Below are positions 1 through 64,000 of a stretch of 64,000 bases of DNA, piece by piece; within the stretch, counting starts at the first letter, position 1; every line of letters begins with the position of its first letter. The stretch is from Octopus sinensis. Its lineage: Eukaryota. The translations under genes and the position numbers were made by a program. Location of the stretch: assembly GCF_006345805.1 (NCBI RefSeq), contig NC_042999.1, positions 79,112,001 to 79,176,000 of the forward strand. The letters are read 5' to 3'. The notes below the pieces were generated by a model. The model saw only the letters and a list, made by a program, of their open reading frames with translations, had not been told where the DNA came from and made no database searches.

Positions 1-766
1 AGGACAAAGCGGAATACTCGTGTCTGATAGAGATTACGTCAACGAAAGTACAGCACTTACTAGCAAGATTTACTTGCTTATGAGATACAGACTTGTGTAG
101 GTGTATGAATCCAATCCAAATCACACACGTACACACACATGCACATACACTAGCACACACACAGAACCGCATTCACAGATGGCCTCTAATCTCATCACCT
201 ATTTTTACATTGAATCTCTTCTCGTATTTTCCATCTATATTTTCCTTCTGATGCAGGACTAACTTCCGAAACGTCAATACTCTTTGCCTGTTATCGTGCG
301 AATCTGCATGTGCAGGATGCAATAAAGGAAATGAGAAGCGTGAGAAATGGGTGTAGATCTAGATCTTAATTTATTCACATAGATAACTAGATAAATAGAT
401 GGATAGAGAGAGAGAGAGAGAGAGGCAGAGAGAAAGAGGAAAAGAGAGAGAGAGGAAGAGAGAGAGAGAGAGGACGAGAGAGAGAGGGTGAGAGAGGTGG
501 AGAGAGAGGAGGGGCAGAAGGAGAAAAGTCAAAGTGGGAAAATGCACAGAACCATATTGAAAGCGAATCTCCCATCTCTCAAAGCAATTTTAGAAATTAT
601 GGAGTGATAAATTATATTCTAAAAACGAAATGAAAATTTATGAAGAAATCAGTAACAAAAATTAAACAGCAAACAATAAAAATGCAAAAACGTAAGTATG
701 CCTGCAAAGAAATTTATGTTCCTATTTCTCTGGAGTGTAGTTATATGAGTGATTATATAGCTAATA

Positions 767-770
<4 letters not shown>

Positions 771-831
<61 letters not shown>

Positions 832-857
832 GTGTGTGTGTTGTGTGTGTGTGTGTG

Positions 858-896
<39 letters not shown>

Positions 897-897
897 A

Positions 898-935
<38 letters not shown>

Positions 936-1779
936 CTGTGTATTATATATATATATACACCCATACACACACATACGCACAAACAAACATGTCTGTGTAC
1001 GCTCCGGTTGTGCGTGTGTGCGCGCGCCGGTTGTGTATGTGTGTGCGTATGAGTGTTTACGTGTATGTATGAGCTTATGTGGGTGTGTATACATGGAGAT
1101 AGAGAAGTAAGGTATGTGAATTCATATTCGTTTACATATATACTTATATAAAGATATAACTAGAAAATCAGAAAAGCCGATAAATAGTTAGTTTTGGAAG
1201 AGTGAATCTCGAAGCACATAAAGCTATAAACAATACCATGCAAATATTGAGTTGAAAAAATTCTTGGATCAAAAAAAGTTGGAGGGTGCCCATGGAACAC
1301 GAACCCAATATTTACATACTATTCTTTATAGCTACATCTATTTCAAGATAAAAGAAGAATTATTTCACGTTGTCTCGAGTTTCTATAAATTCTTATGGCG
1401 TCAATTGCATGTATATGTGCGTGTGTGTGTGACATCAATTGTACGTATGTAATGTGTGTGTGTGTGTGTGTGTGATGTCAGTTGTATGTATATGTGTGCG
1501 CGCGTATGTAATGTATACGTACAATATATACATATATACATACAAACATACATACACACATGCATACACACATTCTTATATATGTGTGTGGGTATGTGTA
1601 TGTATGCTTATGCATTAAGTGTGCGTATATTTCTACTTCGTGCATAACTTAATATATCTGTATGGCGAGAGGTGGTGTATATATGTGTGTGTCTGTATTA
1701 TGTCTGTATATCTATCTATCTATCATCTATCTATCTATCTATATCTATCTATCTATCTGCTATCTATTAATCTATCTAC

Positions 1780-1852
<73 letters not shown>

Positions 1853-2036
1853 ATCTCTCTATAAATATAATGGCTACCGAATAATTGCACATTATATTTA
1901 CAGATAAATCCTCTGTTTACAGAGAATCGAGGTCTCTTTCATTCTTTTGTTGTCTTACCATTTCTATTAATACATACATACATGCATACATGATACATAC
2001 AACATACATACATACATACATACATACATACATACA

Positions 2037-2072
<36 letters not shown>

Positions 2073-2102
2073 TATATGTATAGAAATATATATAATATAA
2101 TA
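771..2102. repeat. Compound microsatellite cluster (TA, TG, TATC, TACA)
   Basis: Direct inspection; representative of dozens of such tracts in the window. Confidence 0.95.
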
Positions 2103-2246
2103 TAAATTGCAAAGTGGGACAAGAACGCAAAAACACACAGAGAACGACACAAAAAAAACACACGGGTCACTCGAAGCTTCTAATCTTCAGTCGGAACCGG
2201 ATCATCTTAGCAATTTCGGCTGTTTATCTCGATATCACTCCGAACA

Positions 2247-2310
<64 letters not shown>

Positions 2311-2314
<4 letters not shown>

Positions 2315-2486
2315 GAAAAAATATCGTTATAGGTATAAAATACCATAAACAATATAGAAAAATGGAGGAGAAAAGATGTTGAATCGAAATTAGATTTAAT
2401 ACAAAATAGGATTCAATACATGGTTCAACATCTTTTTCTCCTCCATTTTTCTATAATTGCTTATGATATTATAGATATTTTCAACT
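2311..2486. repeat. Imperfect inverted repeat in a (TA)n-embedded element
   Basis: tatagaaaaatggaggagaaaagatgttgaa vs ttcaacatctttttctcctccatttttctata, extending to agttgaaaa/ttttcaact. Confidence 0.85.
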
Positions 2487-2632
2487 ACTATTTTCATATT
2501 CTTATTACTTGCTCTGGCTGTTTTTTATGAATATAATGAATCTTTATTAGAAATCATTCTTTCTCTCTTTTTAAACCTCTCAAAAAGTTTGAATTATTCT
2601 TCTTTTGAACCTATTTATTCCATATATCTATG

Positions 2633-2681
<49 letters not shown>

Positions 2682-2782
2682 GGTGTGTGTGTGTGTGTGT
2701 GTGTGTGTGTTGTGTATGTGTGTATGTGTGTGTGTGTGGTGTGTGTGTGTATAGAATATTATGAACATATATACATACATAC

Positions 2783-2834
<52 letters not shown>

Positions 2835-3714
2835 TATGAATTTTAACGTTCTAGCTCAATTCCGCTGCTTACAACAGTGGATAGAAAACGTGTCATAGCC
2901 GCATTGGCCATGATAGAGAATGTTGTGCAGAGGACCTGCATCGAATTTTGACAAACACTTGGCGATACCTGCTCAGAGGCCTATGCAAAGCTTTCAAAAA
3001 AGGTTTCATTGTTCTCGACACCATCGAGATGTTGTTCAACTGAAAGCCGAGTGTTTTTTTTTTTTTTTTGGTCAGATGAAAGCAGTTTTGACACAAACTC
3101 GGCAGGCGCATCTCATACCCAAATCTACAGAAATAATGGACTGAACTGCACAGCAGAGTTCAAGGTCAATCTTGGCCAAGCGGTTTTACTCTGCATGCTC
3201 TGGCTTCGTTACTATGGCAACAATCCGGATACTTATTGATCATATTTCCTGTGGTGTGTGTGAATATATATATATATATATATATAATATACATGATTAC
3301 ATGAGATATACAGATAGCCATTCGCCCGTGCACGCACACACACATACAAAGAGATATAGATAGATAGATGAATAGTTAGATAGATACATTAGATACATAG
3401 GTTGGTGGTCATTTTGTCAGAAGTTGTTATGTAGCAGTAGATAGTAGCTACATGTATAAATGATAGGTCCCGAGGAGATTAGAATGATGGAAAATAGGCG
3501 AGAAATTGCCTGAGATTATCTTTCAATGAGATTTCTGTATTAGATAGATGTAATGTTCACTTTGGCACGAGAAGCAGCATTGATAAGTCTGCCAGGATAC
3601 AGCGAAGCCACTTGCGAAAGAATGTATTCCCTTAAGTAAGAAAGACGTATTTATTTATTTATCGATTTACCAATTCATTTATTTTTCTACGTCTTAGCAG
3701 ATCAAAAGAGAGTA

Positions 3715-3768
3715 AAAATAAATAAATGAATAAATAAATAAATAATAATAATAGTAGTAGTAGTAGTA

Positions 3769-3817
<49 letters not shown>

Positions 3818-3891
3818 TAATAATAATAATAATAATAATAATAACACCAATCATAATTAGAATAAGAATAATGGTCTAAGTTAATAATAAT

Positions 3892-3943
<52 letters not shown>

Positions 3944-4047
3944 TGCATTTATTTGTCACGAGGGCGAAAGATGAGGGGGACAACACAGAGGCAGACATAA
4001 ACTGTGGGGGCTTACATATAGTAATAAAATACTACTACTACTACTAT

Positions 4048-4131
<84 letters not shown>

Positions 4132-4172
4132 AACTAACTACTACTACTACTACTACTAATAATAATAATAAT
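3715..4172. repeat. Trinucleotide microsatellites (TAA, TAG, TAC, TGC)
   Basis: Direct inspection. Confidence 0.95.
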
Positions 4173-5268
4173 GGTTTCAAATTTTGGCACAAGTTTCTGA
4201 GTAGGCGGTAAGTCCATTACATCGACCCCGGTGTTCAACTGGAACTTATTTTATCGACTGATGAATGAAAAGCATAATCGACCTAAGCTGAATTTAAACT
4301 CAGAACGTAAAAACGGAGAAAATGCCGCTAAGCATTTCGCCCGGAGAGCTAACCATTCTGCCAGCTTGTCGCTTTAATAATAATATTGTTTTTTTTTGCT
4401 TTCTATTATAGCCACAATTTCCGAAATTTTGGGGGGTGAAATGGGGAATGGGGTGGGTGAAGTAGTCGATTACACCGACCACAGTGCTCAAATGGTTATT
4501 TATTTTATCGACCCTGGATTGACGAAACGTAACGTCGATCTGGGCGGCGTTTTAACTCAGAACGTACAGGCGGACGAAATGCCGCTAGTATACGATTGGC
4601 ATGGTCCAGGTAGGGTCGAAAAATCTGACTTGTATATTTAGGAAGAACTTTATAATAAGAATATCAACAGCTATAACGACGACATTGATTATGACGGATA
4701 ATCTCGACAATACATGATGATGATGATAATGATGATGATGATGATGATGATAACGACGACGACGGTGATGAGGACGACAATGATGATGCTGATGATGATG
4801 GTGATGAGGATAATGATTAAATAAATTTTTCACGCATTAGTAAAAGATGCACGCTTTCCAGAGAAACTAGTTATGACTCGTGATTGAATTGAGTCCAACG
4901 TATGACTCGACTCAATTCAATCATTTAGTTCATGACAAATAAATGATGGAAGCTGAAGGGAATGAAACAATGCATGTCATATAGTCCGGCTCTCTATATG
5001 TTCTTTAGTTTTCGTCACCCAGCTAAATTGAAGAAAATTATCTTTCTGGCTGAATGCAGGTTATGATGCAATTCCTACGCACAAGCATATACGTAAACCA
5101 TCTACCCATGCATTCATCCATCCATCCAGCCATTCATATACATACATACATAACTTCACACATACACACATGCGTCTACATACACATAGCTGCAAACTCA
5201 TATGTATATATATATCTTTACATATGTTTATATGTATATGTATATATATACATATATGTATACCTATA

Positions 5269-5319
<51 letters not shown>

Positions 5320-5394
5320 CATAATATACATATATATATTTATACAGATGTGTTTATGTATGTATATATATATATGTGTATATATATATGTAAA

Positions 5395-5870
5395 ACTTGT
5401 GTTTCTTTCTTTCCTTCTGTTTCAGCTGGGGAGAGCAGAAGCATTCTTGTCTGTCTTCTCTCCAAGCTTACTCCTCCGCATTCGCCACCTCACCTCGTTT
5501 AGGCTTAGCACCCCTTCCTGTTTGTTTTCATTGTCCTGTTTTTGTTACCAATTTTGACCCTCCTCAAAATCCTAAATGTTATTTAATTTGCTTAGCGGGA
5601 GCAACTGTTTTATCGAAGGCGTATCTTGTCGCGAATTGTTCGAAATACGGATTATAAAAACAACTAACAACTGATGAGGGTCATTCTTTGTTTTGCTTGG
5701 CTTATTTTCCATTTGTTTCTCTTCTTGTTCGCAAAAAACGTTCATATTCCATGTATTCGTATTTCGTATTTCGTATTTCGTAATTCATGTTTTCGTATTT
5801 TATATTGTTTACGTTCTGTGATGTCCTGCGGCCAAACATGCATATGTATATACGTATATATGTAAGTATG
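5395..5870 (+). mobile_element. Non-coding interspersed repeat carrying a permuted HHR (copy 1)
   Basis: Homologous to the reverse complement of ~22050-22362; T-rich tail ending in tgtcctg..catatgtata; flanked by (TA)n. Confidence 0.65.
5620..5681 (+). ncRNA. Non-circularly permuted hammerhead ribozyme
   Basis: CGTAT-C^-TTGT-(8 nt)-GTTC-GAAA-TACG-(17 nt)-ACAA-CTGATGA-GGGT; AUC site; stems I and III covary relative to the 41166 and 47033 copies. Confidence 0.68.
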
Positions 5871-5892
5871 TACACACACAATATATGTATAT

Positions 5893-5924
<32 letters not shown>

Positions 5925-6006
5925 ATATATATATAATATATATATATATTATATTAAATTAGAGATAAAACCACTATTAGGCAAATCAAACAGTGAAAAA
6001 CATAAT

Positions 6007-6041
6007 GTTTCCGACGAAGAGCTCCGCTCGAAACGTTAAAC
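6007..6041 (+). ncRNA. Minimal type I hammerhead-like motif (variant core CCGACGA)
   Basis: GTTT-CCGACGA-A-GAGC-tcc-GCTC-GAAA-CG-TT-AAAC. Confidence 0.55.
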
Positions 6042-6150
6042 CCTCCTTCTTCCCTTCTTTCCTGAGCGTCTAATAATACTTTTATTTGTTCCACGTCCTT
6101 GCGTTGTTATGTTTTTTTGTTTTCTTGTTTGGATTAACTATATATATCTT

Positions 6151-6181
<31 letters not shown>

Positions 6182-6218
6182 GATATAATATATATATGTA
6201 TGTTATATATATATATAT

Positions 6219-6259
<41 letters not shown>

Positions 6260-6356
6260 TATATATATTACATTATATATATATATATATATTATATACA
6301 TATATACATACGTATGCTTACATATTTACATACATATATTTAAATATGCATATATG

Positions 6357-7160
6357 AAGGTGGGCTGAGGACGATAACATGCAGCTTAATGCAAGAAAAT
6401 TTAAAGCCCTGCGCTAACGGGATACACTGGTCCAGGTGGAACTGCAATGGCTGAATCAAAATCAGTGCGTGACCTGGAAAATAACATGAGCAATGTTGCA
6501 TCTTTTCAAATGCATATTACCAAATTGGTAATAAAATGTAGATGACTAGCTGGACGGGTCCTCCAATCTTTTGAAAACAAGAGAAAAGGAGAACATGATG
6601 GTGCTTTGGAAGGTACACGTTCTTAGCCGCTTGGACTACTGCTCCCAACTATGGTCATCACATAATATAAATTTAATGGCACAACTAGAAACAATCCAGC
6701 GAAGCTACACAAAGAAGATCGTCTCAATGGAATATATCAGCTACTAGAAAAGACTGAAAAAAGTTAAAACTCTTCTTTCTAGGACGAAGGCGGGCAAGAT
6801 ATGCAATGATATATATCTACGAAACCTTGGAAAGCCTTGTACTAAACGTTGGCATTCAAAGTTAGACAAACAGCAGAACAGGTTACCACTGCATAGTGCC
6901 AAAGATCCCAGCATCACCATTAAAATTCAGGACCAGATACGGCAAGAACTTGAATTTCAAGGGCCCACAGATCTTCAATATCTTTTCGAAATACCTGAAT
7001 GACCTGCATTGTGTGGATGTAGGTATTTTCAAAACAAAACTGGATCTCCTCCTGTTAAGCATTCCAAAGGAGCCTACCTCACGACGGGAAACACAGAGGA
7101 GGGCAGCAGTATGAAACACTCTCATTCAGCAAATACCAGTTATCAGAGGAGGTTTCAAGT
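6357..7160 (+). pseudogene. Decayed CR1/L2-group LINE ORF2 C-terminus
   Basis: Frameshifted motifs WAEDDNMQLNARKF, SVRDL, VLSRLDYCSQLWS, LETIQRSYTK, RRRARY, FKTKLDLLLLSIPKEP, with stops. Confidence 0.85.
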
Positions 7161-7251
7161 AATAGGGTAGCACACCCAACAGTAGTGCCCCAGCTTGACC
7201 ACAACTTTGAAACTGAAGCAATTTAAAGCTTTAAGATTCTAAATATATGTA

Positions 7252-7302
<51 letters not shown>

Positions 7303-7397
7303 TATAGTTCAAATTTATAGAAAAGCAGAAGACGAAGAGACGTGTAGGAACAATAAGCAAGGGTACTGGTTTGATGGTCGAAAAAAATGTAAGAGTC

Positions 7398-7431
7398 TTT
7401 TGCGTTTCGAGCCTACGCTTTTCGACAGAAA
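7398..7431 (-). ncRNA. Decayed minimal hammerhead-like motif
   Basis: Minus strand TTT-CTGTCGA-A-AAGC-gtag-GCTC-GAAA-CGCA-AAA; homologous to 21168-21205. Confidence 0.4.
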
Positions 7432-7571
7432 TGAATAAGAGGAAATAAGAGAGAATGAAAAAAATCGTGTAGAGTTCAGCGTTGGAACATATATGTGTGT
7501 GTGTGTGTATACATATTCATACATATATATATATATACATATGTATACATATAGTGTAATATAATATATAT

Positions 7572-7620
<49 letters not shown>

Positions 7621-7624
<4 letters not shown>

Positions 7625-8170
7625 CGGGAAGCTTTATGAAAATAAACAAAAGACGAAGGCAGGTGGAAAACAAACGAACAATTGTATTAGTATGGCGCTC
7701 AGGAAATATAAATAAAACAAGTCTTTAGCGTTTCGAGCTCTACGCTCTTCAACAAAAGATAACACAGAGAGAGAAAACACAGAAAGGAGGAGAGAAAAAA
7801 AATGCGTGCAGTAGCTAACGAATCAACATGGCGATCTGATTTCGGCCAGAGGTCAAAGATCAACATGAGACCGAGAGCGAAATAAGGGGAGATAATAGGG
7901 TTGATAAAGGTTGAGGGACCAGCTAATAGTGCATGGAGGGGTCTGGATGTGTGTATGTATGGGGTTGGTGTATGTATTAGTATGTATAAGGGTGTGTGTG
8001 TGTGTGTGTGTGTATGAGAGAGTATTAGTGCGTAGGATTGGTCTGGACGTGTGTATGTATGGGGTTGGTGTATGTATTAGTATGTATTAGTATAATTAGT
8101 ACGTATTGGTATGTATAGGTGTGTGTTGTGTGTGTGTGAGAGAGTATAAGTGCGTATGCGGGGTATATAA
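7621..8170 (-). mobile_element. Minimal-HHR repeat with internal GT-rich tandem repeats
   Basis: 7624-7935 is a close reverse complement of ~20975-21301; followed by repeated gtctggacgtgtgtatgtatggggttggtgtatgtattag units. Confidence 0.7.
7722..7759 (-). ncRNA. Decayed minimal hammerhead-like motif
   Basis: Minus strand TCTTT-TGTTGA-A-GAGC-gtaga-GCTC-GAAA-CGCT-AAAGA; near-identical context to the 21168 copy. Confidence 0.4.
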
Positions 8171-8177
8171 TATATAT

Positions 8178-8210
<33 letters not shown>

Positions 8211-8658
8211 ATATATATATTATATATATATATATACCTATATAAATATATATATATATAAGTGTATGTGTGTATACATGCCCAGTCTGGCATAAGAGCT
8301 TCTATGTGGCCGCAGCACAACAAGCAGACAAGCAGTAGTCAAATAGGGACTACTGCCTTGAAGAATTGATTATGGACGTCAAAAGCTAAGAGAACAATAT
8401 TAAAAAAAGTTGGGGTTACTAAATCAGTTGCATCGTAAGTTTACTATAAGCAAACTAATAAGATGAATTATGAATACAGCTAAAGTAGGATGAAGGACCC
8501 CACATAAATATTTAAAAATATACTGATAAGGTCATGAGACCTGTTGGGAAACCCGGTAACTAATGCTCTCTGTGGCTGCAGCCCACACAACTAGCATTTA
8601 GAAATGAAGGCTGAGAAATTTTGACAAGAACTAATATTATCACCACAAACTCAACATA

Positions 8659-9069
8659 GGCGCAGGAGTGGCTGTGTGGTAAGTAGCTTGCTAACCAACC
8701 ACATGGTTCCGGGTTCAGTCCCACTGCGTGGCATCTTGGGCAAGTGTCTTCTGCTATAGCCCCGGGTCGACCAATGCCTTGTGAGTGGATTTGGTAGACG
8801 GAAACTGAAAGAAGCCCGTCGTATATATGTATATATATATGTGTGTGCGTTTGTGTATCTGTGTTTGTCCTCCAAGCATTGCTTGACAACCGATGCTGGT
8901 GTGTTTATGTCCCCGTTACTTAGCGGTTCGGCAAAAGAGACCGATAGAATAAGTACTGGGCTTACAAAAGAATAAGTCCTGGGGTCGAGTTGCTCGATTG
9001 AAGGCGGTGCTCCAGCATGGCCGCAGTCAAATGACTGAAACAAGTAAAAGAGTAAAAGAGAGAAAAGAG
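8659..9069 (+). mobile_element. tRNA-derived SINE family A, full length
   Basis: A-box-like gtggctgtgtggt, B-box-like ggttcagtccc, ttgggcaagt core, internal (TA)/(TG), tail gactgaaacaagtaaaagag. Further copies at ~30865(-), 38625(+), 41525(+), 58646(+). Confidence 0.85.
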
Positions 9070-9606
9070 TATACAAATACCTCTTAACTGATAGAAAGTT
9101 CAATATTCCGCCCGAGTGATGAGGCGAACTGGCAAAATGCTTATCGGTATTTCGTTCATCTTTATTTTCTCAGTTAAAATGCCACTGAGGTCGACTTTGC
9201 CTATCATCCTTTCGGGGTCGATAAAATAATTACCAGTTGAGTACTGGGGTCGATGTAATCGATTTACCCGAACCTGCTGGCCTTGCGCCAAAATTTGAAA
9301 CCAATATTCCGCTTGAGTCTACATACACACTTCCCACTTAAAGCAAAGTCACCAATAAAAATGGCAAGCACATGAAGGAATTTATGTAACAGCAACCTTG
9401 TTGCAAGTAATACAAGATTTCAGAACTGTACAAAGTAGGATCTGAACATATCATCTCTGTGGCAGCCTCGCTCAAGTGGACCACATCCTAGCTAAAAGAA
9501 ATAGTAGATAATAGTATAGAAACTTCATGTGCGTACAACAAATACGGGAATGTTAAATCTAACCACTGACGGTTAATGTAAAAGCTAATTGGCATTCACA
9601 ATTATA

Positions 9607-10141
9607 TTGGGTTTTCCGGAAAGTTCGTGCCGATTTTTAAAGTCAAGAAAAAGGTCAATAAATACTTGCCATTACATTTTGTATCAACCAAATATGAACC
9701 ATTTTGTTGCACAATGTCTCTCTATCTTTCCTTCAACTTGAAAATACCATCTTTCCAGAACTGGTATCTTTTTACGTCATTCACGGAATTGAAATTTTTA
9801 CCATTAAGACTATTCTGCAGCGACCTAAATAAGTGGAAATCCGAGGGAGCAATATCTGGTGAATATGGAGGGTAAGGTATACATCCCAGCCGATCTGCAA
9901 CAATTTTTGTCTTGTTCCCAAAGCATCAAGTGCCGAAAATAAACTTTCTTATCTTCCAATTTAATGGGTTACAGAATTAACACAGGTTATAGGAACATAA
10001 ACCTTCTTCCACGAAAAGATAGCTTAAACTGTGCCCTAAATGGAGGTGTAGTCAAATCCTATTTTATGGACTCAACCATGTTCTAAAATAAGTCGAAAGG
10101 TAAGCTACTATAAATCGGAACGAACTTTTCGGACAACCCAA
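9607..10141 (-). mobile_element. Internally deleted mariner transposon
   Basis: ~30-bp TIRs TTGGGTT(T/G)TCCG(G/A)AAAGTTCGT(G/T)CCGATTT with flanking TA. Minus strand ~9872-9720 reads PPYSPDIAPSDFHLFRSLQNSLNGKNFNS, the mariner YSPDLAP motif. Confidence 0.9.
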
Positions 10142-11600
10142 TAAATGCTGCTATGTTAGTAGTTAGTCGTGTTATTTATGATTAATATATACGGCAACAG
10201 TTTCTTGCAATTAAAAATATACTCAGCGTTCTGTTCTGATTTACTACTTGCTCCATGAATAACCTTTCAAGACATCTACTTTAGATTCCGTTTGGTAAAT
10301 TCAACGTCTGTTTCTTTCGAGTAGACTTGAAAGTTCAGTCATTGTCCCATGTCTAAACTTTCAAACAAATCTTCGAAATGTTGGCAAAACAATCTCTGAA
10401 CTTTGATTCTCACAATCATTAGATGTTCTTGCTGGAGTGAAAAGAGCCGTCATCACCATTCCTTAGAGGAAAGCTTCATTTACTTCATGCCTTGCATAAC
10501 ACATATTAACACCGAAAAATGTTCTATAATGGTCGGATGACAAATGTTCAAGGCCATAATTTTCATATCGACAATGATGCATTTTCAGAACTCGCCTGCT
10601 ACAGCTGCTGATTCACTATTTTACTCCCATCGTTAAAAGGAGAAATAAAATTTGGTGACGTCCATGTTTTTCTTGTATTAATGGATAGGCGAAATAGCTA
10701 CAAACTAGAATCGAAACCAGGCCATGGCCTCAGTGTGTCGGATTGTTGCACCAATCCACGCTTTTGCTCGTTTTCCTCTTACGTATATGATAGACTTAAT
10801 ATAAATTGGTGTTAGATGAAATAACAACAATTTGAAAATAAGGATATTGCGAGGAACAGAATCTGAAGAAAAGATGATAAGAGAAAATAGAGGTAAATAG
10901 TGAATAAGATAGAATTAAGTAAAGATGAGAAAGAAATGCAAGGGTTAACTGCGAGAAATAAGGTGCGTAATATTGGAGTGGATATAATGGTCGGTGCAGG
11001 CTGTGGACGAGAAGAGAAATGGTGTTATAGAAATAAGGAGATGCGATATAAGTCAATAGAAAGAAATGCAAGCTTGTCGTGACAAATTTATCTGACAAGA
11101 GAGATAGGAAAACAATAATAATAAAGAAAAGAAAAAGAAAAAAAGAAGGAAGCAAATTTTGGTAAAGCTTGCTCTAGCTAAATTTGTAATATCTATGTTC
11201 ATGTTGTTGTTGTAATCGATGATGACGATGGTGATGATGATGCTAGTGGCGGTGGTGGTGATGAAGGTGATTACAATGATCATAGTGGTTAGTGTTGGTG
11301 GTGTTTTGGAGTAGAAAGTTGCCGCCCGTTGGGAGATCAAGTAATATTATAATAATGAACTAATTGCAGAAGCTTCATATTGAATCAGCTGCCGGTCGCA
11401 TAGTCTACTGAACGAAAATTGTAATCACATTGTTATGTCCAAGGTGAGAAATTGGTCAGCTTAGATCAAAGAATGGCCTTATAGGAAGCAATGGTCGTAA
11501 TGTAATAACGTGCCACTTATAGAGCAATCCATTTTCACACGCCACTGGTATAGATTTACTATTCTTACCAGAATTCATACCCGATTGATCAAGCTTCTCA

Positions 11601-11687
<87 letters not shown>

Positions 11688-12684
11688 ACTATCTATCTAT
11701 CTCACATATATTCATATATATATATATGTATGTATGTATGTGACTATATTCTTAACGTATATAAATACATAATCCAATATAAACAGTAGCACATATGTCT
11801 TTTACACACACACACGTACACACGCATAGATATGCGTGTATATATATTTATATTATTTATATAACACAATATAACGTAGTTGGTTTATTAAAGAGGAAAA
11901 GAGGAGGAAAATATTCAATTCATATATATGGGTGTGTGTGTATAAATATTTATATGGATATATCTGTGTGTGTGTGTGTGTGTGTGTTAAAATCTCTATA
12001 TATGTTTTATGGCATGTAGCACCTTACATCTAGTTATTCGAATTTCAGGTTCTCGATCAAATGGCTGGATACTAAGATATGAGGTGTCACCTATCATAAA
12101 CTGTAAAGGACGCTCTCTCCTTGGGATTGAGTACTGCTTGGAAGTTTTTGGTTGTACCAAAGTAAATATATATATTAGTGGTGCCGAATAGTAATATCTT
12201 ATTTTCAAACAAATAGTTTGACATCATGCGACAAATAATTTAGAAGCCAATAAAAGGTGTCTCTGCAACCAACCAGTCAACATAGAGTTAATGACTTAAC
12301 GTTGTTGAGAGTACGCATTGCACGGCTATGTGCTCTCTGTGATAGACCGTGGAAGACAAGGACTTAAGTGAGTAATGGGAAATACCAATGGGAGTTTCAA
12401 AAATAGACAAACGGTGGCTCGATCTAATGGATAGTTATTGATCAGGAACTCAAACAGGTCCCAATAATGACTCAATAACACAACAATTGAATAGAATCCA
12501 CGTCAAAGTATTGGCCACTTGAGTTGGAGGGTTAATATATCTTGCTTCACTGTGCAAGGTTACCTCAAGCAAATTAGAAAATGTATAGAGAAGGGAAGTG
12601 GATACTTCAAGAGTTCTCCCTCAAGAATTTGTAACAATTGTGATTATATTTGGTCTACAAATGATTGGGGATTGAGCTTGTCTA

Positions 12685-12739
<55 letters not shown>

Positions 12740-12928
12740 GGCAGGGGTGGATGTGTGGTAAGTATCTTGCTCACGCAACCACATGGGTCCAGGTTCAGTC
12801 CCACTGCGTGGCACCTTGAGGAAGTGTATTCTACTATAGCCTGGGGCCGACCAAAGCCTTGTGAGTAGATTTGGTAGACGGTAACTGAAAGAAGCCTGTC
12901 ATATATATATATATAATATATATATATA

Positions 12929-12980
<52 letters not shown>

Positions 12981-13158
12981 GTGTGCGTATGTGTATGCGT
13001 TTGCGTGCCTGTGTTTGTCTCCCCACCATCACTTGACAACCAATGCTTTGTGTTTACGTCCCCGTAGCCTAGCGGTTCGGTAAAAGACCCCGATACAATA
13101 AGTACTAGACATCAGTCAAATGACCGAAACAAGTAAAGGACTAAAAGAATAAAAGAAT
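12740..13158 (+). mobile_element. SINE family A
   Basis: Homologous to 8659-9069 with an internal deletion. Confidence 0.8.
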
Positions 13159-13769
13159 ATATTTACCTGTGTGTGTCTACGTAATTGTACGTTTGTGTAT
13201 AATATATACACACATACATGTTTGTATGTGTATGAGTGTGTATGTATGTATTATGTATGTATGCATATATGTCGGTCTGTCTGTCTGTATGCATGTATGT
13301 GGGTATGCGCATGTGTATGTATGTATGTATGTATGTATGTATGTTTGTATGTATGTATGTATGACGTATAGTCATTCTTCGGTAGCTCTGTTTTCTCTAA
13401 ATAACCCAAGATTTAGGGATACAAAATTATGCTCAATATTTTTTCAATGTAAGATTTTCCCCGTCTGTTCCGTATTCAACTTGCTTCACTTCATTTGATC
13501 TCACTCCATCTCACTTAAATCCACCCCTCATCATATTTCAACTTTAAGGAGAGGAAGGACAACCATCCAATGAATTTTGTACTGAGTTGCTTTTCATCCC
13601 CATTCAAAAACCAATGCACGAAGAATATGGAAATACAATAGAAATATTTATGAAATACTTTACTGTATTCAGTCCATTTCAAATACTCCGAGGAAGTCAA
13701 GCAAATGACCGTCATAACAGCTTCTGTCCCCAACCTCTATGTTTAAAAACAAATAATAACATATAAAAA

Positions 13770-14336
13770 GGTCTGAAATTTTGGGAGAGGGGGTCAGTCA
13801 ATTAGATCGACCCCAGTACGCAACTGGTACTTAATTTATCGACCCCGAAAGGATGAAAGGCAAAGTCGACCCCGGCGGAATTTTAACTCAGAACATAAAG
13901 ACAGACGAAATACCTAAGTCTTTACTACCCACGAGGGGCTAAACACAGAAGGGACAAACAAGGACAGACAAACGGATTAAGTCGATTATATCGACCCCAG
14001 TGCGTAACTGGTACTTATTTAATCGACCCGAAAGGATGAAAGGCAAAATCGACCTTGGCGGAATTTGAACTCAGAACGTAACGGCAGACGAAATACCGTT
14101 AAACATTTCGCCCGGCGTGCTAACGTTTCTTATTTCTTTATTGCCCACAATGGGCTAAACATAGAGGGGACAAACAAGGAGAGACAAAGGGATTAAGTCG
14201 ATTACTTCGAGCCCAGTGCGTAACTGGTACTTTATTTATCGACCTCGGCGAAATTTGATCTCAGAATGTAACGGCAAACGAAATACCACTAAGCATTTCG
14301 CCCGGCGCGCTAACGTTTCTGCCAGCTCGCCGCCTT
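13770..14336 (-). mobile_element. SINE family B multimer
   Basis: Three repeated gtcga..cggcggaattt.aactcagaac modules; head aaggcggcgagctggcagaaacgttagc. Confidence 0.85.
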
Positions 14337-16813
14337 ATAAAATGTAAAATATTATAGAACAACTTTGTAAGCCTATCATATTGTTGTTGTCTTGTTACAT
14401 TGTTGCTGTTTAGATCCAAGTTAGAACCGATTTATGATCACAATTTCTTTCACCTTTGACTATCCCATCTTTTATTTTTCCTGATATAGTGTCTCTAGTA
14501 TCGCACTATCCAATGTGACCGTCTTTTGTTTGCAATAGTATAGAATGGTTTCGAGGAAATTTAGCTGGAATTCCTTGTAGCTTGAGCAACAACTCTTATG
14601 CATTTTTGATACAACAGTGCGTGACTGAATCGTTAGAGTTGTAGGCAAAATATTTTGTGATGTTTGAGTTACTTCACTGTAAGTTCTAGGTTCAAATCCT
14701 GCCCAGGCAGCGAATTGGCAGAGTTAGAGTATTTGAACAGAATACATCTTGGTATTTAATCTTACTGTCTCTGCTCTGAGTTCAAATTCCACCGAGGTCT
14801 ACATTGCCTTTCAACCTTTCGGGGTTGATAAATTAAGTACCAGATGCATACTGAGATCGACTGGCTCTTCCCCCAACATTTCGAGCCTTGTGCTTAGAGT
14901 AACAAAAAAAAAAAAAGACAATCTTCTTATATAAAACCATATATTTAAAACCACTCACTGTTTTTAAAATAAAAGAATAATCGATGAGAAAAAAATCCAT
15001 GGAAACAGTTTAAAGTAGTGGTTGGATGAATTGTTTGAGAGTCAGGCAGAGTACTGAGTTGTAATAGCGTACGTAGTTGATAAAACTAGCAGGATTCGAT
15101 TTACTAGAGACGAAATTATCAAAACTATTCTTAATGGCAGTGTCATAGCAAAACTACAAACTAATGACTACAAAGGAAAATAAATTAAATTAAATGTCTA
15201 AAATTTAATGAAATTTAATAAGTTTGACGGTCGAAGTTATGATGGTAGTAACTTTGTGAAAGAGAAAATGTATGGTGTTTATCATATATCCCGGCTTATC
15301 CGAGATAACACCACACCTGTAGCACATCACGCCCAGCTATTCTAAAGCAAATCATAAAATATATCGTAAGATTATTGGATGGCAGAATCAGTAGAGCAAC
15401 CGAGAAAATGTCATATGCTCTTTGGACCCGACATATGTGAGCTTAAATATTTCCTGGGTCGATTAAATCTGACGACGTACATCATTCCGAGGTCGATAGA
15501 AATAACACATATTAAGTAGTCAAATCTTGGGTTGATAAAATCAAATACCCTCTTTGAAGGCGATGCTCCAGTATGGTCGTAGCCTAATGTCTAATGTAAC
15601 AGAATGAAAAGAATAACCGAGTCAATAACATTCTGTACTTTACTTCATTTCACTTCATTCAAAACAAGTCTTAACATCGAAAAAGACAAAATAGGCGTCA
15701 CCAACAAAACCTCACCCTTACCCTCAAATACCCACTTTCTTTTCTCCCGTTGTCCTACTAATTTAAAAGCAAATAATAAAATACAATAACGTAGTAAAGT
15801 ATAAGATAATAACAGAAATGGTAGGCATCTTGTCTATGTAGGGAAAGCATTATTATTTCAAAGTGTAGACATTGTAGAGATAATTACAGTATAAATATTG
15901 GTGTTGCATTTCACATAGAGAATCTTTTATTACCCCAGGAGCTAAATTTCCAGTGACTAATCTCAATTATTATAAATAGTTAAGCTACTTGTCTTCAAGC
16001 AGCAGCATCAACTTACAAAAATAAAAATGGTCACTTCGAAATGTGTAATTGGTTTGAAAGCGAATTGGTTGAGTGGTGGTGGAGGTGATAGCGATGGTGA
16101 TGGTGATATGATGGTGATGGTGGTAGTTATGATGGTCGTGGTGTTGATAGCGGTGGTTATGATGGCTATGGTGATAGTTGTTGTTGTTGTGACGCTGGGG
16201 AAGGGGCTAGGGCGTAGATGTGGTGGTGGTGGAGGGGTGGGGGAGTAGACGGCAATCAGGAATTCCCATCAGCCAATCAAATAAAATAGAAAAAGAAAGA
16301 TAAACACGAACAAAAAGGATTGGGAAAAATGAAGGCGAAGGAGAAAGAAAGGTAGGATACGGAAGCCAAAGAAAACACGAAAGAGGAAAAAAGAAAGGAA
16401 CGAGGAAAGAAGGGAAAATTACAGAAAGAAAGAAGACACAGAATATTCTGAAATTCAAGAAATTTAAGTGTTTTCCAATAGTTTCATGACCTGCAAATAA
16501 TAATGTTGAAGTGATTTCGGGTAAGAATGGTAAGTACATGACGTTTAAATTTACCATTACTTCGGTTGCTTACTGAACTCTTTCGTCTTATTATATAAAC
16601 AGCAAGAAGGTTGCTCTTCTTTCCTCATGGGATGGGGGGGGGTCTACTTACGTATGCATATATGTATGTATGTATGTATGCATGTATGTATGAATGTATG
16701 TACGTATGTATGTAGGTACGTCTCTCTCTCCCTATATATATATATATATATATAATATACATACATATATATATATACATATACACATATATATAGTGCA
16801 TGTGCGTAATGAT

Positions 16814-16846
<33 letters not shown>

Positions 16847-16989
16847 GCATTATATGCATGTATATATATATATATTGTGTGTGTATACATGTATAATATA
16901 TATGTATATGTACATATATATATATATATTATATATATATATATATTGTATATAATATATTATATATATTATATATATATATATATATC

Positions 16990-17212
16990 CAAAGCGATCA
17001 GAGGTACTTGCCGAGCCATAGACACATAAGGCCAGTTTCCGGGGGTCTTTGACGTATATATTCCCCTTCCGTTGACTGCTGAATGGACTGGAGTAACGCG
17101 AAATGAAGTGCCTTGCTCAAGAACTCAATGCATTGCTCATTTCAGGAATCGAAATCACAATCGTATGATCATGAATGCAACACCCTAACCAATTAGCCAC
17201 TCGTCTCCTCCT
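16990..17212 (-). mobile_element. SINE family C head/core with a third tail (duplicated at ~19693-19920)
   Basis: Head ggaggagacgagtggctaattggttagggtgttgcattcatgatcatacg; core cttgagcaaggcacttcatttc. Confidence 0.75.
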
Positions 17213-17247
17213 ATATATATATATATATAGATACATAAATATATATG

Positions 17248-17287
<40 letters not shown>

Positions 17288-17292
17288 ATATA

Positions 17293-17346
<54 letters not shown>

Positions 17347-17367
17347 CTATATATATATATATATATA

Positions 17368-17467
17368 NNNNNNNNNNNNNNNNNNNNNNNNNNNNNNNNN
17401 NNNNNNNNNNNNNNNNNNNNNNNNNNNNNNNNNNNNNNNNNNNNNNNNNNNNNNNNNNNNNNNNNNN
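17368..17467. other. Assembly gap (100 N)
   Basis: Run of exactly 100 n. Confidence 0.99.
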
Positions 17468-19632
17468 CTTACTGTCTCTGCTCTGAGTTCAAATTCCACC
17501 GAGGTCTACATGCCTTTCAACCTTTCGGGGTTGATAAATTAAGTACCAGATGCATACTGAGATCGACTGGCTCTTCCCCCAACATTTCGAGCCTTGTGCT
17601 TAGAGTAACAAAAAAAAAAAAAAGACAATCTTCTTATATAAAACCATATATTTAAAACCACTCACTGTTTTTAAAATAAAAGAATAATCGATGAGAAAAA
17701 AATCCATGGAAACAGTTTAAAGTAGTGGTTGGATGAATTGTTTGAGAGTCAGGCAGAGTACTGAGTTGTAATAGCGTACGTAGTTGATAAAACTAGCAGG
17801 ATTCGATTTACTAGAGACGAAATTATCAAAACTATTCTTAATGGCAGTGTCATAGCAAAACTACAAACTAATGACTACAAAGGAAAATAAATTAAATTAA
17901 ATGTCTAAAATTTAATGAAATTTAATAAGTTTGACGGTCGAAGTTATGATGGTAGTAACTTTGTGAAAGAGAAAATGTATGGTGTTTATCATATATCCCG
18001 GCTTATCCGAGATAACACCACACCTGTAGCACATCACGCCCAGCTATTCTAAAGCAAATCATAAAATATATCGTAAGATTATTGGATGGCAGAATCAGTA
18101 GAGCAACCGAGAAAATGTCATATGCTCTTTGGACCCGACATATGTGAGCTTAAATATTTCCTGGGTCGATTAAATCTGACGACGTACATCATTCCGAGGT
18201 CGATAGAAATAACACATATTAAGTAGTCAAATCTTGGGTTGATAAAATCAAATACCCTCTTTGAAGGCGATGCTCCAGTATGGTCGTAGCCTAATGTCTA
18301 ATGTAACAGAATGAAAAGAATAACCGAGTCAATAACATTCTGTACTTTACTTCATTTCACTTCATTCAAAACAAGTCTTAACATCGAAAAAGACAAAATA
18401 GGCGTCACCAACAAAACCTCACCCTTACCCTCAAATACCCACTTTCTTTTCTCCCGTTGTCCTACTAATTTAAAAGCAAATAATAAAATACAATAACGTA
18501 GTAAAGTATAAGATAATAACAGAAATGGTAGGCATCTTGTCTATGTAGGGAAAGCATTATTATTTCAAAGTGTAGACATTGTAGAGATAATTACAGTATA
18601 AATATTGGTGTTGCATTTCACATAGAGAATCTTTTATTACCCCAGGAGCTAAATTTCCAGTGACTAATCTCAATTATTATAAATAGTTAAGCTACTTGTC
18701 TTCAAGCAGCAGCATCAACTTACAAAAATAAAAATGGTCACTTCGAAATGTGTAATTGGTTTGAAAGCGAATTGGTTGAGTGGTGGTGGAGGTGATAGCG
18801 ATGGTGATGGTGATGATGATGGTGATGGTGGTAGTTATGATGGTCGTGGTGTTGATAGCGGTGGTTATGATGGCTATGGTGATAGTTGTTGTTGTTGTGA
18901 CGCTGGGGAAGGGGCTAGGGCGTAGATGTGGTGGTGGTGGAGGGGTGGGGGAGTAGACGGCAATCAGGAATTCCCATCAGCCAATCAAATAAAATAGAAA
19001 AAGAAAGATAAACACGAACAAAAAGGATTGGGAAAAATGAAGGCGAAGGAGAAAGAAAGGTAGGAAAGACGGAAGCCAAAGAAAACACGAAAGAAGGAAA
19101 AAAGAAAGGAACGAAGGAAAGAAGGGAAAAATTACAGAAAGAAAGAAGACACAGAATATTCTGAAATTCAAGAAATTTAAGTGTTTTCCAATAGTTTCAT
19201 GACCTGCAAATAATAATGTTGAAGTGATTTCGGGTAAGAATGGTAAGTACATGACGTTTAAATTTACCATTACTTCGGTTGCTTACTGAACTCTTTCGTC
19301 TTATTATATAAACAGCAAGAAGGTTGCTCTTCTTTCCTCATGGGATGGGGGGGGGTCTACTTACGTATGCATATATGTATGTATGTATGTATGCTGATGT
19401 ATGAAGGTATGTACGTATGTATGTAGGTACGTCCTCTCTCTCCTATATATATATATATAATATATAACATACATAGATATATATACATATACACATATAT
19501 ATATGTGCATGTGGTATGATCGTGTGTGTATATATCTATATATATATATATATGCATTATATGCATATTATATATATATATGTGTGTGGTGTATACATGT
19601 ATATATATATGTATATGTACATATATATATAG

Positions 19633-19694
<62 letters not shown>

Positions 19695-20107
19695 CAAAAG
19701 CGATCAGAGGTACTTGCGAGCCATAGACACATAAGGCCCAGTTTCCGGGGGTCTTTGACGTATATATTCCCCTTCCGTTGACTGCTGAATGGACTGGAGT
19801 AACGCGAAATGAAGTGCCTTGCTCAAGAACTCTCAAGCATTGCTCATTTCAGGAATCGAAATCACAATCGTATGATCATGAATGCAAACACCCTAACCAA
19901 TTAGCCACTCGTCTCCTCCTATATATAGATATCTATAGATACATAAATATATATGTATTACACAACACAACACACACACACCACACACATGATAATAAAT
20001 AATATATATATATAATATTATATATTATAAATACATATATATATATATATGATATATATATATATAATATATATTGTTATATTTCGGATTGGTCATATTG
20101 CCAGTTT

Positions 20108-21301
20108 AGACCCCTCATACGCACTTATACTCTCTCATACACACACACACACACTTATACATACTAATACGTACTAATACATACTAATACATACTAATAC
20201 ATACACCAACCCCATACATACGCACGTCCAGACCAATCCTACGCACTAATACTCTCTCATACACGCACACACACACACACACAACAATCTTGCACAACAA
20301 ATATTTAAACGTATATATATATACATATATATATATGCATATATACATATGTATATGTATATACTTACATCTATACGTCTTCCCTCTTTCTCCCTCCCTC
20401 CTTCCCTCTTCCCCTTCCCTCTGCTCCCTCACTCCCTCTCTCCCCTTCTCTCTCCCCCTCTCCCTCTTTCCTCCTTCCTCCCCCTCCTCCCCTTCCTTCT
20501 CCCCCTCCTCTCTCTCCCCCTCCTCTCCTCTTCCCCCTCTCCTCCCCATCTTCTTCCCCTCCCCTTCTCTCCCCCTCTTCTCCTCCTCTCTCCCTCTTCT
20601 CCTCACTACACCACACGACTTTACACATCACATCATATATGATGTGCCATACTAATACATACACCAACTAATACATACTATACGTACTAATACATACTAA
20701 TACATACTAATACATACACCAACCCTATACATACCACGTCCAGACCCCTCATACGCCACTTATACTCTCTCATACACACACACACCCACTTATACATACT
20801 ACTATACTACTAATACATACTATACTACTAATACATACACCAACCCCATACTACGCACGTCCAGACCAATCCTACGCACTAATACTCTCTCATACACGCA
20901 CACACACACACACACACACCCTTATACAAATAAATACATACACCAACCCTATACATACACCGTCCAGACCCCTCCTACGCCTATTAGCTGGTCCTTCTAC
21001 CCTATTATCAACCCTATTATCAACCCTATTATCTCCCCTTATTTCGCTCTCGCGTCTCATGTTTGATCTTTGACCTCTCGCCGAAATCAGATCGCCATGT
21101 TGATTCGTTAGCTACTGCACGCATTTTTTTCTCTCCTTCTTTCTGTGTTTTTTTTTCTCTCTGTGTATCTTTCTGTTGAAGAGCGTAGGCTCGAAACGTT
21201 AAAGACTTGTTTATTATATTTCCTGAGCGCCATACTAATACAATTGTTCGTTTGTTTTCCACCTGCCTTCGTCTTTTGTCTATTTTCATAAAGCTTCCCG
21301 T
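20108..21301 (+). mobile_element. Minimal-HHR repeat (inverted relative to the 7621 copy), interrupted by a pyrimidine tract
   Basis: ctaatacatacaccaaccccatacata..cacgtccagacc units followed by the unique HHR-bearing part. Confidence 0.7.
21168..21205 (+). ncRNA. Minimal type I hammerhead-like motif (variant core CUGUUGA)
   Basis: TCTTT-CTGTTGA-A-GAGC-gtag-GCTC-GAAA-CG-TT-AAAGA; palindromic ACGT in place of stem III. Confidence 0.55.
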
Positions 21302-21354
21302 TTATATATATATATTATATATACTATATATATATATATATATATATATTGTAT

Positions 21355-22010
21355 ATGCCCTCTATAAATATAAATGAATATTTTCAAGTGAAAAAAATAT
21401 TTTCGGATTTTTTCTCTTATGAGGTTTTTCACGCTAACTACCTGATAATTTCTTGTTAAGATTTCCTTATTAAGATTTTATCCTTAATTGTTAAATTATA
21501 TATATATAATTTATATATAGAGGACATTATTATACATACATGCCACACGCTTAAGAGGGACAAAATTAGTCATTTCTACCAAAAATTTTACTAATCCCCC
21601 GAATGCAATTTTCAAAGTAAGACATTTAAAAAATATGGACTTGTATCACCTGTGATTTCATACTCTGTATTCATCAGCAAGTCTGGACGCATCATAAATA
21701 AACGAACCCAACTCGTCTAAAGCCGAGCACTATCTGATCAACTTCAACGAAGAACATGGGTGGGTTTACATATTTACATCCGTAAATCGCAGACTTTTAC
21801 GAATTGCATTTCGGGAAAGGAAAGGTTTTTTTCGGAATAAAAATTTAGCAATTATGGACAACTTCTTAATAAGGAAACTTAATAACAAGAAATTATCGGG
21901 TAGATAGCGTGAAAAACCTCATAAAAGAAAAAATTTCGAAAATAATTCTTTCTTATTGAACATATTAATTTATATATAGAGGGCATTATTATACATACAT
22001 GCCACACGCT
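21355..22010 (-). mobile_element. Penelope-like pseudo-LTR structure / retrozyme-like unit carrying an HHR
   Basis: 45-bp direct repeats 21507-21551 and 21966-22010 (459-bp period); ~143-bp inverted copy 21355-21497 vs 21842-21986; HHR inside; (TA)n on both sides. Confidence 0.6.
21638..21683 (-). ncRNA. Complete type I hammerhead ribozyme
   Basis: Minus strand GACTTG-CTGATGA-ATAC-aga-GTAT-GAAA-TCAC-ag-GTGA-TA^-CAAGTC; all three stems are Watson-Crick paired and the core is intact. Confidence 0.8.
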
Positions 22011-22039
22011 ATATATATATATATATATATATATAGATA

Positions 22040-22628
22040 TGTATGTATGTATATATATATGCATAGGTGGACACAGGACGTCACGAAACGTGTACAACAA
22101 AATAATACGAAGTACGAGAATATGGAATATGAACTATTTTTTCGAACAACGAAAGACACAAATGGAAAACAAGACGAACAATATAAAGAACACCCTTCAT
22201 CAGTTGTAGTCTGTTTTTTTTTGCTCTCGTATTTCGATCATTTAACAACAATATATGCTTTCAATAAAACAGTTGCTCTCGTTAAGCAAATTAAATAAAA
22301 TTTGGGATTTTGTGGAGGGTCAAACAGAACAGTGAAAACAAACAAGGGAGGGCTGCTAAGCTTCAAGATTTCAGGATCCAAATTTCAGTGTTTAGTTTGC
22401 AATGAAGAGAATTTGGGTGTTGTACAGACTGAGGTTGTCCGACTGGTCAATATCCTGCTTGCTCCAGATCGATGGTAAGCCAGTATCCAGTTTGCTACAG
22501 ATCGGTGGTAAGCGCGTATATAAATAATATTATACTTATGACAGTCTAATAAAATCCTATCGTTTATCATTACACACTGGTATGTTGGATATACGTAATA
22601 AGTCCCCATACAAAGTGCACGTTACAAA

Positions 22629-22630
<2 letters not shown>
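22040..22630 (-). mobile_element. Same repeat family (copy 2)
   Basis: Shares gcttagca..cc..tgtttgttttca..tgaccctcc.caaaatcc.aaat.ttatttaatttgctta with copy 1; bounded by (TA)n. Confidence 0.6.
22193..22257 (-). ncRNA. Decayed non-circularly permuted hammerhead
   Basis: Minus strand CATAT-A^-TTGT...GATC-GAAA-TACG-(20 nt)-ACAA-CTGATGA-A-GGG; mismatches in stems II and III; flanks homologous to the 5620 copy. Confidence 0.55.
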
Positions 22631-22680
<50 letters not shown>

Positions 22681-23263
22681 TATATAAATGTCATATGAAA
22701 TTTGGTCGACGAATAAAAAGATGTACGCAATACATGTTGAAGAGTTGATAACTTAATGAATCTGAATGTTTATATCCGGAATTCAGTTTCACGCTAGCAC
22801 GATCTTCAGGCGAGTACTGTTACAACTTGGTTCTGGTGTTATAATTATAGTGGTTGAAATGTGTGTTTCTTCACCGGTTTTCTCTTTACGTTTGCTAAGA
22901 GATATTTTTCTCTCTCTTGTAGTACTTTTTGTTGTGTAGTCTTTATTTTTATAACTCCACCTCAGTTTCACATTCATCCCATACCAGTGTAAAATACTTT
23001 GAGAATCTACATAGAAGGGATGATCAAAAAAATTTGCTTGTAATACTATTATTTCAAAAAAAATCAATAACAAATAAAAACCATTGTACTAAATCCTTTG
23101 ATTAATTATGCATGAAATTCATCATATAGTTAAATCTAACAAGAACATTTTCATCCATCTAAGTCCTCAAAAATGACTCAATGAAGGAACGTTCAAGCTA
23201 TATTCATTATGGTCGAACGTGCATTGAATAAGATTTGTATATTGTGACATAAGTATATACAAA

Positions 23264-23304
<41 letters not shown>

Positions 23305-23358
23305 CACACACACACAACACACACACACACACAAACAAACATACACATGCATACATGT

Positions 23359-23521
23359 AGGCGCAGTTGTGGTTGCGTGATAAGAAGCTTGTCCCGCTAC
23401 CATATGTTTCCGGGTTCAGTCCCACTGCATGGTACCTTGAGCAAGTGTCTTCTGGTATAGCCTCGTGCCTTGTGAGTGGCTTTGGTAGACGGAAACTGTA
23501 AGAAACCCATCGTACATATAT

Positions 23522-23579
<58 letters not shown>

Positions 23580-24275
23580 TGAGTATGTGTGTGTGTGTGC
23601 GCCCGGTCATGTGTGCATTCTGACTGTTGTGTGTGTGTGTGTGTTTGTGTGTGTCTGTGCCTGCGTTTACGTCCCCGTAACTTAGCGGTAGAACAAGTAC
23701 TGGACTTTAAAAATATGTCCCGGAGAAGATTCGTTCAACTAAAACCCTTCAAAGTGATGCCCTAGCATGGCTGCATTCAAATTAACTGAAACAAATAAGA
23801 AAAAAAGAGAGAAAATATATAAATATATAGAGTAGCTGTGTGGTAAGTAGTTTGCTTACCAACCACATGATTCTGCGTTCAGTCCCACTTCGTGGCTGAC
23901 TAGAGCCTTGTCAGTGGATTTGGTAGACGGAAACTGAAAGAAGCTCGTTGTATATATATATATATATATATTATAATATTATATATATATATATATATTT
24001 ATATGTGCGTGCGCGCGCGCGCTTGTGTGCGTGTGTGTGTGTATGTGTATGTGTGTGTGCATATGCTTGTGTGTCTGTATTTGCCCCTACCGTCGATTGA
24101 TAACCAATGTTGGTGTGTTTATGTTCCCGTAATTTAGCGTTTCGGCAAAAAAAAAAAAAAAAACCGATAGAATATGAACTGGTTTACAAACAGTATGTCC
24201 TGGGGCCGATTTGATCCAACTAAAGGCGGTGCTCCAGCATAGCTGCAGTCAAAATGACAAATAAAAGAATAAAAT
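23359..24275 (+). mobile_element. Two tandem SINE family A copies
   Basis: Copies at ~23359-23810 and ~23830-24275. Confidence 0.8.
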
Positions 24276-24277
24276 AA

Positions 24278-24542
24278 TATATATGGAAGATACTGGAAGG
24301 ACTGGTACCAAACTTTGGAATAAAGAGCTATACCAGACCATGAACAGGACGTCACTGTGCTGTCCCTACTGTGCCGACTGCTTCATCTCGGGCAAGGACG
24401 ATGTACTGCAATAGCTTGGATTTCAAGAGCCCACAGCTGTTTAACTGTCTGCCGAAGCATCTGAGGAGCTTCCATGGAGTGGATTTAGATGTTTTCAAAC
24501 GTGAACTTGACCTCTGGCTCACCGGGATCCCGGATGAGCCAA
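24278..24542 (+). pseudogene. CR1/L2-group LINE ORF2 3' fragment
   Basis: IWKILEGLVPNFGI...PQLFNCLPKHLR...FKRELDLWLTGIPDEP; homologous to 6810-7075. Confidence 0.8.
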
Positions 24543-24674
24543 TATATTCCTATAAATACAGTGTACAATTAAACAAATAAGAGGTATCCTTCATAGGATT
24601 CTTTTCAGGCTATGAAGGCTACCTCTTATGTGTTTAAATGTACACTGTATATATATATATATATATTTAATTTT

Positions 24675-24975
24675 TTATTTATGCGCCCTTCTCAAGCCTA
24701 GCCAGGCTCATGGGCCCGGTTTCCAGGTTTCTATGGCGTATGTGTTCCCCCCCAGCTGAACGGGACGTCACTCCATCGCAGCGTTACTCAAGAAACAGGA
24801 AGAAAGAGTTGGAGCGAAAGAGTACAACAGGGGTTGCCACCACCCCGTACCGGAGCCTCGTGGATCTTTTAGGTGTTTTCACTCAATAAACACACGCAAC
24901 GCCCGGTCTGGGAATCAAAACAGCGATCCTCCGACCGCGAGTCCGCTGCCCTAAACACTGGGCCATTCCGCCTAC
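24675..24975 (-). mobile_element. tRNA-derived SINE sharing its 3' tail with 48381
   Basis: Tail tgagtaacgctgcgatgga..gggcccatgagc.tggctaggctt..gaagggcgcat is shared; head and middle differ. Confidence 0.8.
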
Positions 24976-25251
24976 ACACAGACACACACACGGCTGGTTT
25001 TGAACTCAAACATAAAGATCGATAACACAATATGGCAAAACATTTTTTCCTAGACGATGTGACAATTCTTTTAATCCATCGCGCTTATATTCATCGTAAT
25101 AGGAATATGTAAATTCCCTACTTGTGGAAACAACCATATCTACAAACGCTGCCTCTCCCTAAAATGTGGCATAAATATTGGGTTAGTACGTCATAACGCA
25201 TGGAGTATGTTAGAATCTTAGTTCTTTCTGCATTATGATGGTTCATTCTAA

Positions 25252-25425
25252 TCTTCTTCTTCTTCTTCTTCTTCTTCTTCTTCTTCTTCTTCTTCTTCTT
25301 CTTCTTCTTCTTCTTCTTCTCTTCTTCTTCTTCTTCTTCTTCTTCTTCTTCTTCTTCTTCTCTCTTGCTGCTCTGTCTTCTTTGCTGCTGTTCTTCTCTG
25401 CCTGCTCTAACTGCTGCTAGCTGCT

Positions 25426-25487
<62 letters not shown>

Positions 25488-25493
25488 CTACTA
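25252..25493. repeat. (TTC)n and (CTA)n microsatellites
   Basis: Direct inspection. Confidence 0.95.
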
Positions 25494-25873
25494 CAATCAC
25501 AACAACTATTATTACAAGTTCTTTCTGTTCTTACATCATCACAACTACCACAAAGTTCCCGACGACGATCACCATTACCTCCATTACCATACCAACATCC
25601 TCCTCCTCCTCCTCCTCATCATCATCATTTTCATCATGCCGAGCAACAGTAATTACAAATTTGCTGTTTTCTTTGGGTTGTTCTTTTGGTATTTGTTTCT
25701 CTTTATTTGTGTTGGGTGCGAAAAATCCTTTCAAAGGTCATCCTCTTTCTGATATCCTTATAGACATATTTATATTCATTAGAGAGTAATGTTTTTTTCG
25801 TTTCTCTCAATTTTCTTTTCTTTTCTAGATTTCTTTCATGTAGATTTTGGGATATTGAGTATTTGTGAGAGAT

Positions 25874-25951
<78 letters not shown>

Positions 25952-25974
25952 GATATATCTATATTTATATATAT

Positions 25975-26032
<58 letters not shown>

Positions 26033-26339
26033 GCATGCATGTATGTATATATATATATAGCGAGGGAATGTCGCTTGATTTACATACATTGCTTGATTTA
26101 TATACATTGCAAGCAGAAGTTACTGCCATCTCTAGCGGACAAGGTGGTGCAATTTTAAGGACAGGGTTAAAAAAAAAGAAAGAAGCTTGGTCTGCTGGTC
26201 CCTTCTCTAGAAGGTGGTAGAGGTTTGCTCCCCTGCTCGCAATATATCGGATGCAGGTTGCAGGGTTGCATCGTTAACCAGCTACAGAAAATATCCTCTT
26301 GGGGTTAACGTCCGTTCGAACAGAACAGCCATGTAAAAT

Positions 26340-26374
<35 letters not shown>

Positions 26375-26490
26375 TATAGATGTGCACGTACATATGCACA
26401 TATATATAAAGCGTACTTACGTCCATATATACAAGCGAGACAAGTTTGTCACAGTAAAAGTGAAAGAGAGAGCAAGAGAATAGATAGAAC

Positions 26491-26528
<38 letters not shown>

Positions 26529-27262
26529 AAGAAAGAGAAAGAAAAGAGAGAGAGGGCAAGTGCATGAGAGAGAAGAGAAAGGAAAGAAAGAGAAGAGAGA
26601 GAAAAAAAGAGAGGAGCAACAGGAAACAGCTTGAAGACAAACCACTGCAACGAGAACAAAAGCAACAGGAACGATATGAAAAACAAAAGCAAGAACAACA
26701 ACAGCAACATAAGTAACACCACCATCCCTACCACATCCACCACCACCACCACTACCTATAACAAGAACACCCATATTGGCTACAGCAGCAGAAATAGCAC
26801 CAGCCTATTACAGCACATTACACCATTTACGATTTTGTTATATACTCTCCTCAGAAGTCTTCCTCTTGGCAATACCGAATGACGCTGTAATCAGTTATTG
26901 CTGATCAATTAAGAAATGCAATAATGCTTTCCATCTAAAAGAGGGATTATTTCCTGATATTTAGCTATATTACGAATTTCCCATAGGTTAATCATTAGAA
27001 ATCGCTTAAATTTCTTGTGGAGTCTTTCGCTTTCTGAAACCTTGCTTTCTTTTCTTTTTTTTTTCTATATCTCTGTTTATTCCTTTTTCTCACTTCTCTC
27101 TCCTTCTCTATCTATCTATCTCTCAACAAACACACACACACATGTTTGTACGTATGTATAATATACATACGTACATATATCATATGTTGTACAAGTACAC
27201 ATATACATGTAAATGTCTCTGTATCTATGTAACTATGTATGTACGTGTGTGTGTATGTATAC

Positions 27263-27296
<34 letters not shown>

Positions 27297-28019
27297 CACA
27301 CATATACGTACATATATATATATGCGCAAATGCAAATGTATATATATATGTATGTGTGTATGCCCATATGTATAAAGACACCGATGCATATATTTATATA
27401 TGCATGTATGCATTTATGTATATATGTTATAAACGCATGTATGTATACACGCACACATAGACATCAACATCAACACTATAAATGACGTTTAAGGCTTTTC
27501 TATCATGATTAGTACCAATACTCTCCTCTTGACTCAATTTATCTCATTGTGAAGATAACTTCTGAGACGAAAGCACGCCAACAGGAAAATAGATATAAGA
27601 TAATTCAGAAATTGATATTGATATCGTAATGTGTAATCTAGCCAGCCAGCCACGTTACGCAGTCAGTCTGTTACTCAGTATATTCAGCATTTCCTTCTGC
27701 ATATAACGAGTGAGCGGTGTTTGGGCAAATCAAAAGTCGAAATCAAAGTGCTGTGTATAACTTGAAGACATAATTAAGCTATTGGCAATCGGAGACCATG
27801 AAGTGGGTTCAATTCCCGGTTGGAAATGCCATTTTATTCCACTCATGGTTATTATGTTGTTTTTTTTGAGAAATGTGGAAACGTGAGAAACTCCCGTTTT
27901 CCACTATTCTGATATTCGTATTAGCAGACTTGCTTTCAAAATAAACACAGATACACAATACACCACACACCCACACACATGCATTTGATGGATTCTCCCG
28001 TCGGTTTCGACGTATGAGG

Positions 28020-28079
<60 letters not shown>

Positions 28080-28348
28080 TATATACCATATATATATATA
28101 ATAAATACATACATATATAGATAGATATACATACATACATACATACATATATATATATATGTATATACGTATATCTGAATTATATATACGCATGTGTGTG
28201 TATTTGTGTGTGTGTGTGTGTGTGTGTGTGTTGTGTGTGTGTGTATACGGGAGTATATTCGAAATAAGATAGAGAAGGAGCGGAGTGAAAGATGTAATCG
28301 AAAGTTTCAGAGACAACTGGAGGACTCTGCTGTACCCTATCATACCCT

Positions 28349-28486
28349 ACTGAGTGCCACCCAAGAAATCGAAAAAGACCACTCTTAAGGCCTCGACGAC
28401 CATTAAAAGACAATTTTGTTAAGCGATTTGGAACAAAATGGAAAAGAATGGCGCAATCCAGAAAGAATTGGGAGCGCATCATGATA
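28349..28486 (+). pseudogene. RTE-clade LINE C-terminal fragment
   Basis: TECHPRNRKRPLLRPRRPLKDNFVKRFGTKWKRMAQSRKNW resembles the RTE motif W.P...KRP.GRP..RW.D...W...AQ.R..W. Confidence 0.65.
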
Positions 28487-28515
28487 CATGCATGCATACA
28501 TACATATATACGTAC

Positions 28516-28569
<54 letters not shown>

Positions 28570-28576
<7 letters not shown>

Positions 28577-28810
28577 AAACATATTTAGAAATGGATGCGT
28601 GCGGTTCTTGTATTGTATGTCCTATTTTTTTTTGTTGTTTAAGAAAAAAGTCCATTTCCGTGGTTTTGTGTTTATGTTTTCGTTTCTGATTGTGTTCGAC
28701 GTTTTTTTGGTGTCCTGTACCCATATATGCATGTATATATTCATGTAGATGTAGGTACGTACATATATGTATGTATATATGCATATGCTTTATTTATTAA
28801 TTTGTTATTA
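28570..28810 (+). mobile_element. 5'-truncated copy of the same family lacking the HHR
   Basis: Tail aligns by eye to 41235-41470. Confidence 0.55.
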
Positions 28811-29879
28811 TATATATACATATATATATATATATACACACGTAGACACATATGCACAGACACAACATACACACACACACGTACACACGCACATAGACTC
28901 ACACGCGCACACACATATTCTCACACACACACATACACACACACGCACATGCAAATGAACCCACACATAACTCCCATACACATACACTCATACATACACG
29001 CACACAATTATACATCCATGGATACATACACACACGCACGCACACATACGTACACACATACACGCACACACAGATACACGCTGCACACAAAACACACACA
29101 CACACACACAACATATACATAGACGCACACACAAATACTTCAAACTATCAGTTAAACACCTTTCTAGTGACTATCCTCCTACGCACATGTGTAGGGAGAC
29201 ACAACAGACAGCCACTCCTACCAAAATTCTTACTATAAATTCTTCCTACGACATAAAGCGACACAAAGTCCAACCACACAGATACATAAAGAGTCACAAC
29301 CACACACACACACATACACACATACACGCGCGTACTATCATTAACACACACACACACGCAGTCCTGCGCGCACGCACATACCCACACATACACACACATA
29401 CGGTCTTGTCTTGCACTCTGCGGTCTTAGAAATAATTTTTTTCCTCACCCTTTCCGGTCATTTCAATATGTGACCGCGTGTGTATTGCTGGCGATTGTCT
29501 TTCTCCGTCTTCCGTCTTCCGTCTTTGTACTTTTTCTATATTTCTGATGAAGAGCTTTAATAAAAAATATTACTTTTAATAAACTAATATTTTCAATGAA
29601 CTTTTTGTCTAATATTTTGTCAGATATTTCCTTGTAAACTGTTGTCAACATTTTCTTATTATAATCAAAGAATGTATATATGTATTTCAATACTTTTGTG
29701 CCAACCAGTATTTAACACAACAAACCTTATACAAAGCTTTACATTTTACTTTTGACAATCTCTTTCTAAAAAATTGAAACCGGTCAAGTGAATAAACATC
29801 TTTAAAATTGCATTTTCAAACTTGGAACCTTAATACATATATATATATATATATAATATATATATAATATATATATATA

Positions 29880-29944
<65 letters not shown>

Positions 29945-29964
29945 AATAGTAAATATATATATAT

Positions 29965-30290
29965 AAGACCCCCCTTCGGTCATGAGTGACCATGGGTTGC
30001 ACCTAGAGAGTTACCCTCTGAGGCACAAGTCTGGGCAAGGTTGTTTTATGGAAGACCAGTAGTCGCCCATGCATACCGGCCTCCCCTCTCCACGCCACCA
30101 GTGTTATCCAAGGGAAAGACAAAGGTCGATACAGCTTGGCACCTGTGACGTCGCAACTCATTTCTATAGCTGAGTGAACTGGAGCAACGTGAAATAAAGT
30201 GTCTTGCTCAAGAACACAACACACAGCCCGGTCCGGGATTCGAGCTCACAACCTCACGATCGTAAGCTCGACGCTCTAACCACTGAGCCA
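29965..30290 (-). mobile_element. SINE family C head/core with a different tail
   Basis: Head tggctcagtggttagagcgtcgagcttacgatcgtgaggttgtgagctcgaatccc; same core as 48381; distinct ~190-bp tail. Confidence 0.8.
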
Positions 30291-30479
30291 AGAAAACACA
30301 AAAAAAACAAAAAAAAACACAACAACGCGAGGACGTGGAACAAATATAGTATTATTGGACGCTCAGGAAAGAAGGGAAGAAGGATGGTTTAACGTTTCTT
30401 CGTCGGAAACATAGGAGAAGGAAAGAACCCGAGAAGGGAAGACAGAGGGAAAAAAATCGACAACGGTACTCACGAGGTC

Positions 30480-30481
<2 letters not shown>
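30290..30481 (-). mobile_element. Copy of the 6004-6140 minimal-HHR repeat with stem II deleted
   Basis: Reverse complement matches 6004-6125; its 5' part matches 29470-29555, which has canonical CTGATGAAGAGC. Confidence 0.6.
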
Positions 30482-30547
<66 letters not shown>

Positions 30548-30823
30548 TATTAGGGAGTAAATCCAAACTTACAGGGAAAAATTAGATTTAGGATTAAATC
30601 CAATTTTATAGTATAAATATATTTATTAAAAAAAAAAAATAAAAATATAAAAATATACATATATATATATATTAAAATTTATAAGTTTAAATTATTTAAT
30701 AATTTTTAAATTTTAACTTTTACATTTTTTAAATTGATTTTATTTCTATGTATTGGCTTATGATTTTCACTGTTTGATTTGCCTAATAGTGTTTTTATCT
30801 CTAATTTAATATTATATATATAT

Positions 30824-30866
<43 letters not shown>

Positions 30867-31384
30867 GACGGGCTTCTTTCAGTTTCCGTCTACGAAATCC
30901 ACTCACAAGGATTTGGTCGGGCCGAGGCCATAGTAGATGACTCTTGCCGTAGGTCCCACGCAGCAGGATTGAACCCGAATCCATGTGGTTAGGAAGCAAT
31001 CTTCTTGCCATACAGCCGCTCCTGTACTTATATATATGTGTGTGTGTATGTGCGCGCGTGTGTGTGTGTATTAATCTAAATACACATACATATCAATGTA
31101 TATATTATATTATATATATATGTGCGTGTGTGTGTGTGTGTGTGTGTGTGGAGGTGCGTTTAAGTGTATGTAGCGTAAATATGTATATAAGTGATGGTGC
31201 GCGTGCATGTGCGTGTGTGTGTGTGAGTGTGCCTGTGTGAGTACACACATGTCCGGAGTTATATGTCAAAGCGATATATAACCTTAGACAAGACACCGAG
31301 ACGTGGAGATAGAGACATAGAGTGAATGAGAATGGTAGAGAGAAAGCGAGAGAGAGAAAGAATGACAGACAGACAGAGAGAAAC

Positions 31385-31422
<38 letters not shown>

Positions 31423-33112
31423 GAGTGAGAGAGAGAGAGAAGCGGGATGGCTATGTAATGAAACCAACAAATGGCTAAATCTTTTTCCAGTTTAGTTATT
31501 TAAGAAACATGATCTCTCAACCCCCCCCCCCATACTCTCTCACATACATTTATTCTCATTATCACTCTCCTTGACAATCATTCACTCACGCACACACACA
31601 CACACACATGATATCACCGAAATACTCGCATACATACTGCTTCTCTCTTTGATCTGTGTCTATGTCTCTTTCTCTCCTGCCCCCCTCCTCCTATCCCTCT
31701 CTCATTTCTTCTAATCTGACACCGACCATATTTTTCTCCACGACACGCATATTGCTATTCTTATTTATTTCATATCATGATGAATCCGGGCAACATTCCA
31801 TCCACTTCTCTTCTGTGAGAGTCAGTTGTCTAGTCAAGTGATTAATGGAAACTCAAATTAGGGACAGGGTGGAAGCTAGTTTTAGGTATGTCGCTCTCTC
31901 CCCCCTCCCTTTCTCTCTCTCTCTCTCCTCTTTAAAGAACGGGACTTCTCTCAAGAAGCAGATTTATGCGATGTACAGTAAAACAAAAAACAAAAACAAA
32001 AAACGCTCAATTATTTATTCGTGTCAAGATCTAATCCATGTAAATCCACGATATAAGTGAAATCAAATGGAGTTTTTAACCAGGAATTGAAACCACCCCG
32101 CAGCCTTGACTCACCAGGAGTTTGAAATTCCTCTCCAACTTGTTCATCTTATGATTTAGATTTTAATTTACCTGAATAACATCTGAAGACTTGATAGTTC
32201 GTATTTATCCTCTGGTACGACAATGTGCTCATGGCCCTAAGATGGCGTATTACTGCTGCTGCTGATAGCTCTAGTTTGATCCACACTGAGCAGACAAATG
32301 AGTCAAAGTATTCCAGCAGTAACGTACCTTGTCATTTGTGCGTTTGTGTGTATTTAGTGTTTGTGTATGTGTGTGCGAGCATGAGATAGAGATAGAGAGA
32401 CAGAGACAGACAGAGCGGGGAAGAGTATAGAGATAGAGAACAATAGCTAATGACTCCGTATTTCAACCAAGGGATGAAGTACATTGAGTACATTGTTCAG
32501 GAAGTCGAACGACCAGGTAGAGACGCACCTTTTGATATTCCAACTCAGTTAATTTTGCGAAACTTACAGAGAACCGATATACCTAGAAAATAATTTTATA
32601 ATCTGAAGGCTTACAGCCATGTATCACAAGTCATAGGAGCATGAGTTTTACTGCAATCTAAGACAAATACAATCGTATTTAACTTGCAGGCGCACACTCG
32701 GACATCGCAAGATATATTGCGGTAGAAATTATCACGAGAAAAAACGCCTTATAGAGAGTATGCGTGAAAACTATACCAGTAGGTAAGGAATGATCTCATC
32801 GGACCTAAGATCGTAAGCGTTTCTGCTTTCTTTTGAAACAATTTCCAACACTGAGTGTACACAAGCATGTTAAATGTTATTGTACGTGCCTATATTTCAT
32901 TTAGTGTGTCATCGATTAATTAATTCCAACTTTAAAATCTTTGTGCGCGAAGAAAATGTATCATTTGCTGTTCCAGTATGACAACAATCTGTTATCAGCA
33001 GCTTTGAAGGGCGACTTGATATCCATAGCGGACGATACACAGCAACAGAGAAATGTAAACGTCCTACGGTCCAATGATGTCATTCCTATCTCAATAGTAT
33101 ATTGTCCATACT

Positions 33113-33858
33113 GTCAGAAACGTTAGCACGCCGGGCGAAATGCTTAGCGGTATTTCGTCTGCCGCTACGTTCTGAGTTCAAATTCCGCCGAGGTCAACTT
33201 TGCCCTTCGTCCTTTCGGGGTCGATTAAATAAGTACCAGTTACGCACTGGGTCGATATAATCGACTTAATCGGTTTGTCTGTCCTTGTTTGTCACCTCTG
33301 TGTAGCCCCTTGTGGGCAGTAAAGAAATAGGTATTTCGTCTGCTGCTACGTTCTGAGTTCAAATTCGCCGAGGTCAACTTTGCCCTTCGTCCTTTCGGGG
33401 TCGATTAAATAAGTACCAGTTACGCACTGGGTCGATATAATCGACTTAATCGGTTTGTCTGTCCTTGTTTGTCACCTCTGTGTAGCCCCTTGTGGGCAGT
33501 AAAGAAATAGGTATTTCGTCTGCTGCTACGTTCTGAGTTCAAATTCCGCCGAGGTCGACTTTGCCTTTCATCCTTTCGAGGTCGATTAAATAAGTACCAG
33601 TTACGCACTAGGGTCGATATAATCGACTTAATCCGTTTGTCTGTTCTTGTTTGTCCTCTCTGTGTTTATCCCTTTGTGGGTAGTAAAGAAATAGGTATTT
33701 CGTCTATCATTATGTTCTGAGTTCAAATTCCGCCGAGGTCGACTTTGCCTTTCATCATTTCGGGGTCGATAAATTAAGTACCAGTCTCGTATTGGGGTCG
33801 ATCTGATCGACTGGCCCCTCCCTAAAAATTTCGGGCCTTGTGCCTAGAGTAGAGAGAG
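33113..33858 (+). mobile_element. SINE family B with four internal ~180-bp tandem units
   Basis: Units start at 33149, 33330, 33510 and 33694 (ggtatttcgtct..gagttcaaattcc..gcctttcatcctttcggggtcga). Confidence 0.85.
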
Positions 33859-35509
33859 TATAGTATTTTGTCCAATTATGTCATTCATAGCTCAATAGTA
33901 TGTTGTCTAGATTTTTGTCTATCTTGTCTACAAGGAGATTCGTATCTCTCGAGACGATTTCTGCAGCGTATGTCTTTCTATGCCCATGTATGCACGCACA
34001 CACAGGTGAAATATGAATATAAATGCCCATATTTCATTCAACGCTGCTTGGTCCACGTCTAATTAACAAAGACGTAAACCTCATAATAAATTTGATATGG
34101 AACCTTGAAGGCAGTTTAATGTTGGACAGAACAGTCTCCCGATTAAGTCTATAATCAAAATGTTGCAACGCTTACTACATCTGTACTGATGTGCATCAAA
34201 CTAACAAGGCCAAGATACCGACTTCTGAGCCAAGCAGGATCTTCATACACCTAGTACGCGATTGAGTGGTGATTTGGGTACCAGCATGAAAATCAGCTAC
34301 AACACCGAATGTAAAAGTTACGAGTGTTATAAAAGCTACTACAAGGCTTACCACTTTCAGGACAGAGTTGTGAGTTAACAGTGGGTGTTGCAACAAAGGT
34401 CTTAACTAATCAGTCATTTAAACTCCATTCTTTTTTGAACAGACGGCTGTCAAACTTCTTACATGCATACATACATTCATAAATACATACATACATACAT
34501 ACATAAATACATACACGCACACAGAGACACATATATACGCATATGTATGTATGTTTGTATGTATGTATGTGTGTATGAATGTATGTACGCGTAGGCACAC
34601 GTTTACACGCATATATACAAATATGCATGCACACACAAACGCGCACACACACACACACACACACGCGCGCGCGCACACACACACACACGCACACACACAC
34701 AGACAGAGGGTAATTTCAGTCAATTTGCTTTCTGTTTATGTTACCTAGAAACTGTTAGCATTGGCACAGGAATTAACTGGGTCTCATACTGAAGAATCTT
34801 TGAATAGTCTCACTGATGGGATGCGAGCTGTAGAGCAATTCTTTGAACCGGCAGTTCAGTAAATCTGGCAGCATTTCTGTCAGCTGTGACTTTCATGTAA
34901 GAAAAGAGACACTAATTCAATTTAACGAAAGAATGGTTTGTGTTAAGAGGAAATAATCAACCGTAAATGTACTACATCTCGTTAACATTACTGAAAGCTG
35001 TTTTAACTCTGATTAAGAATTTAGCCCCATTTCAGCGGAAAAATAAAATCTGAAAAATAAACAACAAAAACATTTCTTGTTAGTTTTTTTTTTTTTTACC
35101 GCCTTTTATCGTTAAAGCTCTTGTCTGGAGTTTGAACTTCTAGCCATACAGCTGATTTCATGATTTCTTGCTAACAACTCATTGTTTGCTTTATTTTATC
35201 TTCAATTTATTTTTTAATTTACAAAGTACGAAGAATCTTTATTTAGGAAATGTATACACCAGCAGATTATTGGCTTAAAGGAAAGGAAATGCCCTGAGCT
35301 GGTTATTCAGACTTCTTCGAACTCACGACCCATCCACCACACCTTCAATTACTTCTAGTTTATAGTTGCTAGGCAGGCTATCCTGAAATATATTGATATT
35401 TTGACAAAATGCGAAACCAATAACTTCTTTTTATATAAAATCCAGAAACTGAACTCGAATCTGAATCAGTAACTTGTTTATCGCAAAATATACTAATTGG
35501 TATTAAATT

Positions 35510-35870
35510 ACAGCCTGGCGCATCGCAGCCTCTGGTCCACAGTTGTACTGCCTCCTGTCTATCTTTCTAGTCGCTGATATATTGACCCCAGTTCCTCGGA
35601 TGTGGCTGGTCTCATACATTCTCCACTTAGACACCACAGATTCACTCTGGTTATTACATCTCATCACTCCTGTTGCGTCCAACTCTCTTTCTCTTTCTCA
35701 CTTTCTCTCTGCCCTACATTAACTACTCTGCCCAGTCTTTCCTTTCAAGAACATTAGCCGTTTGGAATCTTCTTGCTCATGACGTTCCACCAGAAATTGA
35801 CCTGCAACAATTTAAATGTAACTCGGACGTCAAACTCACCGGTCTCAGAGAACATACAAAGGTCATGGCT
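35510..35870 (+). pseudogene. Old LINE 3' fragment (L2/jockey-like)
   Basis: QSFLSRTLAVWNLL...IDLQQFKCN resembles the SFxPRTxxLWNxLP..DLxxFK LINE C-terminus. Confidence 0.5.
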
Positions 35871-36315
35871 ACTACTTTTTTTCCTCTAGATTCAGCAATA
35901 AAAAAAATACTAGTCACCAAAATATAGTTATTTAATTTTTTTGTTTCTGAATATATGTCAGACGTTGATTCAAGCGTGTCTTTTGTTTTTCGCTTGCACA
36001 TCTAGATTTTGAAATATGAAAGTTATATTTTTTACAGGTTTATCCAATAATTATAAAATAATAATTTTTTATACAAAATTTGCTTATTGTTTCAACAGAA
36101 GTACTGCATATATTTAATTAATTCTTATTTATTTAATTTCAAAGTAATTTTATTACAAAATTTCAAAAGTTTTGAGTTTTTATTGTTTGACTATCTTGGT
36201 GGAATCATTCTTCTTGCTCGTCGTTTACCGTACCAAAATATTCTGGAAAGATATCTAGACAGCAGTTTAGAAGGTGTATCGTTAACGAAACTTGATAGCT
36301 TATTTCTTTATAAAC

Positions 36316-36704
36316 AGTGGCTGTTTGGTAAGTAGCTTGCTTACCAACCACATGGTTCCGGGTTCAGTCCCACTGCATGGCACCTTAGGCAAGTGTCTTC
36401 TACTATAGCATCGAGCAGACCAAAGCCTTGTGACTGGATTTCGTAGACGAAAACTGAAAGAAGCCTGGCGTGTGTGTATATATGTGTGCGTGTGTGTGTG
36501 TGTATGTTTGTGTATCTATGTTTGTCCCTCCAACATCGCTTGACAACCGATGTTGGTGCGTTTACGTCCCCGTAACTTAGCGGTTGGGCAAAAGAGACCG
36601 GTAGAATAAGTACTAGGTTTACAAAGGGGGTCGATCTGCTCGACTATAGGCGGTGCTCCAGCATGGCCGCATTCAAATGACTGAAACAAGTGAAAGAATA
36701 AAAA
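36316..36704 (+). mobile_element. SINE family A
   Basis: Homologous to 8659-9069. Confidence 0.85.
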
Positions 36705-37182
36705 GCTTTAAATTAATTTTCTATATGAAGGCTACTTATTTTCCATTGCAGTGTATGAGGGGAGAGGGGTGTGTTTTCTTTTTCAAGTCCGATGTCTTTT
36801 CGAACCTCCTTGATTTTTGACCACAAATATTATCTCTCTTTTAATTTGTTGCATAACATTTAGTACTGAAATCTATTTGGATTGACTGCGTTCATTGTTT
36901 CCACACAAATTTTTCATTTAACCAAGTTTAATATGAAGAGGTGGCAGAAATATCTTCTTGGTATTAACTGAGAGGACGGAATAGACACTCTTTATTCGTA
37001 GGATATACATTGATCTTAGTGGCCAGATACGTTTAAATATATTCAGTTGTGGTGTCACAAAATCCCGTAGGCATGACAAGCAGCAACATTTAACAAATCA
37101 GTCAACAACATATCAAAGTTTTTGAGATGATCCCTTCAGAAATTGCATTGACGAACAATTAAGCAGTAGGAAATGCAATTCT

Positions 37183-37606
37183 TTTCTACTCTAGGCAAAA
37201 GGCCCAAACTTGTTGGGGCGGGGGGCAGTCGACTAGATTGACTCCAGTACGCAACCGGTACTTAATTTATCGACCCTGAAAAGAGGAAAGGCAAAGTCAA
37301 CCTCGGCGGAATTTGAACTCAGAACGTAACAGCAGACGAAATATCGCTAAGTATTTCGCCCGGCGTTCTAACGTTTCTTATTTCTTTATTGCCCATAAGG
37401 GGCTAAACATAGAGGGGACAAACAAGGACAGACAAAGGGATTAAGTCGATTATATCGACCCCAGTGCATAATTGGTACTTATTTAATCGACCCCGAAAGG
37501 ATGAAAGGCAAAGTCGACCTCGGCGGAATTTGAACTCACAACGTAACGGCAGACGAAATACAGCTAAGCATTTCGCCAGCTAACGTTTCTGCCAGCTCGC
37601 CGCCTT
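37183..37606 (-). mobile_element. SINE family B dimer
   Basis: Same head and tail, two modules. Confidence 0.85.
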
Positions 37607-40030
37607 GTAGTAAATGCAATTCATGATATCATTCGTCATTTGGGTGAAAAGAATGTTCACTAAGATTGTATGGTTTTTCTGTTCTTGATTTCAAGCTTCT
37701 TTGTCATAACTTAGATGCTACATGTAACTGAAACAAGATTGTGAAGAGTCACAGATACTATCACAGTAATAGAGTAGACCAATTACTTTGAAGCATGTTA
37801 CTCAGATTTTTATTTTGATAGCGACTCCCTTCATTCAGTTTTGAAGCAAGAAGCTCTCTCTCTATAGCGTAAAAAACTTTGCCTCCATAGTTTCCTCGGA
37901 TAGATATTCAGAATCTGTAGTTGCCACCCCTCCACAACTTACGCTACCGTCACTGTTCATTACATCGTCTACGAGGGTAGTTTATAAGGGGGAAAAGAAA
38001 TATGCATTGCTCTAACTTGTTGGACTGGTCTACGTGATGCGAAAAGTTCAGTTACGTTAACAACACGAAAATACTAGCTAGAATGCTGATTTCTTTGTTC
38101 TCTCCATGTTAAGATTACAGCAAAAGACATTGACAACCTAATTTAGTTCAATTAATCATATGGTCAATTTGCTCCAGTTAAGGAATTTCGATGTAGTTTC
38201 ACTGATTGTCATTGTCACCTACAAGACAACCATATATATGTTAAGTGTTTATATGATCCTTTGCGATAGCATGCCGTTGTATCTGTGTTGTAAAAGTACC
38301 AGAAACATAACAAAATTGTTCTGGATTATTTTTACAGCTACGATGTATAATGATTAAATGGAAATATACTAAGCAACTACCTTGAAAAATACAAAATATT
38401 TCAAATAGTTATAATCTCATAAATTATACGGACGTCGAAAAAGGCGAAAACAGTTTTAAATTTGAAACAAGATTGCTTTTCCTACTCCACCCAGAATGAA
38501 GGTTCCTTTTTGATCAAGGTTATTTCATCTGGATGAGTTTATATTCACCTTGTGAAAGGCAATATATACCAGCTCACTGATTCGCCTATCAAAGTACTAA
38601 GTAATATATACAACTGTCAAAGTAGGCGCAGACGTAACTTTGTAGCAAAAAGTTACCTTCACAACTTCACGGTTTTAGATTCATTCTAACCACGCGGTTC
38701 CATCAGCAAGTATTTTCTACTATAACCATGGGCCTCACAATGCCTTATGAGTAGATTTGGTGGACGAAAGCTGAAACAAACCTGCTGTATATACATGTCT
38801 TTGCGTCTATGTTTGTCCTCCAAAACCTGTGGTAGTCTGTTTACACCTCCTTACCTTAGTGTTTCGGCAAAAGCGGCCAATAGAATAAGTATCAGGCTTT
38901 AAAAATCAGTAAGTACTGGGATAATTTCATTCGACTAAAAAATTTTCAAGACAGTACCTCAGGACGGCCACATTTTAATGACTGAAACAAGTAGAAGGTA
39001 AAAGATAAAAAGAACCTGATATAAACAAGGTATAAACTTTGTTAAAACACACAAGAGTTTCTGTTAACTAAATAATTAAAGAACTACATGCCAATTATAT
39101 TTACTTAGTGTAAAAACAATAGGTTTTCTTGACAAATACAAATATATATTGTAAGCGAAACGGAAATCTGACGTTCTTGGCTTCAAACGGAATATTCATT
39201 AGCTTAAAATATACGGTGAAAAAGCCCTCACGTGGAGACTCCACACGTGAAAGTATATTAGTCTCTTTTTTACTGTTTGCGTTGTGGTTGCTTGTTTTTC
39301 TTCATTTTTTTTTGTTTTTGCATATTACTAAAAGCTTGTTTTAACGAGCATGTCTATATCGCATACTTCTTCATTATACAGACATCACTATTTTCCTACT
39401 GACTTCCCGTATTTCTTTTCAATCATGTAAGCTTAGAGCAGTGTCACGAAGAAAACTATTCCCTAGAGATAAAGCTACGGCCCAGCAACGATTTGTGTAT
39501 GTACACGCCTGACTGTGAATGTGTGTGCGCGTCTATCAATGATATAAATATGAGTGCTTTTATGTACCTATTTCTTTATTACCCACAATGGGCTAAACAC
39601 AGAGGGGACAAACAAGGATAGACATAGGTATTAAGTCGATTACATCGACCCCAGTGCGTAACTGGTACTTAATTTATCGACCCCGAAAGAATGAAAGGCA
39701 AAGTTACCACGAGTCCATATGAGAGGTCTTCTCGTGATAACTATCGCAGTACTCAGTGTTCTGACAAAAGATACCCGTTAAGTTAGCCATAAAAGTTGTC
39801 TTATGGTATTAATACTGCTTCTGTCGTTATTAATTCTTTTATAGTAAGCCACCTGGCTATTTGCAGCATCAGTGCCTGAAAACAAAGTGAAATTCTATGA
39901 TAAAGAGAATCGGCTCTTACGTTGGTGGCAGATGTCTGCTTCTGAGGAGTAAAAGACACTGCGAAATAACGTGATCTAGTATATGTATGTGTATATTACA
40001 TATGTATATATGTGTATACAAAGACACAAA

Positions 40031-40066
<36 letters not shown>

Positions 40067-40869
40067 CGTATGTGTGTGTGCGTGCGCGCACGCATGTGTT
40101 TGTGTATGTAAAATGGCCTTAGTTTTTCTTTCTCATTTAGTTCAGGGTTATTTTCTCTGCATTTATTATACATTATTTGTTCATTAGTTTTTAGCACCTT
40201 ATTGACATGCTTACCACTCTTTTAGTTTTGGGAAACAAAAATATTACGAGATTGGCAAATTTACTGCTAAACCTAGTTCTTTACGGTGATTATATATGTG
40301 TATGTATGTATGTATGTATGTATGTATGTATGTATGTATGTATGTATGTATGTATGTATGTATGCATGCATGCATGTATGTACATATATATATATATATG
40401 TGTGTGTGTGTGTTGTGTGTGTGTGTGTGTGTTTGTGTGCAAACAATTGTCTAGTTACCTATTGAATAGACCTTTTCACTTTCAGATGTCGCAGACTGAT
40501 GCCGCTGGATAGTCAAATACATCTTCCATCAGAGGAATTCAGTAACAATGGTTCGGCCAGTACAGGCTGACCCACCACCAGCATGCGACTAGATTCCCCC
40601 TTCTTCTTCTTCTTCTTCTTCTTCTTCTTCTTCTCTTCTTCTTCTTCTTCTTCTTCTTCTTCTTCTTCTTCTTCTTCTTCTTTTTTTTTTCCTTCATCCT
40701 CTTCTGCTCCTTCCTTTTCTCCTTATCATTGACCCCCCCTCCACATAATATCTACACCACATACTTCCCCCGCATCCCCACTTTCAAATTATTCTTTTCT
40801 GTTTCCTTACGAAATTTTCCTTACAACAATCTTTGAAGGGCGCACAGTGTAATAACACACTTTCGATGC

Positions 40870-40987
40870 AAGTCTGATGAAGTGCTTCCCCAATGACTAC
40901 AACTGAAAATATTACGAGGTTTTCCATTTATAATTTAAGCGTCAACTAGCGTTACAAATAGAGATGGCACGGAAACTTTTGTAACTT
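40870..40987 (+). ncRNA. Type I hammerhead candidate with ~80-nt insert in stem II
   Basis: AAGT-CTGATGA-A-GTGC...(81 nt)...GCAC-G-GAAA-C-tttt-G-TA^-ACTT. Confidence 0.5.
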
Positions 40988-41016
40988 ATAATTAAAGATG
41001 TGTAAATAAATTTTCC

Positions 41017-41392
41017 TTGTCTCCTTTTTTTCATTGGGTTCTTTATTTGTACTGTTTTTTTCTTCATTTGTATTGCTTTTACGTCCTGTTCTTGTCACTT
41101 TTTTTACCCCTCTGCAAAAGAATTTTATTTAATTCATTTTGCAGGAAGGATTGCTTCGGTCGTATCGTGTTCTGCCCTTACCTTCGAAACACGCATTGAG
41201 TCGAAACAGGGGCAGCTGAAGAAGGGGAATATTCCTTGTATTGTTTGTCTTGTACTCTGTTTTTTCGTTGTTAAAAAAAGTCCGTTTCCTTGTTTGATTT
41301 TATATTTTCGTTTCTCGTTGTGTTCTACGTTTATTCATGGTGTCCTGTACTCATATATGCATGTATATATACATATAGATGTAGGTATGTAC

Positions 41393-41425
<33 letters not shown>

Positions 41426-41470
41426 TGTATGTATGTATGTATGTATGCATATGTTTTATTTATTAAATTG
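41017..41470 (+). mobile_element. Same repeat family, second subfamily (copy 3)
   Basis: ttttatttaatt..permuted HHR..T-rich..tgtcctgtac.catatatgcatgtatatat..tagatgtagg tail, shared with 46987 and 28570. Confidence 0.65.
41166..41227 (+). ncRNA. Non-circularly permuted hammerhead ribozyme
   Basis: CGTGT-T^-CTGCCCTT-ac-CTTC-GAAA-CACG-(14 nt)-AGGGGCAG-CTGAAGA-A-GGGG; 8-bp stem I, GUU site. Confidence 0.72.
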
Positions 41471-41657
41471 TATATATATATATGTATATATATAAATGTA
41501 TTTATATATATATATATATATATATGTTTGTGTGCGTTTGTGTGTTTGTGTTTGTCCCCACCATCGCTTGACAACCGATGTTGGTGTGTTTACGTCCCCG
41601 TAACTAGCGGTTCGACAAAATAAACCGATAGAGTAAACAAATAAAAGAGTAAAAGAC

Positions 41658-41698
<41 letters not shown>

Positions 41699-42522
41699 GC
41701 TTATGAATTTGTGTTGCAAGATTTTTTATGCGAAACCGTATGCTGAAACAGATATTATATTTCCGGACGTTCATTTTTTTTGCCAAATAATGGAGTAAAC
41801 GGAGCAAGAGCACACATGAAGATGGAAAGTGTTGCTGAAGAGGTCATAGATGTGTGACGAAAGATTCCTGGACAGGAGTACCACCTTAAAGGACATTTTA
41901 GTCGAACAAATCGACTCCATGGCTTATACATTGTCAGCCTAGTACTTATTGTAGCGCTCTCTCTTGCAGAACCGCTAAGTTTCGGGGAAGCCATCATCAT
42001 CTGTCAAGCGATGGAGGACAAACAAACACAAAGCCAGACACACAGAGGATTATCCAAACTTCTTACTGCCTCCTTTTTATCAATATACAAAATCTGTACA
42101 ACACTTCAAATTACGATGAAAGTAAACAAAGTTTGCTTTAGAAGCGTTGAGATGTATTGAAAGATAAGAAAATAATTTTGTTCTCAAACGCAGGATAATG
42201 CTAGTAATATAGCATGAACAGGATAAACTACCCGGGTTGTAAATAGCCAAACTGTAAAATGCTAACAAATTGGCTAGCCTTTAGCAAACGTTCATAAGCA
42301 GAGATAATTGTACACCCAGTTTTTGTGACAGTTAAATTTGTTTCTGTGAGACAAGGTTGTACAATTAAATTCTGGAAGCTATGATTGCCTGTTTAGTTTA
42401 TGCACTTTTTGCTTTGTGTTAGGCATTTATGGATTTATTTTATGCTCCAGGAATTCGCCAGAACTTTTGATTGTTAGATTTAAATAATTTCTGTGTCACA
42501 TCTGGGCCCAAAGTTCGAAAAG

Positions 42523-42726
42523 CAAATTTATGAAACCAAATTTCTGAATCCAAATTTATGAAACCAAATTTCTGAATCCAAATTTATGAAACCAAATTTC
42601 TGAATCCAAATTTATGAAACCAAATTTTAGAATTCAAATTTATGAAACCATATTTTTGAAACCAAATTACGAATCCGAATTTATGAAATCAAGTTTATGA
42701 AACCAAATTTCTGAATCCAAATTTCT
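42523..42726 (+). repeat. Minisatellite, 14-bp subunits in a 28-bp higher-order dimer
   Basis: Alternating CAAATTTATGAAAC / CAAATTTCTGAATC, about 14 subunits. Confidence 0.9.
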
Positions 42727-43676
42727 AAACTGTATATATTTTACTTCTGTTAATAATATTTAAAAACAAAAACACCATGGTGTGTTGTTGTTCTGGGAGC
42801 ACCCCATCATTGTTGGTTGTGTAAATTCGGGTTATGGCCACCAAGTCGTAACATTATATACAAACACACTCACACACATGGTGTTATTAAGTTAGACATG
42901 ATCTGAGTTGCTTCTGATTGAAACTTAGCTAAGTATCTAAGTTTATACATTTTGTATACATGTAGAGAATATATATTATATAACTCACTCATGCGCGACC
43001 GTGCTTACATATTAATACCACAATTAGAGCATCTGTGTGTCAAAACTTTCGCAAACTTTTTGAGAATGGAATAAAATGATATCAATGTTTGCTTGACGTA
43101 GTGTAGTTTTTCAAGTCAGCCGCCCTATTTTCTGCGGGTATTCCACTTACACACGCATACACACACATGCACACACATACTCACACATACATTTATGCAT
43201 ACACACACACACATACATTTATGTATATTCATGACATTATATATGACGATGGCTTAGATGTCTGCGAAGTCAATAACATTCTTGTTTAACAACAATAAAT
43301 TTGTACTGGACAAACGTATAGAGTACTCCTTCAGATTAATCTATAATTACTATTATTATAAGAGAACAAAGAAAAACACAAACATTAATATAAATACACA
43401 CACACACACACACACACACGTGTGTTTATGTGTGTTGTTAAACGTAATAGCTACAGTGTTTCGTTAAAGTTAGTTCCATTTAAAGAAGTATAGTGTTAAA
43501 ATCACAGTATAATAGTAGAATTCAAAGCTAGCGGAAAAGAAATGGCCAAGAGGTGGATGAGAAAAATATATCGATATTTCGCAATTTTCGCAGTTCTTGC
43601 TGCTCGTTGCTGTTGTTGTTATTGTCCCCACTTCCGAAACGGATTCGAAATAGCCAACCGTATACTCTCTCTCTCT

Positions 43677-44520
43677 TTTACTCTTTTACTTGTTTCAGTC
43701 ATTAGACTGCGGCCATGCTGGAGCACCGCCTTTTAGTACTTATTCTATCGGTCTCTTTTGCCGAACCGCTAAGTGACGGGGACGTAAACACACCAGCATC
43801 GGTTGTCAAGCAATGCTAGGGGGACAAACACAGGCACACAAACACATACGCACACACACATATATATATACATATATACGACAGGCTTCTTTCAGTTTCC
43901 GTCTACCAAATCCACTCACAAGGCATTGGTCAGCCCGGGGCTATAGCAGAAGACACTTGCCCAAGATGCCACGCAGTGGGACTGAACCCGGAACCATGTG
44001 GTTGGTTAGCAAGCAACTTACCACACAGCCACTCCTGCGCCTTATTCTTTTACTTGTTTCGGGCATTTGACTGCGGTCATGCTGGAGCACCGTCTTCAAG
44101 GGTTTTAGCCAAACAAATCGCGCCCGGGACTTATTTCTTTTCAGCCTAATACTTATTCTATCGGGGCTTTTGCCGAGCTGCTAAGTTACAGGGACGTAAA
44201 CACACGAACGCCAGTTGTGATACGGTGATTGGGGGGAGAACCAGCCACAAATACAAACACACATAGATACACTCCACACGCACGCACGCACACACACACA
44301 CACGCATACACACTCACGCACACACACACACACATATATATATATTTATATACACGATGGGCTTCTTTCAGTTTCTGTCCACCGAAACCACTCACAGGGC
44401 TTTGGTTACACACATAGGCTACAGTAGTAAACACTTGTCCAAGGTACCGTGCAATGAGACTGAACCCGAAACCGTATGGTTGGGAAGCAAACTTTTTACT
44501 TCACAACCACACCTGCAGAT
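43677..44520 (-). mobile_element. Two tandem SINE family A copies
   Basis: 43677-44043 is very similar to the reverse complement of 8659-9060; 44044-44520 is more diverged. Confidence 0.85.
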
Positions 44521-45043
44521 GTGCTATAGCGTCGCACAAATACAACAAAATTCAAATGTTGTGTTAGAAGCAGTTCAATAACGTAAAAATTACCAATACC
44601 ACATCCTTCATGCATGTGAGTAGTTAAACGCTGATGCAGCTTTTCACTCTTAATCTAAATTTCATTCTGCTTGTGAGGCGCTATTTCATATCAGGAAATA
44701 ATTTTTATATTTGTATATACTTCTAACTGGCTATTTCGAACTCGGGAAGTGGGGTGAGTACGCGACAAAGATGACCAACAAAAACTGCCATATAGTGATA
44801 GCTGTCATCTCGTTCACTTTCGGGCGGTTTTATTTTGACTAGCTATAAAGTATACTGTGTTCACATTTCATCTCACTAAATGGACCTACATTAAACCAAA
44901 CAGTTATCAATGTTTAACAACACACATACATTACGTTTGTGACATTGTTAATATATATAAATATATATATATATATATAATATACACACACATTTATATA
45001 ATCGTATATATCTATTCATATATAAACAACATATTCATTTTTT

Positions 45044-45089
<46 letters not shown>

Positions 45090-45427
45090 ATATACATGCA
45101 TATCTTCATATATATGAATAAATATATATATGTTTATATACAATCACGCACACACACACACACACACACACAGACACCACACACACACATTGATTGATAG
45201 ATGAATTGTGGGTAATATAATGCAAGATGATAATAGATGCATGTCGAATTCCTACCTTAACTCCGACTTTAAACGCAACTTTAAATGCATCGATGAACTG
45301 GTATCGGGTCAGATTGTAAGATTTTTATATTTTATATAATATACAGAGAAAAGAAAAAAACGAATAATGGTGCATAAATTAGAAGAAATCGCTAGAAAGA
45401 TCTAGTAATGGATCTTCATGTTAAGTG

Positions 45428-45468
<41 letters not shown>

Positions 45469-45519
45469 TGTGTGTGCGTGTGTATGTATGTGCATGTGTA
45501 TATATATGTGTATATATGT

Positions 45520-45551
<32 letters not shown>

Positions 45552-46352
45552 GTTTGTGTGTGTGCGTGTATGTATATGTATATATATATATATATATAAA
45601 TATGAGTGTGTGTTTGTATCTGCGTGTGTGTATGTATTCATATGTGTATGTATATATGGGTGAGTGTACATATATATGTATGTGCATGTATATATATATT
45701 GATATATGGATATGCAAGTTATTCTTAAGAAATAAAGACAAGGGGTCGAAGAACCCAATTTCTATTAAAACCCCAAGGGGAACAACGTCCCCCCGACGAC
45801 AACTATTAATATTACTACTGCTAGTTATTCGACTGCTACAGCCACTGCTATAGAAAACAAGTCTTGACCACCGTATTTAATTTACCAAAACAAACAGACA
45901 GTAGTAATTTGCGGTCACAGACCCTTCAACTTGTCATGCCACGAAAACTAACGGAAATTACCACGTGCTCTTGTAGAAGAAAGGAAAGTAAAATATAAAT
46001 GTTAATTTTAATTTTAGTTTAATTCTATTAATAGCTCTTTTTTCTCTATATATATTCTATTTTAGTAATTTTTGAAAAACCTAAACATGTAAAACAAAAC
46101 CAAAACATTCTTTTTTTCATATACACATACACACATAGACAGACACACACACACATATATATATATATGTTATTCTATTTCGGAATGGTCATTTTGCCAG
46201 TTTAGCCAATAAAAACACATGCACTATATATTTGGTGTTACTTTGCTTCAGTGTTATTTATTTTTTACATTAAGCTTAATCTTATTTCGGCCAGAGTTCT
46301 TTCGTCAGTGGTCCTTTGCGTTCTTGATATAAAAATCTTGCACAACAAATAT

Positions 46353-46408
<56 letters not shown>

Positions 46409-46705
46409 TTGTAGAAAGGGGTTTGCATGATCGTGTATAGAAGAACATTTTAGTCAAAGGAGTTCCAACTCTGTTTTTCACGATATATTTATAATCTTCT
46501 AACGTTAATATAAAATATAAAATGATATAGTAAAAAGAAATGAAATGATGTATTAATTTTCTATTCTTATTGCACAAATAAAATATTAAATGTCCACTCT
46601 TATTAAACTAGTATATTTTCTTGCATTTATGACGCAATCTTCAAGTACATTGGTGGTGATAGTTACGGACAGAGTTGGAATTCCTTTGAGTAATATATAT
46701 TATAT

Positions 46706-46780
<75 letters not shown>

Positions 46781-46794
46781 ATAATGAATGAATG

Positions 46795-46851
<57 letters not shown>

Positions 46852-46886
46852 TATACATGTATATATATACATATATACATATATAT

Positions 46887-46941
<55 letters not shown>

Positions 46942-46942
46942 C

Positions 46943-46986
<44 letters not shown>

Positions 46987-46989
<3 letters not shown>

Positions 46990-47345
46990 ATTTTATTTTA
47001 ATTCTCTCGAGAGAAGGCCTAGCATGACCAGACGTGTCCTGTCTTGCCTTCGAAACACGCTATGTCTGCTAGCGACAGCTGATGAAGGGGATTTTTCCTT
47101 GTGCAGCATGTCCTGTACTTCGTTTTTCTGCTGTACACAATTGTTTTTCCCGTTTTCGTTTCGTCTTGTTCCACGTCTCTGTCCTTCTGTTGTAACAAAA
47201 TGGCTTTTCCGTTTTCGTTTCTGTTGATTTTTACGTCTTCTTGTGGTGTTCTGTACGTATATATATTTATATATGCATGTATATATACATGTAGATGTCG
47301 GTACGTACATATATGTTTGTATGTATGCATATATTTTATTTATTA

Positions 47346-47350
<5 letters not shown>
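46987..47350 (+). mobile_element. Same repeat family (copy 4), inside (TA)n
   Basis: Same HHR and 3' tail as copy 3; long (TA)n on both sides. Confidence 0.65.
47033..47090 (+). ncRNA. Non-circularly permuted (pseudoknotted) hammerhead ribozyme, best-preserved copy
   Basis: CGTGT-C^-CTGTC-ttgc-CTTC-GAAA-CACG-(14 nt)-GACAG-CTGATGA-A-GGGG. Stem III CGTGT/ACACG, GUC site, stem I CTGTC/GACAG, stem II CTTC/GGGG; core intact. Confidence 0.75.
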
Positions 47351-47402
<52 letters not shown>

Positions 47403-47533
47403 CATACAAAGTGTGGGGATTTAGTTCACAGGTGATTTAAACGACTAGGTACACTGGGTAAGTGCTGTTACGGATTACTGGGGCTCCAAGTTTATAGCCA
47501 AGACGGTAGTTATAGAGCCATTCTAGATTTCCG

Positions 47534-47687
47534 ATGTATATAATTGTTAAAGAGGTCAACAAACGTTAAGGCAAGACAAACTTCTCAAATCATATACGTT
47601 ATTATTTTTCCAATAATAATAACGTATATTACTTGAGATGTTTGTCTTGCCTTAAAGTTTGTTGTCCTCTTTAACAATTATATACAT
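47534..47687. repeat. Long fold-back inverted repeat
   Basis: ~73-bp arms (47534-47606 / 47615-47687) with few mismatches and an 8-nt spacer. Confidence 0.9.
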
Positions 47688-47726
47688 ATATATATGTATA
47701 AGTGTGTGTACGTGAGTGTATGTATG

Positions 47727-47757
<31 letters not shown>

Positions 47758-48268
47758 GTATCTTTACATACATATATACTCAGACAAACGCACACACATA
47801 CATACACACACATACACATGATTTAAATCCATGTGCCATTGAGTTTCAACCCTGTTTCCTAAGCAATATAGAATAGTTTACCACCAAAATGTTGGATACC
47901 GGTGGCATGAATGAAAATGTGCCAATTATACGAATATTCTTGAAACAGCTGTAAGGTACACTCTGCATACCGCTCTTCATCTCTTTTAACTCGATGATTT
48001 TATCTGTGGTAACTTCCTCGTCAATAACCTCATGTCAGTAATAATTACTTTGCGCCTTCTCCTCGAGTCTACAAGCGTTGATGTCAACAATTACGAATTT
48101 CCATTAACAGAACTTTTATTGATCTCTTGTGACTTATACTCTTTTATCCATCCGTTTTTCTCTACATACTGTACAAATATGTCATAATCTGAACCCGCTT
48201 TTCTTTTATTTCCTATCATACAGACACATATATACACACAAGTATATCCATATATATCCATATATATA

Positions 48269-48348
<80 letters not shown>

Positions 48349-48380
48349 ATATCCATATATATATGTATATACATGTATGT

Positions 48381-48635
48381 GGAGGCGCGTGGCTTAGTGG
48401 TTAGGGTGTCAGCATCATGATCGTAAGATTGTGGTTTCGATTCCTGGACCGGGTGACGCGTTGTTCTTCTTGAGCAAAACACTTCATTTCACGTTGCTCC
48501 AGTCCACTCATCTGGCAAAAATGAGTAACGCTGCGATGGATTGGCGTCCCATCCAGCTGGGGAACACATACGCCATGAAAACCGGGAAAATGGGCCCATG
48601 AGCTTGGCTAGGCTTTAAAAGGGCGCATTTATCTT
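48381..48635 (+). mobile_element. tRNA-derived SINE family C
   Basis: ggaggcgcgtggcttagtggttagg..gtttcgattcc head, cttgagcaa..cacttcatttcacgttgctccagtcca core. Confidence 0.85.
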
Positions 48636-49784
48636 TTTATTATATACATGTATATAATGATAAGTTTGATGCCCTGAAATTGACGGGGAACGTGTTGGAG
48701 TACAATACTTACATTTGTCGCTGAAAGATGTCCCGCATCCATATTGACATTCACAATGCTACGCAACTACCTGATCCCAAGAGCTCTAATAATTTCCATG
48801 TAAATGCATACTTAGTTTCTAAAGTTATCTATTTAATTTCACTTGAAACATGTGTGTGTGTTTGTGTGTGCGCGCGAACGTTTGTTTTTGCACAAGTGTG
48901 TGTGAACCATTGTATTTCAACTAATTGTAATTGTTTTTTTAATCTAAGTCATTTGTTTGATACTGTACTGAGCTTGGTAATTCACTATCATATTTAAATA
49001 TCTAATACCGACAAAACCACTATTTTTAGGTTCGATTTATTTGATCGTAATGTACTATGGATACCTGTCGTATTAATTACAGGAAGACATAATTGAACCT
49101 TGTAGATTTGAACTGAATTTACTGAAAAGAGAAACTGAATACTATAGGTGTGAATTGTGAGATATCGATTTGCAGAACGACTAACGTTTCGGACTGTTAT
49201 TTACACCAGCGACAAAAGGCCACACTTATACTCTTTGTTCAAAGGCAAGACCTCCATTAGACTTTTACTCCAGGCAGAATTTTGAATATTTTTCATTCCC
49301 CTTTTCTCAATTTATTCTGTTGTTGCCAAACTAACGGACATTAGTTTTTTTTTAATGTTTCAGTCACAACCCTCAGTAACGTAATAGTTTTTTTTTTTCA
49401 ATCTAAGTCACTTCTGCCAACTTAGCCGTTTTGGAAGAGTTATAATATTTCGTGAAGATTCCACATTTTATAATCGTATTTTCTTGATTTTTAATGTATA
49501 AGTGTTATATGCTGATACAGTCTCCCATTATATTAAAGATTTCGTTTATGTCTTCGATTTCCTTCTGTTCTGAAGTGTGATTAAAGCCTAACGCTTATTT
49601 AATTTTATTGAAGATTTCGATCATGCTTCGATTTGTTTCCATACACATGGCTATTTAAAGCATTGCACACAATCTTGTTTCATTATAGTTTAATTATATA
49701 TTTCGATCATGTCCTCGGTTTCTTTCCATAGTTAAGTTTGTTTAATTCGAAACACAAACTTGTTTTATTATATTAAACATTTAT

Positions 49785-50225
49785 TGGCTGCGAGCTGGCA
49801 GAAACGTTAGCACGCCGGGCAAAATGTGTAGCAGTATTTCGTTTGTCTTTACGTTCTGAGTTCAAATTCCGCCGCGGTTGACTTTGCCTTTCATCCTTTC
49901 GGGGTCGACAAATTAAGTACCAGATGCGTACTGGGGTCGATCTAATAGACTGTTCCCCTCCCCCAAAATTTCGGGCCTTGTGCCTAGAGTAGAAAAGAAT
50001 ATTTTAAAGAAGGCGGCAAGCTGGCAGAAATGTTAATACGCCGGGCGAAATGCTTATCGGAATTTCGTCCGTCTTTACGTTCTGAGTTCAAATTCCGCCG
50101 CGGTTGACTTTGCCTTTCATCCTTTCGGGGTCAATAAATTAAATACCAGTTGCGTACTGGAGTCGATCTAATCGACTGGCTCCTTCCCCCCAGATTTCGG
50201 GCCTTGTGCTTAGAGTAGAAAAGAT
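49785..50225 (+). mobile_element. Two tandem SINE family B monomers
   Basis: Copies at ~49785-50000 and ~50011-50225. Other diverged copies at ~4173-4590(-), 9120-9305(+), 14700-14905(+), 39568-39705(-), 53112-53320(-), 62450-62820(-). Confidence 0.85.
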
Positions 50226-50929
50226 TATATTAGACATTTCGATTTTATCTTTGAATTCGTTTGATACCCAAGGTTCTTTAAAGTGTAGTAATCGAACACA
50301 CGAACATCGTGACAATCAGAATGGTATAGTTTTAGCCATAAAAATTATTTTGTATAGAAGATAAATATAAAGTAGTAAGCTTTATACTTTCCGCAATAAT
50401 TAATAGTCATTATAATTGAAATTGCATCAACCACAACTGGGCCACGTTAAATCGTTTTATCAGACAAGATTCACTGTGAACTCATAATGAGTGTATCGCA
50501 TATCTATAGGTTATATCTGTCGCAGTAGTAAATTATGGCCACTAACATAGGAGAGACAAATGATGCCGCGCCCAGAATCAGTTGTTCCTTTACAATTTCA
50601 TAGCAATTTACTTAACATTTATGGTTAAATGTATTTTCGATTATTAATTAGAGCTGTTTCAGCTCATCACGTGACCAATTTTAGCTTTTGATGCAAGTCC
50701 AAGCCTGAAATCAGAATATTAAGACAGTTTAGTATATAATCCTGATCTTGACAGTGGGGTAGTCTTAGTTCTAACAGGTAGTGAATTATCAGAGCCAATA
50801 GAATACTGCGCAGCCGGCTCACTATATTATGATATTAATACTAGTGACGACGCCTTGTATTCCTTCGATGTCAATAAACAGTACTTGCCAAGTAGTGGGG
50901 CTGTTTATTCTCTTCCAACATCTGTCTAG

Positions 50930-51004
<75 letters not shown>

Positions 51005-51899
51005 GTCTGTCTGTCTGTCTGTCGGTCTGTATGTCTGTCTAGCTATCTCTTTAATATATCACTAATACATAGTTTTAATGCTATAGTATACTATAAATTA
51101 TAATGAAAGATTTTAGTCAATGTTGTATGCTTAGGTCTAAACAAAATGTATGCATGTAAGGAAACTGTTGACGCATCAAAGCCAAAATGTGTTATATATG
51201 CTCAGTAGTCTATCCCATTTTCATAAACCCTCAGTAACAGCACATTCATAAGTATCTCTGTGCAGAATTAAACAGAATACACAACCTTAGACTAAATCCC
51301 AACACCAGACAGAATCGAGTTCAACTGACGGCTCATTTTCTGACCACAAAACATTGTATATAAAAACGATTTTTTTCTACACCTGTTTTTCATTCAGTGC
51401 TGGCCAAAAGTTTATAGACATAGGCTATAACAATGACTTACATATATTATGAAAGATTAATTTGATTTCTCAAAGTAGTAAATTTGCCTCACTCGATGTG
51501 ATTCTAAAAGAAACGATTTAATGCATCTTCCTGGAGTGGTAGTCTTAATCGGTCATCCATGATTTATAGATTTCATTGGTTACCTGGTTTCACATCACTG
51601 CATTGCTCAGGGGTATCTTTAGCAGAATCCAGGCTGTTTTTATAACATCCGGATCGTTTAGTGTAATTTGTCATAAGGCGGGTTGCTCCGCTATTTCAGC
51701 AAACTCGTGAGCTAATTCACTATTCATTCAACATGGCTTGCCCTCTGAATCTTGAGCTCCTACAAAACTTAGTGGGTGTTGATCTTCATCCTTTGACTAA
51801 CAATTTTAAAAAGTCATAAACAAAAATATTAATTGATTAATAAGTGTTAATAATAATGTTTGTGTTGATCTTTTTGCGTTTTTTAATATTCATGCAATA

Positions 51900-53026
51900 C
51901 GTATTCTACGTATATTTGTTAATAATTTTATTTGTGTAAAAAAAATTAAAAATAAAATAAAACAACATGCGTACGTATGAAGACAAAAAGGTATGAATAA
52001 TTGTTTTTTTTTTTTCAGTACATATATAATTAACTGTCTCTTCTTGCTTGTATTAGTGTTGGTTTTGTATATGGATTTTTGTAGATGTGTATGTGTGCAA
52101 GTATGCGGGTATGTTGTTTTCTTGTGCGTCTGTGCAACTATGCATAGCTTTATTTATTGTTTTTTTATTTATATATGTTATTGATGATGTTTTTCTTGTT
52201 CTTCAGCCTATAATGATATGCAAGCAAAAATAAGATATTTGGGGAGAAATGTAAGAATACAGAGAAATTAAAAGAGGGTGAGTGGTGGATGGTTTTAATT
52301 AAGTAAATATGTAAGTAAATGAGTGAGTGAGGTTGTGAGTTTGAGTTTGAATTTCAGCTTGAGTTTTTAGTTTCAGTTTCAATTTGAGTGTGAAATTGAG
52401 CGTGAATTTTAGTTCCAGTTTGAATGTGAGACTGAGCTTCTGTCTAAGATTGAATTTGAATTTCAGTACCAATTTGTATCAGTCAGTTGTGAGAGAAATA
52501 TCGGGGAGAGAGACAAAGAGAGAGAAAGCGAGAGAGAAAGAAAGAGAGAGAAGGGGAGATGCGAGGGAAGTGTTTATATCGCTTGAACATATATATTTTT
52601 TCACAGTTTTAAAAAATATCTTGTATGAATATGCATGTGTGCCTGCGTGTGTGTACGTGTGTGTATGCATGCGTGTGTATATGTGTGTGTATGTGTGCAC
52701 GTATGTCTGCATTGAATCCGTTCTGTTCAATTGTTTTATGTTCTATCAGGGGTGTACAGTTCATGTTCCAGTCTTAGCTTCTTGCAATTTAGTTTTCTTC
52801 TCCAAAGTACTGAAGAGAAATTGCTTCACTGAATATATATATATACTTTGTATTTTTTCTCAGTTTCTTTTTTGTTTTACTTTTTTTTTCATTCCACTTC
52901 AGCCATCTTGTTCACATTTTATCATTATTTCTATTTTTTTAATTTTTAATGATTTAAAAAACAAAAAAAAAAACAAAAAGAAAATCCATTCACATAATTG
53001 AAATTGTTATTGTTACTACTGTCATT

Positions 53027-53095
<69 letters not shown>

Positions 53096-53503
53096 GCAAT
53101 AATGATGATCATGGTTTCTAACTTAGGCACAAAGCCACAAATTTGGGGTGGGATGATGGTAAATAGTCGACCCAATATTTAACTGGTGCAATATTTTTAT
53201 CGAAACCTCCCAGAAAAATGAGATGCCAAGTCGACTTTGCGGGATTCGGACAGAGAACGTAAAGGGAAGACATTAAATACCACAAGGCATTTTATTCAGC
53301 TGCTCTCTATACCGCCTCTGCCACTGGAACCCGGCTAAATAATAATAACTGTAATGAATTTAATCGAGGAACATCTTTGATGACCTTCAAACACTTCTAT
53401 GCAATGTATTTTTTTTATCATCTTTTCTTTTGTCCAAGACGTATATTAATCCTTGTTTTTTTTACGTATGGAAATTTCTGATGAATATCTCAAATCATGA
53501 ATA

Positions 53504-53571
<68 letters not shown>

Positions 53572-54108
53572 TAATCATTGTCATCGCCTCAGTTTGTATG
53601 TTCGTTTGGTTTCTTTGTTATTTTGGTTGTCTTTTTGTTTTGTATTTTTTTACGATTCATTGTCACATCCTTTATTATCGTTCGCAAATTTCGACATATG
53701 CGCCGTTGCTTTATATATTTTTGATATGTGTATGTGTCAGTGTCTGTTTATGTAAATATGCATCTGTGTGCACATGGTAATGTGTGTATGAGATAACAGT
53801 AGCAACAACATAGCAGTCTCTGTAGCTCAAATTGCAGCACCAAGTCTCTGAATGAGTCGAGTCTGACGAAGTGCAAATGTGTGAAAAACAACTGGGCAGT
53901 TCTTTTGCTTTCCTTTGTTGTGTTTTTTGTATTATTTTCAGTTCTTTACTTTTATAGTTTTAGTTTTTGTTTTTGTTGTTACTGTTCTTTATGTTTATTG
54001 TTGTCTTGCTTTTGTTGTTGCTTATTACAATTGTGATGTGTCTTTTATAACTGTTTTTATTGATTGATCCTGAGCCGCGGAGGGTGATATTACAGACGTA
54101 GTCTTGGG
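51900..54108 (-). other. Putative 3' UTR of the ARID3-like gene (distal end uncertain)
   Basis: Follows the stop codon; strongly strand-biased composition (A-rich on the sense strand). One candidate AATAAA on the minus strand at 51927-51932, among several. Confidence 0.35.
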
Positions 54109-54212
54109 CTAAATCCGTCGTGGCTGTTGAGCAAACAAGACGCCCTGGTACATGATACCGTTGATCTCCATACTGACCACTAGTGAATTGTCAATCTCCG
54201 ACCGACCGTCAT
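54109..54212 (-). CDS. ARID3: Terminal coding exon of the ARID3/dead ringer-like gene (REKLES-beta, stop codon)
   Basis: Acceptor tttctttttcag|AT, phase 1. Translates (N)DGRSEIDNSLVVSMEINGIMYQGVLFAQQPRRI* (TAG 54111-54109). SMEINGIMYxGVLFAQ is the hallmark ARID3 C-terminal motif. Too short for the ORF track. Confidence 0.93.
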
Positions 54213-54222
54213 CTGAAAAAGA

Positions 54223-54282
<60 letters not shown>

Positions 54283-55604
54283 TCGACTTTATTTGCGAAT
54301 TTATTGTACAAAAATGGTAAAACATGATGGTTAAATGATTTGTTTGTTGTAGAATATTCTAAAATGTGCACTAAGTGGAATCTGTCTATTATTAGAATCT
54401 CGTACGTGTTGTTGATGAATTATCTATATTTTTGTTTGTCTCATTCAATCTTCTTTACATTCAATAACATAAATTAATTTGTGTATGTATATGTTTATAT
54501 AATTCTGTTTTATTTAAATTACATGCACATGTGCATGTGTCTCTTCTTTCTTCATCCAATATTTCCCACTTCCCTTCTTGCGCTTTTTCTCTTTTCCCAT
54601 TTTATGCCTTTCAAGGCACTTTGTCTTCCCCTACCTCACTACTACCACTATTTTCCTCTTCCTCATATCTCTTTTCCCACCTCTTTCTCTCGCAAGATCA
54701 CATTGTTTATCTCTTTTCTCTTTTTTTCTACCTTATTTTCTCTCTCTTTAACAACCTCCCCTTTCTCTCTCTCTCTCTCTCTCTCTCCGCCGTACGATAC
54801 TGTTTCTCTGTATCCACAGCACAGTTTCTATTCTCTCGTTCTCACATTCCATCCTCTCTTGCTCTTTCATTTTCTCTCTCACTTTCTGCTGTTACCTCCC
54901 ATCTCTATCCTTGTCCTTATTATTAGACCGCAAAGCGTCTTATGTTTCACTTTTCTTCATCTTATTAAATATTTTGAACGAGATGCAGAAACAGTCGGGA
55001 AACCATGCATGCGTTGACCCAACACATACACTTCACAAATACACAGCAGATCACAAATACACAGCAGATCAAAATGTATGGTGATGGAGGAATCACAACA
55101 ACACACGCAACCCCATGGACATACATACTTAAATCAATACATACACACAAACAACCACACACATCCTTCCTGCTTCCATATAATATAGACGGAAACTTGT
55201 GCACAGTTCCATAGACAACGTAAATCCAGCTAAACACACAAATACACACACACACACATACTTGGTTCCAAACACCCACAGTAACGTAAAACCATGTACA
55301 CACACATACATAAAACCACGCACATACTCAAACTCGGAAAAGCTCACACAGCTTTGCCGATTCTTAAAGGCTTTAAGTCGCTCAGATTTTGTCTAATTAG
55401 ACACGTGAAACTTTAGGGTTTCGAAACCGAAAGTTCCAGCAATATAATATGGAATGAAACGTGTCACGCGAAAACTCTCAACCTCTTCGTTCTTCAGCCT
55501 CTCTGTCTGTCTGTCTCCTCCTTCATAGAGTAACTGCTGCATTTATTGAGTATTCAAACATTTTGGCTGTTTGTTTCTTTGGAGACTGTCAGAATGATGT
55601 AGAC

Positions 55605-55647
55605 GCCTCTGATGAGAACCCAATAAGGTTCGAAAATTGATTAAAGT
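55605..55647 (+). ncRNA. Type I hammerhead candidate, partly decayed, antisense within the ARID3 intron
   Basis: CTGATGA-GAACC-caataa-GGTTC-GAAA-ATTGAT-TA; perfect stem II, weak stem I. Confidence 0.45.
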
Positions 55648-56647
55648 TGTTCATCGTTTTTTCAGTGTGAGGAGAAATGGCTAAATGGCTATGGAAGGGT
55701 GAAAGATAAAGCTAACATCGATTTGGATTTGAACACAGAAACGAAAGAGCTGTAACAACACTGTATAATGTTTTTCCAACTTCTCTTGATTCGTGAGCTG
55801 GTGACAAATTATACTTCATTTCTCTTTACTTCATTTAACGTTGCTCTAGCCTATTCAGTTGAAATGAGTGTCAGCTCTCTCTCCTACCCTAGCTGTCATA
55901 TGGATTTTCCGCTGGAACAAGGTTTAGAGTCTCAAGTGTGTCGGTGTGTCTGTTCGCAACAGCAAAGACACCTAAAAGAGACAGTGGTCGCACGGTATAT
56001 GCTAATAAGGTCAAACTCGCTTGCGAGTGAGGTTGCGGTAGAAGAATAGAAAAATTATCATGATTTACTGCTTTTGGTATTGTTGTTGCTTAACACAAGA
56101 TCAGCCCTAATGGAGCAAAGAGCAATGTTACGATCAAAAACATTCTTATCGTGAGTACACACTCATCTTCCTTTATGTTTGAATTAAGAGCGATTTGGCT
56201 GCTATTTCTAGCAGCTATGGTTTCATTAATTAGGTACAAACAAATTGTTATCCCTATTGCTCTTTATTCCAAGTCGGTCCTGATAGAACTGGGCTCTGAT
56301 CAGAAACACTCCGGTTTTAACCATCACAAATTTTTCGTTCATCAATGGGGTACACTATCCCATTAACCTTTCTCTGTTTAAAACAGCTGGGTTTGGTTAG
56401 AGGAAATTTAACTGCAGTTTGTAGCAAGTCGAACTACAGTTTTGAGGCGCCATCGTCGACTTCAAAAGCCAATTATTTAAAAGAAGTGATATAAGTGACA
56501 TTATAGCTCGCTTCCTGATTTTTCCAAATGGTTTATTATGTGCACGGTGTAGAAATTTTTTGAGATAGCGTTAACCAAGAATCGAAAACTCATCTCGAGT
56601 TAAGAGCATACAAACTCTACATTACTCAGAACAACGAATTAAAATGC

Positions 56648-57212
<565 letters not shown>

Positions 57213-57564
57213 AATAATAATAATAATAAAGGATTTTGTTCTTATGCATCACTATCCTAATCACCAGTAAAAGAATCCCACCAACAGTTGTAGCAACAAT
57301 ATGGAAGATGTCTTAAAACTTGAGCAAAAATTATTGAAACATACTTGAAAGCTTCCTTTAATAATTATTTTACTTTACTTCTGTCTTCTCTCTCCCCACT
57401 CTGTGTCTCCTCACTCTCTTTTTATCTATTCTGTCTATCATTCTGTCTTCTCTCCTCTCTTATCCTTCCCTCTCTGCTTCTCTCGCAATTTCTAAAAGTT
57501 GTGTTCTATCCACCGCTTTTTCCTCCACCTATTCCCTCTTCAACTCCTCTTCTATCTGCTTCTT

Positions 57565-57600
<36 letters not shown>

Positions 57601-58600
57601 CAGCTGTCTTTCTGTCTGTCTCTCTGTCCTTGAGTGTGTTTCCATCTTACTCTTTTTTACGTATCCTCTATTCAACATCTCTCTCTCTCTCTCTCTTTCT
57701 CAAAATAGTTTTGGTTTTGTTTCTCTCTCGCTTCCTCATCCAACTTAACTCAATTTCTTTGTTTTCTCTAGTAACACCATTCATTTCTCCCTCCCTCTGT
57801 ATGTCTCTCAATTTTCTTCTGTTACTGTCTGTCTATCTGTCTATCTGTCTCTCTCTTCCTCTCTCTGTTCAGTTTCTAAGTCGGCCGAACGCTTTATTAA
57901 CATCTTATTGTTTCAACTTCATTATTCTTTATGTACGAAATGTTTCCTTCTTAATTCCCGCATCGACTCCACGTCCTTCTCCTCTAACCACACTCCTCTC
58001 CTTACCCTGTCATCTTATCTTCCCACCACATACAACACACACACACTCACACAACAATATACACACGCACATGCACATACAAGCACACACAGACACACAC
58101 ACATTACGGCTCCTTTTTATTACGTCGTTCGTTTTCCTTTTTCTTTTAATTCCTTTGAGTTTTTCTCTTCGTGGTGGTCGAAGTTATTGTTGCTGCCGAT
58201 ATTGTTATTGTTCACTGTTCTTCCTCCTTTCCACCATTTTATATATTTCCAAACTGACACGCATGCGCGCACAAAATGCGTCTATGGGGAAACTCTACGT
58301 GGTCAATCGATTTGCTGGACATGACAACCAAATCTTCTTCAAATCACATCCCGTTGTATTACTAGAAGAAACGTTGGATACTACCTATGGCCCAGGATTA
58401 CCTGTCTGTGCATAGGAATTAAAGCAGGATTGACATGGCTGGAATACTTTTCCTTGAAAATCTGCTCGATCATGTTTGAGCTAGGACTCAGCAACAACGA
58501 CACATATACACGTATAATCATATATATATACACACACAGGCACACACATATATATGTGTATGTATGTATTTATGTCCGTACGTATCTATCTATCTATGTT

Positions 58601-58641
<41 letters not shown>

Positions 58642-59092
58642 TGTGCTTCCCAACCACATAGTTTCGGGTTCAGTCCCATTACGTTTCACCTTGGGCCAGC
58701 GTTCTCTACTATAGCCATGAACCAACCAAAGTATCGTGAGTGGATTTGGTAGACGGAAACTGAAAAGAACCCGTCGTATATATATATATTCTCGCTTTTT
58801 TTACTGTACATTCTTTTCTCTTTACATTATGTATTTCTTTATTCTTTTCTGTCTTTATCGGCGGCATCTTTACTTCTTCCAATTGACTTTTTCACTCTAC
58901 TTCTCACTCATTTGATAGTCCTTCTCTCTCTCTCTCTCTCACTCTCTGTTAACTTATTTTTCTGTCTCTTTACGCTCAATCACATACATACATACATATA
59001 TATATACATCCATCCATCCATACATACATATATACATACATGCAGACAGACAGACACACACACACACATTCACACACACACGCACACACACA

Positions 59093-59143
<51 letters not shown>

Positions 59144-59657
59144 TCACACACACTCTTTGCTGATTTCATTTTCCTATAATTTCTGTTTCTTAATTTTATT
59201 TCTTCTCTCCTCTTTCTCTAACTTCTCTTATAAACTCTTTCATTTTTACCTATTTCTTCCCCCTCTTTCCTTCTACTGTTATACAAACAGTATAAAGAAT
59301 ATCCATATTACTCTCTCTCTCTCCTCCTCCTGCTCCTGCTGTTCCCCCTGCTCCTCTTCCTCCTCTCTGTATCAGTTGCTTTCCATTTAACTCTAAATGT
59401 CTACTCGATAACTTCCACTCTTACTCTCTACTCACAGATCTCCCACTTTTCTGTCTTATTTCTTTCTCCTCTTTCATTTTATCACTTTTCTTTCCTGATC
59501 TCTCTGCTTACAAATTATTTAATTTCTGTTTCATCTCCTCCCTCCCTCTCTTCCTTTCTCTCTCTCGTTCACTCTCTCTTTTTCTCTCTATCTCTCTAAT
59601 TCTATATATCTAACTTTATTATAGCCACTATATATATTTTCATCTCTCTCTGTCACT

Positions 59658-59972
<315 letters not shown>

Positions 59973-61519
59973 ACCCAGCTCTTTCCCTTTCTCAATCATT
60001 CTGTGTTTAAGACAACGTCTATAAATCAGAATTATAGATGGAACAGTATTTTCTCTTTTCTAAATGATTACAGGAGAAAATTGCAAAACAAGGTCAGAAT
60101 CAATTGCTTGCTACAATGTAATGTTCTTCGAAAATTCTAAATTACCATTCTTTAATGAAAAGTTCCTACTTTTAAAACTTTACTTCCTTCCAGAAACTTG
60201 TTTTATTGTCTAGAACTTTACGCCATATTTGCTGTTAGTCTCCCCAACAATAGCCAATAAATTAAGTTAACCTTGAAGCTTTCCCTAAATTGTATTCCAT
60301 ACATTCCGCCTATGAAGACCACACTTCTATTTCCTCCACTGAAATATTTTCAATCATAATTTTATCTATTTTGTTCCTTCAAATCGGTCATCATGTTCCT
60401 AAATTTCTCACATACAAGAACTATTTTTTTTTTAATTCATCCATTCAGAATTTTTTTTTCTGCTTAATTCATTCATTCAGTCTTTTCCTTCATAAACTTT
60501 CTTCACACCTAGCTATGCAATATTCATTTTCAATTTCACTCATTCGGATTTTTTCTTCAAATTCGTTTTTTCACCTTTTCTTTCAAAACACTTTCTTTAA
60601 ACATGCCATTTTCTTTGACAATAAAATTATCAAACATACTTATTCAGTCGTCTCCTTCAAAATGGTTTTTCAGATTTGATCTTTCGAAATTTCAATGTTT
60701 TTCTTAACTCTTCAAATTCCATCATACACCTACTATTATCATTACTACTACCATTATTATTGCATTGATATTTCCTGCTTATTTTTTTCCAAACTTTTTC
60801 CTATCAAGTTCTTCAAGTTTAATCTCAATAATTTTCTTAAATTTCTCTTATTTTACCCTACTTTTATTGCCTTTCTTCAAAAATTTCATTTATAAATATA
60901 TACACCACCACTCCAGATCTCTGCAGTGTATATATATTGGAAGATTTCTCTAAATCTCGATTTTTGCTAACATGAATATTCTTCCCACTCACTTTCTCAA
61001 ACTATCATCGTTATACATGAAAGAAATTAACAGCAAATATTTCAGATAACTTTTCATTGAGCCAACAAAAACAAATTCTTCTACACAACTACAAAGATAT
61101 CAAGCTACATTAACAGTGATTCATCAATAGTTTGAAAGTAACACCTTTAAAATTCAGATTAAAGGATACGGCACTATAACGCCAAATCATCTAAAGCTTT
61201 AAGAAGAAAACAAAAGGAAAAAAATATAGTAAAAATAATCAATGAGTATATCTATTATTTGTGACAAATTACTAAGTTGCAATGAAGACAACATTATCCG
61301 ATTGTTTGTGACAACGCGCACTCAGCTTTTTTCTTTTATTGTTAGTTGAGGTTTTTGTATTATTTTTTTGGTATCTAGTTATTCTATGCAGAGATCTATA
61401 GAAACAATCAAGAGTTGGAATTCCATGGAGGTATATGAAAATACACACCTGCCTTGATATACGTGCAAACAAATATACTTATATTATACATATACACAGA
61501 CGCAAACATACATACATAG

Positions 61520-61614
<95 letters not shown>

Positions 61615-62993
61615 CATGTATACACAGACCAATGATATGTGTGTGCATATATATGTATATATATATACACACACACACATTTACATATACACACACATTT
61701 ACATATGTATACATATATATATATATAAATATTCATGGACACATAACACAAGCGTGCGCACATACACATATGCACACATAATATAATATTGAGTACTTTG
61801 TACCCAATGTCGTCTGTAAATACTGCATATTATCATTATTATATGTGTAGTCTTCGTGAACGTGTATGTACGTCTGTTTGAGTATATATGTGCGAGCATA
61901 GATAGCTAGATAGCTAGATAGATAGATAGATAGATAGCTAGATAGATAGATAGATGGATAGATGGATAGATAGATAGATAGAAGAAGTTTGATGTGTGGG
62001 TGTGTCTAGGAGAGCAAGCTATTATGTATAGAAAACTATACTGAACTCATACTGAACTGAAAGAAACTTTGATAGAATATCTCAGACATGCGAATCCAAA
62101 GACACACCTTACGACGTTAGAGCGGTATTTTTAGAGCGTTACAGTATTTTTTCTGATTATCTGCGCTCAGTCTTACTATGAAACTTGGCTACACTATAAT
62201 ATAAGAGAGCTGTGAGAGGCCATTGTTTCTGCATGACGTTCTTTCAATCCCATCTTAGGTCCATATGCCGTAAAAAATTGATTTTCTATATATACTATGG
62301 GGCGTTAAGATATACTTGAAAAAACCTGACCGCGAGGTCTCTGTCAGCCCAAATAAGTTAACTGATGATGTAAATTTATTATTCTACAGTTCTCTAGGTT
62401 ATGCTGTATATGTTTTTATAGCTTTGTTACTAATGATATATCTGATTTAAGGAAATCTGAGGGGAGTAGGCTAATTGATACTACCGACACTGGTACTTTA
62501 TTTTATCAGCCCCGAAAGGATGAAAGGCAGGGTTGATCTCTGCGAAATTTGAAATCAGAATGTAAATAAACGGATCAAACAACGCATATGTTTTCCTGTA
62601 ATCTAGCGCTTCTGCCACCTCACCGCCATTTTAATATTGGTTTGAAATTTTGGCATAAGGCCAGCAAGTTCGGTGGGGAGGGTGTAAGTCGATTACATCG
62701 ATCCCAGTATTCCTCTGGTACCGATTTTATCAACCCCAGTGCTCAATATGAAAGGCAAATTCTAGCTCGCTGTAAATTGCACTCAGAAAGAAATACTAAC
62801 GATGCTACCAGCACGCCGCATTTTTTATATTAATAATTAAACGTAATGTGTGTGTATATGTGTGTGTATGTGCGCGCGCGTGTGCATGCATGTATGTATG
62901 CATGTATGTATACATGTATACATATGTGTGTCTGTGTTTCAGAAAAATTTCATTTTTTTTTCTTATCCCACCCCAGGAAATATAATTACTCAC

Positions 62994-63227
62994 TCCTACT
63001 TGTAATTTTAATGTGAGCACTCGGCATTCCGGCGTGAACCAGTAGTCGTTCCTCTTCTGACATTGCAAGACGTTTCCTTGGAGGGCTTTCTTCGACAGCA
63101 GCTCGTGAAGCAGCTTCCATTTTTCGGGTCGCTTCTTCCATCGCTCTAGATGCAGCTTCCATTGCCAGCGCATCTCTTTCTGATAGACTACGTGACTGCA
63201 GCGGTGTTGATGGCATACTGTCATCAT
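62994..63227 (-). CDS. ARID3: Penultimate coding exon of an ARID3/dead ringer (retained)-like transcription factor, N-terminal part of the REKLES domain
   Basis: Acceptor ttttcacag|AT and donor AGGA|gtgagt; 234 nt, phase 1-1. Translation xDDSMPSTPLQSRSLSERDALAMEAASRAMEEATRKMEAASRAAVEESPPRKRLAMSEEERLLVHAGMPSAHIKITSR resembles ARID3 REKLES (PPxKK..EQQRL..PxSIRI). Splices in frame to the 54212 exon. Confidence 0.9.
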
Positions 63228-63235
63228 CTGTGAAA

Positions 63236-63515
63236 ATAATGGTAGTGATAACAATAGTAGTAGTAGTAGTGGTGGTGGTAATAGTAGTAGTAGCATTAGT
63301 AGTAAAGATAACATCAAGAACAACAATAACAACAACGACGATGATGACGACAACGACAACAACAACAACAAATAATAATAATAATAATAATAATAGAAGT
63401 AGTAGTGGTGGTGGCGGTGGTAATAGTAGTAGTAGCAGTAGTAGTAAAGATAACATCAAGGACAACAATAACAACAACGACGATGATGACGACAACGACA
63501 ACAACAACAGCAACA

Positions 63516-63566
<51 letters not shown>

Positions 63567-63581
63567 TATAATTATAATAAT
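63236..63581. repeat. Mixed trinucleotide tract with an internal duplication, intronic upstream of the REKLES exon
   Basis: tagtagtaaagataacatcaag.acaacaataacaacaacgacgatgatgacgac occurs twice (~63297 and ~63441). Confidence 0.9.
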
Positions 63582-64000
63582 ACTTTCATACAAAAACAAT
63601 GAACGGGTGACATTTCATTGAACAGTATAATCAACAGTCTCCAGTCCGTAGTTGGGCAAATGAAACGTACAAATAGCTTGGGAATGGGTGCCCCGTTCCA
63701 GCGGTTTTCCATCAAGGACCCAAAGTATAAACGTTAGGGAGAAAGAGAAAGAAAGAAAGCGAGAGAGCGAGAGAGAGATATAAATGAAACAAAAATGTTT
63801 CTCAATGCGGAGAACAACATCTTGAGTCAGTAGATTAACCCACAGATCCAGTCACCTGTATTACTAGGGGCGAGTATTATGCTCATTCATGTGAGTCACT
63901 CGCGTCACTCTCAACGTATTTCAGTAAAAATACTGAAGAATAGAACCACTCTCTTCATTCTTACCATTCTCCCCAAGATTTATTTAAAAGAAAAATGATG

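Follow-up and report, generated by a model that had tools for sequence, protein, structure and literature searches.

A non-coding repeat of the octopus genome ends in what is likely a self-cleaving hammerhead ribozyme of unusual wiring, in which the three conserved blocks follow one another in the order S-G-C and stem II is made with a strand lying upstream of the blocks, not with the strand that follows CUGAUGA. On comparative grounds, we put the probability of this reading at roughly 0.78. One damaged copy of the repeat lies in the 64-kb stretch of octopus DNA analyzed here (the window; Table 1). The same predicted fold is found in two unrelated groups of animal retrotransposons, in each case at the tail of the element, and one of these groups has been reported to be without a hammerhead.

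The hammerhead blocks of the window copy span 5620-5681 in a non-circular S-G-C order, and CUGAnGA, GAAA, and a U-H cleavage site are all present (GAAA at 5642-5645 and CTGATGA at 5671-5677, within a segment, 5665-5682, that reads TAACAA-CTGATGA-GGGTC). An earlier sequence-only reading had paired CGTAT (5620-5624) with ATACG (5645-5649) as stem III and TTGT (5626-5629) with ACAA (5667-5670) as stem I. Both pairings hold and are kept in the family majority sequences, where stem I is longer, at 6 bp (TTGTCG/CGACAA), and the compensatory swaps pointed out relative to the copy near 47 kb (A-U for G-C in stem III, U-A for C-G in stem I) recur there as well. The stem I reference of CTGT/ACAG used in that comparison is right for the 47-kb copy but wrong for the copy near 41 kb, which has CTGC/GCAG in stem I, CTGAAGA in the core, and a UU site. 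CUGAUGA, GAAA, and the AUC site ending at C5625 are in place, as described, but the A expected after CTGATGA has been lost. Stems I, H, X, and Y of the window copy also contain substitutions, stem I is weakened, and the copy is probably inactive or weak; we regard it as the fossil of a selected source element. An Rfam scan of the 64-kb window gave no family match at the gathering score, and an antisense reading was dropped, as the minus strand has no core.

Table 1. Parts of the window copy and related copies elsewhere in the window (position 1 is the first letter of the window)
Feature	Position	Strand	Remark
5'-truncated non-coding Penelope-like repeat copy	5390..5880	+	between (TA)n arrays; ends approximate
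Z strand GACCCT	5556..5561	+	predicted partner is the strand directly 3' of CUGAUGA
Hairpin H	5562..5598	+	abuts Z and X with zero unpaired bases; two mismatches in window copy
X strand GAGCAA	5599..5604	+	predicted 5' strand of stem II; first G partners the C preceding GAAA
Y strand CTGTTTT	5605..5611	+	helix linking the far ends of stems I and II, leading into stem III
Block S: stem III CGTAT, predicted cut after C5625, stem I TTGTCG	5620..5631	+	
Block G: stem II 3' strand TTGTTC (family TTGCTC), GAAA, stem III TACG	5636..5649	+	
Y' strand	5657..5663	+	one substitution in window copy
Stem I strand, CTGATGA, and Z' strand	5665..5682	+	first A of Z' deleted in window copy
Second, more decayed copy, same subfamily group	22193..22321	-	absent from the sequence-only reading
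Young sister subfamily, copies 93-97% identical, all six helices	41107..41227	+	
Young sister subfamily copy, 5'-truncated within hairpin H	47004..47090	+	
Decayed 5'-truncated copy of distant family L, fold alike	2184..2238	-	absent from the sequence-only reading

The fold rests on the majority sequences of 14 annotated families (one further family was dropped because Z had been mis-called, and two gave no annotation). Core letters and a U-H site are found in 14/14, and stems I and III are also paired in all of them (one stem III pair in 13/14), with two to four pair types per position, so the proposal that selection has acted on the fold across subfamilies is supported more strongly than when it was made. 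The fold as originally drawn was nevertheless incomplete: stems I and III were correct, but stem II was overlooked and four upstream helices were missed. A direct stem II would pair the strand that follows CUGAnGA with the one that precedes GAAA, and its first pair forms in none of the 14 families. The strand before GAAA pairs instead with an upstream strand, X, the first pair being G-C in 14/14, and the strand after CUGAnGA pairs with another upstream strand, Z. Hairpin H fills the gap between Z and X with zero unpaired bases (one extra G in some copies of family K), and helix Y connects the base after X with the base before stem I and continues toward stem III. In the window copy, the upstream sequence with which these two strands would pair lies at 5556-5604. 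When the 120 nt upstream were shuffled in each of six families, the junction score was reached in 0, 3, 0, 0, 0, and 1 of 1,000 shuffles.

These comparisons show six predicted helices (Z, H, X serving as stem II, Y, III, and I), all of which covary, both across families within the genome and across 3' UTRs of REL-type LINEs from metagenomes. Z, H, and X adjoin one another directly, leaving no base unpaired, and would thus form a four-way junction with the core; X, Y, and stem I are likewise shown sharing a predicted second junction. The strand order would be that of the CSG/SGC/GCS circle opened inside block C, between A9 and 10.1, with the ends clasped by Z and H. In the hammerhead fold, stem III is directed away from stems I and II, and Y would therefore have to turn back. 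A kink-turn register at the III/Y hinge, defined as a 3-nt bulge followed by tandem G-A/A-G pairs, occurs in 14 of 33 metagenome motifs, compared with 0-5 at other bulge sizes; the window subfamily is GA-rich at this hinge, with a register that is not clean. Single-sequence folding, a method that cannot model pseudoknots, predicted that some stretches of the motif pair differently in several families. No hammerhead structure with an interruption after A9 is known to us.

Among described ribozymes, the closest is type SGC (HRIMA-1 and variants), which shares with the octopus motif the S-G-C order, a full core, and a short linker from stem I to stem II, and members of this non-circular class cleave in vitro, as presented in the sections of Eckert 2023 (PMC10085705) drawn on here. 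In type SGC, stems I and II are further connected by a helix labeled "I" there, to which octopus helix Y may be equivalent. It keeps block C whole, a block that those sections take to be uninterruptible, whereas in the octopus fold the strand after CUGAnGA would pair with Z and stem II would come from upstream; it was also first found on metatranscriptome contigs bearing hairpin ribozymes, in contrast to the high-copy genomic retroelements that carry the octopus-type fold. The octopus motif likely works like a hammerhead, but as predicted it is not type SGC as defined, because block C is interrupted. Type CSG, represented by two sequences in the same sections, belongs to the same non-circular strand-order family but, unlike the octopus fold, has a whole block C and no Z/H junction. 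The type I hammerheads of Penelope-like elements and non-LTR retrozymes, as far as covered in the portions of PMC8557442 and bioRxiv 10.64898/2026.07.22.740005 consulted, likewise sit near the 3' end of the repeat, and their carriers likewise target (TA)n and form partial tandem or inverted copies; they differ in having a nested C-G-S order, no pseudoknots, and a length of ~40-90 nt, compared with ~110-130 nt for the octopus motif. The wiring has no description in the literature that we searched, and subscription journals and the Eckert supplements, which lay outside that search, could bear on its novelty.

The pattern running from CGAAA to CTGAnGAAG in the G-to-C order has 9,263 exact matches in the octopus genome, compared with 139 for a reversed-pattern control, and the remaining last letters of the pattern add a further 981 (213 in the control), giving ~10,000 matches versus 352 for both sets combined. 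The pattern is far more abundant than expected by chance. For the interspersed family there were 2,901 first-look candidates, of which 40 were scored. The full unit is ~700-900 bp long and non-coding, with microsatellite flanks, and units often occur as partial tandem or inverted pairs; such arrangements, together with microsatellite targets, are described as typical of Penelope-like elements in the part of PMC8557442 drawn on here, and the repeat displays each of these traits. Loose clustering yielded mostly unrelated repeats, and only the clusters of families K and L were kept. In 28 sister copies, core positions are changed in 9 of 252 cases and other non-CpG sites in 156 of 2,851, about equal, and because the core decays like the sites around it, selection appears to act on source elements, not on the window copy itself.

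The repeat has no RT plus GIY-YIG ORF of its own, and a same-strand Penelope-type ORF lies within 1.5 kb upstream in only 1 of 235 copies. As a candidate autonomous partner, a Neptune-like RT/GIY-YIG family located beside one copy was rejected: it has its own 3' end, and a core at the matching distance was found in only two of 30 loci, one of which was the query. The 235 copies yielded no other autonomous partner. This family is itself abundant (15,631 first-look candidates; loci L266-L295), and its tail, ~450 nt past the GIY-YIG match, contains a type I-like motif with GAAA, a UC site, and an altered CUGAnGA strand. In its 5' part, at L016:1075-1370 as read in the direction of the motif, the repeat unit has GTAAG, then a pyrimidine tract, then CAG, a layout resembling the retained 5' intron of Penelope elements.

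One group of carriers consists of LINEs with a restriction-like endonuclease. Family K lies in the 3' UTR of such an element, shortly after the stop codon. Its reverse transcriptase belongs to Pfam RVT_1, with R2 proteins as the nearest solved relatives, a CCHC knuckle and a restriction-like endonuclease motif can be recognized by eye, and we regard the element as HERO-like; a LINE protein in the octopus genome and one from Octopus bimaculoides match at 85%. R2-type LINEs carry HDV-like ribozymes, to which PMC13725137 refers, at their 5' end, which are also self-cleaving RNAs in a REL-endonuclease LINE but represent another ribozyme class at the opposite end from the octopus-type motif, a predicted ribozyme of the 3' UTR. 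A metagenome scan with an alignment of the C-terminus of the family K LINE returned 80 loci at 28-67% identity, on contigs that, judging from named fish and cephalopod homologues, presumably derive from animal hosts. Enough 3' sequence was available at 64 loci, with exact S-G-C blocks at 39 and none exact at 25. After dereplication, 26 of 33 motifs have the gap-free junction, compared with 40 of 1,056 upstream swaps, and the other seven are without a strict junction. Covariation was assessed on 16 of the 26 junction motifs, picked for similar length, trimmed at Z, and aligned with plain MAFFT. The six-helix model pairs 93.7% of cells in this alignment, with double changes at 27 of 33 pairs, a level that none of 500 shuffles attained, and slid controls pair 36-46%. 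Helix Y alone is paired in 92% of cells, with double changes at three of five pairs, and RNAalifold finds Z, H, Y, and III unaided. In a scan of viral contigs, one short motif gave seven matches, none with the full fold by eye. In two viral contigs (L478, L479), GAAA is followed by CTGATGA, in G-then-C order, and a stem III may form; no full junction is visible, and the arrangement is probably due to chance.

The second group comprises the Naiads, which the available text of Craig et al. 2021 (PMC8557442) describes as lacking canonical hammerheads, with some flagged HHR_half_core. Among passages around exact 7-letter cores, which cover part of the 54 Naiad ends, at least nine consensus passages show the predicted octopus fold by eye (three from Acropora records, two from Octopus records, and four whose header was not visible), and in two more the fold is approximate. 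In another six passages, four of them nematode by file order, the hammerhead appears by eye to be complete and in plain CSG order, and stem II to be formed directly. Within the octopus genome, 242-283 sites match the motif of the octopus Naiad consensus exactly, and in 15 genomic copies the fold is visible wherever the copy is untruncated; none of the 15 ends between the predicted cut site and the anchor. The window repeat differs from Naiads in having no ORF.

The 5' ends of genomic copies bear on cleavage in vivo. In a set anchored on GAAA and blind to what lies upstream (n = 146), 24 copies from 10 subfamilies start at +1 to +13 past the predicted site (P ~3e-9), none starts at -4 to 0, and 49 starts are spread across the 180 nt upstream. 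A control anchor ~200 nt downstream, with which 95 of 96 unique copies were aligned and which partly overlaps the GAAA-anchored set, gave a similar result: 15 of 67 copies at risk end at 0 to +19, compared with 39 of 981 (~4%) in other bins (P ~5e-8), and the neighboring bins hold 1/52, 4/71, and 3/74. The mode lies at +6/+7, alignment ends are uncertain by a few bases, and most truncated copies start 5-8 nt past the site, so end-trimming must be assumed. The simplest reading of the pile-up is that the template had its 5' end at a cleavage site, although 52 of the 95 downstream-anchored copies run through it. The 3' ends of copies, at loci mostly chosen on the motif, show no pile-up at the site (1 of 244 at 0-19). 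Of 70 rows in a table of tandem copies, 45 were dropped, mostly as microsatellite matches; in the 25 left, units join tail to head at one same point in independent loci, and 11 extend upstream beyond a second site. These joints would fit a re-ligated circular template and, equally, read-through of genomic tandems combined with slow cleavage.

In the mechanism that we favor, X would act as stem II by stacking onto the core, and a single molecule could fold back on itself through a sharp bend at the III/Y hinge, where many relatives have the kink-turn register. The RNA would be cut after C5625, and the two products would stay paired. Reverse transcription would be primed at the TA-rich tail, and running off at the nick would leave short copies, whereas passage over an uncut or re-joined site would give long and tandem ones. 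A different possibility, which we consider unlikely, is that the fold is active only between two copies, with the stem III loop of one RNA docking on the junction of another. The kink-turn register at the hinge fits a fold-back monomer, and LINE carriers have a single motif per element; yet fold-back would be tight in family K, L484, and L524, where Y is short or there is nearly no III/Y hinge, and tandem units are common. Dimeric cleavage by Penelope hammerheads was reportedly described by Lunse in 2017, and dimeric hammerheads also occur in newt. It is slightly less probable still that the motif serves as a conserved structural signal, such as a binding site for reverse transcriptase, and keeps the hammerhead letters but barely cuts, with the pile-up of 5' ends produced by polymerase stalling. 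The copies that pass through the site, the offset of 5' ends from it, and the missing spike in the 15 Naiad-like copies are all in keeping with such a signal, but stalling is expected before the helices, at +20 to +60, where only 4/71 and 3/74 end, or at hairpin H, where only 2/49 and 2/51 do, and unrelated carriers retain both the catalytic letters and the U-H rule.

There is very little to recommend an ordinary type-SGC ribozyme with a direct stem II (a bulged A, then G-C, G-U, G-C) in which the upstream pairings are an inhibitory alternative. A bulged version of 3-4 bp can be drawn in 11 close subfamilies, including that of the window, but in family K it cannot form at all (CCCC against CCCC), in families J and L it is reduced to 0-1 bp, and on the 16 aligned metagenome motifs its first pair forms in 0/16, with 56% paired overall, a value reached by 33 of 500 shuffles. 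To the suggestion that the pairings arose by chance, or were inherited without selection in a neutral repeat, we attach next to no weight: single copies do decay about neutrally, but at the family level the swap and shuffle controls, the excess of the pattern, and the covariation refute it.

Beyond the repeat itself, the wiring with an upstream stem II might represent a fourth non-circular hammerhead wiring, opened within a core strand and held by a perfect four-way junction, that is a widespread functional component of animal retrotransposons (Naiad, HERO-like LINEs, and their non-coding passengers), cutting element RNA and re-joining it as circles, on which reverse transcription starts at an internal TA-rich site. 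We hold this wider proposal tentatively, at somewhat less than even odds. If true, the circles would explain both the "missing" hammerheads of Naiads, offering a direct answer to their apparent absence, and the precise head-to-tail tandems. It would turn non-circularly permuted hammerheads from rare environmental sequences into a high-copy feature of animal genomes and would break the published assumption of uninterruptible core blocks. For a predicted ribozyme in a LINE 3' UTR, cleavage or ligation must also be squared with target-primed reverse transcription.

Several minor features accompany these elements. Family I (L194, L195), known from two 5'-truncated copies only, has the S-G-C blocks and helix Y. 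At 33149-33812 and 49786-50232 of the window, a SINE-like repeat, common among the fetched loci, forms tandem arrays with periods of 180 and 226. The window also contains, at 6006-6041 (+) and ~30406 (-), two short type I hammerheads in Penelope style, in both of which CCGACGA replaces CUGACGA, a change that may be a family-wide core variant.

Follow-up and report, generated by a model that had tools for sequence, protein, structure and literature searches.

Hammerhead ribozymes of type SGC, in which the cleavage site (S), the GAAA block (G) and the CUGANGA block (C) follow one another in a non-circularly permuted order, were named by Eckert et al. (2023), who found them only in metatranscriptomes though RefSeq release 85 was searched (PMC10085705). 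The available text of that report gives no type-SGC ribozyme from the genome of a known organism, the word 'Octopus' is absent from its available supplement text, and the route by which a non-circular permutation evolves is left open (PMC10085705). The published ribozymes cleave in cis with linkers of 0–44 nt and at rates of 0.007–0.19 per min, and four helices are required; the search patterns were restricted to CUGAUGAG or CUGAUGAUG with linkers no longer than 15 nt (PMC10085705). A 2026 paper cites these permutations, in its available text, without a new host (PMC13725137).

Penelope-like elements (PLEs) carry minimal hammerheads that have a base between positions 9 and 10.1 and a G10.1–C11.1 pair and occur mostly as single diverged motifs (Cervera and de la Pena 2014; PMC4209133). 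The Poseidon reverse transcriptase of Anolis nicks AT-rich DNA, uses uncleaved RNA and starts internally, 3′ of the hammerhead, at two sites, which gives rise to an optional tail; it assists its own ribozyme, and cleavage is dispensable in vitro (PMC11167929). The microsatellite (TA)n bias of PLEs hides target duplications, the PLE tail measures 30–40 bp, and hammerheads are lacking from the Naiad PLEs, whose targets are (TA)n and which are present in Octopus (bioRxiv 10.1101/2021.04.23.441226). Solo pseudo-LTRs have been described for PLEs (PMC3846280), and the O. vulgaris genome is reported to consist of PLEs to 6.83%, in 190 families (PMC13282606). Retrozymes are made up of tandem units and have hammerheads of type I (PMC7229834; bioRxiv 10.64898/2026.07.22.740005). 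New in the present case is the combination of two known things, a type-SGC hammerhead within a PLE-like animal repeat. Neither octopus hammerheads nor an SGC hammerhead from any animal genome turned up in the literature searched; subscription journals, bioRxiv supplements or the Zenodo library of PMC13282606 may hold one.

A repeat family with ends in TA tracts

The window, which is the whole stretch of 64,000 nt analysed, contains five copies of the repeat (Table 1), the number given in the first-pass annotation. BLAST and nhmmer on the repeat-masked window agreed on these five. The nhmmer matches were located at 5480–5841 (+), 22383–22061 (−), 28587–28722 (+), 41044–41352 (+) and 46989–47257 with 47294–47348 (+); their E-values ranged from 1.6e-26 to 7e-71 with a profile built from the same five copies that it recovers. 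No sixth copy with an E-value better than 1e-3 was found in the masked window. A profile-independent alignment gave 57–80% identity for all ten copy pairs (z 2.9–23 against locally shuffled partners), the weakest pair, copies 1 and 5, being beaten by at least one of 200 shuffles. Copies 1 and 2 (71% identity) form lineage A, copies 3 and 4 (80%) lineage B, and copy 5, with 59–63% identity to lineage B, represents lineage B′. The copies are 220–470 nt in size and have a GC content of 31–38%.

Table 1. Positions of the repeat copies, their predicted ribozymes and a second hammerhead-bearing repeat family in the window
Feature	Position	Strand	Remarks
Copy 1, lineage A	5393..5860	+	between TA tracts; 230 nt 5′ of cleavage site retained
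Copy 2, lineage A	22056..22366	−	71% identity to copy 1
Copy 3, lineage B	28572..28806	+	tail and 3′ extension only, no ribozyme block; TA tracts on both sides
Copy 4, lineage B	41017..41470	+	likeness to lineage A from about 41073; left boundary uncertain, not at TA
Copy 5, lineage B′	46987..47348	+	TA tracts on both sides; begins 50 nt 5′ of cleavage site
SGC hammerhead, copy 1	5620..5682	+	S 5620–5629, G 5638–5649, C 5667–5682; predicted cleavage after C5625 (triplet AUC); G12 = 5642; C3 = 5671; stem II weak
Degenerate SGC hammerhead, copy 2	22188..22257	−	cleavage-site base A22252; G12 = 22235; C3 = 22203
SGC hammerhead, copy 4	41166..41227	+	stems I/II/III 8/4/5 bp; core CUGAAGA-A-G; predicted cleavage after U41171 (GUU); G12 = 41186; C3 = 41216
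SGC hammerhead, copy 5, best preserved	47033..47090	+	stems I/II/III 5/4/5 bp; core CUGAUGA-A-G; predicted cleavage after C47038 (GUC); G12 = 47052; C3 = 47079; stem I–stem II link 3 nt
End motif and 3′ extension, example from lineages B/B′	47274..47345	+	candidate Penelope-type optional 'tail'
Second repeat family	5956..6145	+	PLE-type minimal hammerhead words (hammerhead at 6011), T-rich tail, TA end
Second repeat family	7625..7790	−	as above; hammerhead at 7740
Second repeat family	21140..21303	+	as above; hammerhead at 21200
Second repeat family	30290..30440	−	as above; hammerhead at 30400

The ribozyme, taken earlier as common to the family, is present in four of the five copies and lacking in copy 3, whose truncation to the tail was confirmed. 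Likewise, the words that were said to be shared do recur, but in degenerate form and not letter for letter: ttttatttaatt upstream and the 3′ end words tgtcctgtac and catatatgcatgtatatat are each exact in two of the five copies. Downstream of the end motif, copies 3, 4 and 5 continue for approximately 70 nt to TTTATTTATTA at 28789, 41455 and 47335, the extension of copy 4 reaching 107 nt through a TATG expansion. The extension, found in three of the five copies, is tied to lineage (B and B′). The distance from the cleavage site to the end motif was 221, 196, 194 and 243 nt in the four ribozyme copies, the two long spacings being due to internal repeats in the respective tails (a 7-nt tandem expansion in copy 1 and a 59-nt internal duplication in copy 5).

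The association of the ends with TA repeats was borne out. A (TA)5 or longer run lies within 40 nt of the 3′ end in all five copies (background 5.8%) and the 5′ end lies within 5 nt of a TA run in three of five (background 1.7% at 10 nt); the ends were set by eye, partly where TA begins, and these counts are not blind. Copy 4 and the shared part of copy 2 do not start at TA. A readable target duplication was not found and would be unreadable inside the TA tracts. In copy 2, a further 264 nt of unshared sequence extends to a TA tract at 22630 and may or may not belong to the copy; it includes a 33-nt direct duplication (85%) at 22448–22513, and for the first half of its frame no relative was found among longer proteins, which is weak evidence.

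Ends at the cleavage site, for which the first-pass annotation had proposed a check of RNA data, were not seen among the DNA copies. All four ribozyme copies start upstream of this site and retain 50 to at least 230 nt of preceding sequence, and lineages A and B still share sequence about 100 nt 5′ of it (z 3.3; 4 of 300 shuffles). Copy 5 has a similar T-rich word at its start (46987–47000) and its end (47330–47345), and the closing word of the lineage B copies resembles a word located 40–50 nt 5′ of the cleavage site; such recurrences may be due to chance in AT-rich DNA.

In agreement with the earlier description, there is no tRNA in the window, and the copies show neither an ORF nor, TA tracts apart, terminal inverted repeats. 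For three copies, the 12 frames examined upstream contained no Pfam family above cut-off (coverage in the window comprised 15 short frames and two ORFs), and translated copy 4 had no protein relatives in two libraries. Extrapolation from this one window (Poisson range 1.6–11.7 copies, times 43,750 windows of a 2.8-Gb genome) suggests a copy number near 10⁵ per genome. A repeat library may already list this repeat under some name.

Hammerhead blocks in the type-SGC order

In the four ribozyme copies the block order is cleavage site, GAAA, CUGANGA. The ribozyme had rightly been called permuted before; its order is the non-circular type SGC. A descriptor that allowed all six block orders and demanded stems of at least 4/3/4 bp matched three SGC hammerheads, with cleavage-site bases 5625, 41171 and 47038, and at 21677 (−) a single hammerhead of the ordinary type I. 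Three of the four ribozyme copies passed this strict descriptor; copy 2, which fails it, has one broken stem III pair and stays in register in the alignment. SGC matches arose by chance in 2 of 100 locally shuffled windows, i.e. 0.02 per window. This rate, the missing terminal inverted repeats and the combination of one fixed with one ragged end largely refute a derivation from a DNA transposon (a MITE or Helitron fragment in TA sites that carries a ribozyme motif by accident), which we regard as hardly credible. TA is the target site of Tc1/mariner elements, and the TA flanks are compatible with such sites.

The core bases (CUGANGA, GAAA, UH and G10.1–C11.1) are intact in all four copies, the word TCGAAA is fixed, and each ribozyme has an extra nucleotide, A or G, between A9 and G10.1. 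The search patterns of Eckert et al., which we re-implemented, gave no match in the window; with CUGAUGAAG or CUGAAGAAG instead, they returned the ribozymes at 47079 and 41216. The published patterns thus miss the octopus copies since they do not allow the Penelope-type extra nucleotide after A9. RefSeq release 85 held an octopus genome. Owing to this blind spot, such ribozymes may hide in other animal genomes. The octopus ribozymes have the S–G–C order, the full core, an extra base after A9, covarying stems and a short stem I–stem II link (in copy 5, 3 nt) in common with published SGC ribozymes (HRIMA-1 and SGC variants; PMC10085705). They differ in having A or G in place of the U of the published search pattern, and a weak stem II where the published ribozymes have a Watson–Crick stem II and a required fourth helix, for which no shared register was seen here; moreover, the published ribozymes stem from metatranscriptomes, whereas the octopus ribozyme, whose activity is predicted, lies in an interspersed animal repeat (PMC10085705).

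Other assignments of the blocks were rejected. A type II reading, with UH between the G and C blocks, has candidates in three of the four copies with a stem I of just 0–1 bp; for a type I reading, a downstream GAAA is present in one of four copies, within an A-rich word of the tail; in circularly permuted readings stem I fails; and GCS pairings with the downstream T-rich sequence, at a 3-bp stem III, are weaker and less stable. Rfam returned nothing at the gathering score for the window and, for two copies at E-values up to 5, sub-threshold TA-driven microRNA-like and other matches but no hammerhead family. The SGC pattern had four matches in bacterial and archaeal genomes, which is about the chance level estimated by hand, and none of them resembles the repeat.

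In the four-row alignment, 51 of 56 paired cells (91.1%) can pair, compared with 30–61% in controls with slid partners. Changes on both sides occurred in 4 of 14 pairs (two in stem I, one in stem II and one in stem III), three of these on the single branch between the lineages, and exchanging strands between lineages abolished pairs in stems I and III. Shuffled alignments matched the paired fraction in 9, the covariation score in 3 and the number of double-changed pairs in 202 of 500 cases. The covariation rests on four related rows, from which the structure itself was drawn, so that it lends the three stems modest support and not proof. Taken with the intact core, we regard the SGC fold as very probable.

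Three copies have sound stems I and III, with stacking energies of −5.2 to −16.9 and −7.0 to −8.9 kcal/mol, respectively. Stem II is weak. All four copies have a G–U at 10.2–11.2, lineage A has only two continuous pairs, and in both B copies stem II reaches −4.1 kcal/mol vs −8.7 kcal/mol for an off-register pairing that hides G8 and A9; in addition, a competing local hairpin (−3.6 and −3.9 kcal/mol) follows the core. The G strand of copy 2 pairs with the C strand of copy 1 in seven of seven positions, which suggests that the ancestral stem II was longer. For the fourth helix there is no common register among the copies: duplexes between linker and downstream sequence exist in registers that differ from copy to copy, and the T-rich tail pairs easily. 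Given the weak stem II, cleavage probably depends on the help of a protein or on a dimer. It is expected from these predicted energies to be slow, assisted or dimeric, and most genomic copies are expected to be decayed.

In a variant with the same host element, the monomer never adopts the knotted fold. Two ribozyme copies would have to join head to tail, the CUGANGA block of each being donated to its partner's loop, and a unit-length RNA would be excised by the two pseudo-LTRs of a single precursor. The weak stem II counts towards this variant, and so does a helix between upstream sequence and the G-to-C linker that would extend stem III. This helix can be drawn in all four copies, with differing sequences, and ends 0–4 nt before stem I; if it forms, the linker would on geometric grounds be too short for a monomer, favouring a dimer. 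Dimer action of PLE hammerheads was reportedly described by Lunse et al. in 2017. Minimal hammerheads of PLEs have been reported as dimers (PMC4209133; PMC6765202), whereas the published SGC ribozymes cleave in cis with their linkers of 0–44 nt (PMC10085705). Shuffled sequences reached the stem III extension in 284, 24, 444 and 84 of 1000 cases for the four copies, with a combined p of 0.036 for all four and of 0.17 or 0.03 with one copy per lineage; an unanchored test was not significant (564, 235, 1620 and 186 of 2000), and a copy's own partner was sometimes not the best one. We consider an obligate dimer possible but doubtful. Somewhat less likely still is a particular history, in which local duplication and block loss turned the minimal hammerhead of an octopus Penelope lineage into a non-circularly permuted ribozyme acting as a domain-swapped head-to-tail dimer between two pseudo-LTRs. 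If true, no other known non-circular RNA permutation would come near it in abundance, at about 10⁵ copies per genome; it would be the first in an animal genome, and its origin could be traced through dated subfamilies.

The SGC order could also be a dead relic, that is, a minimal PLE hammerhead that was duplicated and decayed, and whose remaining complementary blocks are carried along by an amplifying repeat without cleaving any more. Relic-like words do occur (the S block is preceded in lineage A by a GAAA-like box, the G block is followed in three of four copies by a UH-like hairpin, and another hairpin comes after the C block), and the weak stem II with its stronger inactive register would fit. 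On the other hand, all core bases are intact in the four copies despite drift to 57–60% identity, and double changes restore pairs in the SGC register. Since neutral decay does not explain such pair-restoring changes, we consider a relic quite unlikely.

Penelope-like elements and a proposed route of mobilization

Our best explanation, which we hold with moderate confidence, is that the repeat is the pseudo-LTR end of an octopus PLE lineage whose hammerhead was rearranged to the SGC order. For the link to PLEs taken by itself, as regards both origin and mobilization, we are more confident and call it likely. The copies would be solo or 5′-truncated pseudo-LTRs, or would have spread as a non-autonomous derivative. 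Both hammerhead traits of PLEs, the base between 9 and 10.1 and the G10.1–C11.1 pair, were found in the four octopus ribozymes, as was, in the repeat, a fixed 3′ end downstream of the hammerhead together with 5′ truncation and an AT-rich microsatellite target. A 4–5-bp stem I and the occurrence as diverged single copies are further features in common with the minimal hammerheads of PLEs; these are, in contrast, of type I (CGS) with a palindromic stem III of 1–2 bp (Cervera and de la Pena 2014; PMC4209133), whereas in the octopus ribozymes the blocks stand in SGC order, stem III is a genuine helix of 5 bp and stem II is short. The type I minimal topology with a palindromic helix III is thus not that of the octopus ribozymes. 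Fixed 3′ ends past the ribozyme and AT-rich targets are shared with Anolis Poseidon (PMC11167929). The 3′ extension of the octopus copies may correspond to the optional tail, but at about 70 nt it is longer than the 30–40-nt tail of PLEs (bioRxiv 10.1101/2021.04.23.441226). This length and the lack of hammerheads in Naiad PLEs speak against the link.

The first-pass annotation had considered the repeat to be a Penelope-dependent, non-autonomous family. Penelope dependence gains from the core signature in four of four ribozymes, the fixed 3′ and variable 5′ ends, the TA targets and the candidate optional extension, but no RT or GIY-YIG ORF, for which a check beside the copies had been proposed, was found next to any of the five in the Pfam and protein searches. 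For this reason we call the dependence probable. The ORF list contained no PLE ORF elsewhere in the window, and no tandem or inverted pair of pseudo-LTRs was found, all five copies being single. As to a non-autonomous family, the copies are indistinguishable from truncated stubs of an autonomous element.

In the mechanism that we propose, the ribozyme strand would be made by RNA polymerase II, either from an upstream pseudo-LTR or by read-through; Pol III is disfavoured by the T runs. Judging from sequence and covariation, the RNA is able to form a hairpin with stem III as its closing helix, whose loop exposes the cleavage site and GAAA; CUGANGA, lying 3′ of the hairpin, could dock on it through stems I and II. 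Cutting would be slow and aided by the element's protein or by a second copy, and would process long precursors. By analogy with the Anolis PLE, the RT-endonuclease may nick TA-rich DNA and start reverse transcription at one of two fixed sites, approximately 195 or 265 nt 3′ of the cleavage site, and the RT may then copy uncleaved RNA through the ribozyme and halt at random. An internal start on an uncleaved template with a random stop would fix the 3′ ends in (TA)n, leave the 5′ ends ragged and retain upstream sequence.

That the hammerhead core survived a change of topology speaks for selection on cleavage or on the fold, a question not decided by the Anolis work. Furthermore, a high-copy genomic family would offer thousands of aligned, datable copies, in which covariation and the route of rearrangement are directly testable.

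The description as retrozyme-like did not hold. A stand-alone retrozyme, with units cut to monomers, circularized and reinserted from circular RNA, would leave the present copies as solo monomers. Size (220–470 nt) and GC content (31–38%) fit animal retrozyme units (PMC7229834), monomers often occur solo and an origin of retrozymes from PLE pseudo-LTRs has been argued (bioRxiv 10.64898/2026.07.22.740005), and the T-rich word at both ends of copy 5 could be read in this sense. Animal non-LTR retrozymes are also, like the repeat, short, non-coding, low in GC, hammerhead-bearing and probably mobilized by PLE proteins (PMC7229834; bioRxiv 10.64898/2026.07.22.740005). However, there is neither terminal redundancy nor a tandem array (0 of 15 alignments of upstream sequence against body exceeded z 2), and the upstream sequence common to three copies differs from the tail. 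Since tandem units, of 150–450 bp in retrozymes, are absent and the hammerhead is not of type I, membership fails, and we consider this origin improbable.

We also considered a Pol III-transcribed, tRNA-derived SINE whose B box overlaps the GAAA block, similar to the hammerhead SINEs of schistosomes. Copy 1 has an A box and a B box with one mismatch each, 50 nt apart (the window holds 11 such pairs vs 1–8 in 20 shuffles), and TCGAAA is fixed in all four ribozymes; scoring used an assumed A/B-box consensus. In the other three copies the A box has 2, 4 and 4 mismatches, so that it is near the consensus in one copy of four. Each copy contains 3–10 runs of four or more T, one of them directly after the A box of lineage A. 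Runs of this kind would stop Pol III. Neither a tRNA nor an A-rich 3′ end is present, and the element reaches at least 100 nt 5′ of the cleavage site. The O. vulgaris genome is reported to hold hundreds of unclassified SINE families (PMC13282606). With the SINE-like elements of Schistosoma, the repeat has in common that it is short, bears a hammerhead and, in one copy, shows a weak A/B-box match, but it differs in its T-run-rich strand, unconserved boxes, non-tandem arrangement and topology (PMC6765202). A SINE origin is therefore highly improbable, in our view even more so than a relic.

Further hammerheads and the surroundings of the repeat

A second repeat family with PLE-type minimal hammerhead words has the same layout as the SGC repeat, and its members are 60–93% alike (Table 1). 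Sequence similarity between the two families was not found, with 1 of 20 pairs at z 3.2 and 17 of 20 below z 1. The common layout speaks for the PLE link of the SGC repeat, the missing similarity against it. The member at 5956 comes immediately after copy 1 of the SGC repeat, with a TA tract between the two, and a second occurrence of its left part is located at 30758–30865. The ordinary type I hammerhead, at 21635–21685 (−), is well formed, with stems of 6/4/5 bp and C3 at 21677. It shares the strand of copy 2, 370 nt downstream of which it lies between the inverted repeat arms 21303–21497 and 21842–22059. More CUGANGA words occur at 55609, 41835, 39942, 40874 and 53863 (all +). Those at 55609 and 41835 have a stem II of 5–6 bp and GAAA with poor stems I and III, and the one at 40874, 342 nt upstream of the copy 4 core, gives only a weak 3/3/4 SGC match.

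GC content varies from 27 to 41% across the window in 2-kb steps, and microsatellites are many. An exon at 62989–63228 (−), 98% identical to the O. bimaculoides and 96% to the O. vulgaris protein, belongs to ARID3/dead ringer and forms, with the final conserved coding exon at 54213–54112 (−), the last two coding exons of this gene; all five repeat copies therefore lie past the conserved stop. Under one isoform model from O. vulgaris, with extra exons at 26804–26643 and 25158–25009 (−), copies 3–5 would be intronic and antisense to ARID3. Both of these exons are repeat-like, and the isoform is probably an annotation artefact.

A direct duplication of 2.6 kb with 97.9% identity (14761–17367 and 17468–20071) flanks an N run and is probably an assembly duplication. 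Broken frames at about 6350–7150 (+), where Pfam found nothing, and at 24270–24500 (+) resemble, by eye, the 3′ end of a LINE reverse-transcriptase ORF. Two palindromes, at 47534–47687 (91%, 154 nt) and 24542–24664 (80%, 123 nt), are possibly MITE-like. Two abundant families of SINE-like repeats are represented at 8657–9079 and 13766–14370, with numerous further matches in the window, and tRNA-like A/B-box heads are present at 48390 (+), 30290 (−) and 32551 (−).

Follow-up and report, generated by a model that had tools for sequence, protein, structure and literature searches.

A motif of about 120 nt, present in thousands of copies in the genome of Octopus sinensis and with its blocks in the order S-G-C, probably folds into a self-cutting hammerhead ribozyme in which a four-way junction takes the place of stem II and for which a cut is predicted after U41171. 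Positions given here refer to the window, a stretch of 64,000 nt from contig NC_042999.1 (79,112,001 to 79,176,000, forward strand), in which the motif spans 41107-41227. The observations behind this reading, made on DNA sequence, are the block order, the copy number, covariation in stems I and III, helix P4 and hairpin Y, the complementarity of the strands of helices X and Z, a tandem non-coding monomer, (TA)n flanks, inverted pairs, and a pile-up of 5’ ends near the predicted cut. With somewhat less assurance, we propose that the layout is a seventh hammerhead wiring and the missing ribozyme of the Naiad elements from ctenophores or corals to octopus (nematodes having the rare C-S-G type), that a young retrozyme-like family uses it, and that the genome records its cleavage in vivo.

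The hammerhead core is present as C3-U4-G5-A6-N7-G8-A9, G12-A13-A14, A15.1-U16.1 and H17; its invariance is partly imposed by the search patterns, although the counts are still far above those of reversed controls. Stems I and III flank the predicted cleavage site and covary. All parts lie on the plus strand. Block S (41166-41177) holds the stem III strand CGUG, U16.1 at 41170, U17 at 41171, 3’ of which the cut is predicted, and the stem I strand CUGCCC. A linker of 3 nt (41178-41180) connects stem I to the position of stem II, and block G (41181-41193) follows with CCUUC (strand b’), G12-A13-A14-A15.1 at 41186-41189 and the stem III strand CACG. Block C (41210-41227) is composed of the stem I strand GGGCAG, the core CUGAAGA at 41216-41222 and AGGGG (strand a’). 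The distance from U16.1 to G12 is 15-17 nt in all 158 parsed rows, the parser having allowed 13-19. The order is thus cleavage site, GAAA, CUGANGA, i.e., S-G-C and not one of the circular orders CGS, GSC or SCG, which confirms the permuted hammerhead core of the original prediction. Rfam gave no match in the window at gathering score.

Type SGC hammerheads, for which Eckert et al. validated cleavage in vitro in 2023 (PMC10085705), are described in the available text of that article as having a typical linker of 3 nt and as found only in metatranscriptomes, the genomes of known organisms yielding none apart from one GCS candidate. The same source treats CUGANGA and its adjacent paired bases as one indivisible block in a scheme of six permutations. 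Additional helices in some hammerhead variants are mentioned in PMC13725137. The S-G-C order with a short S-G linker is present in the octopus motif, but block C is probably not intact, each half pairing better with an upstream strand. Among the literature searched for permuted or SGC hammerheads, retrozymes and Naiads, we found no description of this layout, which in 5’ to 3’ order is a-Y-b-P4-S-G-C-a’. Judged from its sequence, the stretch 41107-41227 is best filed as hammerhead-like, type SGC in order, without an intact block C and in a layout outside the six published permutations. Apart from the motif, CUGAUGA also stands alone at 40852-40890, with AGUG behind it and the complementary CACU shortly before it; this occurrence lies outside the repeat, has no GAAA and is probably due to chance.

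The original prediction had drawn attention to a compensatory change in stem I between two copies in the window. Re-reading of the sequence gave the letters as claimed, CTGCC (41172-41176) with GGCAG (41211-41215) in one copy and CTGTC (47039-47043) with GACAG (47074-47078) in the other. The change is family-wide. Among 131 unique copies, a set biased towards paired states because parsing required at least 6 of the 8 stem I and stem III pairs, pair 1.4-2.4 is U-A in 67 and C-G in 56, and the other states are few (U-G 3, C-A 2, C-C 2, C-U 1); independent variation of the two positions was not seen in this set. These copies are what was left of 135 unique rows after removal of 2 from another family and 2 palindromic junction artefacts. 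The mutual information of columns 1.4 and 2.4 is 0.77 bit, against 0.05-0.33 for six non-partner columns. Core position 7 (CUGAAGA at 41216-41222, CUGAUGA at 47079-47085) and N17 (U41171, C47038) also differ between the two copies as had been stated, and both vary family-wide where hammerheads allow: N17 is C in 65, U in 59 and A in 7 of the 131 copies, with G excluded by the search patterns, and N7 is U in 70, A in 57, G in 3 and C in 1.

When 97 of the 131 copies are placed on a tree derived solely from the 3’ flank, columns 1.4 and 2.4 change 5 and 6 times, and the C-G and U-A states alternate between subfamilies. On well-supported branches there are 3 independent pairs, 1.9 concordant and 0.0 discordant (sign test p 0.5). 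The double change amounts to about 2-3 independent events and alone is not significant after kinship is considered, because the supported branches offer too few independent contrasts. The argument for stem I accordingly draws on a number of pairs jointly. Two common Watson-Crick states each are found at stem I pairs 1.1, 1.2, 1.4 and 1.5 and at stem III pairs 16.3 and 16.4, and in 57 untruncated copies two-sided changes are found in 5 of the 6 pairs that make up stem I and in 3 of the 5 that make up stem III. The stem I change would then belong to a series of double substitutions that became fixed in the master elements as one subfamily succeeded another.

Other parts of the original prediction had to be revised. 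Stem I had been extended to 8 bp; it has 5-6 bp, the sixth pair (1.6) being formed in just 74 of 131 copies, and the longer version is unsupported because a seventh and an eighth pair would consume the 3-nt S-G linker and the P4 strand. The segment at 41194-41209, taken for a linker of unrelated sequence, is homologous across subfamilies, with intermediates, and consists of an internal-loop strand and the 3’ strand of helix P4 (41200-41209), which pairs with an upstream strand. Boundaries at 41166 and 41227 proved too narrow, since the structure begins at 41107.

Approximately 60 nt upstream of the stretch 41166-41227 lie three elements that are mutually flush. Strand a (CCCCU, 41107-41111) pairs with 41223-41227 to give helix X, with 92.6% of cells paired, and this helix is part of the minimum free energy fold. 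Hairpin Y (41112-41144; -11.5 kcal/mol) fits flush between strands a and b and has two-sided change in 4 of 8 pairs. Strand b (GAAGG, 41145-41149) pairs with 41181-41185 as helix Z, with 98.2% of cells paired, and its first G would stand opposite C11.1, in the position of G10.1. The 5’ strand of helix P4 (41151-41161) extends stem III past an internal loop; two-sided change is found in 6 of the 7 counted pairs, with 84% of cells paired over 57 copies, and the helix is partly worn in the 41107 copy, though all strands are present there. In this copy the calculated energies are -7.4 kcal/mol for X, -4.6 for Z and 0.0 for a direct stem II. On this modeling, 41181-41185 and 41223-41227 most likely do not pair with each other as stem II, and each half would pair instead with a separate upstream strand. 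Two earlier registers, one pairing the upstream GAAGG with a downstream UUCCUU and one with a 2-nt insertion before G12, were dropped, the b-b’ and a-a’ pairings fitting all families.

The model of six helices was compared with shuffled controls in 57 untruncated copies, picked by hand out of 81 candidates. It pairs 91.7% of cells against 84.3 in shuffles, has 198 two-sided cells against 77.6, and reaches a structure score of 0.291 against 0.172; for each of these measures, 0 of 500 shuffles reach the observed value. Slid partners pair in 36-48% of cells. Two of the five whole-structure measures fail to beat the shuffles, a control that ignores kinship: pairs with two-sided change (18 against 16.4, reached by 126 of 500 shuffles) and pair types (42 against 46.6) show no excess. 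The folding z-score of -3.30 for 41104-41232 backs helices X, Y and I only, because nested folding programs cannot represent pseudoknots. An automated search, run without a shuffled control, found the complete flush junction in 54 of 147 copies of the window family.

Could the motif instead be an ordinary type SGC hammerhead with a direct stem II, in which the upstream strands act as a sequestering off-switch? Within the 41107 family the direct register has 93.9% of cells paired, and 114 of 147 copies could form a direct stem II of 4 bp if one extra A is allowed. The SGC-1 and SGC-3 oligos likewise have an additional base after A9 (in the text of PMC10085705 available to us), and helices X and Z do not covary inside the family, the 57 copies having no two-sided change in either. 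Yet the direct register, in which pair 10.1-11.1 closes only with the extra A and two G-U pairs (G-C, G-U, G-U, G-C), is also without covariation, a slid register pairs equally well (97.4%), and its net energy is the 0.0 kcal/mol given above. Since X and Z lack covariation within the family, their support comes from other families, where strands a and b and hairpin Y are kept and a direct stem II is missing. We therefore regard the off-switch as unlikely and prefer the four-way junction.

The same layout occurs in four sequence-unrelated families of this genome, here called C, D, E and Naiad type, whose copies are old. A direct stem II of at least 4 bp was found in none of 53 copies (0/6 C, 0/25 D, 0/2 E, 0/20 Naiad type), against 36 of 53 for helix Z of at least 4 bp (5/6, 15/25, 2/2 and 14/20, in the same order) and 39 of 53 for helix X of at least 3 bp. 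The complete flush junction was recovered in 11 of the 53 (1/6, 7/25, 0/2 and 3/20), again without a shuffled control. Helix X changes on both sides between families, and families C, D and Naiad type, otherwise different in sequence, retain the G-C pair that adjoins GAAA. In the octopus Naiad type, helix X has just 3 bp. Families C, D and E were seen at loci L066-L069, L161-L190 and L166/L170/L182/L187; in family D, helix X measures 10-12 bp, and one tandem copy (L180) has a very short unit.

A motif taken from the published octopus Naiad consensus gave 322 genomic matches against 0 for the control. In the available portion of PMC8557442, Naiads are reported to be without a canonical hammerhead, some being flagged HHR_core or HHR_half_core, and the octopus Naiads are described as old remnants. 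Inspection by eye of the available portion of its supplement revealed that at least 8 of the 54 published Naiad consensus records carry the a-Y-b-P4-S-G-C-a’ layout at their 3’ end, a lower bound because the search covered CUGAUGA and two GAAAC contexts and line breaks hide some motifs. Three of these records are from Acropora and two from Octopus; parts 8, 12 and 19 of the file contribute one each, which its ordering would assign to a ctenophore, to a box jelly or acanthocephalan, and to a crustacean. Naiad_Ovul, flagged HHR_half_core, is among the records with the layout, and a ninth record (part 25) has it in worn form. The Acropora ends, again by eye, have 8 bp in X, 6 bp in Z and 9 bp in P4, and in the coral and other Naiad ends with the layout a direct stem II cannot form, which further argues against an off-switch. 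Five Naiad ends from the nematode part (File S5, parts 13-16) have a clean C-S-G order with a direct stem II, a hammerhead type which, according to the accessible text of PMC10085705, is known from only two metagenomic sequences. Two further ends in parts 25-26 (the hemichordate region) carry another conserved GC-rich 3’ motif, with GAAAC and no nearby CUGANGA in the passages seen; it is possibly another ribozyme or a signal.

The motif resides in a repeat. In the window, the copy that carries it is a 5’-truncated, non-coding Penelope-type tandem repeat copy on the plus strand (41012-41465, the BLAST ends being approximate) which terminates in (TA)n; against the L075 monomer, 41012-41159 matches at 85% and 41166-41438 at 92%. 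A second copy (46987-47349, plus strand), of another subfamily and with ribozyme blocks at 47033-47090, is 5’-truncated inside hairpin Y. In it no helix X was found and the fold z-score is -0.18; it is structurally incomplete because the truncation removed strand a, the 5’-most strand. A third copy on the minus strand (22030-22320, recognized by eye) is decayed, block C being recognizable and blocks S and G worn, and a 3’ stub on the plus strand (28604-28813) is truncated downstream of the ribozyme. Other features of the window are a segment of about 2.7 kb duplicated head to tail at ~14700-20000 (identical context at 15469 and 18176), which may be an assembly artefact, with an N assembly gap at ~17370-17470 between the two copies, and tandem arrays of a SINE-like repeat at 33149-33812 and 49786-50232, with periods of 180 and 226. 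The latter repeat presumably resembles a common octopus SINE.

Genome-wide (2.72 Gb), 1,220 places match the family pattern exactly and 0 match its reversed control, and two looser, mutually exclusive patterns have 1,742 against 7 and 1,911 against 4, together more than 3,600 copies. A scan of metagenomes with the family pattern returned 4 matches, none with the upstream layout, which we read as chance. In copies of the repeat the 3’ end is fixed at (TA)n and the 5’ end varies; the family is young, its nearest copies being 96-99% alike. The repeat occurs as tandems of 777-879 nt units with a short tail of the next unit (spacings of 777, 829, 852-857, 862 and 879 nt in five loci), and arrays of 2-4 units exist. 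The longest stop-free frame in the five tandem loci is 105-164 aa, i.e., the repeat is non-coding. Inverted pairs were observed at L028/L029, L061, L073, L077, L129 and L348, the junction often lying inside or beside the ribozyme.

These tandem arrays bear on a further reading, in which the core is assembled between two molecules or tandem units, as in minimal PLE hammerheads, so that the order would be an artefact of strand swapping. Arrays of the kind needed do exist, and cleavage of dimers is known for PLE and newt hammerheads. However, stem III has 4-5 bp plus P4 and does not resemble a short palindromic hairpin, loops of ~800 nt would be required for a circular order, and the Naiad consensus ends contain the whole layout once. 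We consider such assembly very improbable, and the single-molecule four-way junction is the reading kept below.

What mobilizes the repeat was approached through its neighbors. The insertion traits of Naiad PLEs are present, namely (TA)n targeting, 5’ truncation, partial tandems with a tail and an inverted 5’ copy, all of them traits also common to other PLE clades. An autonomous Naiad ORF, with N-terminal GIY-YIG endonuclease and C-terminal reverse transcriptase (RT), was joined to none of the scanned repeat copies, and RT motifs were found upstream of 0 of 20 Naiad-type copies. The genome also contains an abundant Penelope-like family with many intact copies (L113:584-6800, G000:C1:207473000-207482000; also L111-L125), in which an upstream ORF of 479 aa without a Pfam match overlaps an ORF of 781 aa encoding RT and, at its C terminus, a GIY-YIG domain (matches to RVT_1 and GIY-YIG), and whose terminal repeats carry a minimal type I hammerhead. 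We rejected such a C-terminal-endonuclease PLE as a proven mobilizer, as at the loci that contain both it and the repeat (L092, L102, L127, L128, L129) TA runs or other repeats intervene or the arrangement resembles co-insertion, and the full-length L113 element was rejected as proof because it has its own type I hammerhead. It is still a candidate helper because its ORFs are intact in this genome. At L102:570 (minus strand), no TA run separates a repeat copy from the 3’ UTR of that PLE, and the direct fusion reflects either insertion or template switch.

The variable 5’ ends of the repeat are not evenly distributed. In a first set, copies were selected through a motif lying 3’ of the ribozyme, which had 1,559 matches (the first 100 places gave 96 unique rows); curation by hand dropped 7 of the 96 (2 outside the list, 4 internal deletions, 1 duplicate) and reassigned 1, leaving 89. 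Of these, 15 stop 0-9 nt after the predicted cut, or 2.3% per nt, against a background of 0.40% per nt within 50 nt downstream and 0.25 within 70 nt upstream, giving ratios of 5.9 and 9.4 (p 4e-6 and 2e-7). A second, overlapping set from the 1,220-match pattern (n=95) has 20 stops against 12, the 20 lying in the same 10 nt (ratio 9.6). Three copies of these sets (L303, L325, L361) have position 1.1 as their first base, preceded by a TA run; when the genome was searched with a strict pattern in which a TA run abuts position 1.1, just 2 copies matched. Most stops occur 4-8 nt after the cut, near the TA/CA-bearing linker and not on it, and TA microhomology in the linker may shape their positions. 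Neither at strand a, which forms the motif’s front edge 65 nt upstream, nor at the TA-rich loop of hairpin Y do the mapped 5’ ends pile up.

Since many copies begin just at the predicted cut, the ribozyme likely cuts in the animal, and the pile-up is likely a footprint, left in the genomic sequence, of cleavage in vivo. Cutting is likely partial or reversed by ligation, because 57 of the 72 copies reaching the region continue across the site. In an anole PLE, according to the available text of PMC11167929, no RNA ends were found at the cut site, cleavage is dispensable in vitro, and the main in vitro substrate is uncut RNA.

The same copies crossing the site would also be expected of a non-catalytic signal or relic, for example a recognition or end-protection element for a PLE protein, with the pile-up produced by RT stalling or by TA microhomology. 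The peak of stops past the site, at the TA/CA-bearing linker, fits this explanation too, and no hammerhead with a junction opened between A9/10.1-11.1/G12 was found in the literature searched. On the other hand, all five families and the Naiad ends retain the catalytic bases, N7 and N17 alone being free to vary (which the search patterns partly impose), and the TA-rich loop of hairpin Y, which lies upstream, shows no pile-up. By the time it reaches the linker, the RT would have unwound every partner strand; stalling would therefore predict stops further 3’. A relic or signal thus appears improbable, and we retain a cutting ribozyme.

Based on these observations, the following mechanism can be envisaged. 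The chain would enter through strand a, hairpin Y and strand b. Strand b would pair with the CCUUC before GAAA and supply the G opposite C11.1, helix Z being stacked beneath A9-G12 as a substitute for stem II. Strand a would pair with the bases after CUGANGA and close the junction, X and Y completing its four arms. P4 would run back from stem III, link helix Z and stem I at their far ends, and replace the contact between loops I and II. Hammerheads cleave by the usual G12/G8 chemistry, and cleavage after U41171 would proceed in this way. Transcription through tandem copies would then give monomers of ~800 nt cut at each ribozyme, and a PLE-type reverse transcriptase and endonuclease acting in trans would copy these monomers into (TA)n from the 3’ end. 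Copying off a cut 5’ end would leave copies which start at the cut or a few bases after it.

Several known systems share features with this repeat. The minimal type I hammerheads of C-terminal-endonuclease PLEs, such as L113 in this genome, likewise place the core in a terminal repeat and are TA-associated, but they have the circular C-G-S order, a direct stem II and a short palindromic stem III. Like the Naiad PLEs, the repeat inserts at (TA)n targets, undergoes 5’ truncation, forms inverted pairs as well as partial tandems with tails, and has the RNA layout seen at the Naiad 3’ end (as far as described in the available text of PMC8557442); in contrast to the octopus Naiad, it encodes no protein and has no clear sequence in common with it outside of the motif. 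If our interpretation is true, the reported lack of hammerheads in Naiads is resolved and the ribozyme is near-universal in animal Penelope-like elements, and the hammerhead would therefore more likely be functional than parasitic. For its role in PLE transposition, the pile-up of 5’ ends offers a genomic read-out, applicable to any assembly, of whether cut RNA served as template.

The non-LTR retrozymes, in the available text of PMC7229834 and 10.64898/2026.07.22.740005, are also AT-rich, non-coding head-to-tail monomers with one hammerhead each, and those of animals are thought to be mobilized by PLEs. They differ in having type I hammerheads and monomers of ~300 bp, as against units of 777-879 nt and a non-circular, probably junction-bearing ribozyme. 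Type I descriptors would miss such a ribozyme, and standard ribozyme and retrozyme scans miss the junction form.

The closest relative in wiring is type SGC, represented by HRIMA-1 and the SGC variant in the accessible text of PMC10085705. Common to both are the S-G-C order, the full core (CUGANGA, GAAA and UH), the 3-nt linker, an extra helix tying the far ends and two or more pseudoknots. Type SGC pairs stem II directly, while the octopus motif would use two separate upstream strands around a hairpin; the hammerhead core, if this is true, tolerates an opening between A9 and G12, against the assumption of the six-permutation scheme. Moreover, type SGC is known there from metatranscriptomes and the octopus motif from thousands of copies in an animal genome, which, if the proposal is correct, would take non-circularly permuted ribozymes beyond environmental RNA and place them, in many copies, in animal genomes.

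Follow-up and report, generated by a model that had tools for sequence, protein, structure and literature searches.

The motif at 47033..47090 on the forward strand of the window (the whole 64-kb stretch of octopus DNA analysed here) raises the question of whether hammerhead blocks arranged in an order that no circular permutation yields can make up a self-cleaving ribozyme and, if so, which element carries them and where the RNA would be cut. The reading at which we arrive from sequence comparison, with a probability of roughly 0.7, is a four-helix hammerhead within a non-coding retroelement of thousands of copies; cleavage likely falls after C47038, the backbone is likely open at A9/G10.1, and the likely copying enzyme is a Penelope-like reverse transcriptase (RT).

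A hammerhead core in mirror block order

The hammerhead core is present at the locus, including CUGAnGA, GAAA, UH and the pairs A15.1-U16.1 and G10.1-C11.1, all on the + strand. The cleavage block (block S, 47033..47043) consists of a stem III strand (47033-47037, with U16.1 at 47037), C17 at 47038 and a stem I strand (47039-47043), and the GAAA block (block G, 47046..47059) of the stem II 3′ strand up to C11.1 (47051), GAAA (47052-47055) and the second stem III strand (47056-47059); the stem I partner (47074-47078) and the CUGAUGA core (47079-47085) follow, A9 being the end of the ribozyme in the model we prefer. This order of cleavage block, GAAA block and CUGAnGA block is that of type SGC and none of the circular orders of types I-III (CGS, GSC or SCG). 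The first-pass annotation of this DNA had read a hammerhead core in such a non-circular (mirror) order, with correct letters and coordinates for the motif, and both the order and its placement of the predicted cut after C47038, between the stem III and stem I strands of block S, stand. Its coordinates are incomplete, however, as a second stem II partner (47013-47018) and a fourth helix (47019-47028 with 47064-47072) lie outside them.

Copies of the motif fall into eight subfamilies, which we labelled A1, A2, A3, H, E, B, D and G in this analysis. Most copies were retrieved with search patterns that include CUGAnGA and GAAA; neither block S nor the strand upstream of it was used in these patterns. 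A15.1-U16.1 is kept in 120 of 121 copies across the eight subfamilies, the 121 being those of 152 distinct copies that retain block S. Stems I and III are paired in nearly all copies, and compensated pair changes between subfamilies occur at positions 2-5 of stem III and at positions 1 and 4 of stem I, with only a few independent changes per pair, the pair counts coming from related copies. The sequence just 5′ of block S (47019..47028, +) pairs with the linker ahead of the stem I partner (47064..47072, +), and this joining helix, which links stems I and II at their distal ends, is paired in 309 of 371 cells in subfamily A and in 163 of 182 in subfamily B. All three stems around the core covary, as in a hammerhead; the core and stems I and III as first described are confirmed by pairing and compensated changes, and such changes are also seen in the upstream stem II across copies.

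The four ribozyme-bearing copies in the window belong to one non-coding retroelement family. The copy described above is a 5′-truncated member of subfamily A3 (46987..47351, +) that lies between (TA)n tracts and is 97% identical to a full unit elsewhere. The three further copies that had been placed at 41166, 5620 and 22193 (−) were found there: a subfamily A2 copy (41025..41475, +; ribozyme 41145-41222, predicted cut after 41171), whose core reads CUGAAGA, a subfamily B copy with mild decay (5404..5922, +; ribozyme 5599-5677, predicted cut after 5625), and a more decayed subfamily B copy (22010..22361, −; ribozyme 22278-22197) with two mismatches across the four helices. A fifth copy (28607..28836, +) is a 3′ end only, truncated 3′ of the ribozyme. 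The window also contains a short remnant of the retroelement's 3′ tail region (20313-20371, −), a duplicated stretch of about 180 nt (16560-16760 and 19280-19460) whose (TATG)n-rich part resembles the retroelement 3′ end, and an assembly gap of 100 N at about 17370-17470.

Chance does not account for these matches. The core pattern has 3 matches in the window and 0 in 100 shuffles, a relaxed S-G-C descriptor recovers 3 of the 4 window copies with 0 matches in 200 shuffles, and a four-helix descriptor allowing at most 2 mismatches returns exactly the 4 window copies and nothing in 150 shuffles. The family had been predicted to escape standard searches, and it does: an Rfam scan of the window gave no ribozyme among the matches listed (150 of 243), which are microsatellite-driven microRNA hits only, the repeat-finder output also being dominated by microsatellites, and the published SGC descriptors (Eckert 2023, PMC10085705), re-implemented as the excerpted description gives them, matched 0 of 80 copies (85 minus 5 truncated or deleted ones). 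They call, as described there, for CUGAUGAG or CUGAUGAUG and allow no more than 15 nt in the linker; the relaxed SGC descriptor matches 55 of the 80. The exact family pattern occurs in 46 metagenome stretches, none with an SGC fold, and in 0 stretches of viral sequence.

A probable stem II partner upstream of the cleavage block

Stem II had originally been drawn with the G run after CUGAUGA, which is probably a misassignment. The run (47086..47115, +, including a predicted hairpin able to sequester the stem I partner) offers G-C, G.U, G.U and G-C after an insert of 1-3 nt, i.e. two G.U in four pairs, and in the octopus Naiad-type copies treated below this duplex is absent, at +0.8 kcal/mol. 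A better partner for 47046-47051 is a strand running from G10.1 onward (47013..47018, +), which sits 16-21 nt 5′ of block S and forms five or six Watson-Crick pairs: GAAGG/CCUUC in subfamilies A, H and E, GAGCA/UGCUC in B, and GACAC/GUGUC in G. Among 29 aligned copies it is paired in 142 of 145 cells, with G10.1-C11.1 in 29/29 and two-sided change at three pairs, whereas slid controls pair in 25-50%; Watson-Crick pairing at no fewer than four of the five positions, at a near-fixed distance, is seen in 109 of 123 copies, compared with 5/123 for a control window. The upstream duplex is the stronger one in all eight subfamilies, but it weakens in the old ones (D 5/9, G 3/6), which counts against the fold we prefer. 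Because the upstream strand pairs Watson-Crick with the same partner and covaries, we read the ribozyme as four strands rather than three blocks; of the three-strand model that had been proposed, the core and stems I and III remain, and the three-block layout probably does not. The segment 47020-47100 suggested earlier as a construct lacks the upstream strand (47013-47018).

That the ribozyme is instead a plain type-SGC hammerhead, with stem II formed by the G run and the upstream strand accessory or regulatory, is in our judgement unlikely, and would leave the retroelement biology unchanged. It gains from the downstream G10.1-C11.1 pair, feasible in 79/80 copies of subfamilies A and B (54/54 in A), from the conservation of the G run, from the fit of the relaxed SGC descriptor noted above, and from the validated SGC-1, which according to the supplement's oligos likewise has one base inserted after CUGAUGA and 3 nt linking stem I to stem II. 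It loses from the weakness of the downstream duplex in 8/8 subfamilies and its instability in G, from the cnidarian Naiad records, in whose excerpts no downstream partner is seen by eye, and from the joining helix: given the upstream strand, this helix takes the connectivity of the known I-II helix (the strand after 10.x with the strand before 2.x, as we read it from the SGC-1 oligos), which arises only with the upstream stem II. A split fold, with the backbone open between A9 and G10.1, is therefore what we consider probable from the comparison of copies, and the simplest reading, we infer, is a mirror-class hammerhead opened at that junction. The A9/G10.1 junction of natural hammerheads is described as tolerating inserts (passages in PMC4209133).

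In pseudoknot-free folding, six isolated motifs folded no better than their shuffles (z −1.1 to +1.1), and a competing hairpin (mean −12.5 kcal/mol in subfamily A) may trap the stem I partner. An extra helix between the strand before G10.1 and the strand after A9 (−1.6 to −5.6 kcal/mol) is weak in four subfamilies and is not claimed.

A dispersed non-coding retroelement family

In the microsatellite-rich genome of 2.72 Gb, in which a retrotransposon ORF shows 96% identity to a protein labelled Octopus vulgaris, four disjoint exact patterns gave 1,453, 585, 9,172 and 1,005 matches, and their reversed controls 0, 1, 8 and 1. By eye, family members made up 29 of 100 among the listed matches of the 9,172-match pattern and 88 of 100 among those of the 1,005-match pattern, so that about 5,000-6,000 genomic copies carry an intact pattern, a figure that is partly extrapolated. 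Excluded from this count were some 70 of the 100 listed matches of the 9,172-match pattern, which are type I minimal hammerheads with a chance upstream GAAA, and one further pattern-matched family of ordinary type I minimal hammerheads. The type I minimal hammerhead element itself (L259-L288, and an insert in L130) is short and very abundant, with several thousand copies by extrapolation, and has a palindromic stem III and a location in (AAT)n-type tracts.

The unit of the retroelement is 0.76-0.93 kb long (760-933 nt), low in GC and non-coding, with one hammerhead per unit, its longest ATG-started ORFs having 79 codons (ribozyme strand) and 85 codons (opposite strand). Full dimers have periods of 829 and 760 nt; one insertion is a 3.9-unit array of 835-839-nt units, about 99% identical, inside a TA-rich tract; and the young subfamily is arrayed in tandem at 27 of 56 listed places. 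The block order stays mirror-cyclic whether a unit is read singly, as a dimer or as a circle. Copies have their 3′ end in common, set in an AT-rich site with (TA)n or a tail of 40-80 nt behind it, and vary at the 5′ end; automatic classing of the 3′ end placed 39 of 90 copies, 28 at TA and 11 with a tail. Partial tandems (L033, L036) and inverted head-to-head pairs (L003/L004, L131-L134) also occur. The marks of Penelope-like elements (PLEs) are thus present, namely 5′ truncation, partial tandems, an inverted 5′ copy, a 3′ tail and a (TA)n target, and the suggestion that a small non-autonomous retroelement hosts the ribozyme is borne out by the non-coding units, their (TA)n flanks and their 5′-truncated, inverted and tandem copies.

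Some listed copies (L132-L134 at C1:159.7-160.3 Mb, L137-L138 and L179-L180) are near-identical with shared flanks and represent local segmental duplications or assembly duplicates. In L002 and L129 the 5′ part of the unit has a splice-donor-like site at the tail end and a polypyrimidine tract with AG acceptor-like ends, an arrangement that recalls the 5′-UTR intron of Penelope elements; subfamily H lacks the donor-like site.

5′ ends of copies near the predicted cut

If an RT ran off self-cleaved templates, copies would be expected to pile up with their 5′ ends at the cut. We examined copies picked without regard to the ribozyme, through a pattern about 150 nt 3′ of it (1,327 matches). Of the first 100 listed matches 90 were used, those skipped being two in an already-counted dimer, one neighbour and the last seven; one duplicate was dropped later, leaving 89 copies, all on C1 and the start of C2, which were mapped against 11 natural references. 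The 5′ ends of 25 of the 89 fall at −2 to +19 from the predicted cut, with a single end in the preceding 22 nt. That interval has 25 ends in 1,250 bases at risk, and the remainder 36 in 14,694 (rate ratio 8.2, p ~1e-12), and a peak of this kind was reached in 0 of 20,000 scan simulations. Six of the 25 ends lie at +17, where ACAC can match microsatellite flanks, and microhomology may have shifted some 5′ ends, notably these six. Copies that extend past the predicted cut number 46 of 90; with about half of the copies doing so, uncut, multimeric or circular templates are needed as well.

The same data bear on whether the motif still folds but has lost its catalysis, as a relic whose 5′-end peak arises from transcription start, RT stalling or microsatellite microhomology. 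In line with this, the peak ends abut a microsatellite in 18 of 25 cases, compared with 23 of 47 other mapped ends, and the copies running past the site are numerous. The 5′ edge of the peak, however, lies within 2 nt of a site predicted by structure alone, few ends (5, at +29 to +57) lie where stalling would be expected to place them, at the 3′ border of the helices, and the core is retained among subfamilies that show about 70% identity in their flanks or cannot be aligned there. We regard such a relic as highly improbable, and an active hammerhead in the source elements as very probable.

Relation to Naiad elements

Passages of Craig et al. 2021 (PMC8557442) describe the Naiads as elements that encode GIY-YIG and RT and lack canonical hammerheads, although some hold a core, or a half-core with the other half 35-50 nt away on either side, Naiad_Ovul being flagged among them; the same source describes cephalopod Naiads as long-dead remnants. 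A copy of subfamily G (L291) resembles the Naiad_Obim 3′ UTR over about 600 nt and at its end, as well as Naiad_Ovul, when compared by eye with the excerpted records. To judge by this comparison, the old subfamily G is the 3′ UTR of an octopus Naiad with the same four-helix fold. Upstream of a second Naiad-like copy lies a short RT-end remnant, and the other 3′ end that was followed upstream gave nothing.

Naiad records were parsed by eye from supplement excerpts, in which motifs split by a line end escape. In these excerpts at least 15 of the 54 published Naiad consensus records hold the split fold or type CSG. The split fold is seen in nine, of which three Acropora and two Octopus records are named by adjacent headers, the remaining four being assigned by file position (three in the cnidarian block, one in the arthropod block), and type CSG with a I-II helix in six, Naiad-1, -2 and -3_Nbra by name and three by position. 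The nematode records (excerpts of PMC8557442 File S5) contain near-perfect type-CSG hammerheads with a flanking I-II helix, and in the bivalve, hemichordate and fish records of the excerpts neither fold was seen by eye.

It is fairly probable, on these parses, that the hammerhead 'missing' from Naiads is a mirror-order one (type CSG among the nematodes, and a seventh permutation split at A9/G10.1 in cnidarians, octopuses and an arthropod), and that it now drives a young octopus retrozyme lineage of thousands of copies whose cut site is recorded in its insertions. Descent of the window subfamilies from Naiad appears equally plausible from the shared fold; a comparison of these subfamilies with the G copy L314, which is not the Naiad-like L291, gave no BLAST match beyond microsatellites.

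A model for cleavage and mobilisation

In the proposed RNA, read 5′ to 3′, the first stem II strand and the 5′ strand of the joining helix would be followed by the cleavage block (stem III strand, UH, cut, stem I strand), by the stem II partner with GAAA and the second stem III strand, by the 3′ strand of the joining helix, and finally by the stem I partner with CUGAUGA. The joining helix and stem III would form one long hairpin, with both tails entering its loop to make stems II and I, and the joining helix would clamp stems I and II together at their outer ends, a connection also made by the 'I' helix in the validated SGC and CSG ribozymes. A read-through or tandem transcript would then be cut once per 0.76-0.93-kb unit, and some monomers would likely be ligated into circles, an intermediate to which we give somewhat better than even odds. 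A PLE endonuclease would nick (TA)n, and RT would be primed internally, at a constant position some 260-310 nt 3′ of the cut, running off at the cut on a cleaved template and continuing on an uncut, multimeric or circular one to yield partial tandems and arrays. Mobilisation of the PLE type is, given the marks listed above, a reading we hold with considerable confidence, and the type of ribozyme would likely be inherited from Naiad elements.

It could also be argued that two RNAs, or two units within one multimer, have to come together in trans to form the active core, a single unit being inactive. The frequent arraying of the young subfamily would fit, as would minimum-energy folds of the monomer, in which the full core is not shown, and PLE and retrozyme hammerheads are described as active as dimers (passages in PMC4209133 and PMC7229834). 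Stem III, however, has 4-5 bp and is non-palindromic in most subfamilies, unlike that of dimer-dependent ribozymes, the short conserved linkers around the joining helix suit a compact cis fold, and related non-circular forms cleave in cis according to sections of PMC10085705. We consider a trans-only core very unlikely, and keep to cleavage in cis in the model.

Given that cephalopod Naiads are described as remnants and that subfamily H is very young, H may now be moved by another enzyme. With Neptune- and Nematis-like proteins as the only queries, none of 189 motif instances proved to be linked to a PLE ORF on its own strand. PLE ORFs that adjoin copies are separate insertions: those in L025 and L094 lie on the opposite strand, and those in L093, L123 and L082 were rejected as partners since (TA)n lies between or they have their own 3′ end. 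A young PLE family (L135:2283-5024, L099-L128), which we take to be Neptune-like from its motifs, has open frames of up to 914 codons and ends in (TA)n with a tail, and we infer it to be a candidate mobiliser. Its 3′ end carries a type I-like motif with C replacing A9, and it is nested inside the retroelement in L123. Nematis-like PLE families are present as well (L037-L066, L250, L082:600-830); an old one has no hammerhead in the first 500 nt of its 3′ UTR, and others have type I hammerheads. An endogenised viroid-like RNA was dropped as an explanation after the Naiad link emerged.

Discussion

The first-pass annotation had stated that natural non-circular permutations were already reported, and this is so: Eckert et al. 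2023 (PMC10085705) describe natural hammerheads of types SGC and CSG from metatranscriptomes and metagenomes only, with type CSG known from just two metagenome sequences and, in the sections available, none in the genomes of known organisms except one weak bacterial GCS candidate. Non-circularly permuted RNA has so far meant rare hammerheads in environmental RNA with unknown hosts, whereas here it is present in thousands of copies in an animal genome. Descriptors of types I-III would accordingly undercount ribozymes in animal genomes, and the 5′ ends of copies offer rare genomic evidence on where a PLE-type ribozyme is cut in vivo. The mirror-order reading of Naiads is a possible answer to the puzzle of why they lack the hammerheads that other Penelope-like elements carry; if it is true, non-circular RNA permutations would be common in animal genomes and no rarity of metatranscriptomes. 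In the openly accessible literature searched, bioRxiv supplements apart, no hammerhead of non-circular order turned up for an animal genome or for Naiads, nor did any form split at A9/G10.1.

The octopus ribozyme shares with types SGC and CSG, as described in the sections of PMC10085705 available, the mirror cyclic order, the full core, a short linker from stem I to stem II, and a helix between the strand that precedes stem I and the one that follows stem II. In the scheme given there block C is uninterruptible and six permutations result, whereas the octopus stem II 5′ strand likely lies upstream, a seventh order and one that the scheme ruled out. The PK hammerhead, a pistol-like RNA (Zhan et al. 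2024, PMC11300833, in part), also combines a hammerhead core with a pseudoknotted scaffold and a fourth helix, but there, as we read the description of its core, A9 continues into G10.1, a pseudoknot takes the place of helix II, and block order and connectivity differ. Among mobile elements, the metazoan non-LTR retrozymes (Cervera and de la Pena 2020, PMC7229834, in part) are similarly non-coding head-to-tail units of low GC with one hammerhead each, for which PLE mobilisation through circles was proposed; they have type I hammerheads in units of 150-450 bp, in contrast to the 760-933 nt and non-circular ribozyme of the octopus element, whose copies, unlike theirs, are mostly dispersed and 5′-truncated. 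A recent retrozyme preprint (Li et al. 2026, bioRxiv 10.64898/2026.07.22.740005) presents, in the portion available, type I models only. Naiads (PMC8557442, in part) have the same (TA)n targets, partial tandems, inverted 5′-truncated copies and tails, but encode GIY-YIG and RT, whereas the octopus window subfamilies are non-coding and young. The chemistry is a known one; what appears to be new is the permutation, together with its host and its connection to Naiad.
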